NCBI GenBank assembly: GCA_965248265.1
Contig: CBDFJF010000002.1
Location: forward strand, 1,248,001-1,312,000
DNA: 64,000 nt
Direction of reading: 5' to 3'
Source of the DNA: Candidatus Latescibacterota bacterium
GTDB taxonomy: Bacteria > Latescibacterota > UBA2968 > UBA8231
Shown: positions 1-64,000 of the stretch, piece after piece
Layout: every line of letters starts with the position of its first letter
Position numbering within the stretch: the stretch's first letter is position 1
Notes under the pieces: model-generated
What the model was told of the DNA's origin: nothing
Database searches by the model: none
Seen by the model: only the letters and a program-made list of their open reading frames with translations
Translations under genes and position numbers: made by a program

Positions 1-244
1 TGAACTCGGGCCAGCTACCGGCGGGTGCATACCGGCCAGTGGGCCAGGTGCTGGGGTCGTCGATATGGACGCCGTCGTCGGAGCAGGCGGCGCGTATTTG
101 CGCCCGCCATCCCTCAAGCACATCAGAAGGTACCAACCCGGGGACCGCCAGCGCCCCCTCTGCCTTGAACTCGTCCAGCTGTGCCGGCGACAGCTGCATG
201 CTCGGTCCGACGCCAGGCTCACGCGTTTCTGATCGATTCACCAT
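1..244 (-). CDS. Partial (5' end) phytanoyl-CoA dioxygenase (PhyH)-like Fe/2OG protein
   Basis: Manual translation of the minus strand gives MVNRSETREPGVGPSMQLSPAQLDEFKAEGALAVPGLVPSDVLEGWRAQI..., which matches the typical PhyH N-terminus (L..Q...F...G.L..PG.V). GGAG lies 5 nt before the ATG at 244. The ORF runs off the window edge. Confidence 0.6.
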   Translation of the reverse strand, partial: MVNRSETREPGVGPSMQLSPAQLDEFKAEGALAVPGLVPSDVLEGWRAQIRAACSDDGVHIDDPSTWPTGRYAPAGSWPEF

Positions 245-271
245 CAACACTCCATGAGGAATGAGACGAAA

Positions 272-287
272 GTGAGCAATCGCTCAC
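272..287. promoter_or_regulatory. Palindromic operator-like site GTGAGC-AATC-GCTCAC
   Basis: Perfect 6-bp inverted repeat in the divergent intergenic region between the PhyH-like gene and the operon starting at 607. Confidence 0.3.
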
Positions 288-515
288 AGGAGAATGCTAA
301 GAATACGATAGGTTCGGAGCCATCAGCAAGATTTTATGGGTGAAAGCTCCAAATTTCGCATTACCCCGAGTCGTCATTCGGAACGCAGACGTTGCAGTTG
401 CTGGTCGATCCAATCTCGACCATAGCCTTCATCACTTGCTATCCGGTTTTCCCTTGGAACCGCACACGGCCTGTCGCCGACCACGGCGGCACCTCATGGA
501 CATTCCTATATAGAT

Positions 516-592
516 GCGAATCGGGAGTAGCCCAACATGAATTGAGATCAGGAGTTGGTTAGGTTAGGCGACTAATCAGGATCCCGATTCGC
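516..592. other. Stem-loop in the 5' leader of the 607 operon
   Basis: Perfect 11-bp inverted repeat GCGAATCGGGA (516-526) / TCCCGATTCGC (582-592), with an inner CCAAC/GTTGG stem. It ends just before the AAGAGGA RBS. Confidence 0.45.
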
Positions 593-606
593 GCAAGAGG
601 ACGGGC

Positions 607-2151
607 ATGGCACTGATCGACATCGGTTCCACCAAGCAGCTTTTCGTAGACGACTACCTGATCGACGGCATGACCAACACGCGGCCGATCATGAACCCGG
701 CGGTGAAGGTCAAGGAGAACCCGATCCTCCGCCCTGAGCGCCCCTGGGAAGGAACGCATCTGGCTCTTCAGATGGTCGTCTACGATAACGAGGAGCAAAT
801 CTTCCGGATGTGGTACAGCCCGGGCCAGCACGTGGGTCAACGCCAGGGTGATACCATCGTCATGACGAACGCGTACGAGGGACCGCGCCATGCAAGCTGT
901 CTGGCCACGTCGGAGGATGGGATCCATTGGGAGCGTCCGGAACTCGGGTTGGTCGAGTTCAAGGGATCGACCCGAAACAACCTCCTGCCACCCCAAAGCT
1001 CGATGCCCGAACTCTTTCCGCCGGAGAGAAAACCGGGATTCACTTTCTTCGATGATCCCCATGAGAAGGAGGCCGGCAAGCGCTTCAAGGGGCTGGTACG
1101 CACCTTCGGGGCGCTCGCACTCGACCCGGATGGACAGCAAGCCGCCAGTGGCGCTGTCCCTGCGGCTCCCCCTGGGATGAAGTTCCACCTCTACTACTCG
1201 CCCGATGGACGGGAGTGGACGGCCTGCGAGAGCAACCCGGTCATCGACTATTCGCCGAAACCGGGCCGCTGGGGGCCGACCAATTTCATGGGTTGGGATC
1301 CGATCCGCCAGGTGTACGCCGTCCACATGGAGAACAACCTGCACTGGCACGGTCCACTCGGGAAGCGGGTGATCGGTCGTGCCGAAAGCCCGGACATGAT
1401 CCACTGGAGCGAGGCGGAGACGATTCTGGTCCCGACCGAGCATGATACCCCGGACACGGAGTACTATGCGATGCCGGTGATCGCCTATGAGGGTCTGTAC
1501 GTTGGCATGTTGTGGAATTTCCGCACGACGAACCTGACCCATCACCCCCAGATCGTCTTCAGCCGGGATGGGATCCACTACAACCGGGAGTTCCGCGAGC
1601 CCTTCATCGTCCGCGGCCCCCGGGACGATTTTGACGCCAATTCCGTGTACGCGCGGGCGCCGATCGTCCATGGTGACCGCATACTCGTCTACTACTACGG
1701 TACCAATAGCCGATCACCAGAGCAGGCGTTCGACCTCGGTGACAAGGCGACCACGGCCATCGGACTGGCGACGCTTCCTCTGGATGGATTCGTTTCCCTC
1801 GACGGCTCGAAAGGTACCCTGGGCGCTTACCGGCCGGCCGACATCGGGCCGGGCAGCCAGATGGTCACCCGTTCATTCAGCTTCTCCGGAACCCAGTTGT
1901 ACCTCAACATGCAAGCGCCACCGCGGTTCAACAGCTCGGGATCGTGTGAGGTGCAGGTGGAGATCCTGGCGCCCAACTACGAACGCATCCCGGGATTTAC
2001 CGTCGACGACGCCGATGTTCTGACAACAACCGGCACGGCCCACGTCGCCAGCTGGAACGGCCAATCGGACGTCAGTCAGTTTCTGGGTCGAGCGATCCGG
2101 CTTCGGTTTTATATCAAAAGCGCCAAGCTTTACTCGTTTCAGTTTCGCTAG
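607..2151 (+). CDS. Five-bladed beta-propeller glycoside-hydrolase-like protein (GH32/43/130-like) with C-terminal beta-sandwich
   Basis: Repeated S.DG..W Asp-box-like motifs, WERPELGLVEF.GS..NN, and C-terminal DGFVS...LRF...AKLYSFQF. No signal peptide evident. Confidence 0.7.
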   Translation: MALIDIGSTKQLFVDDYLIDGMTNTRPIMNPAVKVKENPILRPERPWEGTHLALQMVVYDNEEQIFRMWYSPGQHVGQRQGDTIVMTNAYEGPRHASCLATSEDGIHWERPELGLVEFKGSTRNNLLPPQSSMPELFPPERKPGFTFFDDPHEKEAGKRFKGLVRTFGALALDPDGQQAASGAVPAAPPGMKFHLYYSPDGREWTACESNPVIDYSPKPGRWGPTNFMGWDPIRQVYAVHMENNLHWHGPLGKRVIGRAESPDMIHWSEAETILVPTEHDTPDTEYYAMPVIAYEGLYVGMLWNFRTTNLTHHPQIVFSRDGIHYNREFREPFIVRGPRDDFDANSVYARAPIVHGDRILVYYYGTNSRSPEQAFDLGDKATTAIGLATLPLDGFVSLDGSKGTLGAYRPADIGPGSQMVTRSFSFSGTQLYLNMQAPPRFNSSGSCEVQVEILAPNYERIPGFTVDDADVLTTTGTAHVASWNGQSDVSQFLGRAIRLRFYIKSAKLYSFQFR

Positions 2152-2159
2152 AGGCTGAA

Positions 2160-3074
2160 ATGATAGATCGTGACCGCGTTCGCGAAGCCCTGACCGGACC
2201 CTTGACGTCGATCACCACACCCTTCAACAGGGATGGGACCGTCGACTACGACAGCTTGCGCCGGTTGCTGGATTTCAACATTGAGGCCGGCAGCAAGACC
2301 ATGCTGCTGACGGCGGGGGACAGCCACTACATCGCGATGTCGGATGAGGAAATCACGGAAGTCTCCAAGGCCACCGTCGAGCACACGGCGGGTCGGGCGA
2401 TGGTCGTCACTGCCGATCGTTACTACCACACGCGGCAGGCTGTAGAGTTTGCCAGGTACGCGGCGGACATCGGAGCGGATGTGCATATGGTTCTGCCCCC
2501 GGACTGGGGAGCCTCGTGCGCGCCCGAGACGGTATGCGATCACTACGCCGAGATCGCGGAGCAAATCCCCGTGATGATCGTGACCGGGTTCTTCATTCCG
2601 CGGGGTGAGGAGTTCGGGTTGAGGACCCTTAAGATGGTTCTGGATCGCGTCGACAACGTGGTCGCGATCAAGGATGACATGCACGGCAAGTTTGCCAGGC
2701 GGATGACACTGATGCTGCACGAGCACTGGGCTGTCTTCTCAGGAGGAGAGAAGCAAAACCACTTGGACCTGCATCCGTACGGTTGCCACGGCTACATGTC
2801 GACGTTTCTCTCGTTCAAGCCCCAGATCGCTCACGACTACTGGCGCGCCGTTCAATCCAATGATATGCCCTCCGCAACGTCGATCATCCGTAACCTCGAT
2901 CTGCCGCTGTTCGAGCTGCTGGGAACAACCACGGGTGGGTTCGACGCGGCCATTCACGGTTTGCTGGAGTTATACGGGATCTGCCAGCGCTGGCGTCCGC
3001 CGCCGTATTACAGTTTGAGCGATGCAGACATGGAAGAGTTGGACGACGGCCTTCGAGGACTGGGGCTACGGTAA
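2160..3074 (+). CDS. Dihydrodipicolinate synthase/N-acetylneuraminate lyase family aldolase or dehydratase
   Basis: TPFNRDGTVDYDSLRRLLDF, variant TAGDS motif and Schiff-base Lys in AIKDD. Confidence 0.85.
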   Translation: MIDRDRVREALTGPLTSITTPFNRDGTVDYDSLRRLLDFNIEAGSKTMLLTAGDSHYIAMSDEEITEVSKATVEHTAGRAMVVTADRYYHTRQAVEFARYAADIGADVHMVLPPDWGASCAPETVCDHYAEIAEQIPVMIVTGFFIPRGEEFGLRTLKMVLDRVDNVVAIKDDMHGKFARRMTLMLHEHWAVFSGGEKQNHLDLHPYGCHGYMSTFLSFKPQIAHDYWRAVQSNDMPSATSIIRNLDLPLFELLGTTTGGFDAAIHGLLELYGICQRWRPPPYYSLSDADMEELDDGLRGLGLR

Positions 3075-5032
3075 TGCATCAGGAGCGGCCGACGTCGGGG
3101 GTAACACCCCGTTCGTTGGTCATCGGGGCCGGGCTCAGTCTGGTAATCGGCGTGGGAGTACCCTACGGCGCCCTCGTCATCATGGGCAGCCAAATGAGCT
3201 CGTTGAATGCTCCCGCCGCCTTCTTCCTGTTCTTCCTGTGGGTGGGTATCGTCCAGGTGTTGCTGGGGCTCATTCGTCGGAAGTGGGTCCTGGGCAGGGG
3301 GGAGCTGCTGACCATCTACATCATGATGGTCGTGGCCACGGCGTTCTCGGGCGGCGAGCGCAACGGCTTTTGCATGATGCTGTTGTCGAACACGGCCGGG
3401 GTCTTCTACCTGGCGACCCCGGAAAACGAGTGGGCTGAGCGGGTTCACCCCTATGTCGCAGATTGGATGGTCCCTCACGACGAGCTGGGGATTCGGTGGT
3501 TTTTCGAGGGGATGCCGGATGGCCAGTCCATTCCCTGGGGCATGTGGCTGCCGCCGCTGTTGTGGTGGTTGGTGTTCATGGTGGCGCTGTGGATGTTCAG
3601 CATCTGCGCCATGGTCATCCTCCGCCGCCAGTGGGTCGAGCACGAGCATCTGATTTACCCCATTACCAAAGTACCGCTGGCCATGGTCGAGGCGCCGTCC
3701 GCCGGAGCGAGGGTGGCGCCTTTCTTCAAGAAGCCCCTGATGTGGGTGGGCTTACTGCTGGCGTTCGGCCGCGAGAGCCTCAACGCCCTCAACCATTACT
3801 ATCCCTTCGTGCCCGTGGTTCCGCGGCGCCTGGGGAATATATCGATCATGCGGGGATCAGTTGGAATCGGATTTTCGCTGAACCTGATGATCCTTGGGTT
3901 TGTGTATTTTCTCAAACCGGACGTCATGCTCGGGATGTGGGTGTTTCATCTTCTCCGGCGCGTGGAGGAGGGAGTCCTGAACCTGACAGGGTCGGGCATC
4001 GGGGAATCGCTGTCTCGCTATGGCGGCGGTGGGGGCGTGACGGGATTGCTGGCCCATCAGAGCATCGGGGCCATGATCGCATTAGTCCTGTTCGGGCTCT
4101 GGATCGCGCGCGGGCATCTGCGGATGGTGTTTCGCAAGGCCTTTGTCGGGGACGATTCGGTGGACGATTCAGACGAAACCCTGTCCTACCGCACGGCGGT
4201 ATGGGGGGCCATCCTCGGACTGCTCGGGATGAGCGTGTGGCTGTGGCATGCGGGCCTGCCGATGTGGGTGACGCCGCTGTTTCTTTTCGGTGCAATGGTG
4301 ACTTTTGCCAGCCTGACGCGGATCGTCGTCGAGGCCGGCTTGCCCATGGTATTTCCGCGCAACATTCCCCTGGACTTCGTGATCTCGGGAATTGGAGCGC
4401 GCCATATCGGCCCCACCGGAATCGCGGCGCTGGGTCCGACGGTGATATGGACCGAATCCCTGGCCAGCTCGATGATGACACACACCGCCACCGGGTTGAA
4501 GCTGAGCGGGGAGATCGCCTATCGCAAGCGCTGGTTGTTGCTGGCGATCGTGATCTCGATCGCGGTTTCCGGGATCAGTACATTCTGGACAACCCTGTCG
4601 ATAACCTATCGTGAGGGCGGTATCAACGTCGCCGCGTTCGTGGGAGGGATGCCCGACTTTACCTGGGAGTACGTGGGGCGCCGAGTCGATGAGCATGCGG
4701 GACCGAACTGGCTGGGTTGGCTCATCCGCTTGATCGGGGGAGGGGTGATGGGGGGGCTGTTGATCTTGCAGCGCCGGTTTCTGTGGTGGCCGTTGCATCC
4801 CCTGGGGTTCGTGGCCGGCATGGACAGGGTGATGGATACGGCTTGGTTTCCAGTCTTCCTGGCCTGGTTGATCAAATCGGTCCTTTTGAAGTATGGTGGT
4901 CTGAAGGCCTACCGCTCGCTCATTCCTTTTTTCTACGGGTTGGTCCTGGGTCAGTTTTTCGCCGGAGGGTTTTGGCTGATCGTGGATTATTGTACTGGAA
5001 TGATGGGAAACGGATTGGGCATGGCCTACTGA
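3074..5032 (+). CDS. Multi-pass membrane protein, DUF6785/DUF6784 type (putative transporter)
   Basis: 652 aa, very hydrophobic, with RRQW..HE.L.YP and C-terminal R..WWPLHPLG..., KYGG...YR...PFF.GL.LG motifs. The start overlaps the upstream stop (TAATG). Confidence 0.75.
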   Translation: MHQERPTSGVTPRSLVIGAGLSLVIGVGVPYGALVIMGSQMSSLNAPAAFFLFFLWVGIVQVLLGLIRRKWVLGRGELLTIYIMMVVATAFSGGERNGFCMMLLSNTAGVFYLATPENEWAERVHPYVADWMVPHDELGIRWFFEGMPDGQSIPWGMWLPPLLWWLVFMVALWMFSICAMVILRRQWVEHEHLIYPITKVPLAMVEAPSAGARVAPFFKKPLMWVGLLLAFGRESLNALNHYYPFVPVVPRRLGNISIMRGSVGIGFSLNLMILGFVYFLKPDVMLGMWVFHLLRRVEEGVLNLTGSGIGESLSRYGGGGGVTGLLAHQSIGAMIALVLFGLWIARGHLRMVFRKAFVGDDSVDDSDETLSYRTAVWGAILGLLGMSVWLWHAGLPMWVTPLFLFGAMVTFASLTRIVVEAGLPMVFPRNIPLDFVISGIGARHIGPTGIAALGPTVIWTESLASSMMTHTATGLKLSGEIAYRKRWLLLAIVISIAVSGISTFWTTLSITYREGGINVAAFVGGMPDFTWEYVGRRVDEHAGPNWLGWLIRLIGGGVMGGLLILQRRFLWWPLHPLGFVAGMDRVMDTAWFPVFLAWLIKSVLLKYGGLKAYRSLIPFFYGLVLGQFFAGGFWLIVDYCTGMMGNGLGMAY

Positions 5033-5072
5033 CGGCGCAATATAGCACGCAACAACGAAGGAGCTGATCGAA

Positions 5073-5903
5073 ATGCAGGATCTACGCATCGCCATGGTGC
5101 AGATGAATAGTCGGGTTGACGACCACGTCGGCAATCTGGCCACCATCGAACGCTTCACCGAGGAGGCGGCCGCGCAAGACGTCGACATCGTCTGCTTCCC
5201 CGAACTGTGCGTGTGTGGCTACAACGCCGGCGACACCTCGACGCCCGAGCCCGAAGCGCTGGAAGGGGAATCTCTCCACAGGCTCGAAGAGATTTCTCGC
5301 AACAATAAGATTACCCTGCTGGCGGGTCTGCTGGAGCGGGACGTCAGTGGCATCGTCTACAACACCCAGGTCATATGCGGCCCTACAGGGTACGTCGGTC
5401 ACTATCGCAAGACGCATGTTCCCAGCGTGGAAATCGACACCTGGTGCCAGGGTGACGCCCTTCCGGTGTTCGACCACTCCAAGGCTCGCTACGGCGTCGA
5501 AATCTGCTACGATTCCCACTTCCCGGAGGCGAGCACGATTCTGGCGGAGAAGGGTGCCGAGCTGATCTTCCTGCCGCACGCCTCACCATCGGAGACTCCC
5601 GAAGAAAAACGTGCCCGCTGGATGCGCTACGTTCCCGCACGCGCGTATGACAACAACCTCTACGTAGCTATCTGCAATCCTGTCGGTGACAACGGTGCCG
5701 GCCGTATCTTCTCCGGCGTGACCTTCATCTGCGATCCCCTCGGCGTCGTCATCGCCGAGGTGCAAAGCGGCTCCGAAGAGGAGATGATCGTCGCCGACTT
5801 GAGTGCGTCGGCGCTGGCTGAGAGTCGCAGTGATAACGTCATGTTCTTCCGCCATTACCGCCGGCCGGAAATGTACCGGCGCTGGGAGAGTGAGACCAAG
5901 TAG
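5073..5903 (+). CDS. Nitrilase/carbon-nitrogen hydrolase
   Basis: Catalytic triad motifs FPEL, YRKTH and ICYD. AAGGAG RBS. Confidence 0.9.
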   Translation: MQDLRIAMVQMNSRVDDHVGNLATIERFTEEAAAQDVDIVCFPELCVCGYNAGDTSTPEPEALEGESLHRLEEISRNNKITLLAGLLERDVSGIVYNTQVICGPTGYVGHYRKTHVPSVEIDTWCQGDALPVFDHSKARYGVEICYDSHFPEASTILAEKGAELIFLPHASPSETPEEKRARWMRYVPARAYDNNLYVAICNPVGDNGAGRIFSGVTFICDPLGVVIAEVQSGSEEEMIVADLSASALAESRSDNVMFFRHYRRPEMYRRWESETK

Positions 5904-5934
5904 CTGGCATCAGTTCCTTACAGAAAGGCGTACT

Positions 5935-6897
5935 GTGGAATACCGAATTTTGGGTAAAACGGGACTTCGCGTATCAGCGGTGGGCATCGGCTGTTGGCAG
6001 ATGGCCATAGACGGCAGTTGGGGAACGGGCGGAACGGATGAAGAGTCGATCGCGACCATTCAACATGCAGAAACCCTGGGGATCAATCTCCTGGACACGT
6101 CGGCCAGCTACGGGGGGGGTCACAGTGAGGAGGTGATAGGCCGTGCGTTGCAAGACCGGCGGGACCGCTACATCGTGGCGACCAAGGTCAAGCCCGTCAC
6201 CGATGACCCGGACGAGGACAATGCAAGGCAGCAGATTGTACAGATCTGTGAAGCCAGCCTGAAACGCCTGCAGACTGACTACATCGACATCCTCCAACTG
6301 CACCGCGATCCACACGAACAGACCATGGCGGCCGTCATGGACGCCCTGGCCGATCTCAAGCGCCAGGGGAAGATTCGCTGGTTCGGCATCTCATCCAACA
6401 ACACGCAAGTGATCGGTCAGTTGCAGGCACTCGGAGAATTGGCCGTCGTCCAGGTCGGCTACCACCTGATAAACCGCGGTGGAGAATCGACACTGGCCCA
6501 TGCCAAGGCTGAGAACCTCGGGACGCTGATCAGAATGCCCATGGCCTCGGGAGCACTGACCGGGAAGCATTTCAACAAGGAGCCGAGCCTCACCGGCAAC
6601 GACCTGCGCAAGTCCCGATTTACCTCGGAGAAAGGCGTCGCTGCTTTCAAGCGGCTGGCGGAATTGCTCTTTCTGACCGAAGGGGGTCGCCGCACCATGG
6701 TACAAGCTGCGTTGCGGTTCGTCCTCGACACCGACGGCGTATCGGCGGTGATCCCCGGCGCCCGAAACCGCAAGCAGCTGGAGGAGAACGCCGGGGCCGT
6801 GGATGTACCTCCACTGACTCCGGACGAGCGCTCACGGGCGATGCTCATCGCCGGTGAAGTGAGTAGTTTCTCGAGCCTGGGGGTAATTCAGGGTTGA
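5935..6897 (+). CDS. Aldo/keto reductase
   Basis: GTG start after GAAAGG. YRILGKTGLRVSAVGIG, DTSASYGGGHSE and SLKRLQTDYIDILQLH motifs. Confidence 0.9.
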   Translation: MEYRILGKTGLRVSAVGIGCWQMAIDGSWGTGGTDEESIATIQHAETLGINLLDTSASYGGGHSEEVIGRALQDRRDRYIVATKVKPVTDDPDEDNARQQIVQICEASLKRLQTDYIDILQLHRDPHEQTMAAVMDALADLKRQGKIRWFGISSNNTQVIGQLQALGELAVVQVGYHLINRGGESTLAHAKAENLGTLIRMPMASGALTGKHFNKEPSLTGNDLRKSRFTSEKGVAAFKRLAELLFLTEGGRRTMVQAALRFVLDTDGVSAVIPGARNRKQLEENAGAVDVPPLTPDERSRAMLIAGEVSSFSSLGVIQG

Positions 6898-6913
6898 CCG
6901 CCACGCCATGTCG

Positions 6914-7930
6914 TCAGCTGTCGCAGGCGACGAATTCCACCCACCCAGGTCCTCCGCCCACCTGGTGCACTTCCAGCTGTTCCAGACCCCCTGTGGCCGC
7001 ATCGATGCGATAGGAGGCCAGTCCGCCCGTGTCCTGGCCCGACACGTACAGGTACTGCCCCGTCGGATCGAGGTTGAACATGCGTGGCGTCTTCTCCGTG
7101 GCGGTCTGACCCAGCGGCGTCAGCTCCCCGGTGCCTGCATCCACCCGGTACCCGGCAATGCTGTCATGCCCCCGGTTGGAGGCGTATAGGTAACTCCCGG
7201 TCGGTGTGATCTTGATCTCGGCGCAATTGTTTTCCGATGCATCATAGCCCTCCGGCAAGGTCGTCAAGGTCTGGAAGCCATCAAGAACGCCAGTCTGCGA
7301 GTCCATGCGATGGGCCGATACCGTGCCGCCGTTCTCGTTAACTGAGTACAGGACATCCATGGTCGGGTGAAAACAGATATGCCGTGGCCCTTCCGGCGTC
7401 GACGGTGAATAGCACGGCGGATCGCTCGGGGTCAGGCGGCCGGTCGCTGCGTCGAAACGAAACTGATCGATCCGGTTCGGTGGATTGATGTGGGGGACGT
7501 AGACGAACCGGCTGCCAGGATCGGCCTGGATCGAGTGCGCATGCTGGGCCATCGTCCTCAATTCGACGGGTTGATCCTGAATCGATCCGTCCGCATCGAT
7601 GCCGTGCACGCCAATCGTGCCCTGTGTGAAACAACTGTAGAACAGGAAGCGATCGGTGGGATTGGTGTTGAGGTAGCAAGGCCCGGGCTCGATAACGACC
7701 GAATTGATCGGTTCGAGGTCACCGGTGTGACGATCGACCCGGAAACTGCCGAGGCGGTCGCTGCCCATTGTTCCAAACAGGAATCGTCCGGCGCCGTCGA
7801 CCGCCATGGCCCCGATGGAGTGCGGCGTCTCGATTGAGGTCTGAGCCGTGAGTCGCCCCGATGATGCGTCCATGCGAAATCGCGCCAATTTCCCGTCGGC
7901 TGCTCCCGATACGTACAAGTGATAATGCAT
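6914..7930 (-). CDS. 6-phosphogluconolactonase (Pgl/YbhE)-type beta-propeller lactonase
   Basis: HAHSI, GPRHICFHP, YASNRGHDSIA and TPRMF motifs. Confidence 0.9.
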   Translation of the reverse strand: MHYHLYVSGAADGKLARFRMDASSGRLTAQTSIETPHSIGAMAVDGAGRFLFGTMGSDRLGSFRVDRHTGDLEPINSVVIEPGPCYLNTNPTDRFLFYSCFTQGTIGVHGIDADGSIQDQPVELRTMAQHAHSIQADPGSRFVYVPHINPPNRIDQFRFDAATGRLTPSDPPCYSPSTPEGPRHICFHPTMDVLYSVNENGGTVSAHRMDSQTGVLDGFQTLTTLPEGYDASENNCAEIKITPTGSYLYASNRGHDSIAGYRVDAGTGELTPLGQTATEKTPRMFNLDPTGQYLYVSGQDTGGLASYRIDAATGGLEQLEVHQVGGGPGWVEFVACDS

Positions 7931-8094
7931 CGCCAATCTCCTGTTGCGCCGTGCAGGATGCGCCAGGTGGTAGTGTTGATCCGGGCGGGAACGTAACAAG
8001 GCTTGCACTCCTCCGACAGCTGCCACGCCGGAAGCGGACGCTCTTCATATGGGTGCTCCCGCATTGACACAGAGCGGAGTATTTCGCCTACTCT

Positions 8095-9378
8095 GTGGAG
8101 AGCCACGAACCCAACCAAAAGGTGACCACCTCGATGAATGCGAGTTCACGCCCCTCCGACCTGAAGATCACCGACCTGCGCACCGTCAATCTGACAGGTA
8201 CCCCCTTTCGCTCCCGGCTGGTGCGATTGGACACCAATCAGGGCATCAGCGGCTACGGCGAGATCAGGGACGGCGCCAGTGCGACCTACGCCCACATGTT
8301 GAAGAGCCGTCTGATCGGTGAGAATCCCTGCGAAGTCGACCGTTTGTTCCGGCGCATCAAGCAGTTCGGTCATCACGGTCGTCAGGGCGGGGGCGTGAGC
8401 GGCATCGAGATGGCGCTGATGGACCTGGCGGGCAGAGCTTACGGCGTGCCCGTCTACCAGCTGCTGGGAGGAAAGTTTCGCGATCGCGTTCTCTGTTACT
8501 GCGATACAGCGAGTGTTGCCGACGGTACCGAAATGGGCCGCCATCTGCGCCAGCGCATGGACATGGGTTTCGAGTACCTGAAGATGGACGTCGGTCTGAG
8601 CATTGTCCGCGACCGGGAGGACTGCATTATCGCGCCACCAGGGATGCTCGAAAGTAGAGCGGTCATGCATCCGTTTACGGGAATCCAGCTGACGGAAAAG
8701 GGCATTGGACTGATCTGCCAGTACGTGGCCGCCGTGCGCCAGGAGATCGGCTACGAGGTACCGGTGGCAACCGATCACTTCGGTCACCTGGGGCTGGAAT
8801 CCTGTATCCGCCTGGGCAAAGCGCTCGACCAGTTTTCACTGGCCTGGTACGAGGACATGATTCCCTGGCAGTTCACCGATCAGTGGGAACGGCTCGCCGC
8901 TGCCGTCGATACGCCGGTGTGCACGGGAGAGGACATCTACCTGAAGGAAGGATTCAACGAGCTCTTCGATCGCCGCGCCATCGCCATCGTCCATCCCGAT
9001 CTGGCCACGGCCGGCGGCATCATGGAGACGAAGAAGATCGGCGACCTGGCTCAGGACCACGGCATCGCCATGGCCCTGCACATGGCCATGACACCAGTGG
9101 CGGCCATGGCCTCCGTGCACTGCGCCGCGGCCACGGAAAACTTCCTCGTCCTCGAGAATCATTCCGTCGACGATCTGGAACGCTGGAGCAGTCTGGTAGA
9201 GGGGCTTCCGCGGCCGCTTGTCCATGACGGCTACATCGAAGTACCGGAGAGCCCCGGTTTGGGATTCACCGAGCTGAATGACGAGGTACTTGAAGGTTTT
9301 ATCGAAGACGACGCCGAACTGTTCGCCCCCACCAGCCTGTGGGATAGCGAGTTGTCCAGCGACAGCCTCTGGAGTTGA
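8095..9378 (+). CDS. Mandelate racemase/muconate lactonizing (enolase superfamily) enzyme
   Basis: KITDLR, SGIEMALMDLAG, KMD, DH, WYED and TGED motifs. The start could be the ATG at 8134. Confidence 0.9.
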   Translation: MESHEPNQKVTTSMNASSRPSDLKITDLRTVNLTGTPFRSRLVRLDTNQGISGYGEIRDGASATYAHMLKSRLIGENPCEVDRLFRRIKQFGHHGRQGGGVSGIEMALMDLAGRAYGVPVYQLLGGKFRDRVLCYCDTASVADGTEMGRHLRQRMDMGFEYLKMDVGLSIVRDREDCIIAPPGMLESRAVMHPFTGIQLTEKGIGLICQYVAAVRQEIGYEVPVATDHFGHLGLESCIRLGKALDQFSLAWYEDMIPWQFTDQWERLAAAVDTPVCTGEDIYLKEGFNELFDRRAIAIVHPDLATAGGIMETKKIGDLAQDHGIAMALHMAMTPVAAMASVHCAAATENFLVLENHSVDDLERWSSLVEGLPRPLVHDGYIEVPESPGLGFTELNDEVLEGFIEDDAELFAPTSLWDSELSSDSLWS

Positions 9379-9387
9379 TGCCGGCGG

Positions 9388-10347
9388 TCACAGGAGGGAG
9401 CGGCGCTGATCGATCGCGGAGACTTCATCCAGTCTTGCGCGCAGGTCCGGGTCCAGTGACCAACCCACCCCCCCGAAAACCTCCTCCGCATGTTCGGGCA
9501 GGTCGGGACCGATGATGGCGGCACTGACCTGCTTGTGATCCAGAATCCAGGCGATGGCGACCTGGGCCGGCGTCTTCCCGAGTTCACTGCCGATATCGAC
9601 TAGGGTCCGAATCACCGATTCCACCTGGTCGGTCAGCGCGGCGCCGACATCCCTTTTCCCACCTCGGTAGAGTGCGCCGTCGGCAGCAGTCTGCCCCTGG
9701 CGGAACAAGCCGGTCAGCAGGCCGACCGCCAGCGGACTGAAGGTCATCAACCCGAGACCGTGCTTGAGGATGACCTCCGTCAGGTCATCTTCCACGACGT
9801 AGCGTTGGAGCAGGTTGTACGGATTCTGGGAAACGACCATCGGCGCCAATCCCTGTGATCGGCAGATACCGATGTGTTCCATCAGACGCCACGGCGTATG
9901 GTTGCAGGAGCCGACGTAGGTCGCCTTTCCCTGGCGTACGACGTCATCCATGGCCCGGAGGATCTCATCCGAAGGCGTGTCAGCGTCGGCGTTGTGCAGC
10001 AGATAGACATCCACGTGGTCCATCTGCAAGCGCTCGAGGCTCCGGTCGATTTCCCGCATGATGTGGTATCGTGACAGACCCTCGTCGTTTGGTCCGTCGC
10101 CGATTGGGCCCTGGACCTTGGTCGTGAGAACGACATCATCGCGTCTGCCTTTGAGCGCCTTGCCGACGATGGTCTCCGACCGTCCCCGACCGTAAAAGTT
10201 GGCGCAGTCGATGAAATTACATCCCAGGTCGAGGGCCGTGTGGATGATGCGTTCGCAGACCTTATCGTCGCTCTGCTCGCGGAAGCCGGTCCCGAGGCAA
10301 ATCCGAGACACCTTGACTCCCGCTTTGCCGAGCTGTCTGTAGTTCAT
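9388..10347 (-). CDS. Aldo/keto reductase
   Basis: YRQLGKAGVKVSRICLGT, DCANFYGRGRSE and SLERLQMDHVDVYLLH. Close paralogue of 42406..43380. Confidence 0.9.
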   Translation of the reverse strand: MNYRQLGKAGVKVSRICLGTGFREQSDDKVCERIIHTALDLGCNFIDCANFYGRGRSETIVGKALKGRRDDVVLTTKVQGPIGDGPNDEGLSRYHIMREIDRSLERLQMDHVDVYLLHNADADTPSDEILRAMDDVVRQGKATYVGSCNHTPWRLMEHIGICRSQGLAPMVVSQNPYNLLQRYVVEDDLTEVILKHGLGLMTFSPLAVGLLTGLFRQGQTAADGALYRGGKRDVGAALTDQVESVIRTLVDIGSELGKTPAQVAIAWILDHKQVSAAIIGPDLPEHAEEVFGGVGWSLDPDLRARLDEVSAIDQRRSLL

Positions 10348-10456
10348 CTCGCCCTCGTTTCAGATTGTCCGGATCGATAGAGACAGGCAGACCGATAGTA
10401 TCACGTGACCGTTGGGCCGTGTCGAGGGGGGCGCATCCGGATAGCTCGCTATGCAC

Positions 10457-10486
10457 TTGACACAAACAGATGCCAGAAAGTATCGT
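10457..10486 (+). promoter_or_regulatory. Putative sigma70 promoter
   Basis: TTGACA-18 nt-TATCGT about 70 nt upstream of the 10558 CDS. Confidence 0.5.
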
Positions 10487-10557
10487 GACGTTCAGCCCAG
10501 ATCTCACGGAACTTCTGTGCGGGCGATCGACATGAGCGGACTGAAAAGGATTATGCG

Positions 10558-11799
10558 GTGACCAACATGAAGATTCGCGATGTCAGGGCGATAATCACCC
10601 AGCCGCCCGGGGCGCGCACCCTGGTGGTCGTGAAGATGGAGACCGATGAGCCTGAACTTTACGGGCTCGGATGCGCTTCATTCTTCTCGCGGCCGACGGC
10701 CGTTGCTACCGCCGTCAACGACTATCTCAAACCCTTTCTGATTGGCAAGGACCCGGCGGATATCGAAGATCTATGGCAGTCCTGCAACACGGAGGCCTTG
10801 TGGCGCAACGGACCAGTGCTCAACAATGCCTTGAGCGGTGTGGACCAGGCGCTGTGGGACATCAAGGGCAAGGTAGCGGGAATGCCGGTGTACGAGCTGT
10901 TCGGCGGCAAATCCAGAGAAGCGGCGGCCGTGTACGTCATCCCTGGGGGCAGCGATCGGGCAGAGTACGAGGAAAACATCCACGAGCTGCTGGAACGGGG
11001 TTTCCACCACCTCAAGCTGGGATCATTTCATCCTTCGAAGCCGCCAGACGAGCCCAATCACGAGCCGGCCGTCATCACCAGCAAGGCGGGGCATCCCGGT
11101 GTGACCATCTTCGAGCCCAAGCCCCACGCCCGCAACATCGTCGATGCCTTCGAGCACTTCCGCACGACCTTCGGTCCGGACCCGGAGATCCTCTACGATG
11201 CTCACGAGCGTTTGCCGCCGATCCAGGGGCTCGCACTGGCCAAGGATGTGGAGCCGTACAAACCGTACTTCCTTGAGGATCTCTTTTCACCTGAGGACAA
11301 CGACTACTTTCGCCTGGTGCGTGAGCAGACTTCCACCCCGATCGCCATGGGGGAGTTGTACTCCAATCCCCAGGAGGTCGTCCCCATGATCAGGGACCGG
11401 CTGCTGGACTTTCTCCGGCTGCATATTTCAGCGATTGGCGGGTTGACGCCAGCACGCAAGCTGGCGGCCCTGTGCGAAGCGTTCAACGTTCGCACCGCCT
11501 GGCACGGTTCAGCCGACATCTCGCCTGTCGGGCACGCGGCCAACCTCATGCTGGACATGAACGTGTGGAATTTTGGCATCCAGGAGGCCTCCGTTTACCT
11601 GAAGACGCATGAAACCCTGAAGGAGGTTTTCCCAGGTACCCCTGAATTGCGCGGCGGTTACATGTGGCCCAATGGCAAACCCGGTCTGGGGGTGGACCTG
11701 GATGAGGAGCTGGCCGCCCGCTTTCCGGCCACAGGGCTGGGTGGGCCCAAGCTGTGGGGGGATGCCCGGCGCGCCGATGGCACCGTCATCAGGCCGTAG
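10558..11799 (+). CDS. Enolase-superfamily dehydratase, D-mannonate dehydratase/RspA-like
   Basis: WRNGPVLNNALSGVDQALWDIKGK, DAHERL, FLED, AMGEL, TAWHG and C-terminal RADGT...P. Confidence 0.85.
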   Translation: MTNMKIRDVRAIITQPPGARTLVVVKMETDEPELYGLGCASFFSRPTAVATAVNDYLKPFLIGKDPADIEDLWQSCNTEALWRNGPVLNNALSGVDQALWDIKGKVAGMPVYELFGGKSREAAAVYVIPGGSDRAEYEENIHELLERGFHHLKLGSFHPSKPPDEPNHEPAVITSKAGHPGVTIFEPKPHARNIVDAFEHFRTTFGPDPEILYDAHERLPPIQGLALAKDVEPYKPYFLEDLFSPEDNDYFRLVREQTSTPIAMGELYSNPQEVVPMIRDRLLDFLRLHISAIGGLTPARKLAALCEAFNVRTAWHGSADISPVGHAANLMLDMNVWNFGIQEASVYLKTHETLKEVFPGTPELRGGYMWPNGKPGLGVDLDEELAARFPATGLGGPKLWGDARRADGTVIRP

Positions 11800-12397
11800 G
11801 CGGCCCCCATAGGTCGGCTTCCAGAAACTCGTCCGGCGCTAAGCCCCGCGACGAAAAGCGCGCGATGCGCATGGCCCCCTTGTACCAACAGACTCGGTTG
11901 ATCCGCACTCCCACCGAGGTTTGTCCCTGTTTCAATGGGGCAAAGTCGATCTCGGTCTCCAGCTCCATCTCTCCGTTCACAAAGTGCCTGAACGTACCGT
12001 CGGCAACGACGATGGCGATGTGATACCAGGGGCCGATCTCATGTTTGAACTCTTCAGCGAACAAGACCTTGCCGTCGGCCCCAGCCTGAATACAGGTGTC
12101 CAGGAACCACTCGTCGTCGGTCAGGCGGGTTTCGAACAGCAACCGATTGTCGCTGCCATCTTCCTGGATATGGAAGAATCGTTGGGCGCTCAGTCCATCC
12201 GGATATGGTCGAAATATCAGTTCGGCAGTGAAGGCCTTGAGATCAATTAGAGGGTTGGCATCTACCACGAGTGCATCCCCTGCACCGTCGAATTCAACCG
12301 CAGTGCCCGCTTCGGTCTCGATCAATACAGGGCTGCCTACCATCTGTGTCCCATGGCCGCCAACGGAATCCATGTTGCACAGATCCCATGTGTTCAT
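11789..12397 (-). CDS. LamG/concanavalin A-like jelly-roll domain protein
   Basis: AVEFDG, FTAELIF, WYHIAIVV...FVNG pattern. Confidence 0.75.
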   Translation of the reverse strand: MNTWDLCNMDSVGGHGTQMVGSPVLIETEAGTAVEFDGAGDALVVDANPLIDLKAFTAELIFRPYPDGLSAQRFFHIQEDGSDNRLLFETRLTDDEWFLDTCIQAGADGKVLFAEEFKHEIGPWYHIAIVVADGTFRHFVNGEMELETEIDFAPLKQGQTSVGVRINRVCWYKGAMRIARFSSRGLAPDEFLEADLWGPPTA

Positions 12398-12764
12398 TGT
12401 CCTACCTCTTGTGTCAGCACAGATGTGAATGGAGAGACGCAGACTGATTCGAAGGGCGACGCGGTCAGCGAACCATCAACCACATCGAGTGCGGGCCAAT
12501 ATAGCCTCTTGGCCAACACTCGGCCCACCGTGGTACAGCAGGGCCTCCCGTATCGGCGTAGCTCCCGGTGGCAGAACACTCCGCGCGTAAGGGTGGGAGC
12601 TGATCGCAGGGTTGTAGGCCGGTACGATCGGTCATGCCCTTGCGGAGAGATCTCCGGCCTCTTCATACTTGCCTTCGCTGTCGGCGGCGCTTGGCACGGC
12701 TGAGGGCCATACGCACCCGCGTCGTGCATGGCCACATCATCGGGATTGAGGGGGAGAGCCGGGT

Positions 12765-14735
12765 TTGCGAGGGGGAACACAGGAGCAGTCGACTTCAGGA
12801 GTGACGCCGCGCTCGTTGGTCATTGGAGCCGGGCTCAGTTTGTTGATCGGCGTGGGCGAGCCGTATGGTGCGCACGTCATCATGGGCAGCCATATGAGCT
12901 CCTTGAATGGTCCCGCCGCGTTCTTCCTGTTCTTCCTGTGGGTGGGCGTTGTCCAGGTCGTGTTGGGGCTCATTCACCGGAGCCTGGTCCTGGGCAAGGG
13001 GGAGCTGCTGACCATCTACATCATGATAGTCGTGGCCACCGCCTTCGCAGGAGGCGAGCGCAACGGCTTCTGCCTGATGCTGTTGTCGTCGGCGGCCGGG
13101 GTATTCTACCTGGCGAAACCGGAAAACGAGTGGGCGGAGCGGATTCATCCCTACGTGGCCGATTGGATGGTCCCTCACGATGAGTTGGGGATCCAATGGT
13201 TTTTTGAAGGGATGCCGGACGGCGAGTCCATTCCCTGGGGCATGTGGCTGCCGCCTCTGATGTGGTGGTTGGCGTTCATGGTGGCGCTGTGGATGGTCAG
13301 CATCTGCACGATGGTCATCCTCCGCCGTCAGTGGGTCGAGCACGAGCACCTCATTTACCCTATCACCAAAGTACCGCTGGCCATGGTAGAGTCGCCGTCC
13401 GACGGTTCGGGGCTTGCGGCGCCGTTTTTCAAGAAGCCCTTGATGTGGGTGGGATTGCTGCTGGCGTTCGGCCGCGAAAGCCTCAATGCCCTCAACCATT
13501 ACTTCCCCTACGTGCCTGTGATTCCGCGGTACCTGGGGCACGTATCGCTGTTGCGAGGATCATTCGGAATCGGTTTCTCGCTGAATCTGATGATCCTGGG
13601 GTTTGCGTATTTTCTCAAACCGGACGTCATGCTCGGGATGTGGGTATTTACCCTGTTGCGCCAACTGGAAGAGGGTGTGCTGACTTTGACGGGGGCTGGC
13701 ATCGGGGAATCGCTGTCTCGGTACGGCGGCGGCGGCGGCGTGAGTGGATTGCTTGCCCACCAGAGCATAGGGGCCATGATCGCATTGGTCCTGTTCGGGC
13801 TCTGGATCGCCCGGGGGCATCTGCGGATGGTGTTTCGCAAGGCCTTCGTGGGGGACGATTCGGTGGACGATTCCGACGAAATCATGTCCTACCGCACGGC
13901 TGTGTGGGGAGTGATCCTCGGATTGGTCGGGATGAGTCTGTGGCTGTGGCGTGCGGGTTTGCCGATGTGGGCAGCGCCGCTGTTTCTGTTCGGCGCGCTG
14001 GTGACCTTCATAAGCCTGACGCGCATCATTGCCGAGGCCGGCTTGCCCATGGTGTTTCCGCGCAACATCCCCCTGGACTTCGTGATCTCGGGGATCGGGG
14101 CAACGTATATCGGGCCCAAAGGGATCGCGGCGCTGGGCCCGACGGTCATCTGGACGGAATCCCTGGCCAGCACGATGATGGCGCATACCGCCACGGGGTT
14201 GAAGCTGAGTGGGGAGATCGCCTATCGCAAGCGCTGGTTGTTATTTGCCATCGCGATCTCGTTGGGGGTCTCTGCAGTCAGTACATTCTGGACGACGTTG
14301 TCGATAACCTATCGCGAGGGGGGCATCAACGTAGCCGGTTACGTGGCCGGGTTGCCGGACTTTACCTGGGAGTACGTGGGGCGACGGGTCGATGAGAATG
14401 CCGGCCCGAACTGGCTGGGATGGTTCATCCGGCTGCTGGGGGGTGGGGTGATGGCGGGTCTGCTGATCCTGCAGCGCCGCTTCCTGTGGTGGCCGCTGCA
14501 TCCCCTGGGATTCGTGGCCGGTATGGACAGGGTGATGGGTTCGGCCTGGTTCCCGGTCTTCCTGGCCTGGTTGATCAAGTCGGTCCTCTTGAAGTATGGT
14601 GGTCTCAAAGCCTACCGCACCCTCATCCCTGTTTTCTATGGTTTGGTCTTGGGTCAGTTCGTGGCCGGGGGATTCTGGCTGATCGTCGACCATTTCACCG
14701 GAATGATGGGTAATCAACTGAGTATGGCCTATTAG
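12765..14735 (+). CDS. Second DUF6785/DUF6784-type membrane protein (close paralogue of 3074..5032)
   Basis: Near-colinear with the first copy over its whole length. The start is uncertain (TTG 12765 or GTG ~12800) because the ATG of the paralogue is absent. Confidence 0.75.
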   Translation: MRGGTQEQSTSGVTPRSLVIGAGLSLLIGVGEPYGAHVIMGSHMSSLNGPAAFFLFFLWVGVVQVVLGLIHRSLVLGKGELLTIYIMIVVATAFAGGERNGFCLMLLSSAAGVFYLAKPENEWAERIHPYVADWMVPHDELGIQWFFEGMPDGESIPWGMWLPPLMWWLAFMVALWMVSICTMVILRRQWVEHEHLIYPITKVPLAMVESPSDGSGLAAPFFKKPLMWVGLLLAFGRESLNALNHYFPYVPVIPRYLGHVSLLRGSFGIGFSLNLMILGFAYFLKPDVMLGMWVFTLLRQLEEGVLTLTGAGIGESLSRYGGGGGVSGLLAHQSIGAMIALVLFGLWIARGHLRMVFRKAFVGDDSVDDSDEIMSYRTAVWGVILGLVGMSLWLWRAGLPMWAAPLFLFGALVTFISLTRIIAEAGLPMVFPRNIPLDFVISGIGATYIGPKGIAALGPTVIWTESLASTMMAHTATGLKLSGEIAYRKRWLLFAIAISLGVSAVSTFWTTLSITYREGGINVAGYVAGLPDFTWEYVGRRVDENAGPNWLGWFIRLLGGGVMAGLLILQRRFLWWPLHPLGFVAGMDRVMGSAWFPVFLAWLIKSVLLKYGGLKAYRTLIPVFYGLVLGQFVAGGFWLIVDHFTGMMGNQLSMAY

Positions 14736-14787
14736 GCCCCACAGCCCAGATCCTATCGATGATCAGCTGCCCTGGATCGGGTCGACT

Positions 14788-15399
14788 TCAGGCGTATTCA
14801 CCAGGCTTGAGATGGTTGACACAATTGACCAGCTCAACACTGTCCAGCACGCCATCCTTGAGATGGGCGACGGAAAGTGAGGTGTTCGTGATCATCAGGG
14901 GCAACCCTCGCTTGGAGGGACGCCCTGCCAGGGTGTAGATGAGCAGGCGGATGAGGTTCCCATGGATTGCGAGGAGAATCTTTTCCCCATGGCCATGGTT
15001 CTTGAGCAGAAGCCGGACGAAGCGCTTGACCGACTTCTCGGACTTCGCCATGCGATCGAGGATCGCCTTCTGTCTTGGCGTTCTTCCGGGAAGAACGTGA
15101 TGCGCTGACACCTCGCGGATATCCGCTGATACGGTGTACGGGGTGCTCTCGTGATACGCGATGATGGCCTGGGCCGTCTGATAGGCCCGCGACATGTCGC
15201 TCGAGTATATGTGATCGAATTCTTCGTGGGCCAGGCGTCGAGCCACTTTGGCCGCTTGCCTCTCGCCTCGAGCAGTCAGCGGCGGGCCGACCTCGCCCGG
15301 CCGTGATTCTCCGCCCGCCTCTCCATGGCGAACGAGGTACAGGGTCAAAGGTTCCAGGGAATCATCCTCTCTGTGCGCTCTCTTTTTTGACATGTCCAT
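14788..15399 (-). CDS. Histidine phosphatase (phosphoglycerate mutase-like) family
   Basis: LYLVRHGE, YSSDMSRAYQTA and AIHG motifs. Confidence 0.9.
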   Translation of the reverse strand: MDMSKKRAHREDDSLEPLTLYLVRHGEAGGESRPGEVGPPLTARGERQAAKVARRLAHEEFDHIYSSDMSRAYQTAQAIIAYHESTPYTVSADIREVSAHHVLPGRTPRQKAILDRMAKSEKSVKRFVRLLLKNHGHGEKILLAIHGNLIRLLIYTLAGRPSKRGLPLMITNTSLSVAHLKDGVLDSVELVNCVNHLKPGEYA

Positions 15400-15429
15400 A
15401 TCTCCTGCTATAGCGGGGTCGCACGTGTC

Positions 15430-16989
15430 CTACATCTGCCCGCCGACGCGCATGGGCGGTTCGGCATACTCGATCAGCAGCTCCACCTGGTGCAGCACCC
15501 GGTCCTCGACGCGTTCGGCCAGCTCGTGTTCCAAGGTGACTCCAACCTCGTTGGTCCCCTGCAGGACCAACTCGATCGGCAGGTCGAACTCAAACCAGTA
15601 GTGCGTGTTGATTCTGACGTCACGGCCCAGGCGCCACGACATGTAATCGACGATACCGCCATAAACGGTTGAGATGTTCCGCGTCTCGGGAGTCAATGGA
15701 GTGTCATTGAACGTGAAGTTCAGCTGGTCGTCCATGCCGGTCTGGACGATCCGCACTTTCAAGGTGGCGCGCTTCAACTCACCATCACTGCGGGCGGCAT
15801 CCAGTTCATCGCCGACGGTGAATGGCACCACTGACGCCACGCCCTGTTCCAGGGTTTTCGGCAGGTGACACTTGACCGGCCAGGGCTCGGTACTGGGATC
15901 ATACCGTGCGGGGAAGTAGTGTTTGTTCTTGCGCTGGTAGATGTCCGCGTCGGCGAGCTCGCGCATGATCAGGTACTCGTCGGGTCCGTGCGGCCACAGC
16001 AGGTGGGAGAGGTAGAGACCGTCGGCACCGGCGGCCATCTGGTTGGTGGCGACGGCGCGGACCATCTCGATCGTCGGTTCGTGGTGCCGGTCGTCGTAGG
16101 GGAGGCGACCCATGTGCGGGTAGATCCAGACGTCATTCTCATTCGCCGCGTCAACGAGCCAGCCGAAGTGGGGCTCCGGATCCAGGTCCATGCTGTCGGT
16201 GTCGACGACGATGGCATTCACGAGCTTTTCCCGCATCCATGAACGCACGTCCATGCCCACGGCGAGGTTGGCGTCCTCGCGCGGGTTCACGCGGGCCGCC
16301 AGCATCAGTCGTTTGCCGCGTTTTTCACCGATGCGGTCCAGGAGCTCACGGACACTTCTGATGAAATCAGTCAGCAGCGGTGTGTGGCGCTCGATCTCTG
16401 TGGGCTTGAAGAACACGCGGACGTATTCGTCGATCTCGATGCCGTCGGCGCCGTAGCGGTCACAGACCTCTTCGATGACATCCAGCCGTTCCTGACGCAC
16501 CTCATCGATGGCAAAGTCGAGGCAGGTGGCGACAGCCGGCCGCTCCGGGTCTTCCTCGCCGATCATGTACTCCGGGTGGTCGAGCTTGAGTCGGTTGCAC
16601 ATGTAGGGTTGTCGATTGGGACCGCTTGCCGTGCCGGGTTCGTTGATGCGCAGACTGGCGATGATCTGAATGTCTTTTTCATGAGCCCGGTCGATGACGA
16701 CCTGCAACGGGTCCATGCCGGCGGCGAGGGCGGCCTCCAGGTTCTTGGCGGCGCGCCACCACATGATGCCGTTGTCGTGGTCGACGACCGAGTCGCCCCA
16801 TTTGTTGCCGACCTTCGAGTCGTGCAGGAAGGTCGCCCCCGATGCCAGTCCGAAAGCCAGCGTGTCTACGCCGGTTCCGAGGATTTCATCCACCGGACTC
16901 TGCAGACGCTTGCGGCTCAGAGGTGGGTCGAACCGGTACATCAGGTAATGGCGGGCGTCGTTGTTGAGAATGAGCCTGGGTTTGCGCAT
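15430..16989 (-). CDS. GHL10-like (family 10 glycosyl-hydrolase-like) TIM-barrel protein
   Basis: RLILNND N-terminus, SLRIN, LDFA..EVR and YGADGIEID. No signal peptide. Confidence 0.6.
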   Translation of the reverse strand: MRKPRLILNNDARHYLMYRFDPPLSRKRLQSPVDEILGTGVDTLAFGLASGATFLHDSKVGNKWGDSVVDHDNGIMWWRAAKNLEAALAAGMDPLQVVIDRAHEKDIQIIASLRINEPGTASGPNRQPYMCNRLKLDHPEYMIGEEDPERPAVATCLDFAIDEVRQERLDVIEEVCDRYGADGIEIDEYVRVFFKPTEIERHTPLLTDFIRSVRELLDRIGEKRGKRLMLAARVNPREDANLAVGMDVRSWMREKLVNAIVVDTDSMDLDPEPHFGWLVDAANENDVWIYPHMGRLPYDDRHHEPTIEMVRAVATNQMAAGADGLYLSHLLWPHGPDEYLIMRELADADIYQRKNKHYFPARYDPSTEPWPVKCHLPKTLEQGVASVVPFTVGDELDAARSDGELKRATLKVRIVQTGMDDQLNFTFNDTPLTPETRNISTVYGGIVDYMSWRLGRDVRINTHYWFEFDLPIELVLQGTNEVGVTLEHELAERVEDRVLHQVELLIEYAEPPMRVGGQM

Positions 16990-17211
16990 CGCGGCCTCGC
17001 ATGGTCAGTTGGTGGGCGAGAGTATGGCGAGCGGGCGACTTTATGTTGAAGGTGTGTCGCCGGCACGACTGCGGATTGAACATCCGTGAGGTGGCTGTCA
17101 TCGGGCAAAGATAAGCTGGATATTCGCTGGATCCACTGTTCGGCCTGGATCCGAACGGCGGCATGGCGTACCTGGCTGCTGAAGGGCAACCAAACAACGA
17201 GGAGACATTCG

Positions 17212-18351
17212 ATGAAGATCGTTGACGTAAGGACGATTCCGGTCGCCCGCTACCTTTTCGTTGAGGTCGTCACCGACGAAGGGATTACGGGGGTGGGAGA
17301 ATCGGGGGCATGGGGTTATCTGGAGGCCTCTGAGAAGGCCGTCGAGACCTTCAAGCGCTACCTGATTGGACAGGACCCTCGCCGCATCGAGCACCACTGG
17401 CAGTACCTCTATCGGTGCAGTCATTTTCGAGGCGCGGCCATCATGGGCGCCCTTTCTGCGATTGATATCGCGCTATGGGATATTCTGGGAAAGCATTTGG
17501 GGGTGCCCTGCTACCAGCTTTTGGGCGGGAAATGCCGCGACAAGGCCAGGGTCTATTGCCATGTTTACGGACAGACCACGCAAGAGCTCGTTCAAGGGTG
17601 CATCGACGCCAAAGCGAATGGATTCACGGCCGTCGGACATCTCACACCTTTTTTGGACGAAGCCCGCGACATCCCGTTTTTCAAGACCCATGCGGACAAG
17701 ATGCACGACGCCGTCGACAGCGTGCGTCAGTACCGTGAAGCCGTCGGTAACGAAGTCGATCTGTGCATCGAAATCCACAGGCGGCTGACACCGTCAGAGG
17801 CGGTCGTGCTGGCCAGAGGCATCGAGCCGTACCGTCCGTTATTCTACGAAGACCCGACGCAGCCCGATAACCTCGACGCCATGGCGCAGATTGCCGAGAA
17901 GATCCACATCCCGATCGCGACGGGGGAACGCATCCACACGATCTACGAGTTCGAGATGCTGCTGCGCAGATCGGCCGTGCAGTTTGTCAGACCGGACGTG
18001 TGCATGTGCGGGGGACTGACTCACGCGAAAAAGATCGCTGCCCTGGCGGAAGCGCATTACGTTCAGGTGGTGCCCCACAATCCACTCAGCCCGGTCAGCA
18101 CAGCGGCGTGTGTGCAATTGGCGGCATGTATCCCGAACTTCGCGATTCAGGAATATCCCACAGGCGAGGGGGTCCCGCCGAAGAGCGAGATCGTTCAGGC
18201 GTCACTCAAGTGTGAAGACGGGTTCCTGATCGTCCCGGACGCACCGGGGATAGGGATTGAATTGGCCCCGGATGCGCAACAGCGACATCCCTTCCAACCG
18301 CGGGGCGTGGAAACGCGGCTGCACGTCGATGGATCGGTCATCGATGAGTGA
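17212..18351 (+). CDS. Galactonate dehydratase (DgoD)-like enolase-superfamily enzyme
   Basis: GAGGAG RBS. SAIDIALWDILGK, EIH, FYED, ATGER and PHNP motifs. Confidence 0.85.
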   Translation: MKIVDVRTIPVARYLFVEVVTDEGITGVGESGAWGYLEASEKAVETFKRYLIGQDPRRIEHHWQYLYRCSHFRGAAIMGALSAIDIALWDILGKHLGVPCYQLLGGKCRDKARVYCHVYGQTTQELVQGCIDAKANGFTAVGHLTPFLDEARDIPFFKTHADKMHDAVDSVRQYREAVGNEVDLCIEIHRRLTPSEAVVLARGIEPYRPLFYEDPTQPDNLDAMAQIAEKIHIPIATGERIHTIYEFEMLLRRSAVQFVRPDVCMCGGLTHAKKIAALAEAHYVQVVPHNPLSPVSTAACVQLAACIPNFAIQEYPTGEGVPPKSEIVQASLKCEDGFLIVPDAPGIGIELAPDAQQRHPFQPRGVETRLHVDGSVIDE

Positions 18352-19597
18352 TACGCCACCCATTCGACTCGCCCTCATCGGCTGCGGCGGCATGGGGCTG
18401 AGGCATCTCCACGGCTTGATTGAACTCAAGCGCTGTGGTTTCGATACCGTCGATCTGGTGGCCGTCTGCGATCTCAACGCAGAGCACGCGGCCCACGTCG
18501 CCACCGTTGCTCATAACGAATTGGGCACGGCGCCGAAGGTATATGCCGATCTGTCGCAGCTGTTGAAATCAGAAAAAAACATTGACGCCATAAACCTCGT
18601 CACCGACCCGGTTTCCCATCACACCCTGGCGTGCATGGCATTCGACGCGGGCGTTCACGTCATGGTTGAAAAACCGATGGGGGTTACCGTGCGGGCGTGT
18701 CACGCGATGATCGATAGCGCAAAACAGAACGGCTGCAAGCTGGCGGTCGCTGAGAATTACCGCCGCGACCCGATGAATCGCTTGCTGAAGGCGGTCCTCG
18801 ACGCCAAGATCATCGGTCAACCCTACCTGGTTTTCCACAACCACATCACCGGTGGCGGCTCTATAATGAGCGGTACCCTCTGGCGACATCAGAAACGACG
18901 CGGCGGGTATCTGATTGAGATGGGTGTCCACTACGGCGATATGCTGACCTACCTCCTTGGCGATATCCGCGAAGTCTATGCGGCGACGGCCCTTTTTGAG
19001 CCACACCGGGAAACGAAATCGACATCCCCGTTCTATCAGCATCGCCTCAAGAACGAGCCGACATCGATGCAAGCCGACGCCGAAGAAACGGCCGCAGCGA
19101 CGCTGGTTTTCGCCAACGGGTCATACGGGCAGTTCACGCTCAGTCACGCGGGACACGGGCACGGCATCTTTACCCGCAAGATCTACGGGGCCAAGGGAAG
19201 CATCGAGGCCCCCGGCGATCGCTCCGGGAGGCCAATTCGCTTGAAGTTGGATGAAGGCGATGAGTTGGTCGGCGACTCCGTTCTGGACCTTGTTCCCGAC
19301 TTCCGACTGGACCCCATCAATCGCGGACTCTTCGGTTTCGAGCGCGCGGGGAGTTACGACATACCGTATGATACCCTCGACCAAAAACTCCTCGCCCATG
19401 AGTTGCAGGACTTCGCCGAAGCCATTCGCGACGATCGGCAACCCGAAGTCGATGGTCAGTGCGGGTTGAACGCCACCGCGTTCGGGTACGCGCTCTGTGA
19501 GTCAGGGCATCTCGGGGCGGCGGTCACCCTCAGCGCTGTGGCGGCCGACGAGGTCAACGCCTATCAAGCTGAGATCAATGAGCACGCCGGATTATGA
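18344..19597 (+). CDS. Gfo/Idh/MocA family oxidoreductase
   Basis: IGCGGMG, HVMVEKPM, ENYRRDP and EMGVHYGD. Confidence 0.9.
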   Translation: MSDTPPIRLALIGCGGMGLRHLHGLIELKRCGFDTVDLVAVCDLNAEHAAHVATVAHNELGTAPKVYADLSQLLKSEKNIDAINLVTDPVSHHTLACMAFDAGVHVMVEKPMGVTVRACHAMIDSAKQNGCKLAVAENYRRDPMNRLLKAVLDAKIIGQPYLVFHNHITGGGSIMSGTLWRHQKRRGGYLIEMGVHYGDMLTYLLGDIREVYAATALFEPHRETKSTSPFYQHRLKNEPTSMQADAEETAAATLVFANGSYGQFTLSHAGHGHGIFTRKIYGAKGSIEAPGDRSGRPIRLKLDEGDELVGDSVLDLVPDFRLDPINRGLFGFERAGSYDIPYDTLDQKLLAHELQDFAEAIRDDRQPEVDGQCGLNATAFGYALCESGHLGAAVTLSAVAADEVNAYQAEINEHAGL

Positions 19598-19649
19598 GGG
19601 CAGCCTGGTACCGCAGCGAGCCCCTCAACCTCGGCGCAAGTGCCGTTCG

Positions 19650-20636
19650 TCACGCCAGGGCTTTCAGATCGCTGGCTGAATACAGATGGGCTACGTACTC
19701 GCCGTACCCGTTGTAGAGCAGGGTGGGCCTGAAAGACGCGGAACTGAGGGAATCCTGGATGAAACTTTCCTCTGCCTGCGACCACCGGGGGTGAGGCGCA
19801 TCCGGATTCACGATGGCATTGAAACCGTATTCGGTCCGGTTCGACAGGGGCCAGAAGGTAAGCGGTTTTTCTTCCGTGAACTCCATTCTGACGATCGATT
19901 TGATGCCCTTGAAACCGTACTTCCAGGGCACGACCAGCCGGATGGGAACGCCGTGCTGTTTTGGCAGTTCATGCCCATAGATGCCGGTGGCCAGGAGTGT
20001 GAGCTCGTTCGCGGCCTCCTCGATGGTGAGTCCCTCCGTGTAAGGCCAGGGCTCATCGGGCCGGTTCCACTGGCTCCTTGCCTGGTCGGGTCGCAGAAAG
20101 GACGTCATCTTCACGTAACGGGCTGAGGCGAGCGGTTGGACCGCATCCATCAAGGCCTTCATCGGAAAACCCGTCCACGGAATTGCCATCGACCACGCCT
20201 CGACGCACCGGTGCCTGTAGAGACGCTCTTCGAGGGGCATCGCACGGATCAGCTCATCGATATCGTAGGTGCGGGCGTTTTGGACCAGGCCCGTCACTTC
20301 CATGGTCCAGGGGCGGGACTCGAAATCGTCGATCACCCTCCAGACATTCTTGCTCGTCGTGAATTCCCAGAAGTTGTTGTACTTGCCCGCCACGGTCTCG
20401 TCCGTGAGCGGTCGGTCGAGCTCGGCGAACGCGGTGTTGAGTGTTGCCGGATACAGGTCGCTCAGATCGACGTCGGCCGGACCGGTCACCGACTCGTCGC
20501 TGCCACATCCCGCGATGGCTCCGAATCCGGCCAGTCCCATCGATGTCATGAACTTGCGACGATTCAGAAAAACCTCCTCCTCCGTCGCCTCGCGTTCGGG
20601 GATCTCCCAACCTCTCTTGATCATCTGGTCAATCAC
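19650..20636 (-). CDS. msrP: Protein-methionine-sulfoxide reductase catalytic subunit
   Basis: YNNFWEF, ERLYRHRCVEAWSM, WPYTEGL, PWKYGFKGIKSI and HPRWSQA.E motifs. Twin-Arg NRRKFM signal ending in IAGC. Confidence 0.9.
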   Translation of the reverse strand: MIDQMIKRGWEIPEREATEEEVFLNRRKFMTSMGLAGFGAIAGCGSDESVTGPADVDLSDLYPATLNTAFAELDRPLTDETVAGKYNNFWEFTTSKNVWRVIDDFESRPWTMEVTGLVQNARTYDIDELIRAMPLEERLYRHRCVEAWSMAIPWTGFPMKALMDAVQPLASARYVKMTSFLRPDQARSQWNRPDEPWPYTEGLTIEEAANELTLLATGIYGHELPKQHGVPIRLVVPWKYGFKGIKSIVRMEFTEEKPLTFWPLSNRTEYGFNAIVNPDAPHPRWSQAEESFIQDSLSSASFRPTLLYNGYGEYVAHLYSASDLKALA

Positions 20637-20674
20637 TCCATCATGTGTTGATGTCGCACCGTTGGGTCAACTCA

Positions 20675-21700
20675 TCACTCCCCGCCCCGCTGAGCGCTTG
20701 TGTCATACCTACTCACACCACCCCGTGGCTCGTCACCGATTGTCCCGAACCACATGGCCCTATCCGACGACTGATACACCGAAAACACAATATTACTCAC
20801 CAGGCCGTCGCTCGTCGTGAAGGTCTGCCAGTTCACACCGTCATACCGACTCACCCCATTGAGTGTCCCGAACCACATGGCCCCATCCGAGGACTGATAG
20901 ACCGATTTCACACGATCGTCCGCCAGGCCGTCGCTGGTCGTGAAGGTCTGCCAGTTCAGTCCATGGTACCGGCTTACACCAGCACAGCATGTCCCGAACC
21001 ACATGGCCCCATCCGAGGACTGATACACCGATTTCACATGGTTGTGCGCCAGGCCGTCGCTCGTCTTGAAGGTCTGCCAGTTCACGCCGTCATACCGACT
21101 CACACGAAAAAGTGTCCCGAACCACATGGCCCCATCCGACGATTGAAACACCGACTCCACAAGGCGGCCCGCCAGGCCGTCGCTCGTTCCGAAGGTCTGC
21201 CAGTTCACACCGTCATACCGACTCACGCTGGCCGATGTTCCGAACCACATGGCCCCATCGGCGGACTGATACATCGAAAACACAGTATCGCTCACCAGGC
21301 CGTCGCTGGTCGTGAAGGTCTGCCAGTTCACGCCGTCATCGCGACTCACACCATTCCCTGTCCCGAACCACATGGCCTCATCAGAGGACTGATACACCGA
21401 AAACACAGTATTGCCCGCCAGGCCGTCGCTGGTCGTGAAGGTCTGCCAGTTCACGCCGTCATACCGACTCACACCATTAAGTGTCCCGAACCACATGGCC
21501 CCGTCAGACGACTGGTACACCGAAAACACATTGTTGTGCGCCAGGCCGTCTTGAGCAGTGAACGCCTGCCAGACCAAAGGCGTCAGCTCCGGATCGAGCG
21601 GGTTGTCTCGCTTGGCATCCTGGCCACAAGCTCCGAGCATCAAGAGTCCAACGAGGCACCAGGCGGGCTTCTTGCAACTAAGGGCGTTATCGTATGTCAT
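20675..21700 (-). CDS. Lipoprotein with 7-blade two-component-regulator-propeller (Reg_prop) repeats
   Basis: Lipobox LLMLGA-C followed by RDNPLDP, then seven 41-aa repeats WQTFTTSDGL..N.V.SVYQSSDGAMWFGT..GVSRYDGVN. Confidence 0.85.
   Translation of the reverse strand: MTYDNALSCKKPAWCLVGLLMLGACGQDAKRDNPLDPELTPLVWQAFTAQDGLAHNNVFSVYQSSDGAMWFGTLNGVSRYDGVNWQTFTTSDGLAGNTVFSVYQSSDEAMWFGTGNGVSRDDGVNWQTFTTSDGLVSDTVFSMYQSADGAMWFGTSASVSRYDGVNWQTFGTSDGLAGRLVESVFQSSDGAMWFGTLFRVSRYDGVNWQTFKTSDGLAHNHVKSVYQSSDGAMWFGTCCAGVSRYHGLNWQTFTTSDGLADDRVKSVYQSSDGAMWFGTLNGVSRYDGVNWQTFTTSDGLVSNIVFSVYQSSDRAMWFGTIGDEPRGGVSRYDTSAQRGGE
20702..21571. repeat. Coding tandem repeat, 7 units of 123 bp (one of 126 bp)
   Basis: TGT(C/T)CCGAACCACATGGCC recurs at 20741, 20864, 20990, 21113, 21236, 21359 and 21482. 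Confidence 0.95.
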
Positions 21701-21824
21701 CCGAGGGCTTACTGTATATGAGGTACGCTGATGCATCGAAGCAAAGACCCCTACGTGCACAATGGATATAAAACCGATAGTCACTAGTCAGTCAAGTGGA
21801 TTTCGGGCCTTCAACCTCGATCCA

Positions 21825-21863
21825 GCGGGAAGTTACGACATGCCGTATGATACCCTCGACCAA
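21825..21863 (+). repeat. 39-bp near-identical copy of 19346..19384 (inside the Gfo/Idh/MocA gene)
   Basis: GCGGG(A/G)AGTTACGACAT(G/A)CCGTATGATACCCTCGACCAA, 2 mismatches. Confidence 0.85.
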
Positions 21864-21934
21864 GATCTCCATCGCGCAGAAACGGCTCCGCTTCGCCTAC
21901 CTGCGGGCGATGGGACTGAAACAGGAGACCATGC

Positions 21935-23116
21935 ATGAACGAATTCCATGTCCCCTGGGCAGCATGGTATGGCAGCGAGCCGCTCACGTTGCGATTTCCA
22001 ACGGGTTGGGAGGTGTCGGTATGCCGCATGCGCGGGGGGGAGGATATCGGCGACGCCGGGATCCGCAAGGCGCTGGCCGAACCGATTGGCGCGCCGCCGT
22101 TGCGAGACTTCGCCGCCGGACGGCACAGCGCCGCCATTCTCGTCGATGACCTGTCGCGACCGACCCCCGCCTTCCGTGTGCTGCCCTACATCCTCGAGGA
22201 GTTGCATGCCGCGGGCATCGAAGACGACGGCATCACCATCATCGGCGCTCTGGCCGCGCACCGGCCGATGATGCGGGACGACTTCGTCAAGAAACTGGGT
22301 CCCGAAATCGTCGAACGCTACCGGGTCGTCAATCACAACGCTTACGAGAATCTCGAGTTTTTAGGCTATTCCAGCCTGGGTGTCCCGGTATTCGTCAACC
22401 GCGAGTTGATGGGCTGTCAGGTGCGAATCGCGGCTGGCATGATTACACCTAGAGGAGAGATGTTCGGGGGCGGCGCCAAGCTGTTGATTCCGGGGGCCTG
22501 CGGCCAGCAGACGATCATGCTAAACCACCGGCATGTGAATGGCGAGCCCTTCCGGCCGCACCTGGACGAGGTCGCCCGGATGGCCGGTCTGGGCTACATC
22601 GTCAATCCGTTGCTGAACGAGCAGCTGGAGATCATGGACCTGGTCGCCGGAGACGTTACGGCGGCCTTCGAGCGCGGCTGCGAACTCGGCGCCCAGCGCT
22701 ACGCGACGCCGATGCCCGCGGCGGGATCGATCGACGTGGGTGTGTTCAGCGCCTTCCCGAAGGACACGGAGCTCATCCAGGCGGGACTGGCTCTCGTGCC
22801 ACTCAGGAGTTGCGGTCACGATCCCTTCACCGATGACGGCACCATCGTGATCGCGAGCGCCTGTCCCGAGGGGCTGGGATGGCACTCGGTGCTGGGGCCT
22901 GGAACGGCGCTGCGCGGCGAGGCGGGGCCGCAACGGCGCAGGACCTTCCTGTTCTCTCCCGGTGTCAATGAGTACGATTGCCAGGCATTGTACGGCGACC
23001 ACGTGTCATGGTTCCGCCGTTGGGACGAGCTGGTCGAGCGCCTGACGGCCATTCACGGCAGCCAGGCGAAGGCGGCACTATTCCCGGCCGGTGCTCTGCA
23101 GATGGCAGAGCAGTAG
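21935..23116 (+). CDS. LarA (lactate racemase/DUF2088) family nickel-pincer epimerase homologue
   Basis: DDLSRPT, ALAAHRPM, VVNHN, FGGGAKLLIPG, TIMLNH and CPEGLG motifs. AGGAG RBS. Confidence 0.8.
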   Translation: MNEFHVPWAAWYGSEPLTLRFPTGWEVSVCRMRGGEDIGDAGIRKALAEPIGAPPLRDFAAGRHSAAILVDDLSRPTPAFRVLPYILEELHAAGIEDDGITIIGALAAHRPMMRDDFVKKLGPEIVERYRVVNHNAYENLEFLGYSSLGVPVFVNRELMGCQVRIAAGMITPRGEMFGGGAKLLIPGACGQQTIMLNHRHVNGEPFRPHLDEVARMAGLGYIVNPLLNEQLEIMDLVAGDVTAAFERGCELGAQRYATPMPAAGSIDVGVFSAFPKDTELIQAGLALVPLRSCGHDPFTDDGTIVIASACPEGLGWHSVLGPGTALRGEAGPQRRRTFLFSPGVNEYDCQALYGDHVSWFRRWDELVERLTAIHGSQAKAALFPAGALQMAEQ

Positions 23117-23128
23117 CCGCGGATTCGC

Positions 23129-23703
23129 CTAGCTCTCGTAATCAACGTGCAGCTGCACCGCGTCCACGATCAGGGCGTTTGTCGCGATTCACTCACCTTG
23201 CTGACCGTAAACTCTACAGTGTTTTCCCCTCTCCTGACCTGTGCGGGGCTGAGCGGGCATTCCAGCCACTGCCCACCGGTCGATGTCTGTGACGGGCCTG
23301 CAGGGCTGAGGCCGTCGAGGACCACATCGTTGAGCTTCACGACTATCTCGTCATCTCCGGCAACATCCCAAAGGTGGAGGCGAAAACGCCATGTAGGCCT
23401 ATCGCCCGCGGTCGCATCCTCGCCTACCTGAAACGGCACGCTGACGGGCTCTCCCGGTTTCAGGTGCAGCTTGTGCGGCTCCGCCAGGCTGGACTCCCCA
23501 GGGAAACGGTCCACACCGAACATCTTGCTCTTGTCGGCCATCACAGCGGGATCACCGATCTCCCGCCAGGTATCGATATCGGTGCTGTGAAAACCGTTGA
23601 AGATGTAGACCCCGTCGGCACCTGAGTTCCAGGCATTCATCGCCGCACCGCGCCATGCGGGAGCGACTCCATCCCAGGAGTTGAACTCCTGGATGTAACA
23701 GCG
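23129..23703 (-). pseudogene. 3' fragment of a GHL10-like gene (diverged copy of the 3' end of 32086..33720)
   Basis: RCYIQEFNSWDGVAPAWRGAAMNAW... matches the intact gene. The 5' part is replaced by the mobile element at about 23704, and there is a 1-nt deletion near 23170. Confidence 0.85.
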
Positions 23704-23723
23704 CGGGATGGACCAATCCCGTG
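23702..23723. other. Candidate terIS-like hairpin at the left junction of the element
   Basis: CGGGAT-GGACCA-ATCCCG inverted repeat located exactly where homology to the host gene stops. Confidence 0.4.
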
Positions 23724-23905
23724 TACGATCAGTACGCACTCGTGGGCAGCCGTTGTTAGACCGGGGAAAATACCTCAGCGTCGCCGACGGTCTGTGACGA
23801 ACCCGGACATCCTCGCTGCGTGTGTCGCCGGGCACACACATGCGTGGCCTCCACTACCCAGCGTCCAACTCCGGGACCGACGCCCCTCTCGGGTGAACTC
23901 ACCAC

Positions 23906-23921
23906 TGGTCTCCATGTTGCA
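23906..23921 (+). promoter_or_regulatory. Sigma54-like -24/-12 motif upstream of the transposase
   Basis: TGGTCTCCATGTTGCA has GG-N10-GC spacing and a TTGCA box, 12 nt before the ATG at 23934. Confidence 0.35.
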
Positions 23922-23933
23922 TGCCGCCACGGT

Positions 23934-25397
23934 ATGCCAACCGCTCACACCCATGGCAGCGGTTTCACCTACCGTCGCCGGACCCCCGAGAAGGAGCCCC
24001 TCTACCGGGTGCTGGCCGAGCATCTTGAGACGTTCGTAGAGCGCACGCGTTCATCGGACCGCCAGCTGCCGGGCCATGTCGAAAGGGAACTGCGTGCCTA
24101 TCTGGAATGCGGCATTTTGGCACATGGATTCCTGCGGGTACGGTGTGAGGACTGTGCCGAGGACCCCGTCGTCGCATTCTCGTGCCAGCGACGTTCCTTC
24201 TGTCCCAGCTGTATGGGACGACGGATGGCGGACACGGCCGCGCGCTTGACCGACGAGGTTCTGCCGCAGGTGCCGGTGCGGCAGTGGGTGCTGAGTCTGC
24301 CCTATGAGATCCGCTATCGCCTGGCCTGGGACGGCGAGTTGGTCGGCGCACTGTTATCCGTTTTTCTGCGCGTGGTTTATGGTTGGTATCGACGTCAGGC
24401 ACGAGCGCAGGGATACGAAGACGGTCGCTGCGGCTCGGTGACCTTCGTGCAACGATTCGGGTCGTCCCTAAATCTCAATCCCCATGCCCATGTCCTCATG
24501 ATCGACGGCGTCTACATCGACGGCGAGGACGGTCTGGAGTTCGTGGCCGCACCGACTTTGGGCGATGATGATGTGCAACAGATCGTCGAAACCACGGCAC
24601 GACGCGTTGTGCGCCTGCTACAGCGCCGCGGCCTGTTGGAAGATTCCCATGCCGATCCGTTGTGGGAACAGGAGCCCCTGCTGGCGACGATCACGGCGGC
24701 CTCCATCCAGGGCCAGGTGGCCACCGGAGAGCGCGCCGGTCAGCCCGTGCGCCGGCGCCTGCTCGACCCGCAAGAAGGCATCCGCACCGGCCCGCTGTGC
24801 TTCGCCTCGCGCGGCTTCTCCCTGCATGCGGCCACCCGTGTGCCAGCCCGCCGACCGCACTCGCCTGGAAAGACTGTGCCGCTACGTCAATCGACCGCCG
24901 CTGGCGGCGGGACGCCTGCAGATCCTCGATGCCGAGCAGGTGGCCTTCGACGTGAAAACGCCCTGGTCAGACGGCACCTATCGAATTGAGCTCTCGCCAC
25001 AAGAATTGATCGAGAAACTGGCCGCCCTGGTGCCCCCACGCCGCCTCAATCTGGTGCGCTACCATGGCGTCTTGGCGCCCAACGCCGCCGCTCGGGCACA
25101 GATCGTACCCGGCCCACAAGAACAGGGGAAGGACCAGAGCCGGTCCCCGGTCGAACTGGTGAGCTGACACCCGCCCAACGCCGACACCGCCTGGCCTGGG
25201 CCGCCCTCTTGCGCAGAGTGTTCCGCGTCGACGTCACCGTGTGCCCCGGCTGCGGCGGTCATATGAAAATCGTCGCGGCACTCACCCAGCCCCGCTCCAT
25301 TGCCCGCTACCTGGAAGGCGTCGGCCTGCCACCACGGGCACCGCCGATCGCCCCGGCACGCCCCCATCCCCAACCTGAGCTGGATTTCGCCGCCTGA
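23934..25397 (+). pseudogene. ISCR/IS91-family HUH transposase with zinc-binding domain, carrying two compensating frameshifts
   Basis: CG..AHGF.RVRCEDC...VAFSC..R.FCPSC, RQWVLSLP, QRFGSSLNLNPHAH (HUH), LERLCRYVNRPP (catalytic Tyr), RYHGVLAP and WAALLRRVF...CP.CGG. There is a +1 shift near 24848 and a return to the original frame near 25110-25165. Confidence 0.92.
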
Positions 25398-25610
25398 CAT
25401 CGATTCACGGCCACAGCCAAGGCACCGCTGTGCCCTGATACGTCACTGGCAACGCCCTCCTCGCTCACAGCTGTTCACCGCACGGCACCATTCCCAGCCT
25501 CAAGGTTCATCCATCGACCGTCAACCCCCGAAAACCGCCATCAACACCGTCAAAAACAAAAAATAGCACCTGACCGATTAACGATAACCTATTTTATAGC
25601 CACTAAGCAC
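25386..25610 (+). repeat. Element right end (oriIS-side), copy 1
   Basis: 225 bp from TTCGCCGCCTGA to CCACTAAGCAC, with 4 mismatches to copy 2. Confidence 0.95.
25577..25604. other. dif-like (XerC/D-type) 11-6-11 site, copy 1
   Basis: The reverse complement AGTGGCTATAA-AATAGG-TTATCGTTAAT matches E. coli dif GGTGCGCATAA-TGTATA-TTATGTTAAAT at 7/11 and 8/11 arm positions, with the ATAA-N6-TTAT core intact. Confidence 0.55.
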
Positions 25611-25814
25611 TTGTGGTGTCTGGGCGACAAAGATTCGCTTGTCCTTTTTTGCTAAACTTTGTAGCAATTCAAAAGAACCGTCTTGGCTGTGATCATCGAC
25701 TATCACCACGCGGGACACCGCTACGACATTCAAAGCATCGTAAACAACCTTCTCAATGAAGCGTGCTTCGTTGTAGCAGGGGATAACTACCGTAATGATT
25801 TCTTTATGATCCAT
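25607..25814 (-). pseudogene. Family 2 glycosyltransferase, 3'-truncated by the element end
   Basis: ITVVIPCYNEA and VIVDDHSQDGS GT2 motifs. The ORF runs into the repeat after about 68 codons, at GTGC. Confidence 0.85.
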
Positions 25815-25938
25815 AAACTTTTAAACCTATTCATTCAACTCATCGGATTTAGGCAGCGATCTATTAGAAAGCTGCTTCTTGAGCTCAAGGCGAAATAACT
25901 GCCAAAAGACGAGTCAAATTCAATAATTGCGGGTTTAT

Positions 25939-26802
25939 TCAGTGATCGGACGAAGTGAGAAATTCCTTAACTGACTCGGAATGAGGTGAAATTTCGATTT
26001 TGAATGTGCTTATCAAAGCCCCATTGTCAAAAGCCTTTGCATACCTTAGACCCAGTAAGTTTTCGGTGTTGATCCCAATAGGTATTGAAAGAGCTTCAAA
26101 ACATTTTGCGGCCCAAAACATCAGAGAAGTCGGAACGGGTATGAACAAACGTTTTAGGCCCAGTGTCAAACAAATCGTTTTGTAAATATCTTTTACTTGA
26201 GTTGCAGGCATTTCAGCCGCGACGAATTGTCCGCTCACATCTTCTTGGAGACCGACAGTTATAATCTTACAGAGGTCCTGCCAATGGATAGTTTGCATTG
26301 GTTGGCGGCCCCCGCCGATTAAAGGGACCAGCGGAAGAGCCTTCATAATTTCAACAATGGCGCCAAACACACCACCAGAAGAAATCACCAAACCAGGTTT
26401 GAGAACAAGTGCCTTAGAGCCTGCCAGCATAGATTCTATGGCAAGCTTTTGCCTGCCATAGCGGGATCGGGCTTTGTCGTGTGCCGCCAATGAAGACAAA
26501 AATACAAATTTAACATTGGACTCTTGGCACTTTTGCCAAAGCTTAGTAGTGCCGACAACGTTTACGTCTTGGTCGTGGGAACTAACAAGCGGCTGGTACG
26601 CGCAGTGGACGAGCGCATCCAAATCCCCAAAAATTGAATCTGCGAGTTCTTGGCCAAGCTCGTATTTAACTGTATTAAATTGGGAACTAGTCGTCCGCTG
26701 CATCCTGACGACATCGTGTCCACAATTACACAAGTGCTGGCAAAGCAACTGGCCAATGTTGCCACTGGCACCTGTAACCGCAATTTTGAGAAATTTTTTC
26801 AT
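25939..26802 (-). CDS. NAD-dependent epimerase/dehydratase family (low-GC cargo)
   Basis: VTGASGNIG, VHCA, FLSS and YGRQK motifs. Confidence 0.85.
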   Translation of the reverse strand: MKKFLKIAVTGASGNIGQLLCQHLCNCGHDVVRMQRTTSSQFNTVKYELGQELADSIFGDLDALVHCAYQPLVSSHDQDVNVVGTTKLWQKCQESNVKFVFLSSLAAHDKARSRYGRQKLAIESMLAGSKALVLKPGLVISSGGVFGAIVEIMKALPLVPLIGGGRQPMQTIHWQDLCKIITVGLQEDVSGQFVAAEMPATQVKDIYKTICLTLGLKRLFIPVPTSLMFWAAKCFEALSIPIGINTENLLGLRYAKAFDNGALISTFKIEISPHSESVKEFLTSSDH

Positions 26803-28424
26803 TGAGCGATCAGGCCCTTTGCCACCCTGTGAGCATTGGCCATAATAGAAAATGTCAATCCATTAGAAGGAAGGAAATTGAAGCCACTTGAATCGGCGCA
26901 GTATACACTTTGGGTCCCGTGAATTCGCCCGTCGCTTGCCTGGGTCAAAGGGACATCATTATTGGAAAACGGGAGCGTGCCAGCATAATGGATTGAAGAG
27001 CCATGTTGTAACTTTTGTTTGGTCAACGGTATTAGTCCCAGCGCTATGTATGCTCGTTTGATTTTGTTGTCAAAAGCCAGATCCTCGCTTTTCTCACTGT
27101 TTGATAACTTGTAGTCGATGTGTAATTTATCCCCTGTAGGAGAAGATGAATCTGCAACCAACTTGAGTCTTTTTTGGTCCGTGATGGAATCAGGGTGGTT
27201 TGTAGTTGTAATCACGATTGCCGAGGAAATGGCGTGCATCAATCTGCGTGCATCTTTGGTCGATAAAGGTACTTCTTTAATAAGTTTAAAAAGTAGCAAT
27301 GAACGATAGGTATACATTGAAACGGTTCTATGGCTGTGTTTAGGATCAACGCAGTACATGGTCAGCTGACCCATGCTTGTTTTAAGTTGATCTAGAGGTG
27401 TGCCTAACATCCGGTAGTGGAGGCAAGGGCTAATGGCGTAGTGATTGGTCAATATGGGGACCGGCTCCTGGGACCCAAAAGAGCGCAATACGATCCGAGC
27501 TGTACCCAAAGCGCTCGATCCCAGGATCAACTTCCGACAGGTAAGGATCTCTTCTTCGCGGCTTTCTTGGCGAAGGCAATGTAATTCGACAAGACCCTTG
27601 GATGTTTCTTTGAAGCTTTTCACAAACAATCCGTCTAAATATTCAAAATTTGGATTCGTTTTAAGCGCATCAATAGTAAAGCGGGGCCTGTATACGGATT
27701 TGCCATGATCGATCCAAAACTCCATGTCAGAATAGTCGCAAGCTCGCCGGTCGGCCAAAGCTTGGGTCAGCACAGCAAAGGGAGTCTGTCCCAAAAATAC
27801 GCCCATCGATTTATTGAATTTATTTTTGCCACGGTCGTAGGCGGCCAACAATCGGCTGGACGAGTTGTCCTTTTGCATGGGCTTTTGTATTGACTCGATC
27901 CCTTCCCCACAAAAAGGCCAGATGTCGTCGTGGCTTCCGGATACACCAATCCTATCGGCAATATGCTCATAGGCTTGGCGCATGCTGTTGATTGGGAGCG
28001 ACATTTTTTCTAGTTCTTGGTTGGTAAACGCAGCACAACCAGCCCCCCAACCGTTTCCCAGGCCGCCATAGGCGAGGCTTTCCATGAAATTGAAATCATC
28101 GGATTTGCTTGTCAAAAATTGATCTACGCCATCAACGATGAACTGCCGCGGCGGCGTCAGCGAGTGTTTTGCTACTCCCCAGGGAAATCCCTCGAAATTA
28201 TTTCCTAAAAAATAGCTGCGTTGGTCTTCTTGGGTTTGGCGGATGGATACAAAATCTTGATCGGGGACCAACTGATTATAGTGGTTGGGTTTGTGCCCTA
28301 CATCCACCATAGCCACATTTTGGCCCGACTCCACTAGTGTTTGTGCAGCGTGTGCACCGCTCATGCCTGAGCCAACAACTATAAAGTCTTTAACATTCAA
28401 TTGTTTATTGTCCTTCACGTTCAC
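26799..28424 (-). CDS. GMC-family FAD oxidoreductase (low-GC cargo)
   Basis: IVVGSGMSG, GGLGNGWGA, HYAGT and C-terminal ADSS...PS..LT..IMANA.RVA. Confidence 0.85.
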   Translation of the reverse strand: MNVKDNKQLNVKDFIVVGSGMSGAHAAQTLVESGQNVAMVDVGHKPNHYNQLVPDQDFVSIRQTQEDQRSYFLGNNFEGFPWGVAKHSLTPPRQFIVDGVDQFLTSKSDDFNFMESLAYGGLGNGWGAGCAAFTNQELEKMSLPINSMRQAYEHIADRIGVSGSHDDIWPFCGEGIESIQKPMQKDNSSSRLLAAYDRGKNKFNKSMGVFLGQTPFAVLTQALADRRACDYSDMEFWIDHGKSVYRPRFTIDALKTNPNFEYLDGLFVKSFKETSKGLVELHCLRQESREEEILTCRKLILGSSALGTARIVLRSFGSQEPVPILTNHYAISPCLHYRMLGTPLDQLKTSMGQLTMYCVDPKHSHRTVSMYTYRSLLLFKLIKEVPLSTKDARRLMHAISSAIVITTTNHPDSITDQKRLKLVADSSSPTGDKLHIDYKLSNSEKSEDLAFDNKIKRAYIALGLIPLTKQKLQHGSSIHYAGTLPFSNNDVPLTQASDGRIHGTQSVYCADSSGFNFLPSNGLTFSIMANAHRVAKGLIAQ

Positions 28425-28819
28425 TTAATCACAACCTTGACAATTATATATCCCAAAATGCTGCGAAGACTCGCACTGGCCATTGCCGCCGCAAACTTCA
28501 ACCAGTCAATTGGCCGAAACTTTTGCGGCAAAAATTTATCTGTATGGCGTGTTGAGGTTTCTAGGATGGCTAACATTAGAGTGATTTTTTTGCGAATCTG
28601 ACAATGAGGTGCATTAATCCTCAGACCAGCATCAAAAATCCCCATCAACATAGAACTCCTTACCATGCTAGTCCAAATTGCCTTATGGTTTTGACTCTCC
28701 AATTCCATGTTTGTGCAGCCGTGAGCTCTCATATAAGCGCTAATCTCGTCGTCAGAAGGAGATATGCCTATAAGATATTTTGAAATTGCGATTGCTTCAA
28801 CGCGTAAAGGCCCCATCAT
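28421..28819 (-). CDS. Hypothetical protein (cargo), translationally coupled to its neighbours
   Basis: 132-aa ORF with 4-nt overlaps to the genes on both sides. Confidence 0.65.
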   Translation of the reverse strand: MMGPLRVEAIAISKYLIGISPSDDEISAYMRAHGCTNMELESQNHKAIWTSMVRSSMLMGIFDAGLRINAPHCQIRKKITLMLAILETSTRHTDKFLPQKFRPIDWLKFAAAMASASLRSILGYIIVKVVIK

Positions 28820-29622
28820 TGGTGCCTTTTTCGTAGGACGAAAACACCATGCAATGCTGAAAAAATTTTGATGGGGCTCATTAGTCCTTCCAAAAGCTTA
28901 ACTGGTGCAATCATAAAATCTGGGAGCAGTTGTCGAAAATTGAGGCCTCCAGAAAAAAAATATCGCAAATAGTTTCCGATAGGGTTTTGGTATATCAGTT
29001 CAAGATCTGGAAAGTCATTTTTAAATTTTTCCAGGTCGCGTTTGAATACGATATACGATAAGGCCTGATTTGCATTTGTCATATGGCCAAGTTCTTTGCC
29101 TTGCTGCCAGCCCTGCTGTTTTTTATCAAAGTGTTCGGTGTTGTGGACATTTGCGTGAAACGCTGCCGAAACAGGACCATAATGGGGTTCAATTAAAACG
29201 CAGCCACCGCCAGGAATCAGGGTCCTTTGAAGTTGTTGAAAAAAAAGTTCGGGCCTGGGGAAGTGATGGAAGCAATTCAAGCCAAAAAAAGCTCGGACGG
29301 ATTCATCATCAAAATCCATTTCTTGGGCGTTTAAGGTTTTATCTAAATGCGGAGCGGGGACAATGTCTGTTACGATCAAATCCGGACAATAGTTTTTGAA
29401 CAAACTAACCCCCGCGCCCAACTCGACAAGTTTGCCGTCGCCGGAGAAAAACCTTTCATTCATGCGCAGGCATTCGAAATAAAACTCTTCAAAAACACCG
29501 AGCATCACGGCCTTTGATTGCAGGATTTCCTTGTGAACTAAAATCCTGTGTTCATCGTCCACATTTATATTTTTCATTCGGGGATCTGAGAGAATTGACC
29601 GTAGTACCGCGATAAAAGTCAT
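28816..29622 (-). CDS. Class I SAM-dependent methyltransferase (cargo)
   Basis: VELGAG, TDI, FHH and L.PGG..VLIEP motifs. Confidence 0.85.
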   Translation of the reverse strand: MTFIAVLRSILSDPRMKNINVDDEHRILVHKEILQSKAVMLGVFEEFYFECLRMNERFFSGDGKLVELGAGVSLFKNYCPDLIVTDIVPAPHLDKTLNAQEMDFDDESVRAFFGLNCFHHFPRPELFFQQLQRTLIPGGGCVLIEPHYGPVSAAFHANVHNTEHFDKKQQGWQQGKELGHMTNANQALSYIVFKRDLEKFKNDFPDLELIYQNPIGNYLRYFFSGGLNFRQLLPDFMIAPVKLLEGLMSPIKIFSALHGVFVLRKRHQ

Positions 29623-30288
29623 TTTGTAATTGTCGCCGTTGGCTGGAAGCTCGTGAGTTTTGACTATCCGACTGTATTTACCCCGACGGGTAAAAGTCCG
29701 TTTTCTGTCGACGGTCTCGTTTTCTTTTTAGAGACGATCAAAGGAACGGCCTTTTATTCATTTCTTATTTTAAAGTCCCAACCACTTATAGCTATATTGC
29801 TTGTTGTTTTCATTCCAGTCGCCATTTGGTGGCGTGTAGGGTGGCGACTGTCAGCTGGCATGTGCCTTATGGGCGCGATGTACCTTAGTGCGATTGCCAG
29901 CGTATATACTTTTGCGTTTCCAGGCAAAGAAGGCGAAAGATTGGCCGGATACGATCGGTATTTTAGCGAGCTTCTAAAAATACTATTATTCGTTACTAGT
30001 TTGCTCTATTCGTTTTCAAAAGCAGAGAACCGAGCTCATTAAGCAGCATATAACAAAAGTCATTGCAGTTCTCGCTGTGTCGCTTTTTTGGCTTGTCGTC
30101 AAGCAGGCACAAAGTTCGGCGTCAGCTGTCAAAGACGACTTAATTCCGCAGATTGCGTTTGTTCAAGAAACGGTCTCCCGAGTCCCTGGGTCACATAAAA
30201 TTATGGCGATCAACATCGACGGTGATCACATTTTAGGCTTTAAATTTGACTATTGGGCAGTCAGGAGAAAGGTCAAGGACAGGTTGCA
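29623..30288 (+). pseudogene. Internal fragment of a polytopic membrane protein, truncated at both ends and interrupted near 30040
   Basis: Two consecutive hydrophobic ORF pieces (29653..30042 and 30077..). The second runs into repeat copy 2. Confidence 0.55.
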
Positions 30289-30513
30289 TTCGCCGCCTGA
30301 CATCGATTCACGGCCACAGCCAAGGCACCGCTGTGCCCTGATACGTCACTGGCAACGCCCTCCTCGCTCACAGCTGTTCACCGCGCGGCACCATTCCCAG
30401 CCTCAAGGTTCATCCATCGACCGTCAACCCACGAAAACCGCCATCAACACCGTCAAAAAACAAAAATAGCACCTGACCGATTAACGATAACCTATTTTAT
30501 AGCCACTAAGCAC
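30289..30513 (+). repeat. Element right end, copy 2 (no transposase attached)
   Basis: Direct repeat of 25386..25610 that includes only the last few codons of the transposase. Confidence 0.95.
30480..30507. other. dif-like site, copy 2
   Basis: Identical to 25577..25604, in the same orientation. Confidence 0.55.
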
Positions 30514-30700
30514 ATGGCAAACCGCACGTGTGGCGCGATGTGATTTGTATGATTTCTAGCATATGACCCCACAAGGAGTGCAAAAGGTTGGGGTGCTCTT
30601 GTACGAAGCACTTAATAGGCCATTGCAGTTGCCGTTAATTACCCACCCGCAAGGAATAGCTCGCCGCGTTTGTCGACCCTATTCAAACGGAGCAGCGACC

Positions 30701-31844
30701 GTGAAAGTCACCGCCGTCGAAACCCACATTGCAGCGACCTGGACATTCGTCAAAGTAGTGACCGACGAGGGGCTCTACGGAGTCGGCGAGGTCCACCCCG
30801 CCAGCGGCACCGGCGGCACGCCGTTCACCGCCAGGGCCGCAATCGAATACTGCGCCGAATACCTGGTCGGCAAAGACCCGCTGGCCATCGAGAAGCACTG
30901 GCAGCATATGTTTCGCCGCTGCCTTTTCCGCGGCGGCTCCGATCTAATGGCCGCCATCGGCGGCATCGATACGGCGCTGTGGGATCTCGCCGGCAAAGCG
31001 GCCAATTTGCCCGTGCACCGACTCCTCGGGGGACCGACGAGGGACCAGGTGCGCGTCTATGTCCACCTCGGCGGCGATTCACCCGAGCACATGGCCGAAA
31101 ACGCCGAGAAAACTGCTCGCCGAGGGCTACACCGCCCTGCGCTTCTACCCATTGGGCTCGTTTCACGCCGACTTTCCGAGCTACCAGGCGCTGGTGCGCA
31201 CCGCGGTCCGCTATACCGCAGCGGTGCGCGAAGCCGCAGGCCCCGATACTGACCTCATGATCGACGTCATCAACCGGCTCACCCCGCCCGAGGCCAACGC
31301 CATCGGCCGCGCCCTCGAACCCTTCGGTCTGTTCTTTTTTGAGGACCCGATCGAGCCGGACAATATCGACGCCATGGCGCACGTGGCGGCCGAAGTGCCG
31401 ATGCCGGTCGCGTCCGGAGAGCGCCTCTATACGATCTACCAGTTCCGGGAGCTGTTCAACAAGAACGCTTCCGCCTACGCTCGGCCGGATCTGAGCCTTG
31501 CGGGCGGCATAACCAACATCAAAAAGATCGCGGCCCTGGCCGAGGCCAGCTATGTCGGCGTCGTACCGCACAACCCGCTCAGCCCGATCATGACCGCGGC
31601 CTGCGTCCAGCTCGACGCCGCGACCCACAATATCGCCATTCAGGAATACTCGGCGACCGAGTGCGACGCGCCCAAGAGCGATATCGTCGATCAGCTGCTG
31701 GCGATCAAGGACGGCCACCTGCAATTGCCGGACCGACCCGGCATCGGCATAGACCTCAATCTCGAAGCGTTCCCGCACTACCCACCGCAGCCCTGGACCA
31801 GAGCAGCAATCTCCAATAGCGACGGTGCGCTGCGGGAGTATTAG
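30701..31844 (+). pseudogene. DgoD-like enolase-superfamily enzyme with a +1 frameshift
   Basis: The N-terminal half (GTG 30701, GIDTALWDLAGK) and C-terminal half (FFED, SGER, PHNP) are in different frames. The shift falls in GAGAAAACTG near 31110 and may be a sequencing error. Confidence 0.8.
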
Positions 31845-31868
31845 CTGGCCGGATATGCCTATTGAGAG

Positions 31869-31998
31869 ATGAAAAAAGAAAATCTGATTTCCTTTGGGCT
31901 CGACGCCGCCGATCTGGAAGAGCGCGGCCAGTTTAGCGATTTGCGCTACGACGGCGAGGGCGCTATTGGCCTCGACGATAGAGTGCTGGTGGAGGACG
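31869..31998 (+). pseudogene. 5' stub of an unknown gene fused to a larA 3' remnant
   Basis: ATG after GAGAG, reading MKKENLISFGLDAADLEERGQFSDL..., then switching to larA-tail sequence at about 31999. Confidence 0.45.
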
Positions 31999-32661
31999 CT
32001 GACAGCCATTCACGGAAGCCATGCGAAGGCGGCACTATTCCCGGCCGGTGCTCTGCAGATGGCGGAGCAGTAGGATACAACCCGCTCAACTGTCGTAGTC
32101 AACATGTAGCTGCGCCCCGTCCACGATCACGGGTGCTGGTCGCGATTCACCCACCCTGGTGACCGTGAACTCTACCATGTTTTCCCCTCTCTTGACCTGC
32201 GCCGGGTTGAGTGGGCATTCCAACCACTGCCCCCCGGTCGCCGCCTGTGACGGGCCGGCAGGGCCGAGGCCGTCGAGGACCACATCGTTGAGCTTCACCA
32301 GTATCTCGTCATCTCCGGCAGAATCCCAAAGGTGGAGGCGAAGACGCCATCCAGGATCGTCGCCCGCGGTCGCATCCTCGCCTACCTGAAACGGCACGCT
32401 GACGGGCTCTCCCGGTTTCAGTTGCAGCTCCTGCGACTCCGCAAGGCTGGACTTCCCAGGGAAACGGTCCACACCGAATATCTTGCTCTTGTTGGCCATC
32501 AAGGCGGGATCACCGATCTCCCGCCAGGTATCGATATCAGTGCTGTGAAAACCGTTGAAGATGTAGACCCCGTCGGCACCTGAGTTCCAGGCATTCATCG
32601 CCGCACCGCGCCACGCGGGAGCGACTCCGTCCCAGGAGTTGAACTCCTGGATGTAACACCG
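31999..32661. repeat. Diverged duplicate of 23042..23703 (larA 3' tip plus GHL10-like 3' end)
   Basis: Colinear alignment by eye, roughly 85-90% identical. The larA tip ends at TAG 32073. Confidence 0.9.
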
Positions 32662-33720
32662 TTTGTCCAGGTCGTTCGGATGACCTCCGTAGAGTGTTTT
32701 TACCCACGAGCCGTAGGTCCGGTGCTCCCCCGATCCCAGGCCGAGAAAAGCCCAATGAACCCAGAGTGGCCAAACGACGCACGGGTACACCGGCACATCA
32801 TGCCGGTGCGCGAGGTCGACGATCTCGCGGAACGAATCAGTCATCATGGACTCCTCGAGACCGCCCGCTATCAGGATATCGACGAGGTCCTCTGCCAGCC
32901 ACCGCTTCACGTCCAGGCCGACGAATCGCGCGTCCGAGGCTGTGAAAGGCGTGCGCACAGCTAGCAGCAGGGGACGCCCGCGTTCGAGCTCCACGTCGGC
33001 GGTCATCCTCTTTATGCGCCGCACCAGATCCGTCATCATCTCCAGGTGGCGTTCCTCCACCGGGTTGCCAGCTAACGAAGCTGCAAAAAACGGGGGGCTT
33101 CGCAGGAAGTCCAACTCGACACCATCGACGTCGTATCCCTCACACACTTCACGAACCAGGGAGAAGATGTGCTCGGTTACCTCTGGACGGCTGAAATCGA
33201 GGGATGTCCACTCAGAGTGACGTGGTCCCTCCGGATACTTCTCCCAATCACCCGGCTCTCCAAGCAGGTACTCGGGATGATCCTGTTTGAAGGGAGCTAT
33301 CCCATAGTACCGGGTGCGATACCCCTCCGGATAGGAGTCATGGGTGTCGTTGACGCGCAGGGACCAGAAAACTTCCAGGCCGTTGTCGTGGGCGTGGTCC
33401 ACCTGAATCTGCAGGTCATCGCGCCCGTAGGTATCGATGAGCTCCTGCGAAACCCCTTTTCCATAGTAGCCACCTAGTTTGGTATGGTGCGTGAACCAGA
33501 GGCCTCCCGTGCAGGTGGAATACCAGATGCTGTCGACGTTGGTGCCCACCAGGGAGGTGGTGCGCGCGTTCAGGTAGTCATCGATCAGCTCCCCTCCACT
33601 GCGCGCCAACAACTGCCAGTCGCCGTCGTGGTGATTCTGCACCTCCCTCACGTCGTCACCGTCATTGTTGTAGATCAGCCGCCGCTTGCGCCAGCGTGCC
33701 GCTCGCCGTTTCTCATCCAT
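32086..33720 (-). CDS. GHL10-like glycosyl-hydrolase-like protein
   Basis: RRLIYNNDG, FWSLRVNDTHD, LDFSRPEV and YDVDGVELDFLR. ATG 33720 follows GAGGG. Confidence 0.7.
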   Translation of the reverse strand: MDEKRRAARWRKRRLIYNNDGDDVREVQNHHDGDWQLLARSGGELIDDYLNARTTSLVGTNVDSIWYSTCTGGLWFTHHTKLGGYYGKGVSQELIDTYGRDDLQIQVDHAHDNGLEVFWSLRVNDTHDSYPEGYRTRYYGIAPFKQDHPEYLLGEPGDWEKYPEGPRHSEWTSLDFSRPEVTEHIFSLVREVCEGYDVDGVELDFLRSPPFFAASLAGNPVEERHLEMMTDLVRRIKRMTADVELERGRPLLLAVRTPFTASDARFVGLDVKRWLAEDLVDILIAGGLEESMMTDSFREIVDLAHRHDVPVYPCVVWPLWVHWAFLGLGSGEHRTYGSWVKTLYGGHPNDLDKRCYIQEFNSWDGVAPAWRGAAMNAWNSGADGVYIFNGFHSTDIDTWREIGDPALMANKSKIFGVDRFPGKSSLAESQELQLKPGEPVSVPFQVGEDATAGDDPGWRLRLHLWDSAGDDEILVKLNDVVLDGLGPAGPSQAATGGQWLECPLNPAQVKRGENMVEFTVTRVGESRPAPVIVDGAQLHVDYDS

Positions 33721-33910
33721 CCTGGTTTCCCTCTTTGTTCGTGGGCGCTTCCTGCAATTCAGTGGAAGATATGGACGTGACCGTGGGCAATGCGAGCGTC
33801 GTGGTAATTCGTTGTTGCCACCTGGCCGATGTTCTATGTTCCTCGACCGTTGTCGCAGCAACCGAGTGGGCACTGGCTGACTGAACATACCGAATGGGGA
33901 GCATTCAGAA

Positions 33911-34282
33911 ATGGTACACAAGATTCACAAGATCGCGATCATAACCGACGATATCGACGGAGCCGTTGAGTTCTACACGCAGAAGTTAGGGTTGTCCGTT
34001 GTCGAGCGCTTCGCCAACGAGGATGATGAGGACTACGTCTTCCTCGATGCCGGAGGCATCCTGCTCGAGCTGATGCCGCAGAAGACCATGGGGCAGGACA
34101 GCGGTTTCCACCACATCTCGTTCGACGTCGACAGCGTCGAGGACAGTGCACGGGAGTTGAAGGACAAGGGAGTCCCCATCACCGTGGAACCTTTTGAGGT
34201 GGGTGGGGGGACCGGTATCACGCTGGGTTTCTTTGAGGGCCCCAACAAGATGAACCTGCAGCTCTTCCATCGCGAGAAATGA
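33911..34282 (+). CDS. VOC/glyoxalase family protein
   Basis: AVEFYTQKLGL, LELM, GFHHISFDV and FFEGP motifs. Confidence 0.9.
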   Translation: MVHKIHKIAIITDDIDGAVEFYTQKLGLSVVERFANEDDEDYVFLDAGGILLELMPQKTMGQDSGFHHISFDVDSVEDSARELKDKGVPITVEPFEVGGGTGITLGFFEGPNKMNLQLFHREK

Positions 34283-34289
34283 GGTCGCC

Positions 34290-35108
34290 ATGCGCATCTT
34301 GAATGCCAATCGAGACGAAATGAAGGAGTTGAGCGGCGTCCATGCTGGTGCCGGGGCGATTCTCTTCAGTCGTCTGTGGGGTCGGTCCGATTTCGAGTCG
34401 CCTTTCGCCTTTTGTCACTCCGCGATCCTGCCGCCGCACTCTGGAATAGGCTATCACCGACACGACGATGCCGAAGAGATTTTCATCACAACCGACAACG
34501 CCGCGCAGTTCACGCACAACGGGAGGACGGCGATCGTCGAGGGCGGCGCCGCGGTGCCGGTGCGCTCAGGCGAGATCCACGCCATCTACAATCACACCGA
34601 ACAGGAGACGCGCTGGTTCAACGTCCACTGTGTGGTGCCCGGTGGGGACCCCAAGTCGACGGATCTGAACGACGACCGGGTCGGTGCGGAGCTGGAGTCG
34701 ACGGACCGGCTGCCCGTGGGACGACTGGATCGCACGGCACTCAAGTACGGCCCGCGGCACGGCGGTAAGGGCGAGGTCGGTGCTCGGATAATCTGGGGTC
34801 CGCAGGATTTCCGCAGCAATTTTCACGGCCTGGCCCATTGTCTGCTGCCGCCGGAGACTTCGATCGGCTATCACCGTCACGCCGCCGTCGAGGAATGCTA
34901 CATCATCATCGAAGGCGATGGACGGATGACGGAGGACGATGAGACCCAGGATGTTTCTCAATGGGATGTTATCCCCAGCCGGTTGGGGGGCAGCCACGGG
35001 CTCTACAATAACACGCAAGCCGATCTTGAACTGCTGGTGGTTTCCGTCTGTGTCGAGAAGGAGCAATTCGACGCGACGGATCTGGGCGACGACTTGAGTC
35101 AACGCTGA
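34290..35108 (+). CDS. Tandem (bi)cupin protein
   Basis: Two IGYHRH..EE....H.(I/L)YN cupin motifs. Confidence 0.85.
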   Translation: MRILNANRDEMKELSGVHAGAGAILFSRLWGRSDFESPFAFCHSAILPPHSGIGYHRHDDAEEIFITTDNAAQFTHNGRTAIVEGGAAVPVRSGEIHAIYNHTEQETRWFNVHCVVPGGDPKSTDLNDDRVGAELESTDRLPVGRLDRTALKYGPRHGGKGEVGARIIWGPQDFRSNFHGLAHCLLPPETSIGYHRHAAVEECYIIIEGDGRMTEDDETQDVSQWDVIPSRLGGSHGLYNNTQADLELLVVSVCVEKEQFDATDLGDDLSQR

Positions 35109-35136
35109 ATACACATTCTTCTAGAAAGGATTCCAA

Positions 35137-35907
35137 ATGGCATCGGTCAAAATCACATTCATCGGCCACGCATCTTTTCGTTTCGAGTCCGAAAAGACGG
35201 TTACCTACTTCGACACCTGGCTCGACGACAATCCCACCGCCAAAATGAAGCTCAGCCAGGTACGGAAAGCCGATATCGTCATCGCCAGCCACGGCCACGG
35301 CGACCACATCGGCGATTCCTATGAAATCTGCAAGCGCACCAAAGCCAAATTCGTCGGCAACTACGAGCTGTGTATGGTCGCCGAGCAGGTGCACGGTCTC
35401 AAGATGGGCTCCCGGGCGCTGTCGATGAATCCCGGCGGTACGGTCAAGGTCAAAGACGCCGCGATCACGATGGTCCAGGGCCATCACTCGCAGTCGCTCT
35501 CGACTCATGTGACCGGTGCGGAGCTGCCCTCAGGGGTGATTTTCCACCCCGACAGTGCCGTGAATGGTTTTTGCGTTGCGTACGACAGTGGCATCACCAT
35601 TTACGACACGGCGGATACCTGTCTCTTCAGTGATATGCAGCTGATAGGCCAGATGCACGGCCCGCAAGTCGTCATAATGCCGGTTGGCGGACAGTACACG
35701 ATGGGTATCCGCGAGGCGGCACGGGCGGCCAGTCTGATCCGGCCCGACGTGGTCATTCCCTGTCATTACGGGCCGATCATGGGACAGCCGGCCAATATTG
35801 GCGAGTTGAGCAAGGCAGTGAAGTTTCTGTCGCCGAATACTGAGGTAGTGGAGATGAAGGTGGGGCAGACGCTGACCTACACGGCGAGCAGTCACAGTCT
35901 GCGCTAG
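35137..35907 (+). CDS. Metallo-beta-lactamase-fold hydrolase (UPF0173/UlaG-like)
   Basis: GHASF, SHGHGDHIGD, DT.LFSDM and IPCHY motifs. Confidence 0.85.
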   Translation: MASVKITFIGHASFRFESEKTVTYFDTWLDDNPTAKMKLSQVRKADIVIASHGHGDHIGDSYEICKRTKAKFVGNYELCMVAEQVHGLKMGSRALSMNPGGTVKVKDAAITMVQGHHSQSLSTHVTGAELPSGVIFHPDSAVNGFCVAYDSGITIYDTADTCLFSDMQLIGQMHGPQVVIMPVGGQYTMGIREAARAASLIRPDVVIPCHYGPIMGQPANIGELSKAVKFLSPNTEVVEMKVGQTLTYTASSHSLR

Positions 35908-35926
35908 TGCAGGCGGTGGAGCTCCC

Positions 35927-36640
35927 ATGGCGCCCACGAAAGTGCTGATTACCGGCGCCGCCGGTGGCATCGGAAGCTATCTCCGCAAAGCCTTCGCAGA
36001 TCGCTACACCATGCGGCTGGCGGACATCGTCGAGATCGACGACCCGCAGGGGCACGAGGTCGTGAAGGCGGACATTACCGATCTGGACCAGATGCGTCGT
36101 GCCTGCGAGGGCATGGATGTGGTCGTCCACCTCGCCGCATGTCCGGACGCAAGCGCCGATTTCGACACCCTGCTGCCGTTGAACATCAGCGGCACCTACA
36201 ATGTTTTTCAAGCGGCGAAGGATGAGGGCTGTCGGCGGGTGGTGTTCGCCAGCAGCATCCACGCGATGCTGGGCTATCCGAAGGAGCTTTCTGCGCGCTC
36301 AGATATGCCGGTGAATCCGCCGAACTTCTACGGCGTCACCAAGTGCTTTGGCGAGGCACTGGCTCGGTGTTACGCCAATGACGGGCTGTCGTCAGTGTCG
36401 ATTCGGATCGGTGCCCTCAGGCTTCAGGATAATCCGGATCTGCAGCGGCCGGCGGCAGAGCGTGGGGAGGGGGAGGCCTGGATCAGTCAGCGCGACCTGG
36501 CCCAACTCTTCCAACGCAGCATCGACGCCGAAGGCGTCGACTTTGCCATCGTGCACGGGCAGAGCGGGCAGAAAAAACCATATCTCGACATTTCCCACGC
36601 TCGCGAGATTCTCGGTTACCAACCGCAGGATCCGCAGTAG
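35927..36640 (+). CDS. Uronate-dehydrogenase-like NAD-dependent SDR
   Basis: ITGAAGGIG, VVHLAA, FASSIHA, YGVTKCFGE, IRIG and WIS.RD motifs. Confidence 0.85.
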   Translation: MAPTKVLITGAAGGIGSYLRKAFADRYTMRLADIVEIDDPQGHEVVKADITDLDQMRRACEGMDVVVHLAACPDASADFDTLLPLNISGTYNVFQAAKDEGCRRVVFASSIHAMLGYPKELSARSDMPVNPPNFYGVTKCFGEALARCYANDGLSSVSIRIGALRLQDNPDLQRPAAERGEGEAWISQRDLAQLFQRSIDAEGVDFAIVHGQSGQKKPYLDISHAREILGYQPQDPQ

Positions 36641-36676
36641 GCCACGGACGGCCGCCGTACTCGGGTCGGAAGCTCG

Positions 36677-37765
36677 CTATCCCTTGTACTTGGGAAACAG
36701 CGGATCCTCCAGCGCCTCCTTGTAGCTCTGTGACCGTCCTGAGTGGTCGCCTCCGAGCCACCGGTAGGGCCTTGGGTAGAGCGTCAGCGAGCGGTCTTCC
36801 AGCGGGAGCTTCAGCGGCACGCTGCCCCACAAGGCCGAGTACTTGGCGGCGATCGCCAACTCCAGCGACTGCCGCAGGTCGTGTCCGGATATCCACAACT
36901 CACCACCGTTCGACACCACATTGAGGAACGACTGGATCGAGGTGCCCAGGTAGGAGTACCGGGGATATTCTTCCGGCGTGAACGCCCGTTCCACTTTGAT
37001 GCGGGCGCCGGCGTTGTCGAAACCCTGGTAGACTTCCACGGGCGCCCAGCTCCAGCGGACCAGCGCGTCGTCCGTCCACACGTCGACGCCACGAGACGGA
37101 GTCGCAGTACCGAAAACCGGGCAGATCAGACCGTTGCTCAGACGGAAGTTTCCGTGGATGACCAGGTCCTCGTCGCAATCGCTCTTGAGCGCTTCTTCGG
37201 GCGTACCCCAGGCAATAACTTCCGTTACTTCCGCATTGGCAAAAAGCCGCAGAACCGCGATAGCCTGGCATCCGCCACCCGAGATTTCGCCCCCCCATCC
37301 GTGCAGGCTGGCGCCGCGAAGTTCCCCGTAATCGCCCGCGCGCAGCCAACGGCCGGCATCCTGAATGTCCGTACTGGCCCGCTTGAGGTTGCCCCCGGCA
37401 AAGACCACGCCGCGCTCCGTACACACGTCGATCATCTCGTCTACGTCCGCCAGGCATGCCCCGATCGGCTTGTCGGTGGAAACCCCCTTCACACCGGCTT
37501 GAGCGCTGGCGATCACCGCCTCCTTGATGTGCTTGCCGGGCAGCACGACGGCGGCAATGTCGGGTTTGATTTCCCGGTACATGTCCGCCGCATCCCGATA
37601 GAGCGCCTTGACACCGAAGCGTTCGCCGACGGCCTTGCGCCGTTCCGGGTTGTATTCGGCGATGGCGACCAGTTCGGTATTCGGCAGGGTCTGGAAGACC
37701 TCGGCATAGTGCTGGCCGAGGCGCCCGCCGCCGATGATGGCAACGGTGTACTGGGGTTCAGCCAT
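36677..37765 (-). CDS. Gfo/Idh/MocA family oxidoreductase
   Basis: IIGGGRLG and TDKP motifs. GAGG RBS before ATG 37765. Confidence 0.85.
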   Translation of the reverse strand: MAEPQYTVAIIGGGRLGQHYAEVFQTLPNTELVAIAEYNPERRKAVGERFGVKALYRDAADMYREIKPDIAAVVLPGKHIKEAVIASAQAGVKGVSTDKPIGACLADVDEMIDVCTERGVVFAGGNLKRASTDIQDAGRWLRAGDYGELRGASLHGWGGEISGGGCQAIAVLRLFANAEVTEVIAWGTPEEALKSDCDEDLVIHGNFRLSNGLICPVFGTATPSRGVDVWTDDALVRWSWAPVEVYQGFDNAGARIKVERAFTPEEYPRYSYLGTSIQSFLNVVSNGGELWISGHDLRQSLELAIAAKYSALWGSVPLKLPLEDRSLTLYPRPYRWLGGDHSGRSQSYKEALEDPLFPKYKG

Positions 37766-37779
37766 GGGTGATTGCCTCC

Positions 37780-38225
37780 TCAAATCGCATTTGAATCTCC
37801 ATTCGAAAAGAACCCCCGATCGTAGACCGGCTGTGTCCACAGGCTGGCACCCGCTTCGCTGTGGGCGCGAACCCGTACGTAGCGCTCGTCTCCACGTAAC
37901 CGGTACTCAGCGACTTTCCCTTCTACGACCGACAGAATCGCGCCGTCCTCGCCCGAAAACAGGTAGCGATTCGGGGAGCCTTCCCAATCCTTGGATCCAG
38001 CCTCGACCGTGATCGTGGACCCGTCGAATTCGAACCGCTCCAACTCCAGTCCGTTCGAGCAGTAGAACTGACCCGACCGAACGGCCCCGAGCACGGATTC
38101 CCGATCGGCGTCGGTGTTGGAGTACAGCGTATTCCTTGGTACCATCGCATCACCAGCATGCAGGTGGAAGTTCGCGCGCAACCGACCGCGTCCTCTATAC
38201 CATTATATGGGTTCGCGTAGTCCAT
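37780..38225 (-). pseudogene. Deleted remnant of a PHP (CehA/McbA-like) metallohydrolase
   Basis: The C-terminal pattern SVLGAVRSGQFYCSNG ... RYVRV....G..LWTQP survives, but the N-terminal domain is missing and the frames are broken. Confidence 0.55.
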
Positions 38226-38249
38226 GGGGTGCGCAACGCCAGGTCAGCG

Positions 38250-39593
38250 TCAGTAAGGCGCAGGTCCGTCGCCGGAGGGGATCATGGCCAGGAAGCGGTC
38301 GCCGGTCTCTTCGCACCATGTTCGAAGGTAGGCGCGTCTGCTCGCCAACACCGATGTGAAGTGTGAGCTGCCAGCCAGGTTCACCATCTCACCGGGATCC
38401 GCCGTCAAGTCGAACAGCTGCTCCCGGTACCGACCCCAGTCGTAGATGACATACTTGTACTGCCCGTCGTAGACGGCCCGGCCGATCAGGTTCTGGCCCC
38501 CGTGCTTGCCCATCTGCTCGCCCCGGTCGATTTCGATCACCAGGTGCTCGCGCCACGACGTGGGTACCATGGCTTTCGATTCCTCTTCCACTACCGGACG
38601 TAGTGACCGGCCGCGCAATCCGGCCGGTGGATCGATTCCCGCGTAATCGCAAAAGGTCGGCATGAGGTCGAGCCCTGTGTGAGCCAGCGCCGGCGAAACC
38701 GTCGAGACGGAGCCTTCCTCAGCCTTCGGGGGCCTGACGATCAGCGGCACCTTCGCGGCTTCTTCGTAGAGTATGAGCTTCTGCTTCAATTTGTGTGCGC
38801 CCTGGCTGTCACCGTGATCGCTGATGAAAACGACGAGGGTATCGTCGTCCAGTCCGCTGTCGCGAAGGCCCTCCAGGACAGTACCGATGTGGCTGTCAAC
38901 CAGTTCTATGAGCCGGAAGTAAGCGCTGCGGTATCGCCGCCACCAGTTGGGGTCGTCGGTCAGGTCCTCCGTGGAGAACGCGGAAGGATGGGTCGCCGTA
39001 AAGGATCGTATGGCCTGCGGCTCATACGGAGCGATGCCGTGGTTGGCCGGCAACACCGGGCAGTCATGGATGTGTCGCTCCTCTATCGCCCCCAGATAGG
39101 TATCCTGCTCGCGCGCCCATTGGCAGATGTTGTGCGGATTGATGAACGATGCAACCAGGAAGAATGGGCTGCTTTCGTCTCGCTGGCCACGATCCACAAG
39201 GAAGTCGCGGCAATCCACGGCCATGTCGGCATCGAGGGATTGCGAAAGCGGCTCGAATCCGCATACCTGTGGTTCCTCGCTCAGCGCGAAGGAGCGATTG
39301 CCGGCATAGTAGCAGTCGTAGCCGGACGCGGACAGGATGCGTCCGAGGGTGGCATCTGGAGTCGAAATACCGCCGTCGTCAAACGAAATCTCATGCGGCT
39401 GCGTACCAGTCATGATGCTGTTGCGTGCCGGCGCGCACGATGGTGTGGCGCAGTAGGCCCGCTCGAACCGCACACCATCCGCCGCCAGGCTGTCCATATT
39501 CGGTGTAGAAATCTCGGCATTGCCCGTGCAACTCATGGCGTTCGCCGATTGTTGATCGGTGAAGATGAGCAGGATGTTCGGCCGTCTACTCAT
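38250..39593 (-). CDS. Sulfatase (formylglycine-dependent, Cys type)
   Basis: RPNILLIFTDQ, C-A-P-A-R, SDHGD and EQLFDL..DP.E..NL. No signal peptide. Confidence 0.92.
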   Translation of the reverse strand: MSRRPNILLIFTDQQSANAMSCTGNAEISTPNMDSLAADGVRFERAYCATPSCAPARNSIMTGTQPHEISFDDGGISTPDATLGRILSASGYDCYYAGNRSFALSEEPQVCGFEPLSQSLDADMAVDCRDFLVDRGQRDESSPFFLVASFINPHNICQWAREQDTYLGAIEERHIHDCPVLPANHGIAPYEPQAIRSFTATHPSAFSTEDLTDDPNWWRRYRSAYFRLIELVDSHIGTVLEGLRDSGLDDDTLVVFISDHGDSQGAHKLKQKLILYEEAAKVPLIVRPPKAEEGSVSTVSPALAHTGLDLMPTFCDYAGIDPPAGLRGRSLRPVVEEESKAMVPTSWREHLVIEIDRGEQMGKHGGQNLIGRAVYDGQYKYVIYDWGRYREQLFDLTADPGEMVNLAGSSHFTSVLASRRAYLRTWCEETGDRFLAMIPSGDGPAPY

Positions 39594-40417
39594 GAGATGT
39601 CGATGCGCGCGGGGTCAACGGTCTCTCGCCAGGCGGCAAAGGCCGCTTCCATCTCCTCCGACCATCCGCGGTCTACTTCCCCGGGTGTGTAGGTTCCCTC
39701 AGTGATGCTCATTTTGCCCCAGTAGTCACGCAACCGCGTGTTCTCCGAGGTCTCGACCACCTGCTTGGCCAGTTGAGGAGGTATGGAGATCATCCCGCTC
39801 GACGTGCCCAGGATCACATCTCCCGGCAGCACGGTAGCGTTGCCGATACGAATCGGGCCGTTCATTTCCATCATCGTCACGGCGCCGATCGCCGATGGAT
39901 GAAGGCCTTTGGTGAATACATTTATAGGCAACTGACGAACGCGCTGGGTATCGCGGATACCGCCATCTACGACGAGCCCGGTGCCGCCCGTGTTGGTCGC
40001 TATGGCGGTCCCCAGATTGTCACCGATGAAGGTGCCGCGGTCTACTTTTCCGAACAGCTCGACGACCAGCACATCCCCCTCCGTCAGGGTGTCGATGACC
40101 CACGAGTTCTGACCACCGACGCGCCCGTGCTCACGGCCCTCCTCTACGATGACCTCGTTCAGATCGGGTCTGAAGGGCACATAGCGGCAAGTGACGGCTC
40201 GACCCACCAAGACCCGTTCGGGATGGAGATTGATCCAGTCACCTTCGAACTGGAGCTCAAACCCCTCTCCCTGGAGCACACCCCAAGCCTCTTCCGTAGT
40301 CACTTTCAGCATGCGCTCGAGGACGTCACCGGCTACACGAGGTCGTCCGTCGGCGGATCGCTCCCCTTCGTAACGAGAGGTGAGTTCCTTGATGCGCTCG
40401 GTTGAATTCAAATCCAT
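39590..40417 (-). CDS. RraA/HMG-aldolase family protein
   Basis: LVGRAVT, IGDNL, VVDGGIRD and VLPGDVILG motifs. Confidence 0.85.
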   Translation of the reverse strand: MDLNSTERIKELTSRYEGERSADGRPRVAGDVLERMLKVTTEEAWGVLQGEGFELQFEGDWINLHPERVLVGRAVTCRYVPFRPDLNEVIVEEGREHGRVGGQNSWVIDTLTEGDVLVVELFGKVDRGTFIGDNLGTAIATNTGGTGLVVDGGIRDTQRVRQLPINVFTKGLHPSAIGAVTMMEMNGPIRIGNATVLPGDVILGTSSGMISIPPQLAKQVVETSENTRLRDYWGKMSITEGTYTPGEVDRGWSEEMEAAFAAWRETVDPARIDIS

Positions 40418-40572
40418 GGTGGCGACGGCCTTTCTCTGGTCGAGTTTTGAAACTCGGAATTAGGACTCATTCGATATCGAGTCAAGCACCCACGACAGGG
40501 TTTACCTCTCGACAGAGCCCGAGCTTCGCCCGATACTACCAGCCCCAACTAACCCAACGAGGAGATTGCCCC

Positions 40573-40887
40573 ATGTATTCGATCGGTCTGGCCACGACAC
40601 TCCGTCCAGGAGCCTACGCCGAGTACAAACAAGCCCACGACGACCTCTGGCCGGACCTTGCCGCCACCATGGCCGACAACAACGTGAGCATGGCCATCTA
40701 TCGCTTCGGTGAGAACCTCATCCTCCACGCCGTTGCCCCTACCGAGGAAGACTGGAACAAGAGTGGTGCCGCACCGATTCAGGCCAAGTGGCTCGATTAC
40801 ATGACTAAGCTCCTGGAGACGAACGAAGAAGGTGAGATCATCTTCGAAAGCCTAACCGAGGCCTTCGCTTTCGGCATGTTCAAATAG
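40573..40887 (+). CDS. L-rhamnose mutarotase-like protein
   Basis: L.PG...EYK..HD.LWP pattern. GAGGAG RBS. Confidence 0.75.
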   Translation: MYSIGLATTLRPGAYAEYKQAHDDLWPDLAATMADNNVSMAIYRFGENLILHAVAPTEEDWNKSGAAPIQAKWLDYMTKLLETNEEGEIIFESLTEAFAFGMFK

Positions 40888-40903
40888 GAATGACCATGGC
40901 GGA

Positions 40904-42409
40904 GTGCTGCCCATGCTTGTGAAAAACGGTGGACCTGATGTGCCTCTGGACGAGGCGGTTCTGTTTCCCTTTGACAAGTGGAGCATGCCTTTGCGGTATC
41001 GCCTCAAACACGGGCTTGTATCGGCTACAAACCCGTACCGGCCGCATGAAAGGGTCCTGCTCAGCGGCGATCCCCAAGACCCTGACGGCCTCGGAATGCA
41101 CTACTACGGCACGGTCATTCGCATCGGCGACGAGCTGAGGATGTGGTATGGCGGTGACGGGGACGACGGTACCGTTAAAGGCACGCGCATGTGTTACGCC
41201 GTGAGTACGGACGGCATCAACTGGGAAAAGCCGGAATTGGGTCTGGTGGAGTTCAACGGCACCAGAAATAACAACCTGGTGCAGTTCGACAGCGAGCACA
41301 GCGCCAACATGGGCTCGATTCTGGTCGTTCACGATCCTGAGGACCCCGACCCTGATCGCCGTTTCAAACTGGTGAACGAGGTCCACCCCTTTTTGAATAT
41401 CGCAGCGTTCAGCCCGGACGGGTTGCACTGGCGGGAATCAGAGCACAATCCGGTCCTCAAGCACAACGCCGTGGAACCCGGTGGCCTGATGAAATACGGC
41501 GGCTGCTTTTACCTGTCGGGCCAGGGGGGAAACGTCGGCACCAAGCGGGCCCTGGTGACCTACATCTCTTACGATTTTGACCATTGGAGCGATGCCGTAG
41601 CCGTTGGCTTGAGAAAGGATATTCCCCCCTATCCGGCCAAACCCGGTCCCCACGCGGGGGAGCAGGTACATCTGGGCGCCAGTTACTGGAACCGCGGCAA
41701 CGTCATCCTCGGCATCTACGGACAATGGCACGGGGAGTCGAACGACCGGGGGTTTATTTCCATGGACCTTGGCCTGGTGGTAAGCCACGACGCTCTCTAC
41801 TTCGACGAACCGGTACCCGACTTCACCCTCATTCACGGGTACGAGATCCTGTCGACGAAACGGAAGGACATGGTGCGCGCCCCCAAAGCGGAACAGGGCC
41901 AGGGCTTCGAGAATATCGGGGATGAGACCCTCATATGGTACTGGGGATGGGAGGCAGACTTCATCTGCGTCGCGCGATGGCCCCGCGACCGACTGGGTTA
42001 CTTCGAAGTCGTCGCCGACCCCAAACCCGATCTGCTCATGCCGGAAGACACCCACACCATGTTCTGGAACCGGTACAAAAACCTTCCCATCGACCAGACT
42101 GATCCCCATACGGTCTCGTGCCCGATTCGCATCGACTCTCATGCGACGAGTATCGCCGTGAACGCGGACGGAATTTCCAGTGACTCCTTCCTCAGTGTCG
42201 AAGTGCTGGACGAGCAGTGCCGTCCCATCGAAAGGTTGTCGGGAGATGCCGCCGCCACCATCCATGAGCCCGGATTGCGCCAGACGGCGGTATGGACCCG
42301 CGGGGAGGCCATCGACCTGGCGGACCAGACGATCCGCGTCAAGGTCACTTGGTTGGGCAAGAGGCCTGAAGATACCCATCTGTATGCTTTGTATGTAAAC
42401 GAAAATTGA
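40904..42409 (+). CDS. Five-bladed beta-propeller glycoside-hydrolase-like protein
   Basis: STDGINWEKPELGLVEFNG..NN and SPDGLHW motifs, plus the C-terminal sandwich (LYALY). Confidence 0.65.
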   Translation: MLPMLVKNGGPDVPLDEAVLFPFDKWSMPLRYRLKHGLVSATNPYRPHERVLLSGDPQDPDGLGMHYYGTVIRIGDELRMWYGGDGDDGTVKGTRMCYAVSTDGINWEKPELGLVEFNGTRNNNLVQFDSEHSANMGSILVVHDPEDPDPDRRFKLVNEVHPFLNIAAFSPDGLHWRESEHNPVLKHNAVEPGGLMKYGGCFYLSGQGGNVGTKRALVTYISYDFDHWSDAVAVGLRKDIPPYPAKPGPHAGEQVHLGASYWNRGNVILGIYGQWHGESNDRGFISMDLGLVVSHDALYFDEPVPDFTLIHGYEILSTKRKDMVRAPKAEQGQGFENIGDETLIWYWGWEADFICVARWPRDRLGYFEVVADPKPDLLMPEDTHTMFWNRYKNLPIDQTDPHTVSCPIRIDSHATSIAVNADGISSDSFLSVEVLDEQCRPIERLSGDAAATIHEPGLRQTAVWTRGEAIDLADQTIRVKVTWLGKRPEDTHLYALYVNEN

Positions 42410-43380
42410 CACCTGACATCCTTCTGGAATACAGGCAGCTGGGAAATTCGGGGGTCAAGGTATCGCCGATCTGTCTCGGGACCGGATTCCGGGTACAAGA
42501 GGACGACGCCCTGTGCGAGCGCGTCGTACATCGGGCCTTGGAATTGGGCTGCAATTTCATAGACAGCGCCAATTTCTACGGCTATGGACGTTCCGAGGAG
42601 ATCGTCGGCCGGGCGTTGAAGGGCAAGCGCGACGACATCGTGATCACGAGCAAGGTGTTCGCCAGAATCGGTCCCGGGCCGAATGACACCGGCCTGTCGC
42701 GCTATCACATCATGCGCGAAGCTGAGCGCAGCCTCAAACGGCTTCAGACCGATCGCATCGACGTCTACCTGCAGCACGACATCGACAGGGATACACCGCC
42801 GGATGAGATCCTTCGCGCTATGGACGATCTGGTGAGACAGGGGAAGGTCATCTACACCGGCAGCTGCAACCATCCTGCGTGGCGCCTGATGGAACACATC
42901 GGCATCAACCGCGCCGAAAACCTGGGGCCCCTCACGGTGACCCAGAATCCCTACAGCCTGCTGGAGCGCCATCAGGTGGAGGGGGATTTGATGGAGGTGG
43001 TCAGGAGGTACGGGCTGGGATTGATGACCTACAGTCCGCTGGCCGTCGGGCTGCTGACGGGGCGATTCAAAAAGGGGGAGGCGCCCGCCGGGACGCCGTG
43101 GGCCGGCAGGGGCGAGGACCTCGACTCCTTCATGACGGACCATGCGCAGTGGGTGGTGGACAAACTGACGCAGGTCGCGGCGAGAATCGGCAAGACACCT
43201 GCCCAGACCGCCCTGGCGTGGGTTCTGGATCATCCGGAGGTAACCGCATCGATCATTGGACCCGATACTCCGGAGCAGGTCGACGACATGATGGGTGGAC
43301 TCGGTTGGGAGCTGCAGCCTGAAGACCGGGAGACGTTGGACGCGATCTCGGAAATTCCGAGACCGCGCCACATTGCGTAG
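42406..43380 (+). CDS. Aldo/keto reductase
   Basis: YRQLGNSGVKVSPICLGT, DSANFYG and SLKRLQTDRIDVY. Confidence 0.9.
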   Translation: MTPDILLEYRQLGNSGVKVSPICLGTGFRVQEDDALCERVVHRALELGCNFIDSANFYGYGRSEEIVGRALKGKRDDIVITSKVFARIGPGPNDTGLSRYHIMREAERSLKRLQTDRIDVYLQHDIDRDTPPDEILRAMDDLVRQGKVIYTGSCNHPAWRLMEHIGINRAENLGPLTVTQNPYSLLERHQVEGDLMEVVRRYGLGLMTYSPLAVGLLTGRFKKGEAPAGTPWAGRGEDLDSFMTDHAQWVVDKLTQVAARIGKTPAQTALAWVLDHPEVTASIIGPDTPEQVDDMMGGLGWELQPEDRETLDAISEIPRPRHIA

Positions 43381-43430
43381 ACCAATCCGGCACTCGACCT
43401 AATGTCAGCTGAAGTAGAAACGAGGCTCAG

Positions 43431-44375
43431 ATGATCAACGTTGCACTGATTGGCTGCGGCAGCCGGGGTTTAGACGAGCTGCGACATCTATCCACCTTCG
43501 AGGATGTTGAACTGGCGGCCGTGTGCGATCCAGCGCCAGAGGCGCTGGCACAGGCAGCCGGCGAATTCGGCATCGAGCGCCGCTACGAGTCGATCCAGCA
43601 GATGCTGGATGCGGGCGGAATCGACGCCGCGTTCGTGACCACACCGGCGCACCTCAATGCGCCATCAGCGCTTCCCTGTCTCGAAGCTGGAGTGCATACC
43701 CTGCTGGAAAAACCGCCAGGGATGCATGTTGAGGAGACGATCCAGCTGCGCGAAGCCGCCGAGTGTTCCGGAGCAAAGGCGATGATCGGTTGGCAGCGGC
43801 GCTTCAATCCCTTCATCGTCGAAGCGCGTCACCAGATTGAAAAGCGCGGTCCCATCGTGCAACTGGTCGGGGAGTTTCACAAGAGCATGGCCAACTTCGA
43901 GGGCAGCGGACGCTTCCCGGAGATTGTCATGGACAGGATGCTCATGGAAACTCCCATCCACGCCATCGATTGCGTGCGGGCACTGGCCGGCTCCGACGTG
44001 ACGGAGGTCCACAGTATCGTCAAACGCCGGTTCTCGAAATACAACGATGTGCACGCGGCTCTGGTGCTGTTCGAAAACGGCTGTGTGGCGCAGATCTCCG
44101 CCAACTACACCACCGGCCTCCGGCTGGAGCGCTACGAGATCCACGGACGAGAGATTTCCGCTTATCTGGAAGGGATCAAGGGTGGCACTGTGGTCGTTGA
44201 CGGAGAGAGACGGGAGTTGACCTCTACTGGTGACGCCATTCGCGCCAAAGACCGGTTCTTCCTCGATTGCATCCGTGAAGATCGTCCGGTCGGTCTGCCG
44301 GGGGCCAATCTGGACGAAGCCGTCAAGACGATGGAGCTTGCTGAAGCCATTCTCGCCGGGCTCCGAGACGGCTGA
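43431..44375 (+). CDS. Gfo/Idh/MocA family oxidoreductase
   Basis: IGCGSRG, LLEKPP and IHAID motifs. Confidence 0.9.
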   Translation: MINVALIGCGSRGLDELRHLSTFEDVELAAVCDPAPEALAQAAGEFGIERRYESIQQMLDAGGIDAAFVTTPAHLNAPSALPCLEAGVHTLLEKPPGMHVEETIQLREAAECSGAKAMIGWQRRFNPFIVEARHQIEKRGPIVQLVGEFHKSMANFEGSGRFPEIVMDRMLMETPIHAIDCVRALAGSDVTEVHSIVKRRFSKYNDVHAALVLFENGCVAQISANYTTGLRLERYEIHGREISAYLEGIKGGTVVVDGERRELTSTGDAIRAKDRFFLDCIREDRPVGLPGANLDEAVKTMELAEAILAGLRDG

Positions 44376-44403
44376 TCGAGACTATGCCGCGGCCCGGTGC
44401 AGC

Positions 44404-45222
44404 TTATGTCGCCAGTGTATCCCGGATAAAAGCAACGGCGCGGGCCTCCCGGTCTTCGCCGGGGGCTCCCGCTCCCCAGTGTTCCGGGCAGATCAGGCCG
44501 GTGTAACCGGAGTCCCGCAGTTTTCGCACCAGTCCGGCAACTTCGCATTCGCCTTCGCCGGGAAACACCTCTTCGAAGCTTTCCCAGTTTCCGATCTGAT
44601 CGCGAACGTGGGCGAAGTGGATGCGATTCTGGAAGTCGTCCATGATTTGCGGCAGGTTGTCGCCGGCAAGCTGGCCGCCTGGACAGAACGTGATGCCGAT
44701 GTTCGGGGTCGGGATGCCCTCACACATCTCCCGGTAGGTTTCGAACCCGTGGAACATGCCTGGCCGGCTGACCCAGGGGTGTGAGGCGATGTTGAAACCC
44801 ACTGCCGCGCAGTGGTCACCAAGTTTTTTATAAAAGCTGGAAACGCGAGCAAGCTGCTCCTGCTTCTCTGCCGCGTCTTCAGAGGCACTTGGAATGGCCC
44901 AGAACAGCATCGAGTCAACTCCTGCCTCCGCGAGCACTTCGACGGTGTGGTACAGGGCTTCTCGTTCCTTTTCCCCGTCCGTCTCACCGAAGAACATCGC
45001 ATCTGAGTAGCGGGCACCCAATACGCTTGGCACTTCGACATCGGCGCTTCGCAATTCGTCCAGCACACGGTGCAGATGGTCGGTGTCCGGTACTCCCTCG
45101 TCCTCAAATCCGTCGATGACGTTGCAGCCCAGGCAAACTCCGTCGGCACCCACATCCTTGCAGCGCTGTACCAGCTCCGCAGGGGACTGTTCCCGATTTT
45201 GAGCATGGATGCCGATCTTCAT
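44404..45222 (-). CDS. Xylose-isomerase-like TIM barrel (sugar isomerase/epimerase or UxuA-like)
   Basis: SHP, GITFC.G, IHFAHVRD, E.FPGEG and YTG.ICPEH motifs. Confidence 0.75.
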   Translation of the reverse strand: MKIGIHAQNREQSPAELVQRCKDVGADGVCLGCNVIDGFEDEGVPDTDHLHRVLDELRSADVEVPSVLGARYSDAMFFGETDGEKEREALYHTVEVLAEAGVDSMLFWAIPSASEDAAEKQEQLARVSSFYKKLGDHCAAVGFNIASHPWVSRPGMFHGFETYREMCEGIPTPNIGITFCPGGQLAGDNLPQIMDDFQNRIHFAHVRDQIGNWESFEEVFPGEGECEVAGLVRKLRDSGYTGLICPEHWGAGAPGEDREARAVAFIRDTLAT

Positions 45223-45968
45223 GAACTCTCCTGTTCCGCCTGTTCCTTTTGTCCTGCCATGATCAGGGTGTTCGAAAACGCGTGTCCGTACACCTCCACT
45301 CGCGCCTTGCACGAGTCCGCCTTGCCGGCCAGGTACCGGTACGCCAGGATCGTCGGGATCGCGACCACCAGCCCGGTCGCCGTCGTGCCCAGGGCCTGCG
45401 ATATCCCTCCGGCTACCACTCTCGGATCTCCGGTCCCGGCCTCTGCGATGGATTCGAATGCGATGATCATACCCATGATCGTTCCCAGCAAACCCAGCAG
45501 CGGACTGATATTGCCGATCATCTGCAGTATGGACAGATGTTTTCCCAGGTAACCTTTCAAGGCCTCCTCGGTCTCGATCACCAGTTCATCCTTCAAGTCC
45601 GTCAGCGCCCTCTCCATCACCAGAAACCGTGCCACCTGGCCTCCTCCTCCGGCCTCCGACAGACGGATGATCTGGTCGTGCGTCCCCTGGAATTCCCGCT
45701 GCTCCATCATCAGGACGTCGTAGCGCTGCAACAGAGATGCAAACACAAAGTTGAGAACTCCCTTTCCACGATTGCACTCCTCAACCACCGCATCCCCTCC
45801 TCTGCTGACCAGTGAAGCTTCCACTTGGTCCAGTTGCTCCTGGGCTCTCTCGCGGTTGGGAAGGCCGCGGAACACGAAGAAGCGCTCAATGATGAAGGCG
45901 AGGGAGAAGATGGCGCACCCGATCAGGGGTACCATCACCGGCCCTCCGCTCTGAATGACTTCCAACAT
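45219..45968 (-). CDS. MotA/TolQ/ExbB proton channel family protein
   Basis: GG.VM.PL, ISPLLGLLGTI.GMI.AF and GGISQAL.TTATGL.VAIP motifs. Confidence 0.9.
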   Translation of the reverse strand: MLEVIQSGGPVMVPLIGCAIFSLAFIIERFFVFRGLPNRERAQEQLDQVEASLVSRGGDAVVEECNRGKGVLNFVFASLLQRYDVLMMEQREFQGTHDQIIRLSEAGGGGQVARFLVMERALTDLKDELVIETEEALKGYLGKHLSILQMIGNISPLLGLLGTIMGMIIAFESIAEAGTGDPRVVAGGISQALGTTATGLVVAIPTILAYRYLAGKADSCKARVEVYGHAFSNTLIMAGQKEQAEQESS

Positions 45969-46227
45969 CCGGATTTCTCCTTTGGTGGTATTAAGTTCTG
46001 GCCTCTACTGCCGGACGCCGCTCACAGCATCCGCAACGAGCACGATCTGGCCCCGCCAATGTAACCGAAATAGAGGAGATTTCAAACGTCCAATGTCAGC
46101 CCGGCGCTGCAGTCGGTTCCATGCAAGGCTCTGCGAGCACATGGGGTCCGGACCGGCGCTCAGGCACAGATGTATAGGGGAATCTCAACTGCCGTGTCAA
46201 GCGGGGCCAGCACACGGGCTGGAGGCA

Positions 46228-46547
46228 GTCCTGGCATCCTCTACCAGACACGACCTATTATCCGCGTCATGCTCGCCTGCCTGAAGACCCCGCAGACCTA
46301 TCACCTGATCGGTCGAGATGAACTCGCCGTGTCACCCGCGGTGGCATCATCGACGAAGACGCTGGGGGAACCGCCGCCACCGGGCAGTCCGCACTGGGGC
46401 CTTCCCAATCTGATCTTCACACCGCACCAGGCCGGCGTTTCTCAACATCGCAAACGCAAGCCCTTTGAATTCTTCTGCGAGAACCTCGACCATTACCTAA
46501 AAGGCGAACCACTGCGAAACGTCGTCGACAAGAAGCGTGGATTCTGA
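46228..46547 (+). pseudogene. Deleted remnant of a D-2-hydroxyacid dehydrogenase
   Basis: TPQTYHLIG..EL, out-of-frame VTRGGIIDEDA, and EP..P.SP.W..PN...TPH.AG...ENL..Y..GEPL.NVVDK.RGF, with internal segments missing. Confidence 0.7.
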
Positions 46548-46562
46548 CACGGAGGCCCAACT

Positions 46563-47750
46563 GTGAAAATCACCGATCTCAAATGCGCCATCATCGGCCA
46601 CAACCCCGTTGTCCGGATCACGACGGATGAGGGAATCGAAGGGTACGGGCAGGCCGAGAGCCCGAAGAGGTACCTCAAGCCACACGTCCTGTTCTATCGA
46701 GACCATGTCCTGGGGAAGGATCCTACCGATGTCGAGCGCGTGATGTCGTCGATTCGCCGACTCGGCGGCTTCAAGCCGTGGGGAAGCGCAGTCAGCGCTA
46801 TCGAATTCGCCCTGTGGGACATTGCCGGCAAAGCGGCAGGTGTGCCGGTCTACAAGTTGCTGGGCGGCAAGGTGCGCGACAAGGTCCGCGTTTACAACGG
46901 CGCTGTCCGTCCGCCGTTGGAAGGGATTACGCCAGAGCACTACGCCGACAACATGCGTCAGATGAAAGAGTCCCCGGAGAACTTCAGCATCATCAAGCAG
47001 GGAGTCGCCTTCCACAGCCCTATGTCCACGGAGGTTCCCGACTTCTTCTACGGGGATCACGTCGACGCCCGCTTCCATCCGAATAGGGGCTTGCTGACCG
47101 AGAAGGGCTTCAAGCACTTGATGGCCTGCATAGAGGCGACGAAGGATGTGTGCGGCGACGAAGTCGGGCTCGCCCTGGACGCCGGGCCCGGGATGATGGC
47201 CCCGGACCTGTTGCGCCTCGCCAAGGAATGCGAACGTCTCAACTTGATGTGGATCGAAGACGCCCTGACTGGTGATTATGTCCCGTATGTGCTACCGGAT
47301 GTGTACCGGGACGTTACGATGGCCACATCGACGCCGATCCACACGGGCGAGCAGATCTACCTGCGCCAGAACTTCAAGGATCTGATCGAGCAGAAAGCCG
47401 TCAATGTCATCGGTCCCGATCCGGCCGACATCGGCGGCATCGCGGAGTTGAAATGGGTTGCCGAGTACGCCGACCTGCACGGCATTCTGATGGCGCCCCA
47501 CGGCACCGCCGACGGGCTCATCGGTCTGGCGGCGTTGGTTCAAGTCTGTGCTACCCTGCCGCCCAACTTCATCGCCTTTGAGTATCCGACCGGCAACCCG
47601 GAATGGTGGTATGACATCATCGACGGTCTCCCCGATCCGATCGTCACCGACAGCTATATCGATGTCTGGGATACCCCCGGCCTGGGGGTATCATTCAACG
47701 ACAAGGCGAAAGCCTATCTGCGAGAGGAAGACGCCGACTTCTTCGATTGA
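46563..47750 (+). CDS. Mandelate racemase/muconate lactonizing family enzyme
   Basis: KITDLK, SAIEFALWDIAGK, LD, WIED, TGEQ and APH motifs. GGAGG RBS. Confidence 0.9.
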   Translation: MKITDLKCAIIGHNPVVRITTDEGIEGYGQAESPKRYLKPHVLFYRDHVLGKDPTDVERVMSSIRRLGGFKPWGSAVSAIEFALWDIAGKAAGVPVYKLLGGKVRDKVRVYNGAVRPPLEGITPEHYADNMRQMKESPENFSIIKQGVAFHSPMSTEVPDFFYGDHVDARFHPNRGLLTEKGFKHLMACIEATKDVCGDEVGLALDAGPGMMAPDLLRLAKECERLNLMWIEDALTGDYVPYVLPDVYRDVTMATSTPIHTGEQIYLRQNFKDLIEQKAVNVIGPDPADIGGIAELKWVAEYADLHGILMAPHGTADGLIGLAALVQVCATLPPNFIAFEYPTGNPEWWYDIIDGLPDPIVTDSYIDVWDTPGLGVSFNDKAKAYLREEDADFFD

Positions 47751-47756
47751 CAGAAT

Positions 47757-49529
47757 TCACCCTTTGGGGTTGAGCCGGACGTGGCGGCACGTCGGGTTCA
47801 GGCCTTCGATGAAGGGACCCACCGGGACTTCATCACCGGGGTACGGACGGCCGAAGTAGTCGAGCGTCAACAGCTCGTGCCGGGGAACCGTCGGGATCCC
47901 ATCGGTCGCCGTCGACCAGTCCAGGAGCTGGGCTTCGGAATCGATCGCCAGGTCGAGCTGGACCGTGGCACTGTTGGCGTCCAGACCGGATTTCTGCCAC
48001 TCCTCCAGGCTGAAACCCTCGCCCATTCCGGAGAGGATGTTGAAGTCGGAGACATTCCCCATTCTCTCGTAGTCGAACGCCACGCCGCACCCTACCAGGA
48101 CATTGTTGATCACGTCGTTGTCCTTGCAGACGCCCACCCGGTCCCGAGACTCCGTCTTGCGCATGTGGACGGCAGCGTAGTCGCAGTTGACGACCAGGTT
48201 GTGCGCGATCAGCAGCTTATCACAGTCCCGTGCGTACAGACCGCTGCCCACGGACACGTTGTAGATGATGTTGTGGTCGATCAGGTTGACGACGTTCGAA
48301 GCCTCGAAGAAGATCGCCCCGTTGAATGAGGCGATGTCGTGCAGGAGATTGCGGCTTACCCGGGAGTTGACGTTCACGAAATCGATCCAGATGGCCGATG
48401 AGGCGCGAATGTCGTGGATGTGATTGCACTCCACCACCGTGTCGCGCAGCAAGAGGATCTTGATGCCGGCCGTCTCCTGGTAGGACTGCACGTCCTGCCA
48501 ACCGCAATGGTGGATGTGGTTGTCGGCCACCAGACCGCGCGGGACCACGGTTCCCTGGATGCCGCCCGTGCCGCAGTCGTAGACGTGATTGCGGCGCGCT
48601 ATATGATCCCCCCGCTTCTCGTAGATCTCCTCGCGGTCCTGGTCCTCAGCGCGCTCGTCGGTGTAGCCACCGATCTCGATGCCGACCGAATTGATGTGAC
48701 GGACGGTGTTGTCCTCGATGATCCAGTGGTGACCGCCCCACGTCGCCAGAGCGCCATTGCCAGAGCGGATGAAGCCGTTGCCGGCGTGCTCGATGGTCAA
48801 TCCTTTGACGCAGATGTACCCCAATCCGGTCACCAGTGGGTTGAACACGAACTGCCGTGTTGTCGCCTCGATCTTGCAGGTGTGTGGATTGCGGTCGTCG
48901 AAGGGACTGATGTACAGTTTGCGCTCTTCAGCGTCGATCCAGAAGGTCCCGGGCACCCGTGGTAGATCATGGAGAGTGCCCAGCTGGGTCAGCCGGCGCC
49001 CGTCCTGGAAGACCATCGCCCGGGGCAGTGCGTGCGGCACCACCCCTTTCGACCCGCGCGCCCAGCGCATGAGCTCGAAGTCCTCGTCGGTGGTGTTGAC
49101 GACGGCGAAGGGATGATCGCCTTCGAAGAAGGACGCGGGAGGCTCCGTCACCCACACGCCGACCGAGTTGGGTGACCCCGTATTGTCCCAGGTGGCGTCC
49201 AGCACCTGCGAACCGCTGAGAATGGGCTCGGCCCCCGGGGCGGCCTCGTAGCTGATCATCCCATCCGGCCCAGTGCCGCCGCGTCGCGGCTGCACCAGTT
49301 CGCGGTAGATACCCGACTTGATCAGTACCTTCTCGCCAGGTTGAACAACCTCGGCGGCCGCCTGAATGGTGAGAAAGGGAGCTTCTTCCGTTCCCGGATT
49401 GTCGTCGGCTGCGCCCGGATGTTGCTGATCGACGTAGTACGCCTTGGTGTACGCCGTTTCATCGTGCCATTGCTGGAACTCGGTTCCGTCCGGTAGAAGG
49501 ATCGGTTCATCATTCGACTGTATGGCCAT
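47757..49529 (-). CDS. DUF1565/right-handed parallel beta-helix protein (GH120-like architecture)
   Basis: DDNPGT.EAPF.TIQAAAEV..PG..V.I..GIYRE.V.P.RGG followed by N-rich beta-helix repeats. No signal peptide. Confidence 0.75.
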   Translation of the reverse strand: MAIQSNDEPILLPDGTEFQQWHDETAYTKAYYVDQQHPGAADDNPGTEEAPFLTIQAAAEVVQPGEKVLIKSGIYRELVQPRRGGTGPDGMISYEAAPGAEPILSGSQVLDATWDNTGSPNSVGVWVTEPPASFFEGDHPFAVVNTTDEDFELMRWARGSKGVVPHALPRAMVFQDGRRLTQLGTLHDLPRVPGTFWIDAEERKLYISPFDDRNPHTCKIEATTRQFVFNPLVTGLGYICVKGLTIEHAGNGFIRSGNGALATWGGHHWIIEDNTVRHINSVGIEIGGYTDERAEDQDREEIYEKRGDHIARRNHVYDCGTGGIQGTVVPRGLVADNHIHHCGWQDVQSYQETAGIKILLLRDTVVECNHIHDIRASSAIWIDFVNVNSRVSRNLLHDIASFNGAIFFEASNVVNLIDHNIIYNVSVGSGLYARDCDKLLIAHNLVVNCDYAAVHMRKTESRDRVGVCKDNDVINNVLVGCGVAFDYERMGNVSDFNILSGMGEGFSLEEWQKSGLDANSATVQLDLAIDSEAQLLDWSTATDGIPTVPRHELLTLDYFGRPYPGDEVPVGPFIEGLNPTCRHVRLNPKG

Positions 49530-49573
49530 GTGTACCCGCTTCTCCCATCGTCATGTTTTGGAGTCTGAATTTG

Positions 49574-51343
49574 TCAATGCTGTGCGTTTCTTCCATTGAA
49601 GGCAAGCTTCAGTCGCCGGGGAACCGGGCTCCAGCCTTCGATGAAGGGTCCCGCGGTGATGTCGTCGCCCGGATACGGACGGCCGAAGTAGTCCAGGCTC
49701 AACTGCTTCTCGCGGCTCACCATCGGCACCGCATCCGCCTTCGAAGACCAGACCAGGCTCGGATCTGCGGGATCTATAGTCAAATCGAGCTCCACCGTCG
49801 CGCTATGCTCATCCAGACCGGACTCCTGCCATGCGCTAAAGTCAAAGCCGTCGCTCAGGCGTGAGAGGATGTTGTAGTCCGAGACATTGTCCATGACGTC
49901 GAAGTCGAAGGCCACCCCGCACTCTGCGATGACGTTGTTGAGGATAAGGTTGTTGGTGCAGATCCCCACCCGGTCCCGGCTCGGTGTCTTGCGGATGCAA
50001 ACCCCGGCATTGGCGCAATTCCGTATCAGATTGTGGGCGATCAACAGCCCATCGCAGTCCCGCTGGTAGACGCCGTTACCCTGCTCCACGTTGTAGATGA
50101 CGTTGTGGTCGATCAGGTTGAGAACATTGGATGCCTCGAAGAAGATGGCTCCGTTGGCCGCGGCGATGTCGTGCACCAGATTCCGGGTTACTCGGGAGTT
50201 TCGGTTGCCGCAGTCGATCCAGATGCCGGGAGCGCCGTGACAGTCGTGGATGTGATTGCATTGCACGACGGCGTCGAGGGTGAGCAGGATCTTGACGCCG
50301 GCCGTCTCCTGGTAGGACTGCACTTCCTGCCAGCCGATGTCGTGGATGTGGTTGTCAGCCACGAGACTCCGGGCGACTACGGTGCCCTGTATGCCTCCCG
50401 TGCCGCAATCGTAGACGTGATTGCCGTATACCAGATGGTCGCCGATGGTCTTTTCGAGCTCCTTCGGGTCGCCGCTGTTGGGCCCCTCTTCGGTGAAGGC
50501 GCCGATCTCGATGGCGACGGCGTTGAGGTGACGGACGGTGTTGTCCTGGATGATCCAGTGATGGCCGCCCCACGTCGTCACGGCGCCATTGCCGGAACGG
50601 ATGAAGCCGTTGCCGGCATGCTCGAAGGTCAGCGCTTTTAATTTTATGTACCCCAAGCCCTTTGTCCGCGGGTTCAGGAGGAATTGCCGGGTGGTCACCT
50701 CCATTTCGCAGGTATTGGGATCGGTGCGATCGAAGGGCTTCATGAACAGTTGACGGTTTTCGGCGTCGATCCAGAACGTCCCGGTGACGCGGGGCAAATC
50801 GTCATAGGTCCCGAGTTGTGTCAGTCGGCGACCGTCCTGGAAAACCATGCCGCGGGGCAAGCAATGCGGATTCGTGCCCCTGGACCCGCGTGCCCACCGC
50901 ATGATATCGAAGTCCTCGTCGGTGGTGTTGACGACGGCGAAGGGATGATCTCCTTCGAAGAAGCCCTCCGGTAGTTCGGTCGTCCACACACTCACGCAGC
51001 GATCCGAATGCGTCCATGTCGACCCTAACACTTCGGACCCGCGAATGATGGCTTCAGCCCCTGGGGCGGCCTCATAGCTGATCATCCCATCCGCCCCTGT
51101 GCCGCCTTGTCGAGGTTGGACCAGTTCCCGGTAGATGCCTGACTTGATCAGTACCTTCTCAGCCGGCCCGACAACCTCGGCTGCGGCCTGAATCGTGAGA
51201 AAGGGTGCCTCTTCCGTGCCCGGATTGCCATCTGACGCATCCGGATGCTGCTGGTCGACGTAGTATGCTCTTTGATAGTCCGTTTCATCCTCCCAGACCG
51301 GGAATTGTGTGCCGTCCGGAAGCAGGATCGGCAAGTCACTCAT
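49574..51343 (-). CDS. DUF1565/right-handed beta-helix protein, tandem paralogue of 47757..49529
   Basis: Colinear with its neighbour, sharing long identical stretches (e.g. FFEGDHPFAVVNTTDEDF, HAGNGFIRSGNG). Confidence 0.75.
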   Translation of the reverse strand: MSDLPILLPDGTQFPVWEDETDYQRAYYVDQQHPDASDGNPGTEEAPFLTIQAAAEVVGPAEKVLIKSGIYRELVQPRQGGTGADGMISYEAAPGAEAIIRGSEVLGSTWTHSDRCVSVWTTELPEGFFEGDHPFAVVNTTDEDFDIMRWARGSRGTNPHCLPRGMVFQDGRRLTQLGTYDDLPRVTGTFWIDAENRQLFMKPFDRTDPNTCEMEVTTRQFLLNPRTKGLGYIKLKALTFEHAGNGFIRSGNGAVTTWGGHHWIIQDNTVRHLNAVAIEIGAFTEEGPNSGDPKELEKTIGDHLVYGNHVYDCGTGGIQGTVVARSLVADNHIHDIGWQEVQSYQETAGVKILLTLDAVVQCNHIHDCHGAPGIWIDCGNRNSRVTRNLVHDIAAANGAIFFEASNVLNLIDHNVIYNVEQGNGVYQRDCDGLLIAHNLIRNCANAGVCIRKTPSRDRVGICTNNLILNNVIAECGVAFDFDVMDNVSDYNILSRLSDGFDFSAWQESGLDEHSATVELDLTIDPADPSLVWSSKADAVPMVSREKQLSLDYFGRPYPGDDITAGPFIEGWSPVPRRLKLAFNGRNAQH

Positions 51344-51380
51344 ATCTGCCCGTCTCTCCCGTCATCTTTTGAGAACTGCG

Positions 51381-53369
51381 CTATGGAACCTGGAACGGTA
51401 CCGGAATTTTGTCGCCGTGCCAGGGGAAGGCGTAGCTCGGGTCGTTGGCGAAGCGGTCGAGGCCGGCTTCCACGCGAATAGACGTGGACGGTGGCAGGCC
51501 GACGGCGAAGTACTTCGCGTCAATCGGTGTGACCGTGTCCGCGTCCCGACCTTCCTCGTGATATCGGATCTGCGTGAACTGGTGCTCGCCGAAAGCACCC
51601 GCTTGCACGATGAGATTGCGGGTTTCGCTTCGGTGGGTGTTGACGAGCTGAAGGCCGACGCGGTCGGGACCCAGCTCGTCGACCAAAGCGGCCACGTCCG
51701 GCGGTAGTCCCGGACGAGTGCGATCCTGGTCGAAATACCGCACCGTGGCCCGTAAGAGTCCACCGCAGTAAATGGTCTGAGGTGCACCCATCGTGACCTG
51801 GGTCAGGCCCTTGGTAACGACCGGCTGGTAGGGGAACTCGTTGGTCCGGATCATCTCGTCTTTCGTGCGCTCATCGAGCCGAATCCGCTCGTAGATCTCC
51901 AGGGCGTGCTGATACTCAGCGGAGAGGATCTTCTCCGGCCAGTCCGGGTTCTCGCCATCGTAATACTGAAACCGGGCGAACTCGTTCTGCCCGCCGTTTT
52001 TTTCACCCAAATCCGGGGTCACTTCGTTCCAATCCCGCTCCACTTCGCCGTCGCGGAGATGGGTGATCATCTCGTAGTCCTCTCGGGACATGGAGGCGTG
52101 GTACAGGTGCATGATCTCCTGTCCGCTCATTGGCCCGGGAGGCGCGTAGGACCACTGCTGTCCCATCGGGATGCCATCGTCATCGTAGGGCTCGACAGGC
52201 GGACCCTTTTCCCAGCCATCCTTGCCATACCGATGGGGCACGACGAGCTGGCCGTCCTCGCGCAGGTACCCCTGGTCGATCCTGACCTGGAGCTGCGAGC
52301 GCAGGAACTCCAGGTAGCTGCTGTCGCCGGTGAGCAGATGAGCACACTCGACGCCGATGTTGATGCCGTTGAACATGATGTTGCAGCCATTGTAGGAGGT
52401 CCAGCCATACTGCCCTCCCCACCATACACCCTCGCGTCCGCCGCCGATGACGCCATTGGCATCCACGTTGTCCGGGACGATGCCGCCGTTGCGCTCCGCT
52501 CGCTCCATCCAGGCCTCGGTGTAGTCGAGAACCCACTGTTTGTATTTGTCGTCGCCTGTGTAGAGGTAGGCGTTGGTCACCAGCGCCGTGGCACCCAGGC
52601 TGCTGGGGGTATCACACTGCATGACCAGTCTGTCGAACACGCCGAGGATCTCTTGCTCGCGTTCGGGGTTCTCGAACCAGCGGGCCTCGAGGTGCTTGAC
52701 GATGGGGTAGAGGCTTGCCCGAACTCCGTAGTAGTTGCCCGGGTCTCCCAGCCGGCGGCCACCCAGGAGCATGACGTTGGCGAAGACCGTATCGGCTTCC
52801 AGCTTGGGACCCTGACTGGAATGGAAGGGGGAGCGCAGGATCCGGTGCTCGGGGTCCCAATTGGGGGCTTCGGGGTCTTCCCCGATGAACATGGCCGCGA
52901 AGCGCCTGGCTCGCCGCACGTTCTCGGAGATGGTCGGATCGCCCACGCCCATGTGATAGAACGCCGTTCCTCCCTCCCCGAGATGGTGCCACTCCGCGCC
53001 CTCGTCCAGGTTCCAGAACTCGTTGTGGATGGAAGGGCGGTAGACCCTGATGAAATCGTCGTGGACGTTGGGGCGATGGCGAATGCTGTCATCCATGATA
53101 CGGGTGGCTGCGTTCCACTGGTGCAGGTGGATGTCCATCATGTCGTCGGCAGCGCCCATGGCATAGAACAGGCTGTAGTTGTAGAACTGCTCGTAGAGGT
53201 CATCGAGATCCTCGGCGAGCAGGGTACCGCCGCCACGCTCCGTGTACTTCCTGGTAAACAGGCGCGCTGACTGCTCCATCAGCGCAAAGAGGTTGCGCTC
53301 CATGAGGGCCCACGCCGGTGGTGCCGCGACCTTCGTCGCCTTGATTGACTTCATGTTCGGGAATTCCAC
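51381..53369 (-). CDS. Conserved-looking hypothetical protein, possibly an alpha/alpha-barrel carbohydrate enzyme
   Basis: Long ORF with host-like codon usage. Aromatic/acidic motifs DDLYE, EWHH.GEG, NAYLYTGD.KY..W..DY and WWGG.YGW. Confidence 0.6.
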   Translation of the reverse strand: MEFPNMKSIKATKVAAPPAWALMERNLFALMEQSARLFTRKYTERGGGTLLAEDLDDLYEQFYNYSLFYAMGAADDMMDIHLHQWNAATRIMDDSIRHRPNVHDDFIRVYRPSIHNEFWNLDEGAEWHHLGEGGTAFYHMGVGDPTISENVRRARRFAAMFIGEDPEAPNWDPEHRILRSPFHSSQGPKLEADTVFANVMLLGGRRLGDPGNYYGVRASLYPIVKHLEARWFENPEREQEILGVFDRLVMQCDTPSSLGATALVTNAYLYTGDDKYKQWVLDYTEAWMERAERNGGIVPDNVDANGVIGGGREGVWWGGQYGWTSYNGCNIMFNGINIGVECAHLLTGDSSYLEFLRSQLQVRIDQGYLREDGQLVVPHRYGKDGWEKGPPVEPYDDDGIPMGQQWSYAPPGPMSGQEIMHLYHASMSREDYEMITHLRDGEVERDWNEVTPDLGEKNGGQNEFARFQYYDGENPDWPEKILSAEYQHALEIYERIRLDERTKDEMIRTNEFPYQPVVTKGLTQVTMGAPQTIYCGGLLRATVRYFDQDRTRPGLPPDVAALVDELGPDRVGLQLVNTHRSETRNLIVQAGAFGEHQFTQIRYHEEGRDADTVTPIDAKYFAVGLPPSTSIRVEAGLDRFANDPSYAFPWHGDKIPVPFQVP

Positions 53370-53393
53370 GGTTGTGGGTGTATGGATCGAGGC

Positions 53394-54218
53394 TCAGTCT
53401 GCGAACGTCCAGACGGAGAGCGCGCTCTTGCTGAAGAGCCACTCCTTGTCGTCATCGGTGAGGAAGTCCATGTGGGTTTGAAACAACTCCAGCGCCGGGC
53501 CATAGCCTGGAGCCTTGAGGACGTGCGGGAAATCGGTACCCCACATCACCCGCTGCGGACCGAAGGCCTCCAAGAGCCGCTGAAAGGTAGGGAAGGCATC
53601 CCGGTGCGGATAGGGCTCCTTCGATGTGGGCAACTGGGGTGTGAACTTGACGTACACGTTGGGATATTTGGCCATGCCCAGGACGATGCTCTGGACCGGA
53701 TACGGCGGGTCCTCGTCCGTGGGGGCGCGGCCCATGTGGTCGAGGACGACCTTGACCCCCGGGTACCGTGCGATGATGGGTTCGACCGCCGGCAGCAGGG
53801 GAGCCGGCCCATAGACGATGAAGCCAGCGCCCAACTTCTCGGCGCGCTGCCAGATCGGATCCTGGTTGGGGGCCGCCCATTCAGCGGGGTCGTCGGGTCG
53901 TGACAAGTGAATGCGCAGCCCGGCGAAGCCGTCCTCTTCGACTAGGCGTTGGAGCTGATCGGGCGTGTCCGGAGCGTGGCGGTCCAGCAACCCGATGGCG
54001 GCGAATTTTCCCGGGAAGCGCCGAATACATTCGGCCACGTAACGATTGTCGTAGAGGTAGTAGGCGGGTTGCACGATGCAAGCCTTGTCCACTCCCGACT
54101 CCTCCATGGTCTGGTTCAACAGCTCCACCGGAGCTCCTTCCTTGGTCTCCACCCCTTCGGCGAAGGGATAGAGGTCGAAGTCATCGCTCCAGACGTGAAG
54201 GTGGGCATCAATGATCAT
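53394..54218 (-). CDS. Amidohydrolase_2 family (LigI/sugar-lactonase-like)
   Basis: IIDAHLHVW, VLDHMG and RVMWGTDFP motifs. Confidence 0.88.
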   Translation of the reverse strand: MIIDAHLHVWSDDFDLYPFAEGVETKEGAPVELLNQTMEESGVDKACIVQPAYYLYDNRYVAECIRRFPGKFAAIGLLDRHAPDTPDQLQRLVEEDGFAGLRIHLSRPDDPAEWAAPNQDPIWQRAEKLGAGFIVYGPAPLLPAVEPIIARYPGVKVVLDHMGRAPTDEDPPYPVQSIVLGMAKYPNVYVKFTPQLPTSKEPYPHRDAFPTFQRLLEAFGPQRVMWGTDFPHVLKAPGYGPALELFQTHMDFLTDDDKEWLFSKSALSVWTFAD

Positions 54219-54275
54219 GGTTCCTCCATTCTATGGCCCCGGCGATGCAGGGCGTCAATGTTCAGCACCCGGATC

Positions 54276-55028
54276 TTACTCGAACCGGCTCCGGTACTGC
54301 ATCATGTTGTCCTGTGGCTTGTAACCGAGGATATCGACCGCCGGGCCGATGTCGAGGGGGCCGCAGCGATGACCCCAGCTGTTGCCGGAGGTGCCGTAGG
54401 TTACGATAAATCTCTCCGGTCCCTGGTAATCAATGGCCAGGCCGAAGAGTTGGACGCAGTCGCGCGGTGACAGCAAATAACCGCAAGAGCGCAAGTTGCT
54501 CGGCTCAGTCTCTCCGGAATACGTGCCGATGCGGATGGCGGTGAAGCGCATGTCGCCCCCATTCACCATCATACGGCCGCCGATCTCGCCCATCCCTTTC
54601 ATGGCGGCGTACCAGCTTTCGGGCTGGAACTGATCGGTCGTGTACACAGGCCCGCCGCCGCTGATCTCGCTCCCGGTGTTGACTTTGTTCGTACTGCTGA
54701 AGACGATCCTGCCGATGCCGGCCTTGCGGGCGGTCTCAAACAGCGCCAGGGTCATGCCGATATCGCTCATCCTGCCGCTGTCGGGGCTGGTGTCCTCGCC
54801 CCTGAAGAAGGCGAGGTGGACGAGCACATCCTGATCCTGACAGATCGTGCGCATGAAGCCAAGATCGCAGACGTCACCGATCTCCGTTCTCGAGCGCGCC
54901 TGCTCGATCGGCTGCACATCGCTGAGGGTCAACTCGTATTTACCCTCTGCCTCCCAGGCCTGCCAAAGGGTCGTGCCCACATTGCCGGCGGCACCGGTCA
55001 TGACGATTCGGGGCTTGTTATCAGCCAA
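54276..55028 (-). CDS. NAD-dependent epimerase/uronate-dehydrogenase-like SDR
   Basis: TGAAGNVG, LVHLA, FSST, Y...K, IRIG and LSPRD motifs. Confidence 0.85.
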   Translation of the reverse strand: MADNKPRIVMTGAAGNVGTTLWQAWEAEGKYELTLSDVQPIEQARSRTEIGDVCDLGFMRTICQDQDVLVHLAFFRGEDTSPDSGRMSDIGMTLALFETARKAGIGRIVFSSTNKVNTGSEISGGGPVYTTDQFQPESWYAAMKGMGEIGGRMMVNGGDMRFTAIRIGTYSGETEPSNLRSCGYLLSPRDCVQLFGLAIDYQGPERFIVTYGTSGNSWGHRCGPLDIGPAVDILGYKPQDNMMQYRSRFE

Positions 55029-56256
55029 AGGCTCCGTCCTCCGCCAGATCAGCTAGAATATTCTCATACACCTCAAAATGCTCCCCCTCTGCCTCCTGCG
55101 GATCCACCCACTTCATCCACAGCGCCGAATCCTTGCGGGCGCCGCTCAGTTTTCGTCGGCTCCCCAGGTTCGCCGGGTCGGGTCCGTGCCAAACCACCTG
55201 GTCATCCTGCAGGAAGAGAAACTCCCCGGCGTAGGATTCCGTCAGCTTTTCACGGTGCTCACGGTAATACAGCGCCTGCTCACACGTGGTTCTGCGCCAG
55301 CTCTTCACGGTCTCAGGGGAATCCACCTCGACCGAGTCGAAGACAGCCAGTGGTGGCTCAACGTCGGTCTCGAAATCAATCTCTTCCAGGTTTACGGTGC
55401 CGAACCCGTGCTCGGCCGCAACCAGCAGGGGATTGCGGTCCCTTCGGTAGGGTGGCGTCGGCCAGTCCCCGGCCGGATCATGTCCCATCAGCCACGCCCC
55501 GCACGCGTCCGTGGACACGACGTGATCTCCCGCCACCAGCACATTGCCGATCCGGCCCTCGCCACCCCATTCCCGCTTCGACTGGCACACCAGGCCGTCG
55601 ATGATGTTGAGACAGGGTTTGGTGATCATGCCCAGATCCGGGAGCACGTGCGACAGGCGGATGATGTGGTGGTAGTAGCGTCGATAGCGTCCGTGGGGCG
55701 GCATGGGTGGCAACCCAAACAGGTTCTTCAGACACAGTGTTACCCCCATGAACCCATGGTTCTTCATCTTGGCCAGGGATATCACGGCATCCGCCTCGGC
55801 GAAGCACTCACTCAGCTGATAGCGCGAGAACATGCATCCTCCACCCGGCACGTCGAAGTACCGGGAAGGAGGATCGTTGGATTCGAGGTATTCCACCCCG
55901 AAGTCGTCGAGGTGGGTCTGGATATTCAAGGCCAGATCAGGTGCGGCCGTGGTGTCGGTGACGATGACCTCAGCCGACGAGCGCTCCCGCAGCAGGCGCA
56001 GCAATGCGCGCAGCACCGCGTCGTCGACGAGTTCCTGACGGCGACCCTCGAAATACACGATCCCATCACCGTAATCAACGCCCGGCGGCGGCCATAACAT
56101 ATTCAGCTTGATGACCACCCGGCGGGCGTTCTCGATGCGCTGCCAGGAGCGCTCCAGAGGTGACGTAATCCGACTCATTGTCTCGTAGATCTCATCTTCC
56201 GAGGCACGATGATCGCAGTGAGCGGCTCGAACGGAATACTCAGACATAGGATTCAC
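55021..56256 (-). CDS. DUF362 domain protein with C-terminal extension
   Basis: VVIKLN, ISLAKMKNH..GVTLCLKNLFG, IIDG and D.VSTDA motifs. Confidence 0.85.
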   Translation of the reverse strand: MNPMSEYSVRAAHCDHRASEDEIYETMSRITSPLERSWQRIENARRVVIKLNMLWPPPGVDYGDGIVYFEGRRQELVDDAVLRALLRLLRERSSAEVIVTDTTAAPDLALNIQTHLDDFGVEYLESNDPPSRYFDVPGGGCMFSRYQLSECFAEADAVISLAKMKNHGFMGVTLCLKNLFGLPPMPPHGRYRRYYHHIIRLSHVLPDLGMITKPCLNIIDGLVCQSKREWGGEGRIGNVLVAGDHVVSTDACGAWLMGHDPAGDWPTPPYRRDRNPLLVAAEHGFGTVNLEEIDFETDVEPPLAVFDSVEVDSPETVKSWRRTTCEQALYYREHREKLTESYAGEFLFLQDDQVVWHGPDPANLGSRRKLSGARKDSALWMKWVDPQEAEGEHFEVYENILADLAEDGAFG

Positions 56257-56261
56257 CTTCC

Positions 56262-57383
56262 CTAATAGTCCTGCACGGAGCCATCCTCGCGGCGCCAGTG
56301 GGGCGGCTCAGTGGGATTGAAGGGATTGGCCGCGGCCGCTTCCTCGTTCAAATCGATCCCCAGGCCCGGGGAGTCCGACGGCAGCAGATAACCCTCCTCG
56401 ATGAGCATGTCGTACTCGAACACATCGTTCATCCACGCGGTCGGCGGTGAGTACTCCTGTACCGCGCAGTTGGGGATGGACATGTTCAAATGCAGCATGG
56501 CCGCCGTGCTCACCGGACTGGCGGTGAAGTGGCAGGCCATTTCCTGATAGTGCACCTCGCCCATGGTCGCGATCTTTTTGCCTTCTGTGATGCCGCCGGT
56601 GTGGCAGATGTCCACCCTCAGGTAGTCGACAAGCTCATCCTCGATCAGCTCGCGGAACCCCCATTTGGTATGGAACTGCTCACCGGTGCCGAGAGGTACG
56701 TTGGTATGTTCCCGCAGCGTTCTGAACGACCTCGGATTCTCGGAACGGATCGGGTCTTCGACGTAGAACGGACGACCCGCTTCAATGCCATTGCACAACT
56801 CGATGGCCCGTGGCGGCGTCAATCGGGTGTGCGCTTCCAGAATGATCTCCACGTCGTCGCCGACAGCCGCCCGCAGCGCGGCGAAGTGTTCGATACCGTC
56901 CGTCACGGCCGACTTCGGATTGAAGTCGCCGACGCAACGAATCGGCGAAATCCGCAGAACTCGCCAGCCTTCATCCAAGAGCTCAAGCGAATGCTCTATC
57001 AACTGTTCCGCAGTCGTTCCTCCGCCCGCATGGCGATACAGCAGGACTTTGTCGCGCGAGGCGCCACCAAGAAGCCGGTAGGTCGGCACCCCCAGCGCTT
57101 TCCCAGCCAGGTCCCACAGCGCAATGTCGATGCCGGCCAGTGCCGACTGCAGCACCGGTCCCCCGCGCCAGAACGTGCCCCGGAAGATGTCCTGCCAGAT
57201 ATGCTCGATCCGGGTCGCGTCCTGCCCGATGAGGACGGACTTGAGATGATCCAGGGCGCCGACGACGGCCAGCGACCTGCCGCCGAGCGAGGCTTCCCCG
57301 ATACCGTACAACCCGTCCTCGGCGACGATCTTCACGTAAACGTACTCTGCCACCGGGAACACCTTCACATCAGTGATTTTCAT
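56262..57383 (-). CDS. Galactonate dehydratase (DgoD)-like enolase-superfamily enzyme
   Basis: FWRGGPV..SALAGIDIALWDLAGK, EAH, YVED, TGEQ and C-terminal REDGSVQDY. Confidence 0.88.
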   Translation of the reverse strand: MKITDVKVFPVAEYVYVKIVAEDGLYGIGEASLGGRSLAVVGALDHLKSVLIGQDATRIEHIWQDIFRGTFWRGGPVLQSALAGIDIALWDLAGKALGVPTYRLLGGASRDKVLLYRHAGGGTTAEQLIEHSLELLDEGWRVLRISPIRCVGDFNPKSAVTDGIEHFAALRAAVGDDVEIILEAHTRLTPPRAIELCNGIEAGRPFYVEDPIRSENPRSFRTLREHTNVPLGTGEQFHTKWGFRELIEDELVDYLRVDICHTGGITEGKKIATMGEVHYQEMACHFTASPVSTAAMLHLNMSIPNCAVQEYSPPTAWMNDVFEYDMLIEEGYLLPSDSPGLGIDLNEEAAAANPFNPTEPPHWRREDGSVQDY

Positions 57384-57398
57384 GGATTCTCCTCGATA

Positions 57399-60300
57399 TC
57401 AATTCTCGAGTCTGAAGACAGCTTCCGAGAGGAATTGAAGCTTCACAGGTCCCAACAATCCGGACACCGTCTGTCCTTCCAACACGTATTTGGTAGGATA
57501 GGTACTCATGTGGTTGGCCAGCGTGTTCACGACTTTCACCTGGATCTGGTTCGGCCCCTCTTTTACCAATTGGGTGAGGTCGAAGCGGTAGGGTGAGGCC
57601 ATCCCGATCCCCGCCGGCTTCCCGTTCACATGCACCTCGGCCGTCGTCGCCACCCTCCCCAGATCCAGGACCACCTTTCCTGCACGCGGCTTCTCCTCCA
57701 GCTTCACTTCTTTGGCGTACACCGCACCCCCCGAGTACGTCGCAAGGCCGAAGTCACACCAGTCTCCAAGGGGGATCCTGCCTTCCTCACACGTGAAGAC
57801 CACGGGCAGTTCAAAGGCGGCTCCGGCATAGCACCCCGGCTCCTGCTCCACCCGCAAGGCGATCTGAGAAGGGTCCTGCCTGGGCGTCTCCAGAACGATC
57901 CTATTCCCATCTGCATCCTCCTCCACGAAGACGGACTGTCCATCTATCCAGGCTGTGACTGCTTTGGCCTTCAGGTTCAAGCTCATGGAACTCAACCCGG
58001 GTGGCGCCGGAAACCGGTACCAGCCGACGCGGCTCTCCTTTTCGGGCGTGATATCGTACAAAAGCCGATGGGGTTCCACGAACCACCTCAGCAGCGGCAC
58101 CTTGGGATTCAAAGGAGGCGCCCCACCGACGCCGTGCAATACGGCGAAGGTAGCCAACCCTTCGCCCTTGGGTTGAACCAGCTTCAGCAGAAGGGAATTC
58201 CACCCCGCTGTGAGACGAACCACCGTCTGTGCGTTCGCTTCCCGGGAGTCGACGGACACAGCTCGTTCGCCGTTCACCCAAGCTTCTCTGGAAAACTCCG
58301 CTGTCCCTCCAACGTCCAGGAGGTAATCCTCTTCTTCCGGCGAATGGACGTTGGTGAAGAGGTAGCGGGTGGCGTCCCGATCCTCGTCGCCGGCGTCAAA
58401 GACGATGAACCTGTCTGAAACACCGCGCAACCCTCCTCCGAGGGTGTTGTGGGTTTCTTCACCTTCATGCCCGAACTTCTGGGAGAAGCTGTACTGCTGC
58501 CACTGCAAACGCTTCCCCTCTACTTCGTACGGTCCGCCCGTCTCGATTTCTCCTGCAAGCGCCCTCTGCAGTATCTCCTCTGGCTCCTTCTCACCGAACG
58601 GACCGGTCGTCCACCAATAGGGGCCGTAGGAATAGGTGACCTGCTGCCACTCGTCGTCGTCCAACTCCGGTCGATGCCAACCCATCTCCGTGCCTGCTTT
58701 TCCTGCCTGCTCTTCCCTGTAGCGGAATCGCCGAGCTTCCGGGCCGATCATCGTCTCCGATGCCGGATATCGGAAGTCACCCCAGCGGTTGTCCATGGTC
58801 GGCTCCAGACGGACCTTCCAGTGTCCATCCAGGGACAGGGGTGCTTCTGGTTCGTCGGCGATCAGATGCGAACGGCGAGCCTCGCCCTGGTGCAAAACAC
58901 GCAGGTGCTTCTTGCCTCCGGAATCGCAGAGCCCGCGAACCTCGAGGCCGTCACCGAGCTTTTCCAGCGATGTCACCAACGTCAGGTCGTCCTCAAGAAT
59001 CTGTGGCCGCCCCCCGGAAGGGACGACAACCAGCAGCGCGCCCTCGTTGGGCTCCATGCCAAGGCGTACCTCCATCCTTCCCTCATCCCCGGTTTGGAAA
59101 CGATGGAGGAGTGTCGTCTCTCCGTTGAAGGCATTCCATAGTTGTGGCTCACCGGAGGCTCTCATCGAGAAGGAGAGGTCCCGTTTCTCGCTCATGGCGT
59201 TGAACAGGAAGTACACGTCCACATCACCGATTTTCCTATGTGTGTGATAGACTTCCTCTTGTGAGGCCACCACATCCTGGGAGATCGCGTCGGACAGTAA
59301 TCCGGGAAGCATCGAGGCGTCCGCGTCCGGCGGCAGAAAGATCCCCTTCCCACCTTGCCCGTTCTCCTGCCGTACCGAGCCCTTGACTGCGTCGCCTGCT
59401 GCAATGCCAAAGATCTCCCTCAACAACGCCTGGATGTTCGGGTCATCCCGACCCTGCTCCGGGGAGGCATTCGGCAACCGGTGGCAGGCCACCACGGTCC
59501 CGCCACTGTCATAGAACGCCTTGATGTGCTCGAGAGTCTGTGTCCGGATCGTCGTCATCGGGGGAAGAACTATGGCGCGGAAGGCCATGCCGGCTAGTCT
59601 CAACTGTCCCTCCCCGACCTCGCCGCTACAGAGGGACCGATCGTCGATGAAGTCCAGGTCGATGCCGCCCTTGTAAATCCGTTTGGCCACCTCATAAGAC
59701 GTCTTCGCGGCCTCGTGCGCGGCGGCGTCGAAGTCCTCTGGATGGTTGAATTTCACTCTCGTGCCCTCCTCCGACATCCTGCCCGCCGGCCAATGTGCGT
59801 GGATGGTGGTGAGGGGATAGAGCTGGGCGACGTCCGGTTGGTGAATCCCCTGGCTGAGGATGTAGCTGAGTCTCGTCACGTAGTCGGTGAAGTGCTTCCA
59901 GTACTGCCAGTAGGGCTGACGGAAGTGGATCTCCGGTGGGACCCACTCGTACCATCCGCCCATGGTGCTGTAGAGGACACCGTGTCGATTGTACAGATTG
60001 ACGCCAAGCGCGTAGTTCTCATGGGTCCAGGTCAGGTTCTGCTCGGTCGTATGGCCCCAGCCGGTGCCCCAGTAGACACACGCCCCCACCCGCTCCCGTC
60101 CATACAGATCGGCGATGGAGCTGGCCATCTTGGCCTGGAAGGTCCGGGTGCGTCGGCTGTTCTCTTCGTTGCCCGGTATCGTGTAGTGGGACATGTAGCG
60201 AAAGAAATCGCCGTAGTTGTAGGTCTGACTCAGCATGTCTTCGCTTTTGCCGTTCGGGCAGAATTCGGTATAGAGCAATCCCCGTTTCTCCAGCCCGCGG

Positions 60301-61271
60301 GACAGGGGGGCGTAGAGGTTTTCTTCCACCATCGAAGCCATGAGGTCGTAGTAGTCGCACCGAATCTTGTCCGTCATCGGGCCGATGTCGTGGAACAGTC
60401 CGATCAGGTGGGGCGCGGGATCATAGCCTTTTTCCGTCTTGAATCGATCGAACAGGGCAGGGGAGCAGAGAATGCTGCCGTTGAGGACGAAGACTTCGTC
60501 CGTGCCGTGGGCCTGCAGCGTCTCGCCGACGAAATCCCCGAGCTCTTCGTCGTACGCCCCCAGCAGCATGCCCAGCCACCGATCCGCCACGAATGGGTGG
60601 AGGTAGTCCAGATCGTGGGGTTGCCCCGTGACCACGGCCACCAGCCATCCCGCCTCACCGGCCTCCCACGTCAGCCTGTGGTCTTTTACGGCAGCGCCCA
60701 GATCTTCAAAAGCTGGATCCTTCAAGGACGAATCCTCCAGTCGCCCGTCGACGGTTTTTCTGTAGGCGGCCGCGTGGAGCACCTCCTCGTCGGCAGGGAT
60801 ATCCACGGTGATGAGACCGGGTGCCTTTGATTCCTCTGTGTGAAGCACCAGACGCCGACCGGCCAGGCTCGGATTTTCCTCGCGCTCGGCGCGTAACCTG
60901 TCCTGAAAGAACTGGCGCGCTGTCCAGTCATTGAGCCATGCGACCATACCCAGCCGACGATGCTCCTCCATGGAGAATCGGGTAAAGTCCCACCACTTCT
61001 GTGTCCAGTAGGGGGGATCTGAACTAAACGGTTCTTCGCCCAAGAACCTGGGGTAGAACCAGGTGCCGGCAACGCCCTTCGCGTTCATCTCTTCCAGTTG
61101 CCACCGCATTCGCTCTTCGTCGAGCTGTCCGGCTTCCCACCACCAGCAGTCTATGGGTCCGTACTCCCTGGGAGGAGATTGGAACTGACGCCGAAGGGTC
61201 TCCGTCGAAGGTGGGGACGCACGTCGCTGTTCGGAAGCGGAGGAATGGGGTTCGCGATCAGACGGCATCAC
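57399..61271 (-). CDS. Large glycoside hydrolase, GH106 (alpha-L-rhamnosidase)-like, with C-terminal GH2-type sugar-binding domain
   Basis: FQSPP.EY.P..WWW, QLEEM.AKG, PPE..FRQPYW and LDLG.V...AEV.VNG...PYRFD...G.N.....VVNTL...SGLLGPV. No signal peptide. Confidence 0.75.
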   Translation of the reverse strand: MMPSDREPHSSASEQRRASPPSTETLRRQFQSPPREYGPIDCWWWEAGQLDEERMRWQLEEMNAKGVAGTWFYPRFLGEEPFSSDPPYWTQKWWDFTRFSMEEHRRLGMVAWLNDWTARQFFQDRLRAEREENPSLAGRRLVLHTEESKAPGLITVDIPADEEVLHAAAYRKTVDGRLEDSSLKDPAFEDLGAAVKDHRLTWEAGEAGWLVAVVTGQPHDLDYLHPFVADRWLGMLLGAYDEELGDFVGETLQAHGTDEVFVLNGSILCSPALFDRFKTEKGYDPAPHLIGLFHDIGPMTDKIRCDYYDLMASMVEENLYAPLSRGLEKRGLLYTEFCPNGKSEDMLSQTYNYGDFFRYMSHYTIPGNEENSRRTRTFQAKMASSIADLYGRERVGACVYWGTGWGHTTEQNLTWTHENYALGVNLYNRHGVLYSTMGGWYEWVPPEIHFRQPYWQYWKHFTDYVTRLSYILSQGIHQPDVAQLYPLTTIHAHWPAGRMSEEGTRVKFNHPEDFDAAAHEAAKTSYEVAKRIYKGGIDLDFIDDRSLCSGEVGEGQLRLAGMAFRAIVLPPMTTIRTQTLEHIKAFYDSGGTVVACHRLPNASPEQGRDDPNIQALLREIFGIAAGDAVKGSVRQENGQGGKGIFLPPDADASMLPGLLSDAISQDVVASQEEVYHTHRKIGDVDVYFLFNAMSEKRDLSFSMRASGEPQLWNAFNGETTLLHRFQTGDEGRMEVRLGMEPNEGALLVVVPSGGRPQILEDDLTLVTSLEKLGDGLEVRGLCDSGGKKHLRVLHQGEARRSHLIADEPEAPLSLDGHWKVRLEPTMDNRWGDFRYPASETMIGPEARRFRYREEQAGKAGTEMGWHRPELDDDEWQQVTYSYGPYWWTTGPFGEKEPEEILQRALAGEIETGGPYEVEGKRLQWQQYSFSQKFGHEGEETHNTLGGGLRGVSDRFIVFDAGDEDRDATRYLFTNVHSPEEEDYLLDVGGTAEFSREAWVNGERAVSVDSREANAQTVVRLTAGWNSLLLKLVQPKGEGLATFAVLHGVGGAPPLNPKVPLLRWFVEPHRLLYDITPEKESRVGWYRFPAPPGLSSMSLNLKAKAVTAWIDGQSVFVEEDADGNRIVLETPRQDPSQIALRVEQEPGCYAGAAFELPVVFTCEEGRIPLGDWCDFGLATYSGGAVYAKEVKLEEKPRAGKVVLDLGRVATTAEVHVNGKPAGIGMASPYRFDLTQLVKEGPNQIQVKVVNTLANHMSTYPTKYVLEGQTVSGLLGPVKLQFLSEAVFRLEN

Positions 61272-61309
61272 TCAATCCCCGACACGATGCATTGAACGCC
61301 CGTTTGCGT

Positions 61310-62752
61310 TCATGCAGCAAACTGAAACGCGAACAGCTTCGTGGAGCGCATCACGAAGCGCAGCCGTACCGTGGTCTCTCTCAACGCGGACAGATCGGAC
61401 GAACCCTTCCACGTGATCAATTTCGCCACCGAATTGCCGCTGATGGTGTCGCATTGATCCAGGCCAAACGATGCCAGGGCTTGCCCATCGGCAGACTGTA
61501 TCTCGACCTGCAGCCACCCGCCGGCACTACCGTCCATGTTGACTTCAAGGCGCGATCCGGAAAAAATCACGGGCGGTGTGGTGAAGGCCCCGCCGCCGTA
61601 CCCGGCATGGACCGACACGAATCCATCCTGTCGAATTCGAGCCCGGAAGACACCGGCCATGGCCGGGTCCCGGTTCTCGTCCCGATGGTCGTGGCCGACC
61701 CCCCCGTAGTACATCCACAGCTCGTTTTCAACCGGAATGAGCCAGGGATTGGCGTAGATCATGTTGCCGTTAGCCGATCCGTCGGGTCCGAGACGGAGGA
61801 ACGGCTCGCGGTCGGGATGCTGCCACCACGTCATCCCGTCACGTGAAGTCGCCAGCCGGACGTCAACGGTGGATGGAAAGTGGTCCTCCTGCCAGTGGTA
61901 GTAGGCTGCCGGCATCAGGATGTAGGCGTTGGGAACCCCGGGGACCTTCATGCCGCCCGGAGTATAGAAATCGACAGTCGGCCGCATGCCCGGCGTGCCG
62001 GGCACGGGGCTGTCCTCATCGATATCGTCGGCCTTGAATATCTTCTCGGCCCTCGTCCATTCCCGGAAATCGTCCGAAAACATGATTCCGGCCGAGCAAG
62101 TCCGCCCTCTGCCCTCCGGACGCTCCTTGATCCGCACGAAGCCGACGTATTTCTCCAGGTCTTCGTCCCAGAAGCAAAAGCTCTGGGTATCGGCCGCATT
62201 CCCCTTCCACAGGGGATAGCCTTGGTCGCAACGACTCCAGTGCAATCCGTCCGGGGAGACCATCCCCCACAATCCGGTGCCGATGCCCTGCTCTTTCTCC
62301 TGGTCCGTCGCGTAGTACTTCGTCCACAGCTTGTAGCGCTCTGAAGCAAGCCCATGGTCATCGCGGAAGACGCTGCCACCGGCCATACGGGAAGGGGCGA
62401 CGATGCTGTTGCTTTTGGATCCACGAAACTCAATCTGGCCGATCTCCGACTTTTTCCAGTGGACTCCATCCTCCGACTCGGCATGACACAGCGCGCGGTG
62501 GGTCTGTCCATCTGTCCCGTCGGCAACGGCGTCGTACCACATGCGGAACGCACCGTTTTCGCGCAGTACTGTACTGAAGGGACCGAGCCCAAATTCCTCC
62601 CAGGGTTGGTCGGCTGTCAGGACCGGATCACGATCCTGGAATGCTTTTTCCGCGGTTAGGGAGACCCCGTTCGATTCCTCCAGGAACAGCTCATCGAATA
62701 ACAGCTGCTTCCGTGATCCCAGCTCCATCGGCTTTGCATCGTTCGATCCCAT
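61310..62752 (-). CDS. Five-bladed beta-propeller glycoside-hydrolase-like protein
   Basis: QLLFD, AESEDGVHW, SPDGLHW, SRDG..W, RQDGFVS and RLRF....KLFAFQF motifs. Confidence 0.7.
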   Translation of the reverse strand: MGSNDAKPMELGSRKQLLFDELFLEESNGVSLTAEKAFQDRDPVLTADQPWEEFGLGPFSTVLRENGAFRMWYDAVADGTDGQTHRALCHAESEDGVHWKKSEIGQIEFRGSKSNSIVAPSRMAGGSVFRDDHGLASERYKLWTKYYATDQEKEQGIGTGLWGMVSPDGLHWSRCDQGYPLWKGNAADTQSFCFWDEDLEKYVGFVRIKERPEGRGRTCSAGIMFSDDFREWTRAEKIFKADDIDEDSPVPGTPGMRPTVDFYTPGGMKVPGVPNAYILMPAAYYHWQEDHFPSTVDVRLATSRDGMTWWQHPDREPFLRLGPDGSANGNMIYANPWLIPVENELWMYYGGVGHDHRDENRDPAMAGVFRARIRQDGFVSVHAGYGGGAFTTPPVIFSGSRLEVNMDGSAGGWLQVEIQSADGQALASFGLDQCDTISGNSVAKLITWKGSSDLSALRETTVRLRFVMRSTKLFAFQFAA

Positions 62753-62813
62753 GTTAATCCCTCATCAACCCTGCGCGCGGTAATGTGCAGCTACAATGCT
62801 GCGATGCGATGAA

Positions 62814-63806
62814 TCAGTTCCCTTGACTCCGCATGCCCTCGACCCGCTCTATGATCGTGTCCTCCCAGCCGCCCGGTTCCGAGGGCGGGATCTTGTCCTC
62901 CTGGCGCATGGACTCGAGCACCTGCCGCATGCCCTCCTCGAGCGTTATCCGCGGCTGGAATTCGGGGACATCCCTGAACAGATCTTCGGCGCTGTAATAG
63001 CAATTATGAGAGAAGATATTCCTGCAGATGCGGACCGTCGGAACCTCAAACAACTCGAGGTCGTCACAGCTGAGACCTACCATCTCGACGGTCGAGCCCA
63101 ACACCTTCATGGCGGTCTCGTGGTAGCGCCTCCACGGCGTGAAGCCTTCAGGCACCATGTTGTAGGTCTGGCCGATGCACTTTGTCCTGCCCAGCATGTG
63201 AGCGAAGCACAAGGCGGCATCATCCACATGCAGGTGCTGGTGAAAGGCGTGACCGTCGCCGCAGATCAATATCGGACGCCCCTCAACCACCCGGTTGATC
63301 CAGCTGAAATCCCAGGCAATCTGCCGCAGGATTCCCATCTGCGGACCATATGTCGTCGAGGGCTTGACAACGGTAGCGGGGAATTGCTCCTGCTTGAAGG
63401 CCTCAAGAAAAACCTCATCTGCAGCGACCTTGTTGCTTCCGTACTCGGTGATCGGCCGCAGCGGATGATCCACCGTCACCGGGAACCAGTCGTAGTCGAC
63501 GCCGTAGGTGCATACGGTGGAGACCTGAATGAAGTGGCCGACGCCGCGGAATGCCCGCACATCACTGAGCGCGTCCTCGCGATTGTAGCAGATCACATCG
63601 ATCGCCGAGTCGAATGCCTCTCGTTGCATCGTCTCCTCGAAGCGATCGCGTTCGAGCCGGTCCCCGACGATCACTCTGGCGCCCTCGGGCGCCGTGCCGC
63701 GCTGACCCCGGTTGAAGCAGGTGACCTCATGCCCGAGTTCGAGCAACAGCTTGACCGTGCTGGTGCTGATGTTGCCGGTCCCGCCTACGACACAAACCCT
63801 CATCAT
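62814..63806 (-). CDS. NAD-dependent epimerase/dehydratase family
   Basis: VVGGTGNIS, FNRG, YGSNK and PSTTYGP motifs. Confidence 0.85.
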   Translation of the reverse strand: MMRVCVVGGTGNISTSTVKLLLELGHEVTCFNRGQRGTAPEGARVIVGDRLERDRFEETMQREAFDSAIDVICYNREDALSDVRAFRGVGHFIQVSTVCTYGVDYDWFPVTVDHPLRPITEYGSNKVAADEVFLEAFKQEQFPATVVKPSTTYGPQMGILRQIAWDFSWINRVVEGRPILICGDGHAFHQHLHVDDAALCFAHMLGRTKCIGQTYNMVPEGFTPWRRYHETAMKVLGSTVEMVGLSCDDLELFEVPTVRICRNIFSHNCYYSAEDLFRDVPEFQPRITLEEGMRQVLESMRQEDKIPPSEPGGWEDTIIERVEGMRSQGN

Positions 63807-63819
63807 AATCTCCTGAGCT

Positions 63820-64000
63820 TCAGTGCGGGGGCTCTTCCGCCTCCGAGTCGAGCCAATAGGAATAGAGCGCCGCGTTCTGTAGCTGGAAACGCAGCTGTAT
63901 GGGGCGATTCAGATGGTTCTGCAAATCGCCCGATGCCCACTGTACGGGAAACCGCTGTTGGTCTCCTCTCACCTCGCTGGAGCGCGCGACCACCGAACCG
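63820..64000 (-). CDS. Partial (3' end) of a protein with the same C-terminal beta-sandwich as the propeller GH-like proteins
   Basis: Manual translation gives ...VRGDQQRFPVQWASGDLQNHLNRPIQLRFQLQNAALYSYWLDSEAEEPPH*. Confidence 0.6.
   Translation of the reverse strand, partial: GSVVARSSEVRGDQQRFPVQWASGDLQNHLNRPIQLRFQLQNAALYSYWLDSEAEEPPH

What the first reader, a model, noticed from the sequence alone, without database searches (positions are those of the whole stretch)
23704..30513. Two-origin composite rolling-circle transposon that captured foreign DNA
Seen: the order is candidate ter hairpin, transposase, 225-bp end, 4.7-kb low-GC cargo, then a second 225-bp end (221/225 identical) with no transposase. 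Both ends finish at ...CCACTAAGCAC and then diverge. The GT2 gene is cut at that GCAC (GTGC on its own strand). No terminal inverted repeats or clear target duplication are visible. Established: IS91-family elements insert next to a tetranucleotide (GTTC/CTTG type) without duplication, and replicate from ori toward ter. Inference: GTGC is the target tetranucleotide, and initiation at the orphan right end would move cargo plus transposase as one 6.8-kb unit. Alternatively, copy 2 is a stand-alone 225-bp mini-element made by premature termination; note the GCA on both flanks.
Basis: partly seen in the sequence, partly recalled or inferred. Interest (0 to 1): 0.7.

Follow-up and report, generated by a model that had tools for sequence, protein, structure and literature searches.

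The report
Dead ISCR-like element with captured foreign DNA
A broken rolling-circle insertion sequence of the IS91/ISCR kind sits next to a 4.7-kb piece of foreign sugar-chain genes that is closed off by a second, cut-down copy of the element's origin end, a layout already known from antibiotic-resistance ISCR elements and here found in a marine bacterium.

Summary
An IS91-family, ISCR-like element (23701-25610) is followed by a 4,678-nt low-GC cargo (25611-30288) and then by a second 225-nt copy of its origin end (30289-30513, 221/225 identical). Both copies stop at ...CCACTAAGCAC.

- The transposase gene is broken by two frameshifts.
- The 6.8-kb unit is single-copy, and its flanks are not an insertion site.
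- The block continues to 31998 with a second captured fragment (a dead MR_MLE gene and 43 codons of a gene whose remainder is not found in this assembly).

The whole 8.3 kb lies between a 660-nt, 90%-identical direct repeat of host DNA. A related metagenome contig shows a mosaic pattern that fits installation by homologous recombination, as in ISCR1 complex integrons.

The genome holds 15 such origin ends. They include a 24-kb array of seven ends and two further "origin-segment-origin" pairs. None of 75 other genomes of the order has the end or the cargo.

Verdict: a real, decayed ISCR-type capture mosaic and a new member of a known kind. Movement as a "two-origin composite transposon" is possible in cis but unsupported. 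Misassembly is unlikely.

The parts
23042..23700 (.). H_A, the left copy of a 660-nt direct repeat of host DNA. It holds the last 75 nt of the LarA-like gene (21935-23116, +), the spacer, and the 3' ~530 nt of a GHL10-like gene (minus strand) that is cut at 23700.
   Evidence: Alignment with 31999-32660. Identity by part is 72/84, 43/55, 239/268 and 239/252. Pfam Lar_N for 21935-23116 and GHL10 for the full paralogue.
23701..25606 (+). ISCR-like IS91-family element, from the ter end to the last base before the tetranucleotide (about 1.9 kb, GC 0.64).
   Evidence: Left border from the break in paralogue homology. Left-end region is homologous to other full copies from about 23746. Right border from 20 aligned ends.
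23703..23721 (+). Subterminal palindrome CGGGAT-N6-ATCCCG, the candidate terIS hairpin.
   Evidence: Present in the fold but no better than shuffles (z -0.42). Its position next to the left border matches the terIS layout described in passages of PMC13181058.
23820..25397 (+). Transposase pseudogene. Frameshifts lie at C-run 24847-24849 (+1) and at 25134-25135 (-1). The HxH motif is in frame; the Y2_Tnp C-terminal half can be read only in another frame (24565-25167).
   Evidence: Pfam. tblastn against the intact paralogue. Three-way DNA alignment. NCBIfam best hit ISCR_clade_Ia, below cut-off. Contigs with the window's state at 24847 exist in runs X5 and X7.
25386..25610 (+). Origin-end copy 1 (225 nt). 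It starts 12 nt before the end of the transposase reading frame and includes the terminal GCAC at 25607-25610.
25611..30288 (.). Cargo, a 4,678-nt low-GC (0.447) fragment of a polysaccharide-type gene cluster:
- GT2 5' fragment, 25611-25814 (-)
- NAD epimerase/dehydratase, 25939-26802 (-)
- GMC-like flavoprotein, 26799-28424 (-)
- 132-aa ORF, 28421-28819 (-)
- SAM methyltransferase, 28816-29622 (-)
- 129-aa ORF, 29653-30042 (+)
- ORF 30077-30288 (+), cut at the junction
   Evidence: Pfam and NCBIfam. GC. Single copy in the genome. Found in 0 of 75 other genomes of the order. Best homologues of the 541-aa protein are 49-51% identical. A short-read contig covers 25581-30318 with 0 differences.
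30289..30513 (+). Origin-end copy 2: 5'-truncated, 225 nt, no transposase, GCAC at 30510-30513.
   Evidence: All 4 differences from copy 1 are private to copy 2; copy 1 equals the C1 copy at those sites.
30514..31998 (+). Second captured fragment, with host-like GC (0.617). It holds an MR_MLE (enolase-superfamily) pseudogene with a frameshift between 31059 and 31252, probably in A-run 31109-31112. It also holds the first 43 codons (31869-31997) of a large gene whose remainder was not found in this assembly.
   Evidence: Pfam MR_MLE_N and MR_MLE_C lie in two frames. Contigs 30484-31370 and 31352-32052 show 0 differences. The full-length homologue is in G013 and the only other hit in G000 is a 26% paralogue.
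31999..32660 (.). H_B, the right copy of the 660-nt repeat. It runs on into the intact GHL10-like gene (32086-33921, minus strand).
   Evidence: The junction 31998/31999 is bridged by short-read contigs (X5 record 14, X8 record 31). Microhomology GCTGGT(C/G)GAG lies at the joint.

Best explanation
This is a decayed ISCR-like (IS91-family) rolling-circle element with captured DNA at its origin end.

Shown:
- The element's oriIS end is joined, exactly at ...CCACTAA|GCAC, to a foreign low-GC gene fragment.
- The fragment's far end is joined to a 5'-truncated 225-nt copy of the same oriIS end.
- The transposase is frameshifted.
- The block continues with a second dead fragment up to 31998.
- The whole 23701-31998 block lies between a 660-nt diverged direct repeat of host DNA.
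- The same genome holds several other 'ori-segment-ori' structures.

Inferred:
- The mosaic was put together elsewhere, by rolling-circle insertion of the element beside the cargo and by illegitimate joins that made the truncated copy.
- The 8.3-kb block, carrying about 660 nt of LarA-tail/GHL10 DNA next to its ter end, was then installed here by homologous recombination through that stretch. This would be Campbell-type integration of a circle closed at a GCTGGTsGAG microhomology, or an equivalent event. It is the way ISCR1 regions are thought to enter class 1 integrons.
- The 6.8-kb unit therefore did not transpose into a GTGC at this site.
- In cis it still has a ter end and two origin ends. 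Copy 2 is far longer than the 82 bp reported as sufficient for IS91. It could in principle move from ori2 to ter with a transposase supplied in trans, or loop out by recombination between the 225-nt repeats. Neither has been seen.
For: Family:
- Pfam Zn_Tnp_IS91 and Y2_Tnp.
- NCBIfam best hit is ISCR_clade_Ia: E 7.9e-68 and 4.6e-27 for the two pieces, and 6e-112 for the intact paralogue.
- The nearest plasmid transposases are ISVsa3 (which I recall to be ISCR2; no call shows it) at 39-41% identity.

Fixed origin end:
- 15 exact pattern hits in G000, with a reversed-pattern control of 0, plus 5 metagenome loci. All diverge right after the terminal four bases.
- A related contig, L044 (LarA region 91% identical), has a 66-nt fragment of the same end (98.5% identical...GCAC) followed by a thermonuclease gene. 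So the same end carries a different neighbour and has a different left break.

Foreign cargo:
- GC 0.447, about 6 sd below the genome's 2-kb windows. It is the longest of 13 low-GC blocks.
- It was found in 0 of 75 other genomes of the order.
- Its homologues are at most 51% identical.

Not an insertion site:
- The gene cut at 23700 does not resume after 30513.
- The fragment 30514-31998 holds a frameshifted MR_MLE gene and 43 codons of a gene with no remainder in the genome.
- The 660-nt repeat is native on its left in copy A and on its right in copy B.

Crossover signal:
- At sites where the two repeat copies differ, L044 agrees with copy A 6:2 in 23042-23125 and with copy B 21:7 in 23181-23448. 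Fisher p = 0.016, with intervals chosen after seeing the data.

Recurrence in this genome:
- A 24-kb array (C2:1134270-1158167) has one full copy plus six truncated origin ends. It is flanked by a 161-nt repeat at 96% identity, and its last origin end abuts that repeat directly.
- Two further pairs have 225-nt (100%) and 319-nt (97.8%) repeats.

Published analogues (passages read):
- Two IS91 copies flank sdpA and give an 11-kb circle (PMC5737581).
- Truncated and full ISCR2 copies lie around tet(X3), and circles are reported (PMC7758954).
- ISCR1 has diverse genes downstream of oriIS (PMC13393415).
Against: - No donor and no empty site were found, so the order of events is inferred.
- The two repeat copies are only 90% identical. 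They could be old paralogues, and the GHL10 family is multi-copy in this genome and its relatives.
- The crossover test rests on one 2.3-kb metagenome contig and on post-hoc intervals. The middle interval (23126-23180) is mixed, 4:8.
- In the window, copy 2 does not abut the repeat as the last end of the 24-kb array does. A transposase-made circle junction is therefore not visible here; the joint at 31998/31999 looks like a microhomology join.
- Left breakpoints of 10 truncated copies show no common motif, so how truncated ends arise is unexplained.
- The second frameshift (25134) is not confirmed. All contigs covering that place in X5, X7 and X8 carry the extra C, although the one long contig listed there also carries the SNPs of the C1 copy.
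Confidence: 0.55

Rival explanations
1. The segment 23704-30513 is a two-origin composite rolling-circle transposon that moved here as one unit, starting at the orphan origin end and stopping at ter, and inserted next to a GTGC target.
For: - All cis parts are present in the right order and orientation.
- Copy 2 keeps 225 nt; 82 bp of the right end is reported as sufficient for IS91 (PMC13181058, passage).
- 5'-GTGC was a rare IS91 insertion site there (2 of 240 events in one condition, Table 2 passage).
- Both origin ends are followed by GCAC.
- Four intact related transposase ORFs exist in the genome for supply in trans.
Against: - The unit is single-copy in the genome. The cargo is in 0 of 75 other genomes of the order and in none of the 5 metagenome loci that carry the end.
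- The left flank is a gene cut at 23700, and its other half is not on the right.
- The right flank is itself a dead fragment that ends at a second breakpoint.
- The terminal four bases track the IS subfamily rather than the site.
- The unit's own transposase is broken.
- The nearest intact paralogue is 71% identical in protein, and its origin end is about 74% identical over 228 nt.
Confidence: 0.12
2. Two separate insertions. Copy 2 is a stand-alone 5'-truncated mini-element (an aborted rolling-circle product) that landed in the foreign cluster. A full element later landed 4.7 kb away in the GT2 gene, and the pair then travelled together.
For: - Truncated origin-end copies are common and of many lengths: 66, 72, 215 (two copies), 225, 353, 401, 507 and 802 nt.
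- The 802-nt copy on contig C1 lies between two genes and may be a simple insertion.
- All 4 differences between the two ends are private to copy 2, so the two ends come from different lineages of the element.
Against: - GC changes from 0.43-0.45 to host-like values across copy 2, so its two flanks are not one contiguous target.
- No truncated copy examined in the arrays has contiguous flanks.
- Two same-orientation hits within 4.7 kb of foreign DNA are unlikely by chance.
- The 'GCA on both flanks' is 3 nt.
Confidence: 0.15
3. In-place build-up. The two 660-nt copies are old paralogues. The mosaic grew at this locus by repeated joining of new DNA to resident origin ends (insertion at the ori/tetranucleotide junction, or recombination between origin-end copies), followed by deletions.
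For: - The repeat copies are only 90% identical, and the GHL10 family has many paralogues.
- L044 shows that the same LarA-GHL10 locus was already hit by this element in a relative about 9% diverged, at another breakpoint.
- Many IS91 fragments in the genome are decayed: 35 tblastn pieces, of which about 6 loci are near full length.
Against: - The repeat covers spacer DNA and the LarA tail, not just the gene.
- Identity rises to 239/252 next to the IS.
- The switch in L044's affinity fits a crossover better than simple paralogy.
- The remainder of the 43-codon gene was not found in this assembly.
Confidence: 0.15
4. Assembly artefact. The 225-nt repeat caused a false join between this genome and a low-GC organism.
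For: - No single public record spans 23.6-30.6 kb.
- The short-read contigs reach only 30 nt into each repeat, one below the tool's bridging rule.
- The samples hold strain variants of the IS.
Against: - The cargo contig (25581-30318, 0 differences) ends in origin-end sequence on both sides.
- Its depth follows the flanking chromosome in the three runs of the source sample: X5 10.3 against 11.5-12.3, X7 2-4.7 against 3.0-3.4, X8 0-2 against 4.6-5.2.
- The genome is in two contigs of 3.2 and 4.1 Mb.
- Similar ori-segment-ori structures recur elsewhere in the assembly.
Confidence: 0.03

Closest known systems
ISCR elements (IS91-related; ISCR2/ISVsa3 and 'ISCR clade Ia')
   Same: - HUH-type transposase with Zn_Tnp_IS91 and Y2_Tnp domains. 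The best NCBIfam model is ISCR_clade_Ia, and the best plasmid hits are ISVsa3 transposases.
- Two unlike ends and no target duplication.
- Unrelated DNA is joined exactly at the oriIS end.
- Truncated copies that keep one end lie beside the cargo, as for truncated and full ISCR2 around tet(X3) (PMC7758954, passages).
   Different: - Only 39-41% protein identity to ISVsa3.
- Scores are far below the curated cut-offs: 375 bits against 925 for the intact paralogue.
- The host is a marine environmental bacterium, and the cargo is polysaccharide and metabolic genes, not resistance genes.
- The terminal four bases (GCAC, GCGC, GCGT) differ from the GTTC/CTTG type.
ISCR1 complex class 1 integrons
   Same: The element and the variable DNA downstream of its oriIS lie between two direct copies of the DNA that flanks the ter side. 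There it is the 3'-CS; here it is the 660-nt LarA-tail/GHL10 stretch. Different cargo meets the same oriIS boundary (PMC13393415, passage, says ISCR1 sits downstream of the 3'-conserved segment with diverse adjacent genes). The model of rescue by homologous recombination is recalled from Toleman et al. 2006, which was not held.
   Different: - The repeat here is 90% identical, not near-identical.
- A ter-side end seems to be present.
- A second truncated origin end and a second fragment lie inside the block.
IS91, IS801 and IS1294 (classical IS91 family) and their one-ended transposition
   Same: - oriIS downstream of the transposase gene and terIS upstream.
- A subterminal palindrome at ter.
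- A tetranucleotide beside oriIS.
- Failure of termination co-mobilises DNA on the ter side (PMC13181058, passages).
- Two IS91 copies around the sdpA cluster yield an 11-kb circle (PMC5737581, passages).
   Different: - The NCBIfam transpos_IS91 score is below cut-off: 103 bits against 125 for the intact paralogue.
- The cargo here lies on the ori side, which one-ended transposition alone does not mobilise.
- No orf121-like gene was looked for.

Membership tests
IS91 family (broad sense, including ISCR) | HUH/Tyr rolling-circle transposase with the IS91 zinc-binding and Y2_Tnp domains | tested here: met
   PF14319 E 1.2e-19 and PF04986 E 1.5e-05 and 8.9e-19, on two reading-frame pieces. The gene is frameshifted twice.
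IS91 family (broad sense, including ISCR) | Two different ends, with no terminal inverted repeats and no target-site duplication | tested here: met
   None of the 5 inverted pairs listed pairs 23701 with 25610 or 30513. The flanks are GTAACA and TTGTGG/ATGGCA. Caveat: the present flanks are probably not an original insertion site.
IS91 family (broad sense, including ISCR) | Conserved oriIS end downstream of the transposase gene, abutting a specific tetranucleotide | tested here: met
   20 ends (15 in G000, 5 in metagenomes) share ...CGATAACCTAyyTTATnnyCACTAAG plus 3 nt and then diverge. Whether the last four bases belong to the target or to the element is not settled.
IS91 family (broad sense, including ISCR) | terIS with a subterminal palindrome next to the cleavage site | tested here: inconclusive
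   A 6-7-bp stem lies at 23703-23721, right at the border, but z is -0.42 against shuffles. Left ends of other copies align only from about 23746.
IS91 family (broad sense, including ISCR) | Rolling-circle transposition with single-stranded circular intermediates | not testable with these tools
   Only contigs of public runs were available. The one listed joint near the repeats (25406 to 30418) has 28 letters on its shorter side and is not the expected product.
ISCR clade Ia (NCBIfam NF052416) and IS91 equivalog (NF033538) | Score above the curated cut-off of the model | tested here: not met
   The intact paralogue scores 374.8 bits against a cut-off of 925, and 102.9 against 125. The window pieces score 229.2 and 94.7 bits, and 64.8 and 38.1 bits. 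It is a divergent relative, not a member of those named groups.
Composite rolling-circle transposon (two oriIS, one terIS, moving as a unit) | Two same-orientation origin ends bracketing cargo, with a ter end beyond the transposase | tested here: met
Composite rolling-circle transposon (two oriIS, one terIS, moving as a unit) | Evidence that the unit moved: a further copy, or flanks that are contiguous target DNA | tested here: not met
   One copy in G000. Found in 0 of 75 other genomes. The flanks are not contiguous, and the block runs on to 31998 between 660-nt repeats.
Composite rolling-circle transposon (two oriIS, one terIS, moving as a unit) | A working transposase in cis | tested here: not met
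   There are two frameshifts. The first is also seen in short-read contigs of X5 and X7; the second is not confirmed.
ISCR1-type complex region | Direct duplication of the ter-side flank on the far side of the element plus cargo | tested here: met
   23042-23700 against 31999-32660, 593/659 identical. The same pattern, with 161 nt at 96%, flanks the 24-kb array.

The most novel reading that the evidence does not exclude
In this lineage the ISCR-like element acts as a natural collector of genes and gene fragments. New DNA is repeatedly joined at one fixed oriIS boundary, which builds same-strand arrays of 'segment + truncated origin end' modules (seven ends in 24 kb). Whole arrays then spread between strains as circles that carry a piece of ter-side flank and integrate by homologous recombination, leaving 161-660-nt flanking repeats. 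That would be a chromosomal, non-resistance counterpart of ISCR1 complex integrons, and a bacterial parallel to gene capture by Helitrons.
Probability: 0.25. Interest if true: 0.6.

Novelty: new member of a known kind. Interest (0 to 1): 0.35.

Why it matters
ISCR elements are known almost only as carriers of antibiotic-resistance genes in clinical Proteobacteria, and how they pick up DNA on the oriIS side is still argued. Here a distant relative in a marine bacterium shows the same layout with ordinary cargo: a foreign polysaccharide-gene fragment and metabolic genes. It occurs in several states within one genome: a pair, an array of seven ends, and long flanking repeats. That gives a natural series of junctions for working out how truncated origin ends and ori-side cargo arise. 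It also suggests that homologous recombination through co-mobilised flank, rather than transposition, places such blocks. The single locus in the finding is itself a decayed, ordinary example.

Tried and rejected
- **Hairpin energies.** Folds at the ter border, at 23800-23860 and at the origin end are all within the shuffle range, z from -0.42 to +0.47.
- **Common motif at left breakpoints.** None was found among 10 truncated copies. One apparent break (C2:1150257) is an indel, not a border.
- **Tetranucleotide in source DNA.** I asked whether the four bases after the origin end come from the captured DNA. Paralogues of two array segments read ...GCAAA|ACG and ...ACGTC|CGCG at the break, not GCGC. 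The true sources are unknown, so this is inconclusive.
- **GT2 reading frame across GCAC.** It reads Val-Leu after Gln68, which is not informative.
- **Donor search.**
  - The genome-contig scan gave one 34%-identical partial hit, in a Pseudanabaenaceae record.
  - The protein search gave nothing above 51% identity.
- **Empty site in relatives.** The nearest genomes are other genera (LarA at most 77% identical), so no empty site could be read.
- **Run X1.** This seawater metagenome from another study covers LarA and IS parts but gives no cover over the cargo. A part without cover is not evidence.
- **Joint 25406 to 30418.** It skips 5,011 nt and has 28 letters on its shorter side. It is not the 4,903-nt product expected from recombination between the repeats, so I did not interpret it.
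- **X1 loose end at 23048.** It looked like a third breakpoint at the repeat border, but it reads as a diverged LarA homologue.
- **Long repeat near C2:2705449.** This right-flank repeat (1,500 nt at 99.8%) turned out to be a duplication of 'truncated origin end + 1.5 kb flank', not a flanking target repeat.
- **Toleman et al. 2006** is not held. What I say of it is recalled.

Full report
**Observation.**
- The window holds a 225-nt direct repeat, 25386-25610 and 30289-30513, 221/225 identical. My first coordinates, 228 nt, included three flanking bases.
- Both copies end ...CCACTAAGCAC and then diverge, to TTGTGG and ATGGCA.
- Copy 1 begins 12 nt before the end of a transposase reading frame. 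Copy 2 has no transposase.
- Between them lie 4,678 nt at GC 0.447. The element has GC 0.641 and the genome 0.596, with an sd of 0.025 for 2-kb windows. This is the longest of 13 low-GC blocks in 7.3 Mb.
- On the minus strand a GT2 gene keeps its first 68 codons and is cut where the GCAC begins.

**The element.**
- The ORFs carry Zn_Tnp_IS91 and Y2_Tnp.
- The best NCBIfam model is 'ISCR element clade Ia'. The IS91 equivalog comes second, and both score below their cut-offs.
- The best plasmid hits are ISVsa3 transposases at 39-41% identity. ISVsa3 is, as I recall, the same element as ISCR2; no call shows this.
- The gene is broken. Compared with a 98.6%-identical truncated copy on contig C1 and with an intact paralogue, it has one C too many at 24847-24849 and one too few at 25134-25135. 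The Y2_Tnp C-terminal half is therefore out of frame.
- Short-read contigs in runs X5 and X7 include the first change. At the second site every contig that covers it has the extra C, but the one long contig listed there also carries the SNPs of the C1 copy. That site is therefore unconfirmed.
- Four related copies in the genome have open frames of 486-534 codons.

**The ends.**
- The left border is set by a paralogous stretch: 23042-23700 aligns with 31999-32660, and the similarity stops at 23700-23703.
- A 6-7-bp palindrome sits right at the border. It folds no better than shuffles.
- Other full copies align with this region only from about 23746.
- The right end belongs to a family. BLAST gives 21 matches in the genome. 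The exact 26-nt pattern gives 15, with a reversed-pattern control of 0, plus 5 marine metagenome loci.
- In all 20 of these ends, similarity stops after CACTAAG plus three bases.
- Those last four bases are GCGC in 11 ends, GCGT in 5, GCAC in 3 and GAAC in 1, and they go with the sequence subfamily.
- The GAAC copy differs from copy 1 at only 2 of the last 228 positions. That is a weak hint (about 3.5% by chance, my estimate) that the four bases come from the target.
- Paralogues of two captured segments lack the tetranucleotide at the break.
- Passages of PMC13181058 state that IS91-family elements insert beside 5'-CTTG, GTTC or GTCC, that 5'-GTGC was a rare IS91 site (2 of 240), and that 82 bp of the right end suffices.
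- So 'GTGC target' is possible but not shown.

**The cargo.**
- It encodes the GT2 fragment, an NAD epimerase/dehydratase, a GMC-like flavoprotein, a methyltransferase and small ORFs. The last ORF is cut at 30288.
- It is single-copy in the genome.
- It is absent from the 75 other genomes of the order that were searched.
- Its largest protein has no homologue above 51% identity: 1,380 hits, of which the 120 best were listed.
- A foreign origin is well supported. The donor is unknown.

**The surroundings change the reading.**
- The gene cut at 23700 is a GHL10-like gene, and its other half is not to the right of 30513.
- What follows copy 2 (30514-31998) is an MR_MLE gene with a frameshift, which short-read contigs confirm. 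Then come the first 43 codons of a large gene that is intact in genome G013. Apart from a 26% paralogue, it has no remainder in this assembly.
- At 31999 the 660-nt stretch starts again and runs into an intact GHL10 gene.
- The 8.3-kb block 23701-31998 therefore lies between direct repeats of host DNA. Copy A is native on its left side (whole LarA gene) and copy B on its right side (whole GHL10 gene).
- The copies are 593/659 identical, and 239/252 in the part nearest the IS.
- The joint at 31998/31999 shows a GCTGGT(C/G)GAG microhomology between the 43-codon gene and the LarA tail.
- A metagenome contig from a relative, L044 (LarA region 91% identical), has the same LarA-GHL10 locus cut at another point (equivalent to 23448) by a 66-nt fragment of the same origin end. 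That fragment is followed by a thermonuclease gene.
- At sites where copies A and B differ, L044 sides with A 6:2 in the LarA tail and with B 21:7 in the GHL10 part. Fisher p = 0.016, on intervals chosen after looking.
- That mosaic is what a single crossover inside the 660 nt would leave if a circle carrying the IS block and a diverged copy of the stretch had integrated by homologous recombination.

**The genome-wide pattern.**
- tblastn finds 35 transposase pieces, of which about 6 loci are near full length.
- A 24-kb array at C2:1134270-1158167 holds one intact copy followed by six truncated origin ends (72 to 507 nt), all on one strand.
  - Each truncated end is preceded by an unrelated segment with ordinary genes: an aminotransferase, an S15 peptidase, a sulfatase, an MR_MLE gene, a nitrilase-type hydrolase.
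  - The array is flanked by a 161-nt host repeat at 96% identity, and the last origin end abuts that repeat directly.
- Two more 'origin-segment-origin' pairs exist, with 225-nt (100%) and 319-nt (97.8%) repeats.
- A second low-GC block abuts an IS fragment.
- None of 75 other genomes in the order has the origin-end pattern.

**Assembly.**
- In three runs of the likely source sample, one contig covers 25581-30318 without a difference. It stops 30 nt inside each repeat, one letter short of the tool's bridging rule.
- Other contigs cover 30484-31370 and 31352-32052. One bridges the left border (23639-24147, a variant allele).
- Cargo depth follows the neighbouring chromosome in each run.
- No listed record spans the whole stretch, so linkage across the repeats rests on the two-contig assembly itself.
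- A false join is unlikely but not formally excluded.

**Mechanism.**
- Best reading (0.55): a dead ISCR-like element with ori-side cargo closed by a truncated origin end. It was assembled elsewhere and installed here, together with a second fragment, by recombination through co-carried flank, as proposed for ISCR1 regions.
- Shown: the structure, the breaks, the repeats and the recurrence.
- Inferred: the order of events, the circle and the crossover.
- Rivals:
  - two independent insertions, with copy 2 as a mini-element (0.15);
  - in-place growth between old paralogues (0.15);
  - misassembly (0.03).

**Comparison and novelty.**
- The layout 'element - cargo - truncated element' is described for ISCR2, and circles are reported there (PMC7758954, passages).
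- Cargo between two IS91 copies that yields a circle is described in PMC5737581 (passages).
- Diverse DNA at the oriIS side of ISCR1 is described in PMC13393415 (passages).
- This is a new, distant member of that kind in a marine bacterium.
- The multi-end arrays with long flanking repeats are the more unusual feature, and they lie outside the finding's coordinates.
- I searched papers twice and did not search specifically for such arrays. I make no claim that they are unpublished.

Noticed in passing
G000:C2:1134270-1158167 (minus strand; about 90 kb upstream of the window): A 24-kb array. One intact ISCR-like copy is followed by six 5'-truncated origin ends (72, 285, 507, 215, 215 and 401 nt) on the same strand. 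Each is preceded by an unrelated host-GC segment with ordinary metabolic genes. The whole array is flanked by a 161-nt direct repeat of host DNA (96%), and the last origin end abuts that repeat directly.
   Followed up: partly
G000:C2:2705452-2707575 and G000:C2:2775529-2777733: Two more 'origin end - about 1.6-kb segment - origin end' pairs without a transposase. Their repeats are 225 nt (100%) and 319 nt (97.8%). The segment of the second pair has lower GC (0.48-0.52).
   Followed up: partly
G000:C2:1067300-1070980: A second low-GC block (0.39-0.48, about 3.7 kb). Its right edge abuts a 65-nt internal fragment of an IS91-family transposase gene. More IS fragments lie at 1058118-1058752, 1060272-1060552 and 1065082-1065300.
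   Followed up: partly
L044 (metagenome contig Ga0310125_10046311) 1829-2316: In a relative (LarA region 91% identical), the LarA-GHL10 locus is cut at another point by a 66-nt fragment of the same origin end (...CCACTAAGCAC). A thermonuclease gene, absent from G000, follows it.
   Followed up: yes
window 30563-31844: The MR_MLE (enolase-superfamily) gene is split over two frames, probably by an extra A in the run 31109-31112. Short-read contigs agree with the assembly here, so it is a real pseudogene.
   Followed up: yes
window 31869-31997: The first 43 codons of a large gene. It is 84% identical in DNA to the start of a 707-codon ORF in G013:C244, and it is cut at the border of the 660-nt repeat. 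The only other hit in this genome is a 26% paralogue.
   Followed up: yes
G000:C2:2703913-2705744 and 2724252-2726075: A unit of 'truncated origin end + about 1.5 kb of its right flank' is present twice, 20 kb apart. It is 93.8% identical over 1,837 nt, and the flank is 99.8% identical over 1,500 nt.
   Followed up: no
G000:C2:1156210-1156231 (minus strand): At the origin end of the intact copy, the terminal 15 nt ATCCTCACTAAGCGC occur twice, separated by 3 nt.
   Followed up: no
window 20741-21599: Five to eight tandem copies of a 123-nt unit (77-86% identical) lie inside a gene with Reg_prop (two-component regulator propeller) repeats on the minus strand. This looks like ordinary repeat-domain coding sequence.
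   Followed up: no
G000:C1:667338-668139: An 802-nt 5'-truncated copy, 98.6% identical to the window's element but ending GAAC instead of GCAC. It lies between two minus-strand genes and may be a simple insertion of a truncated copy.
   Followed up: partly
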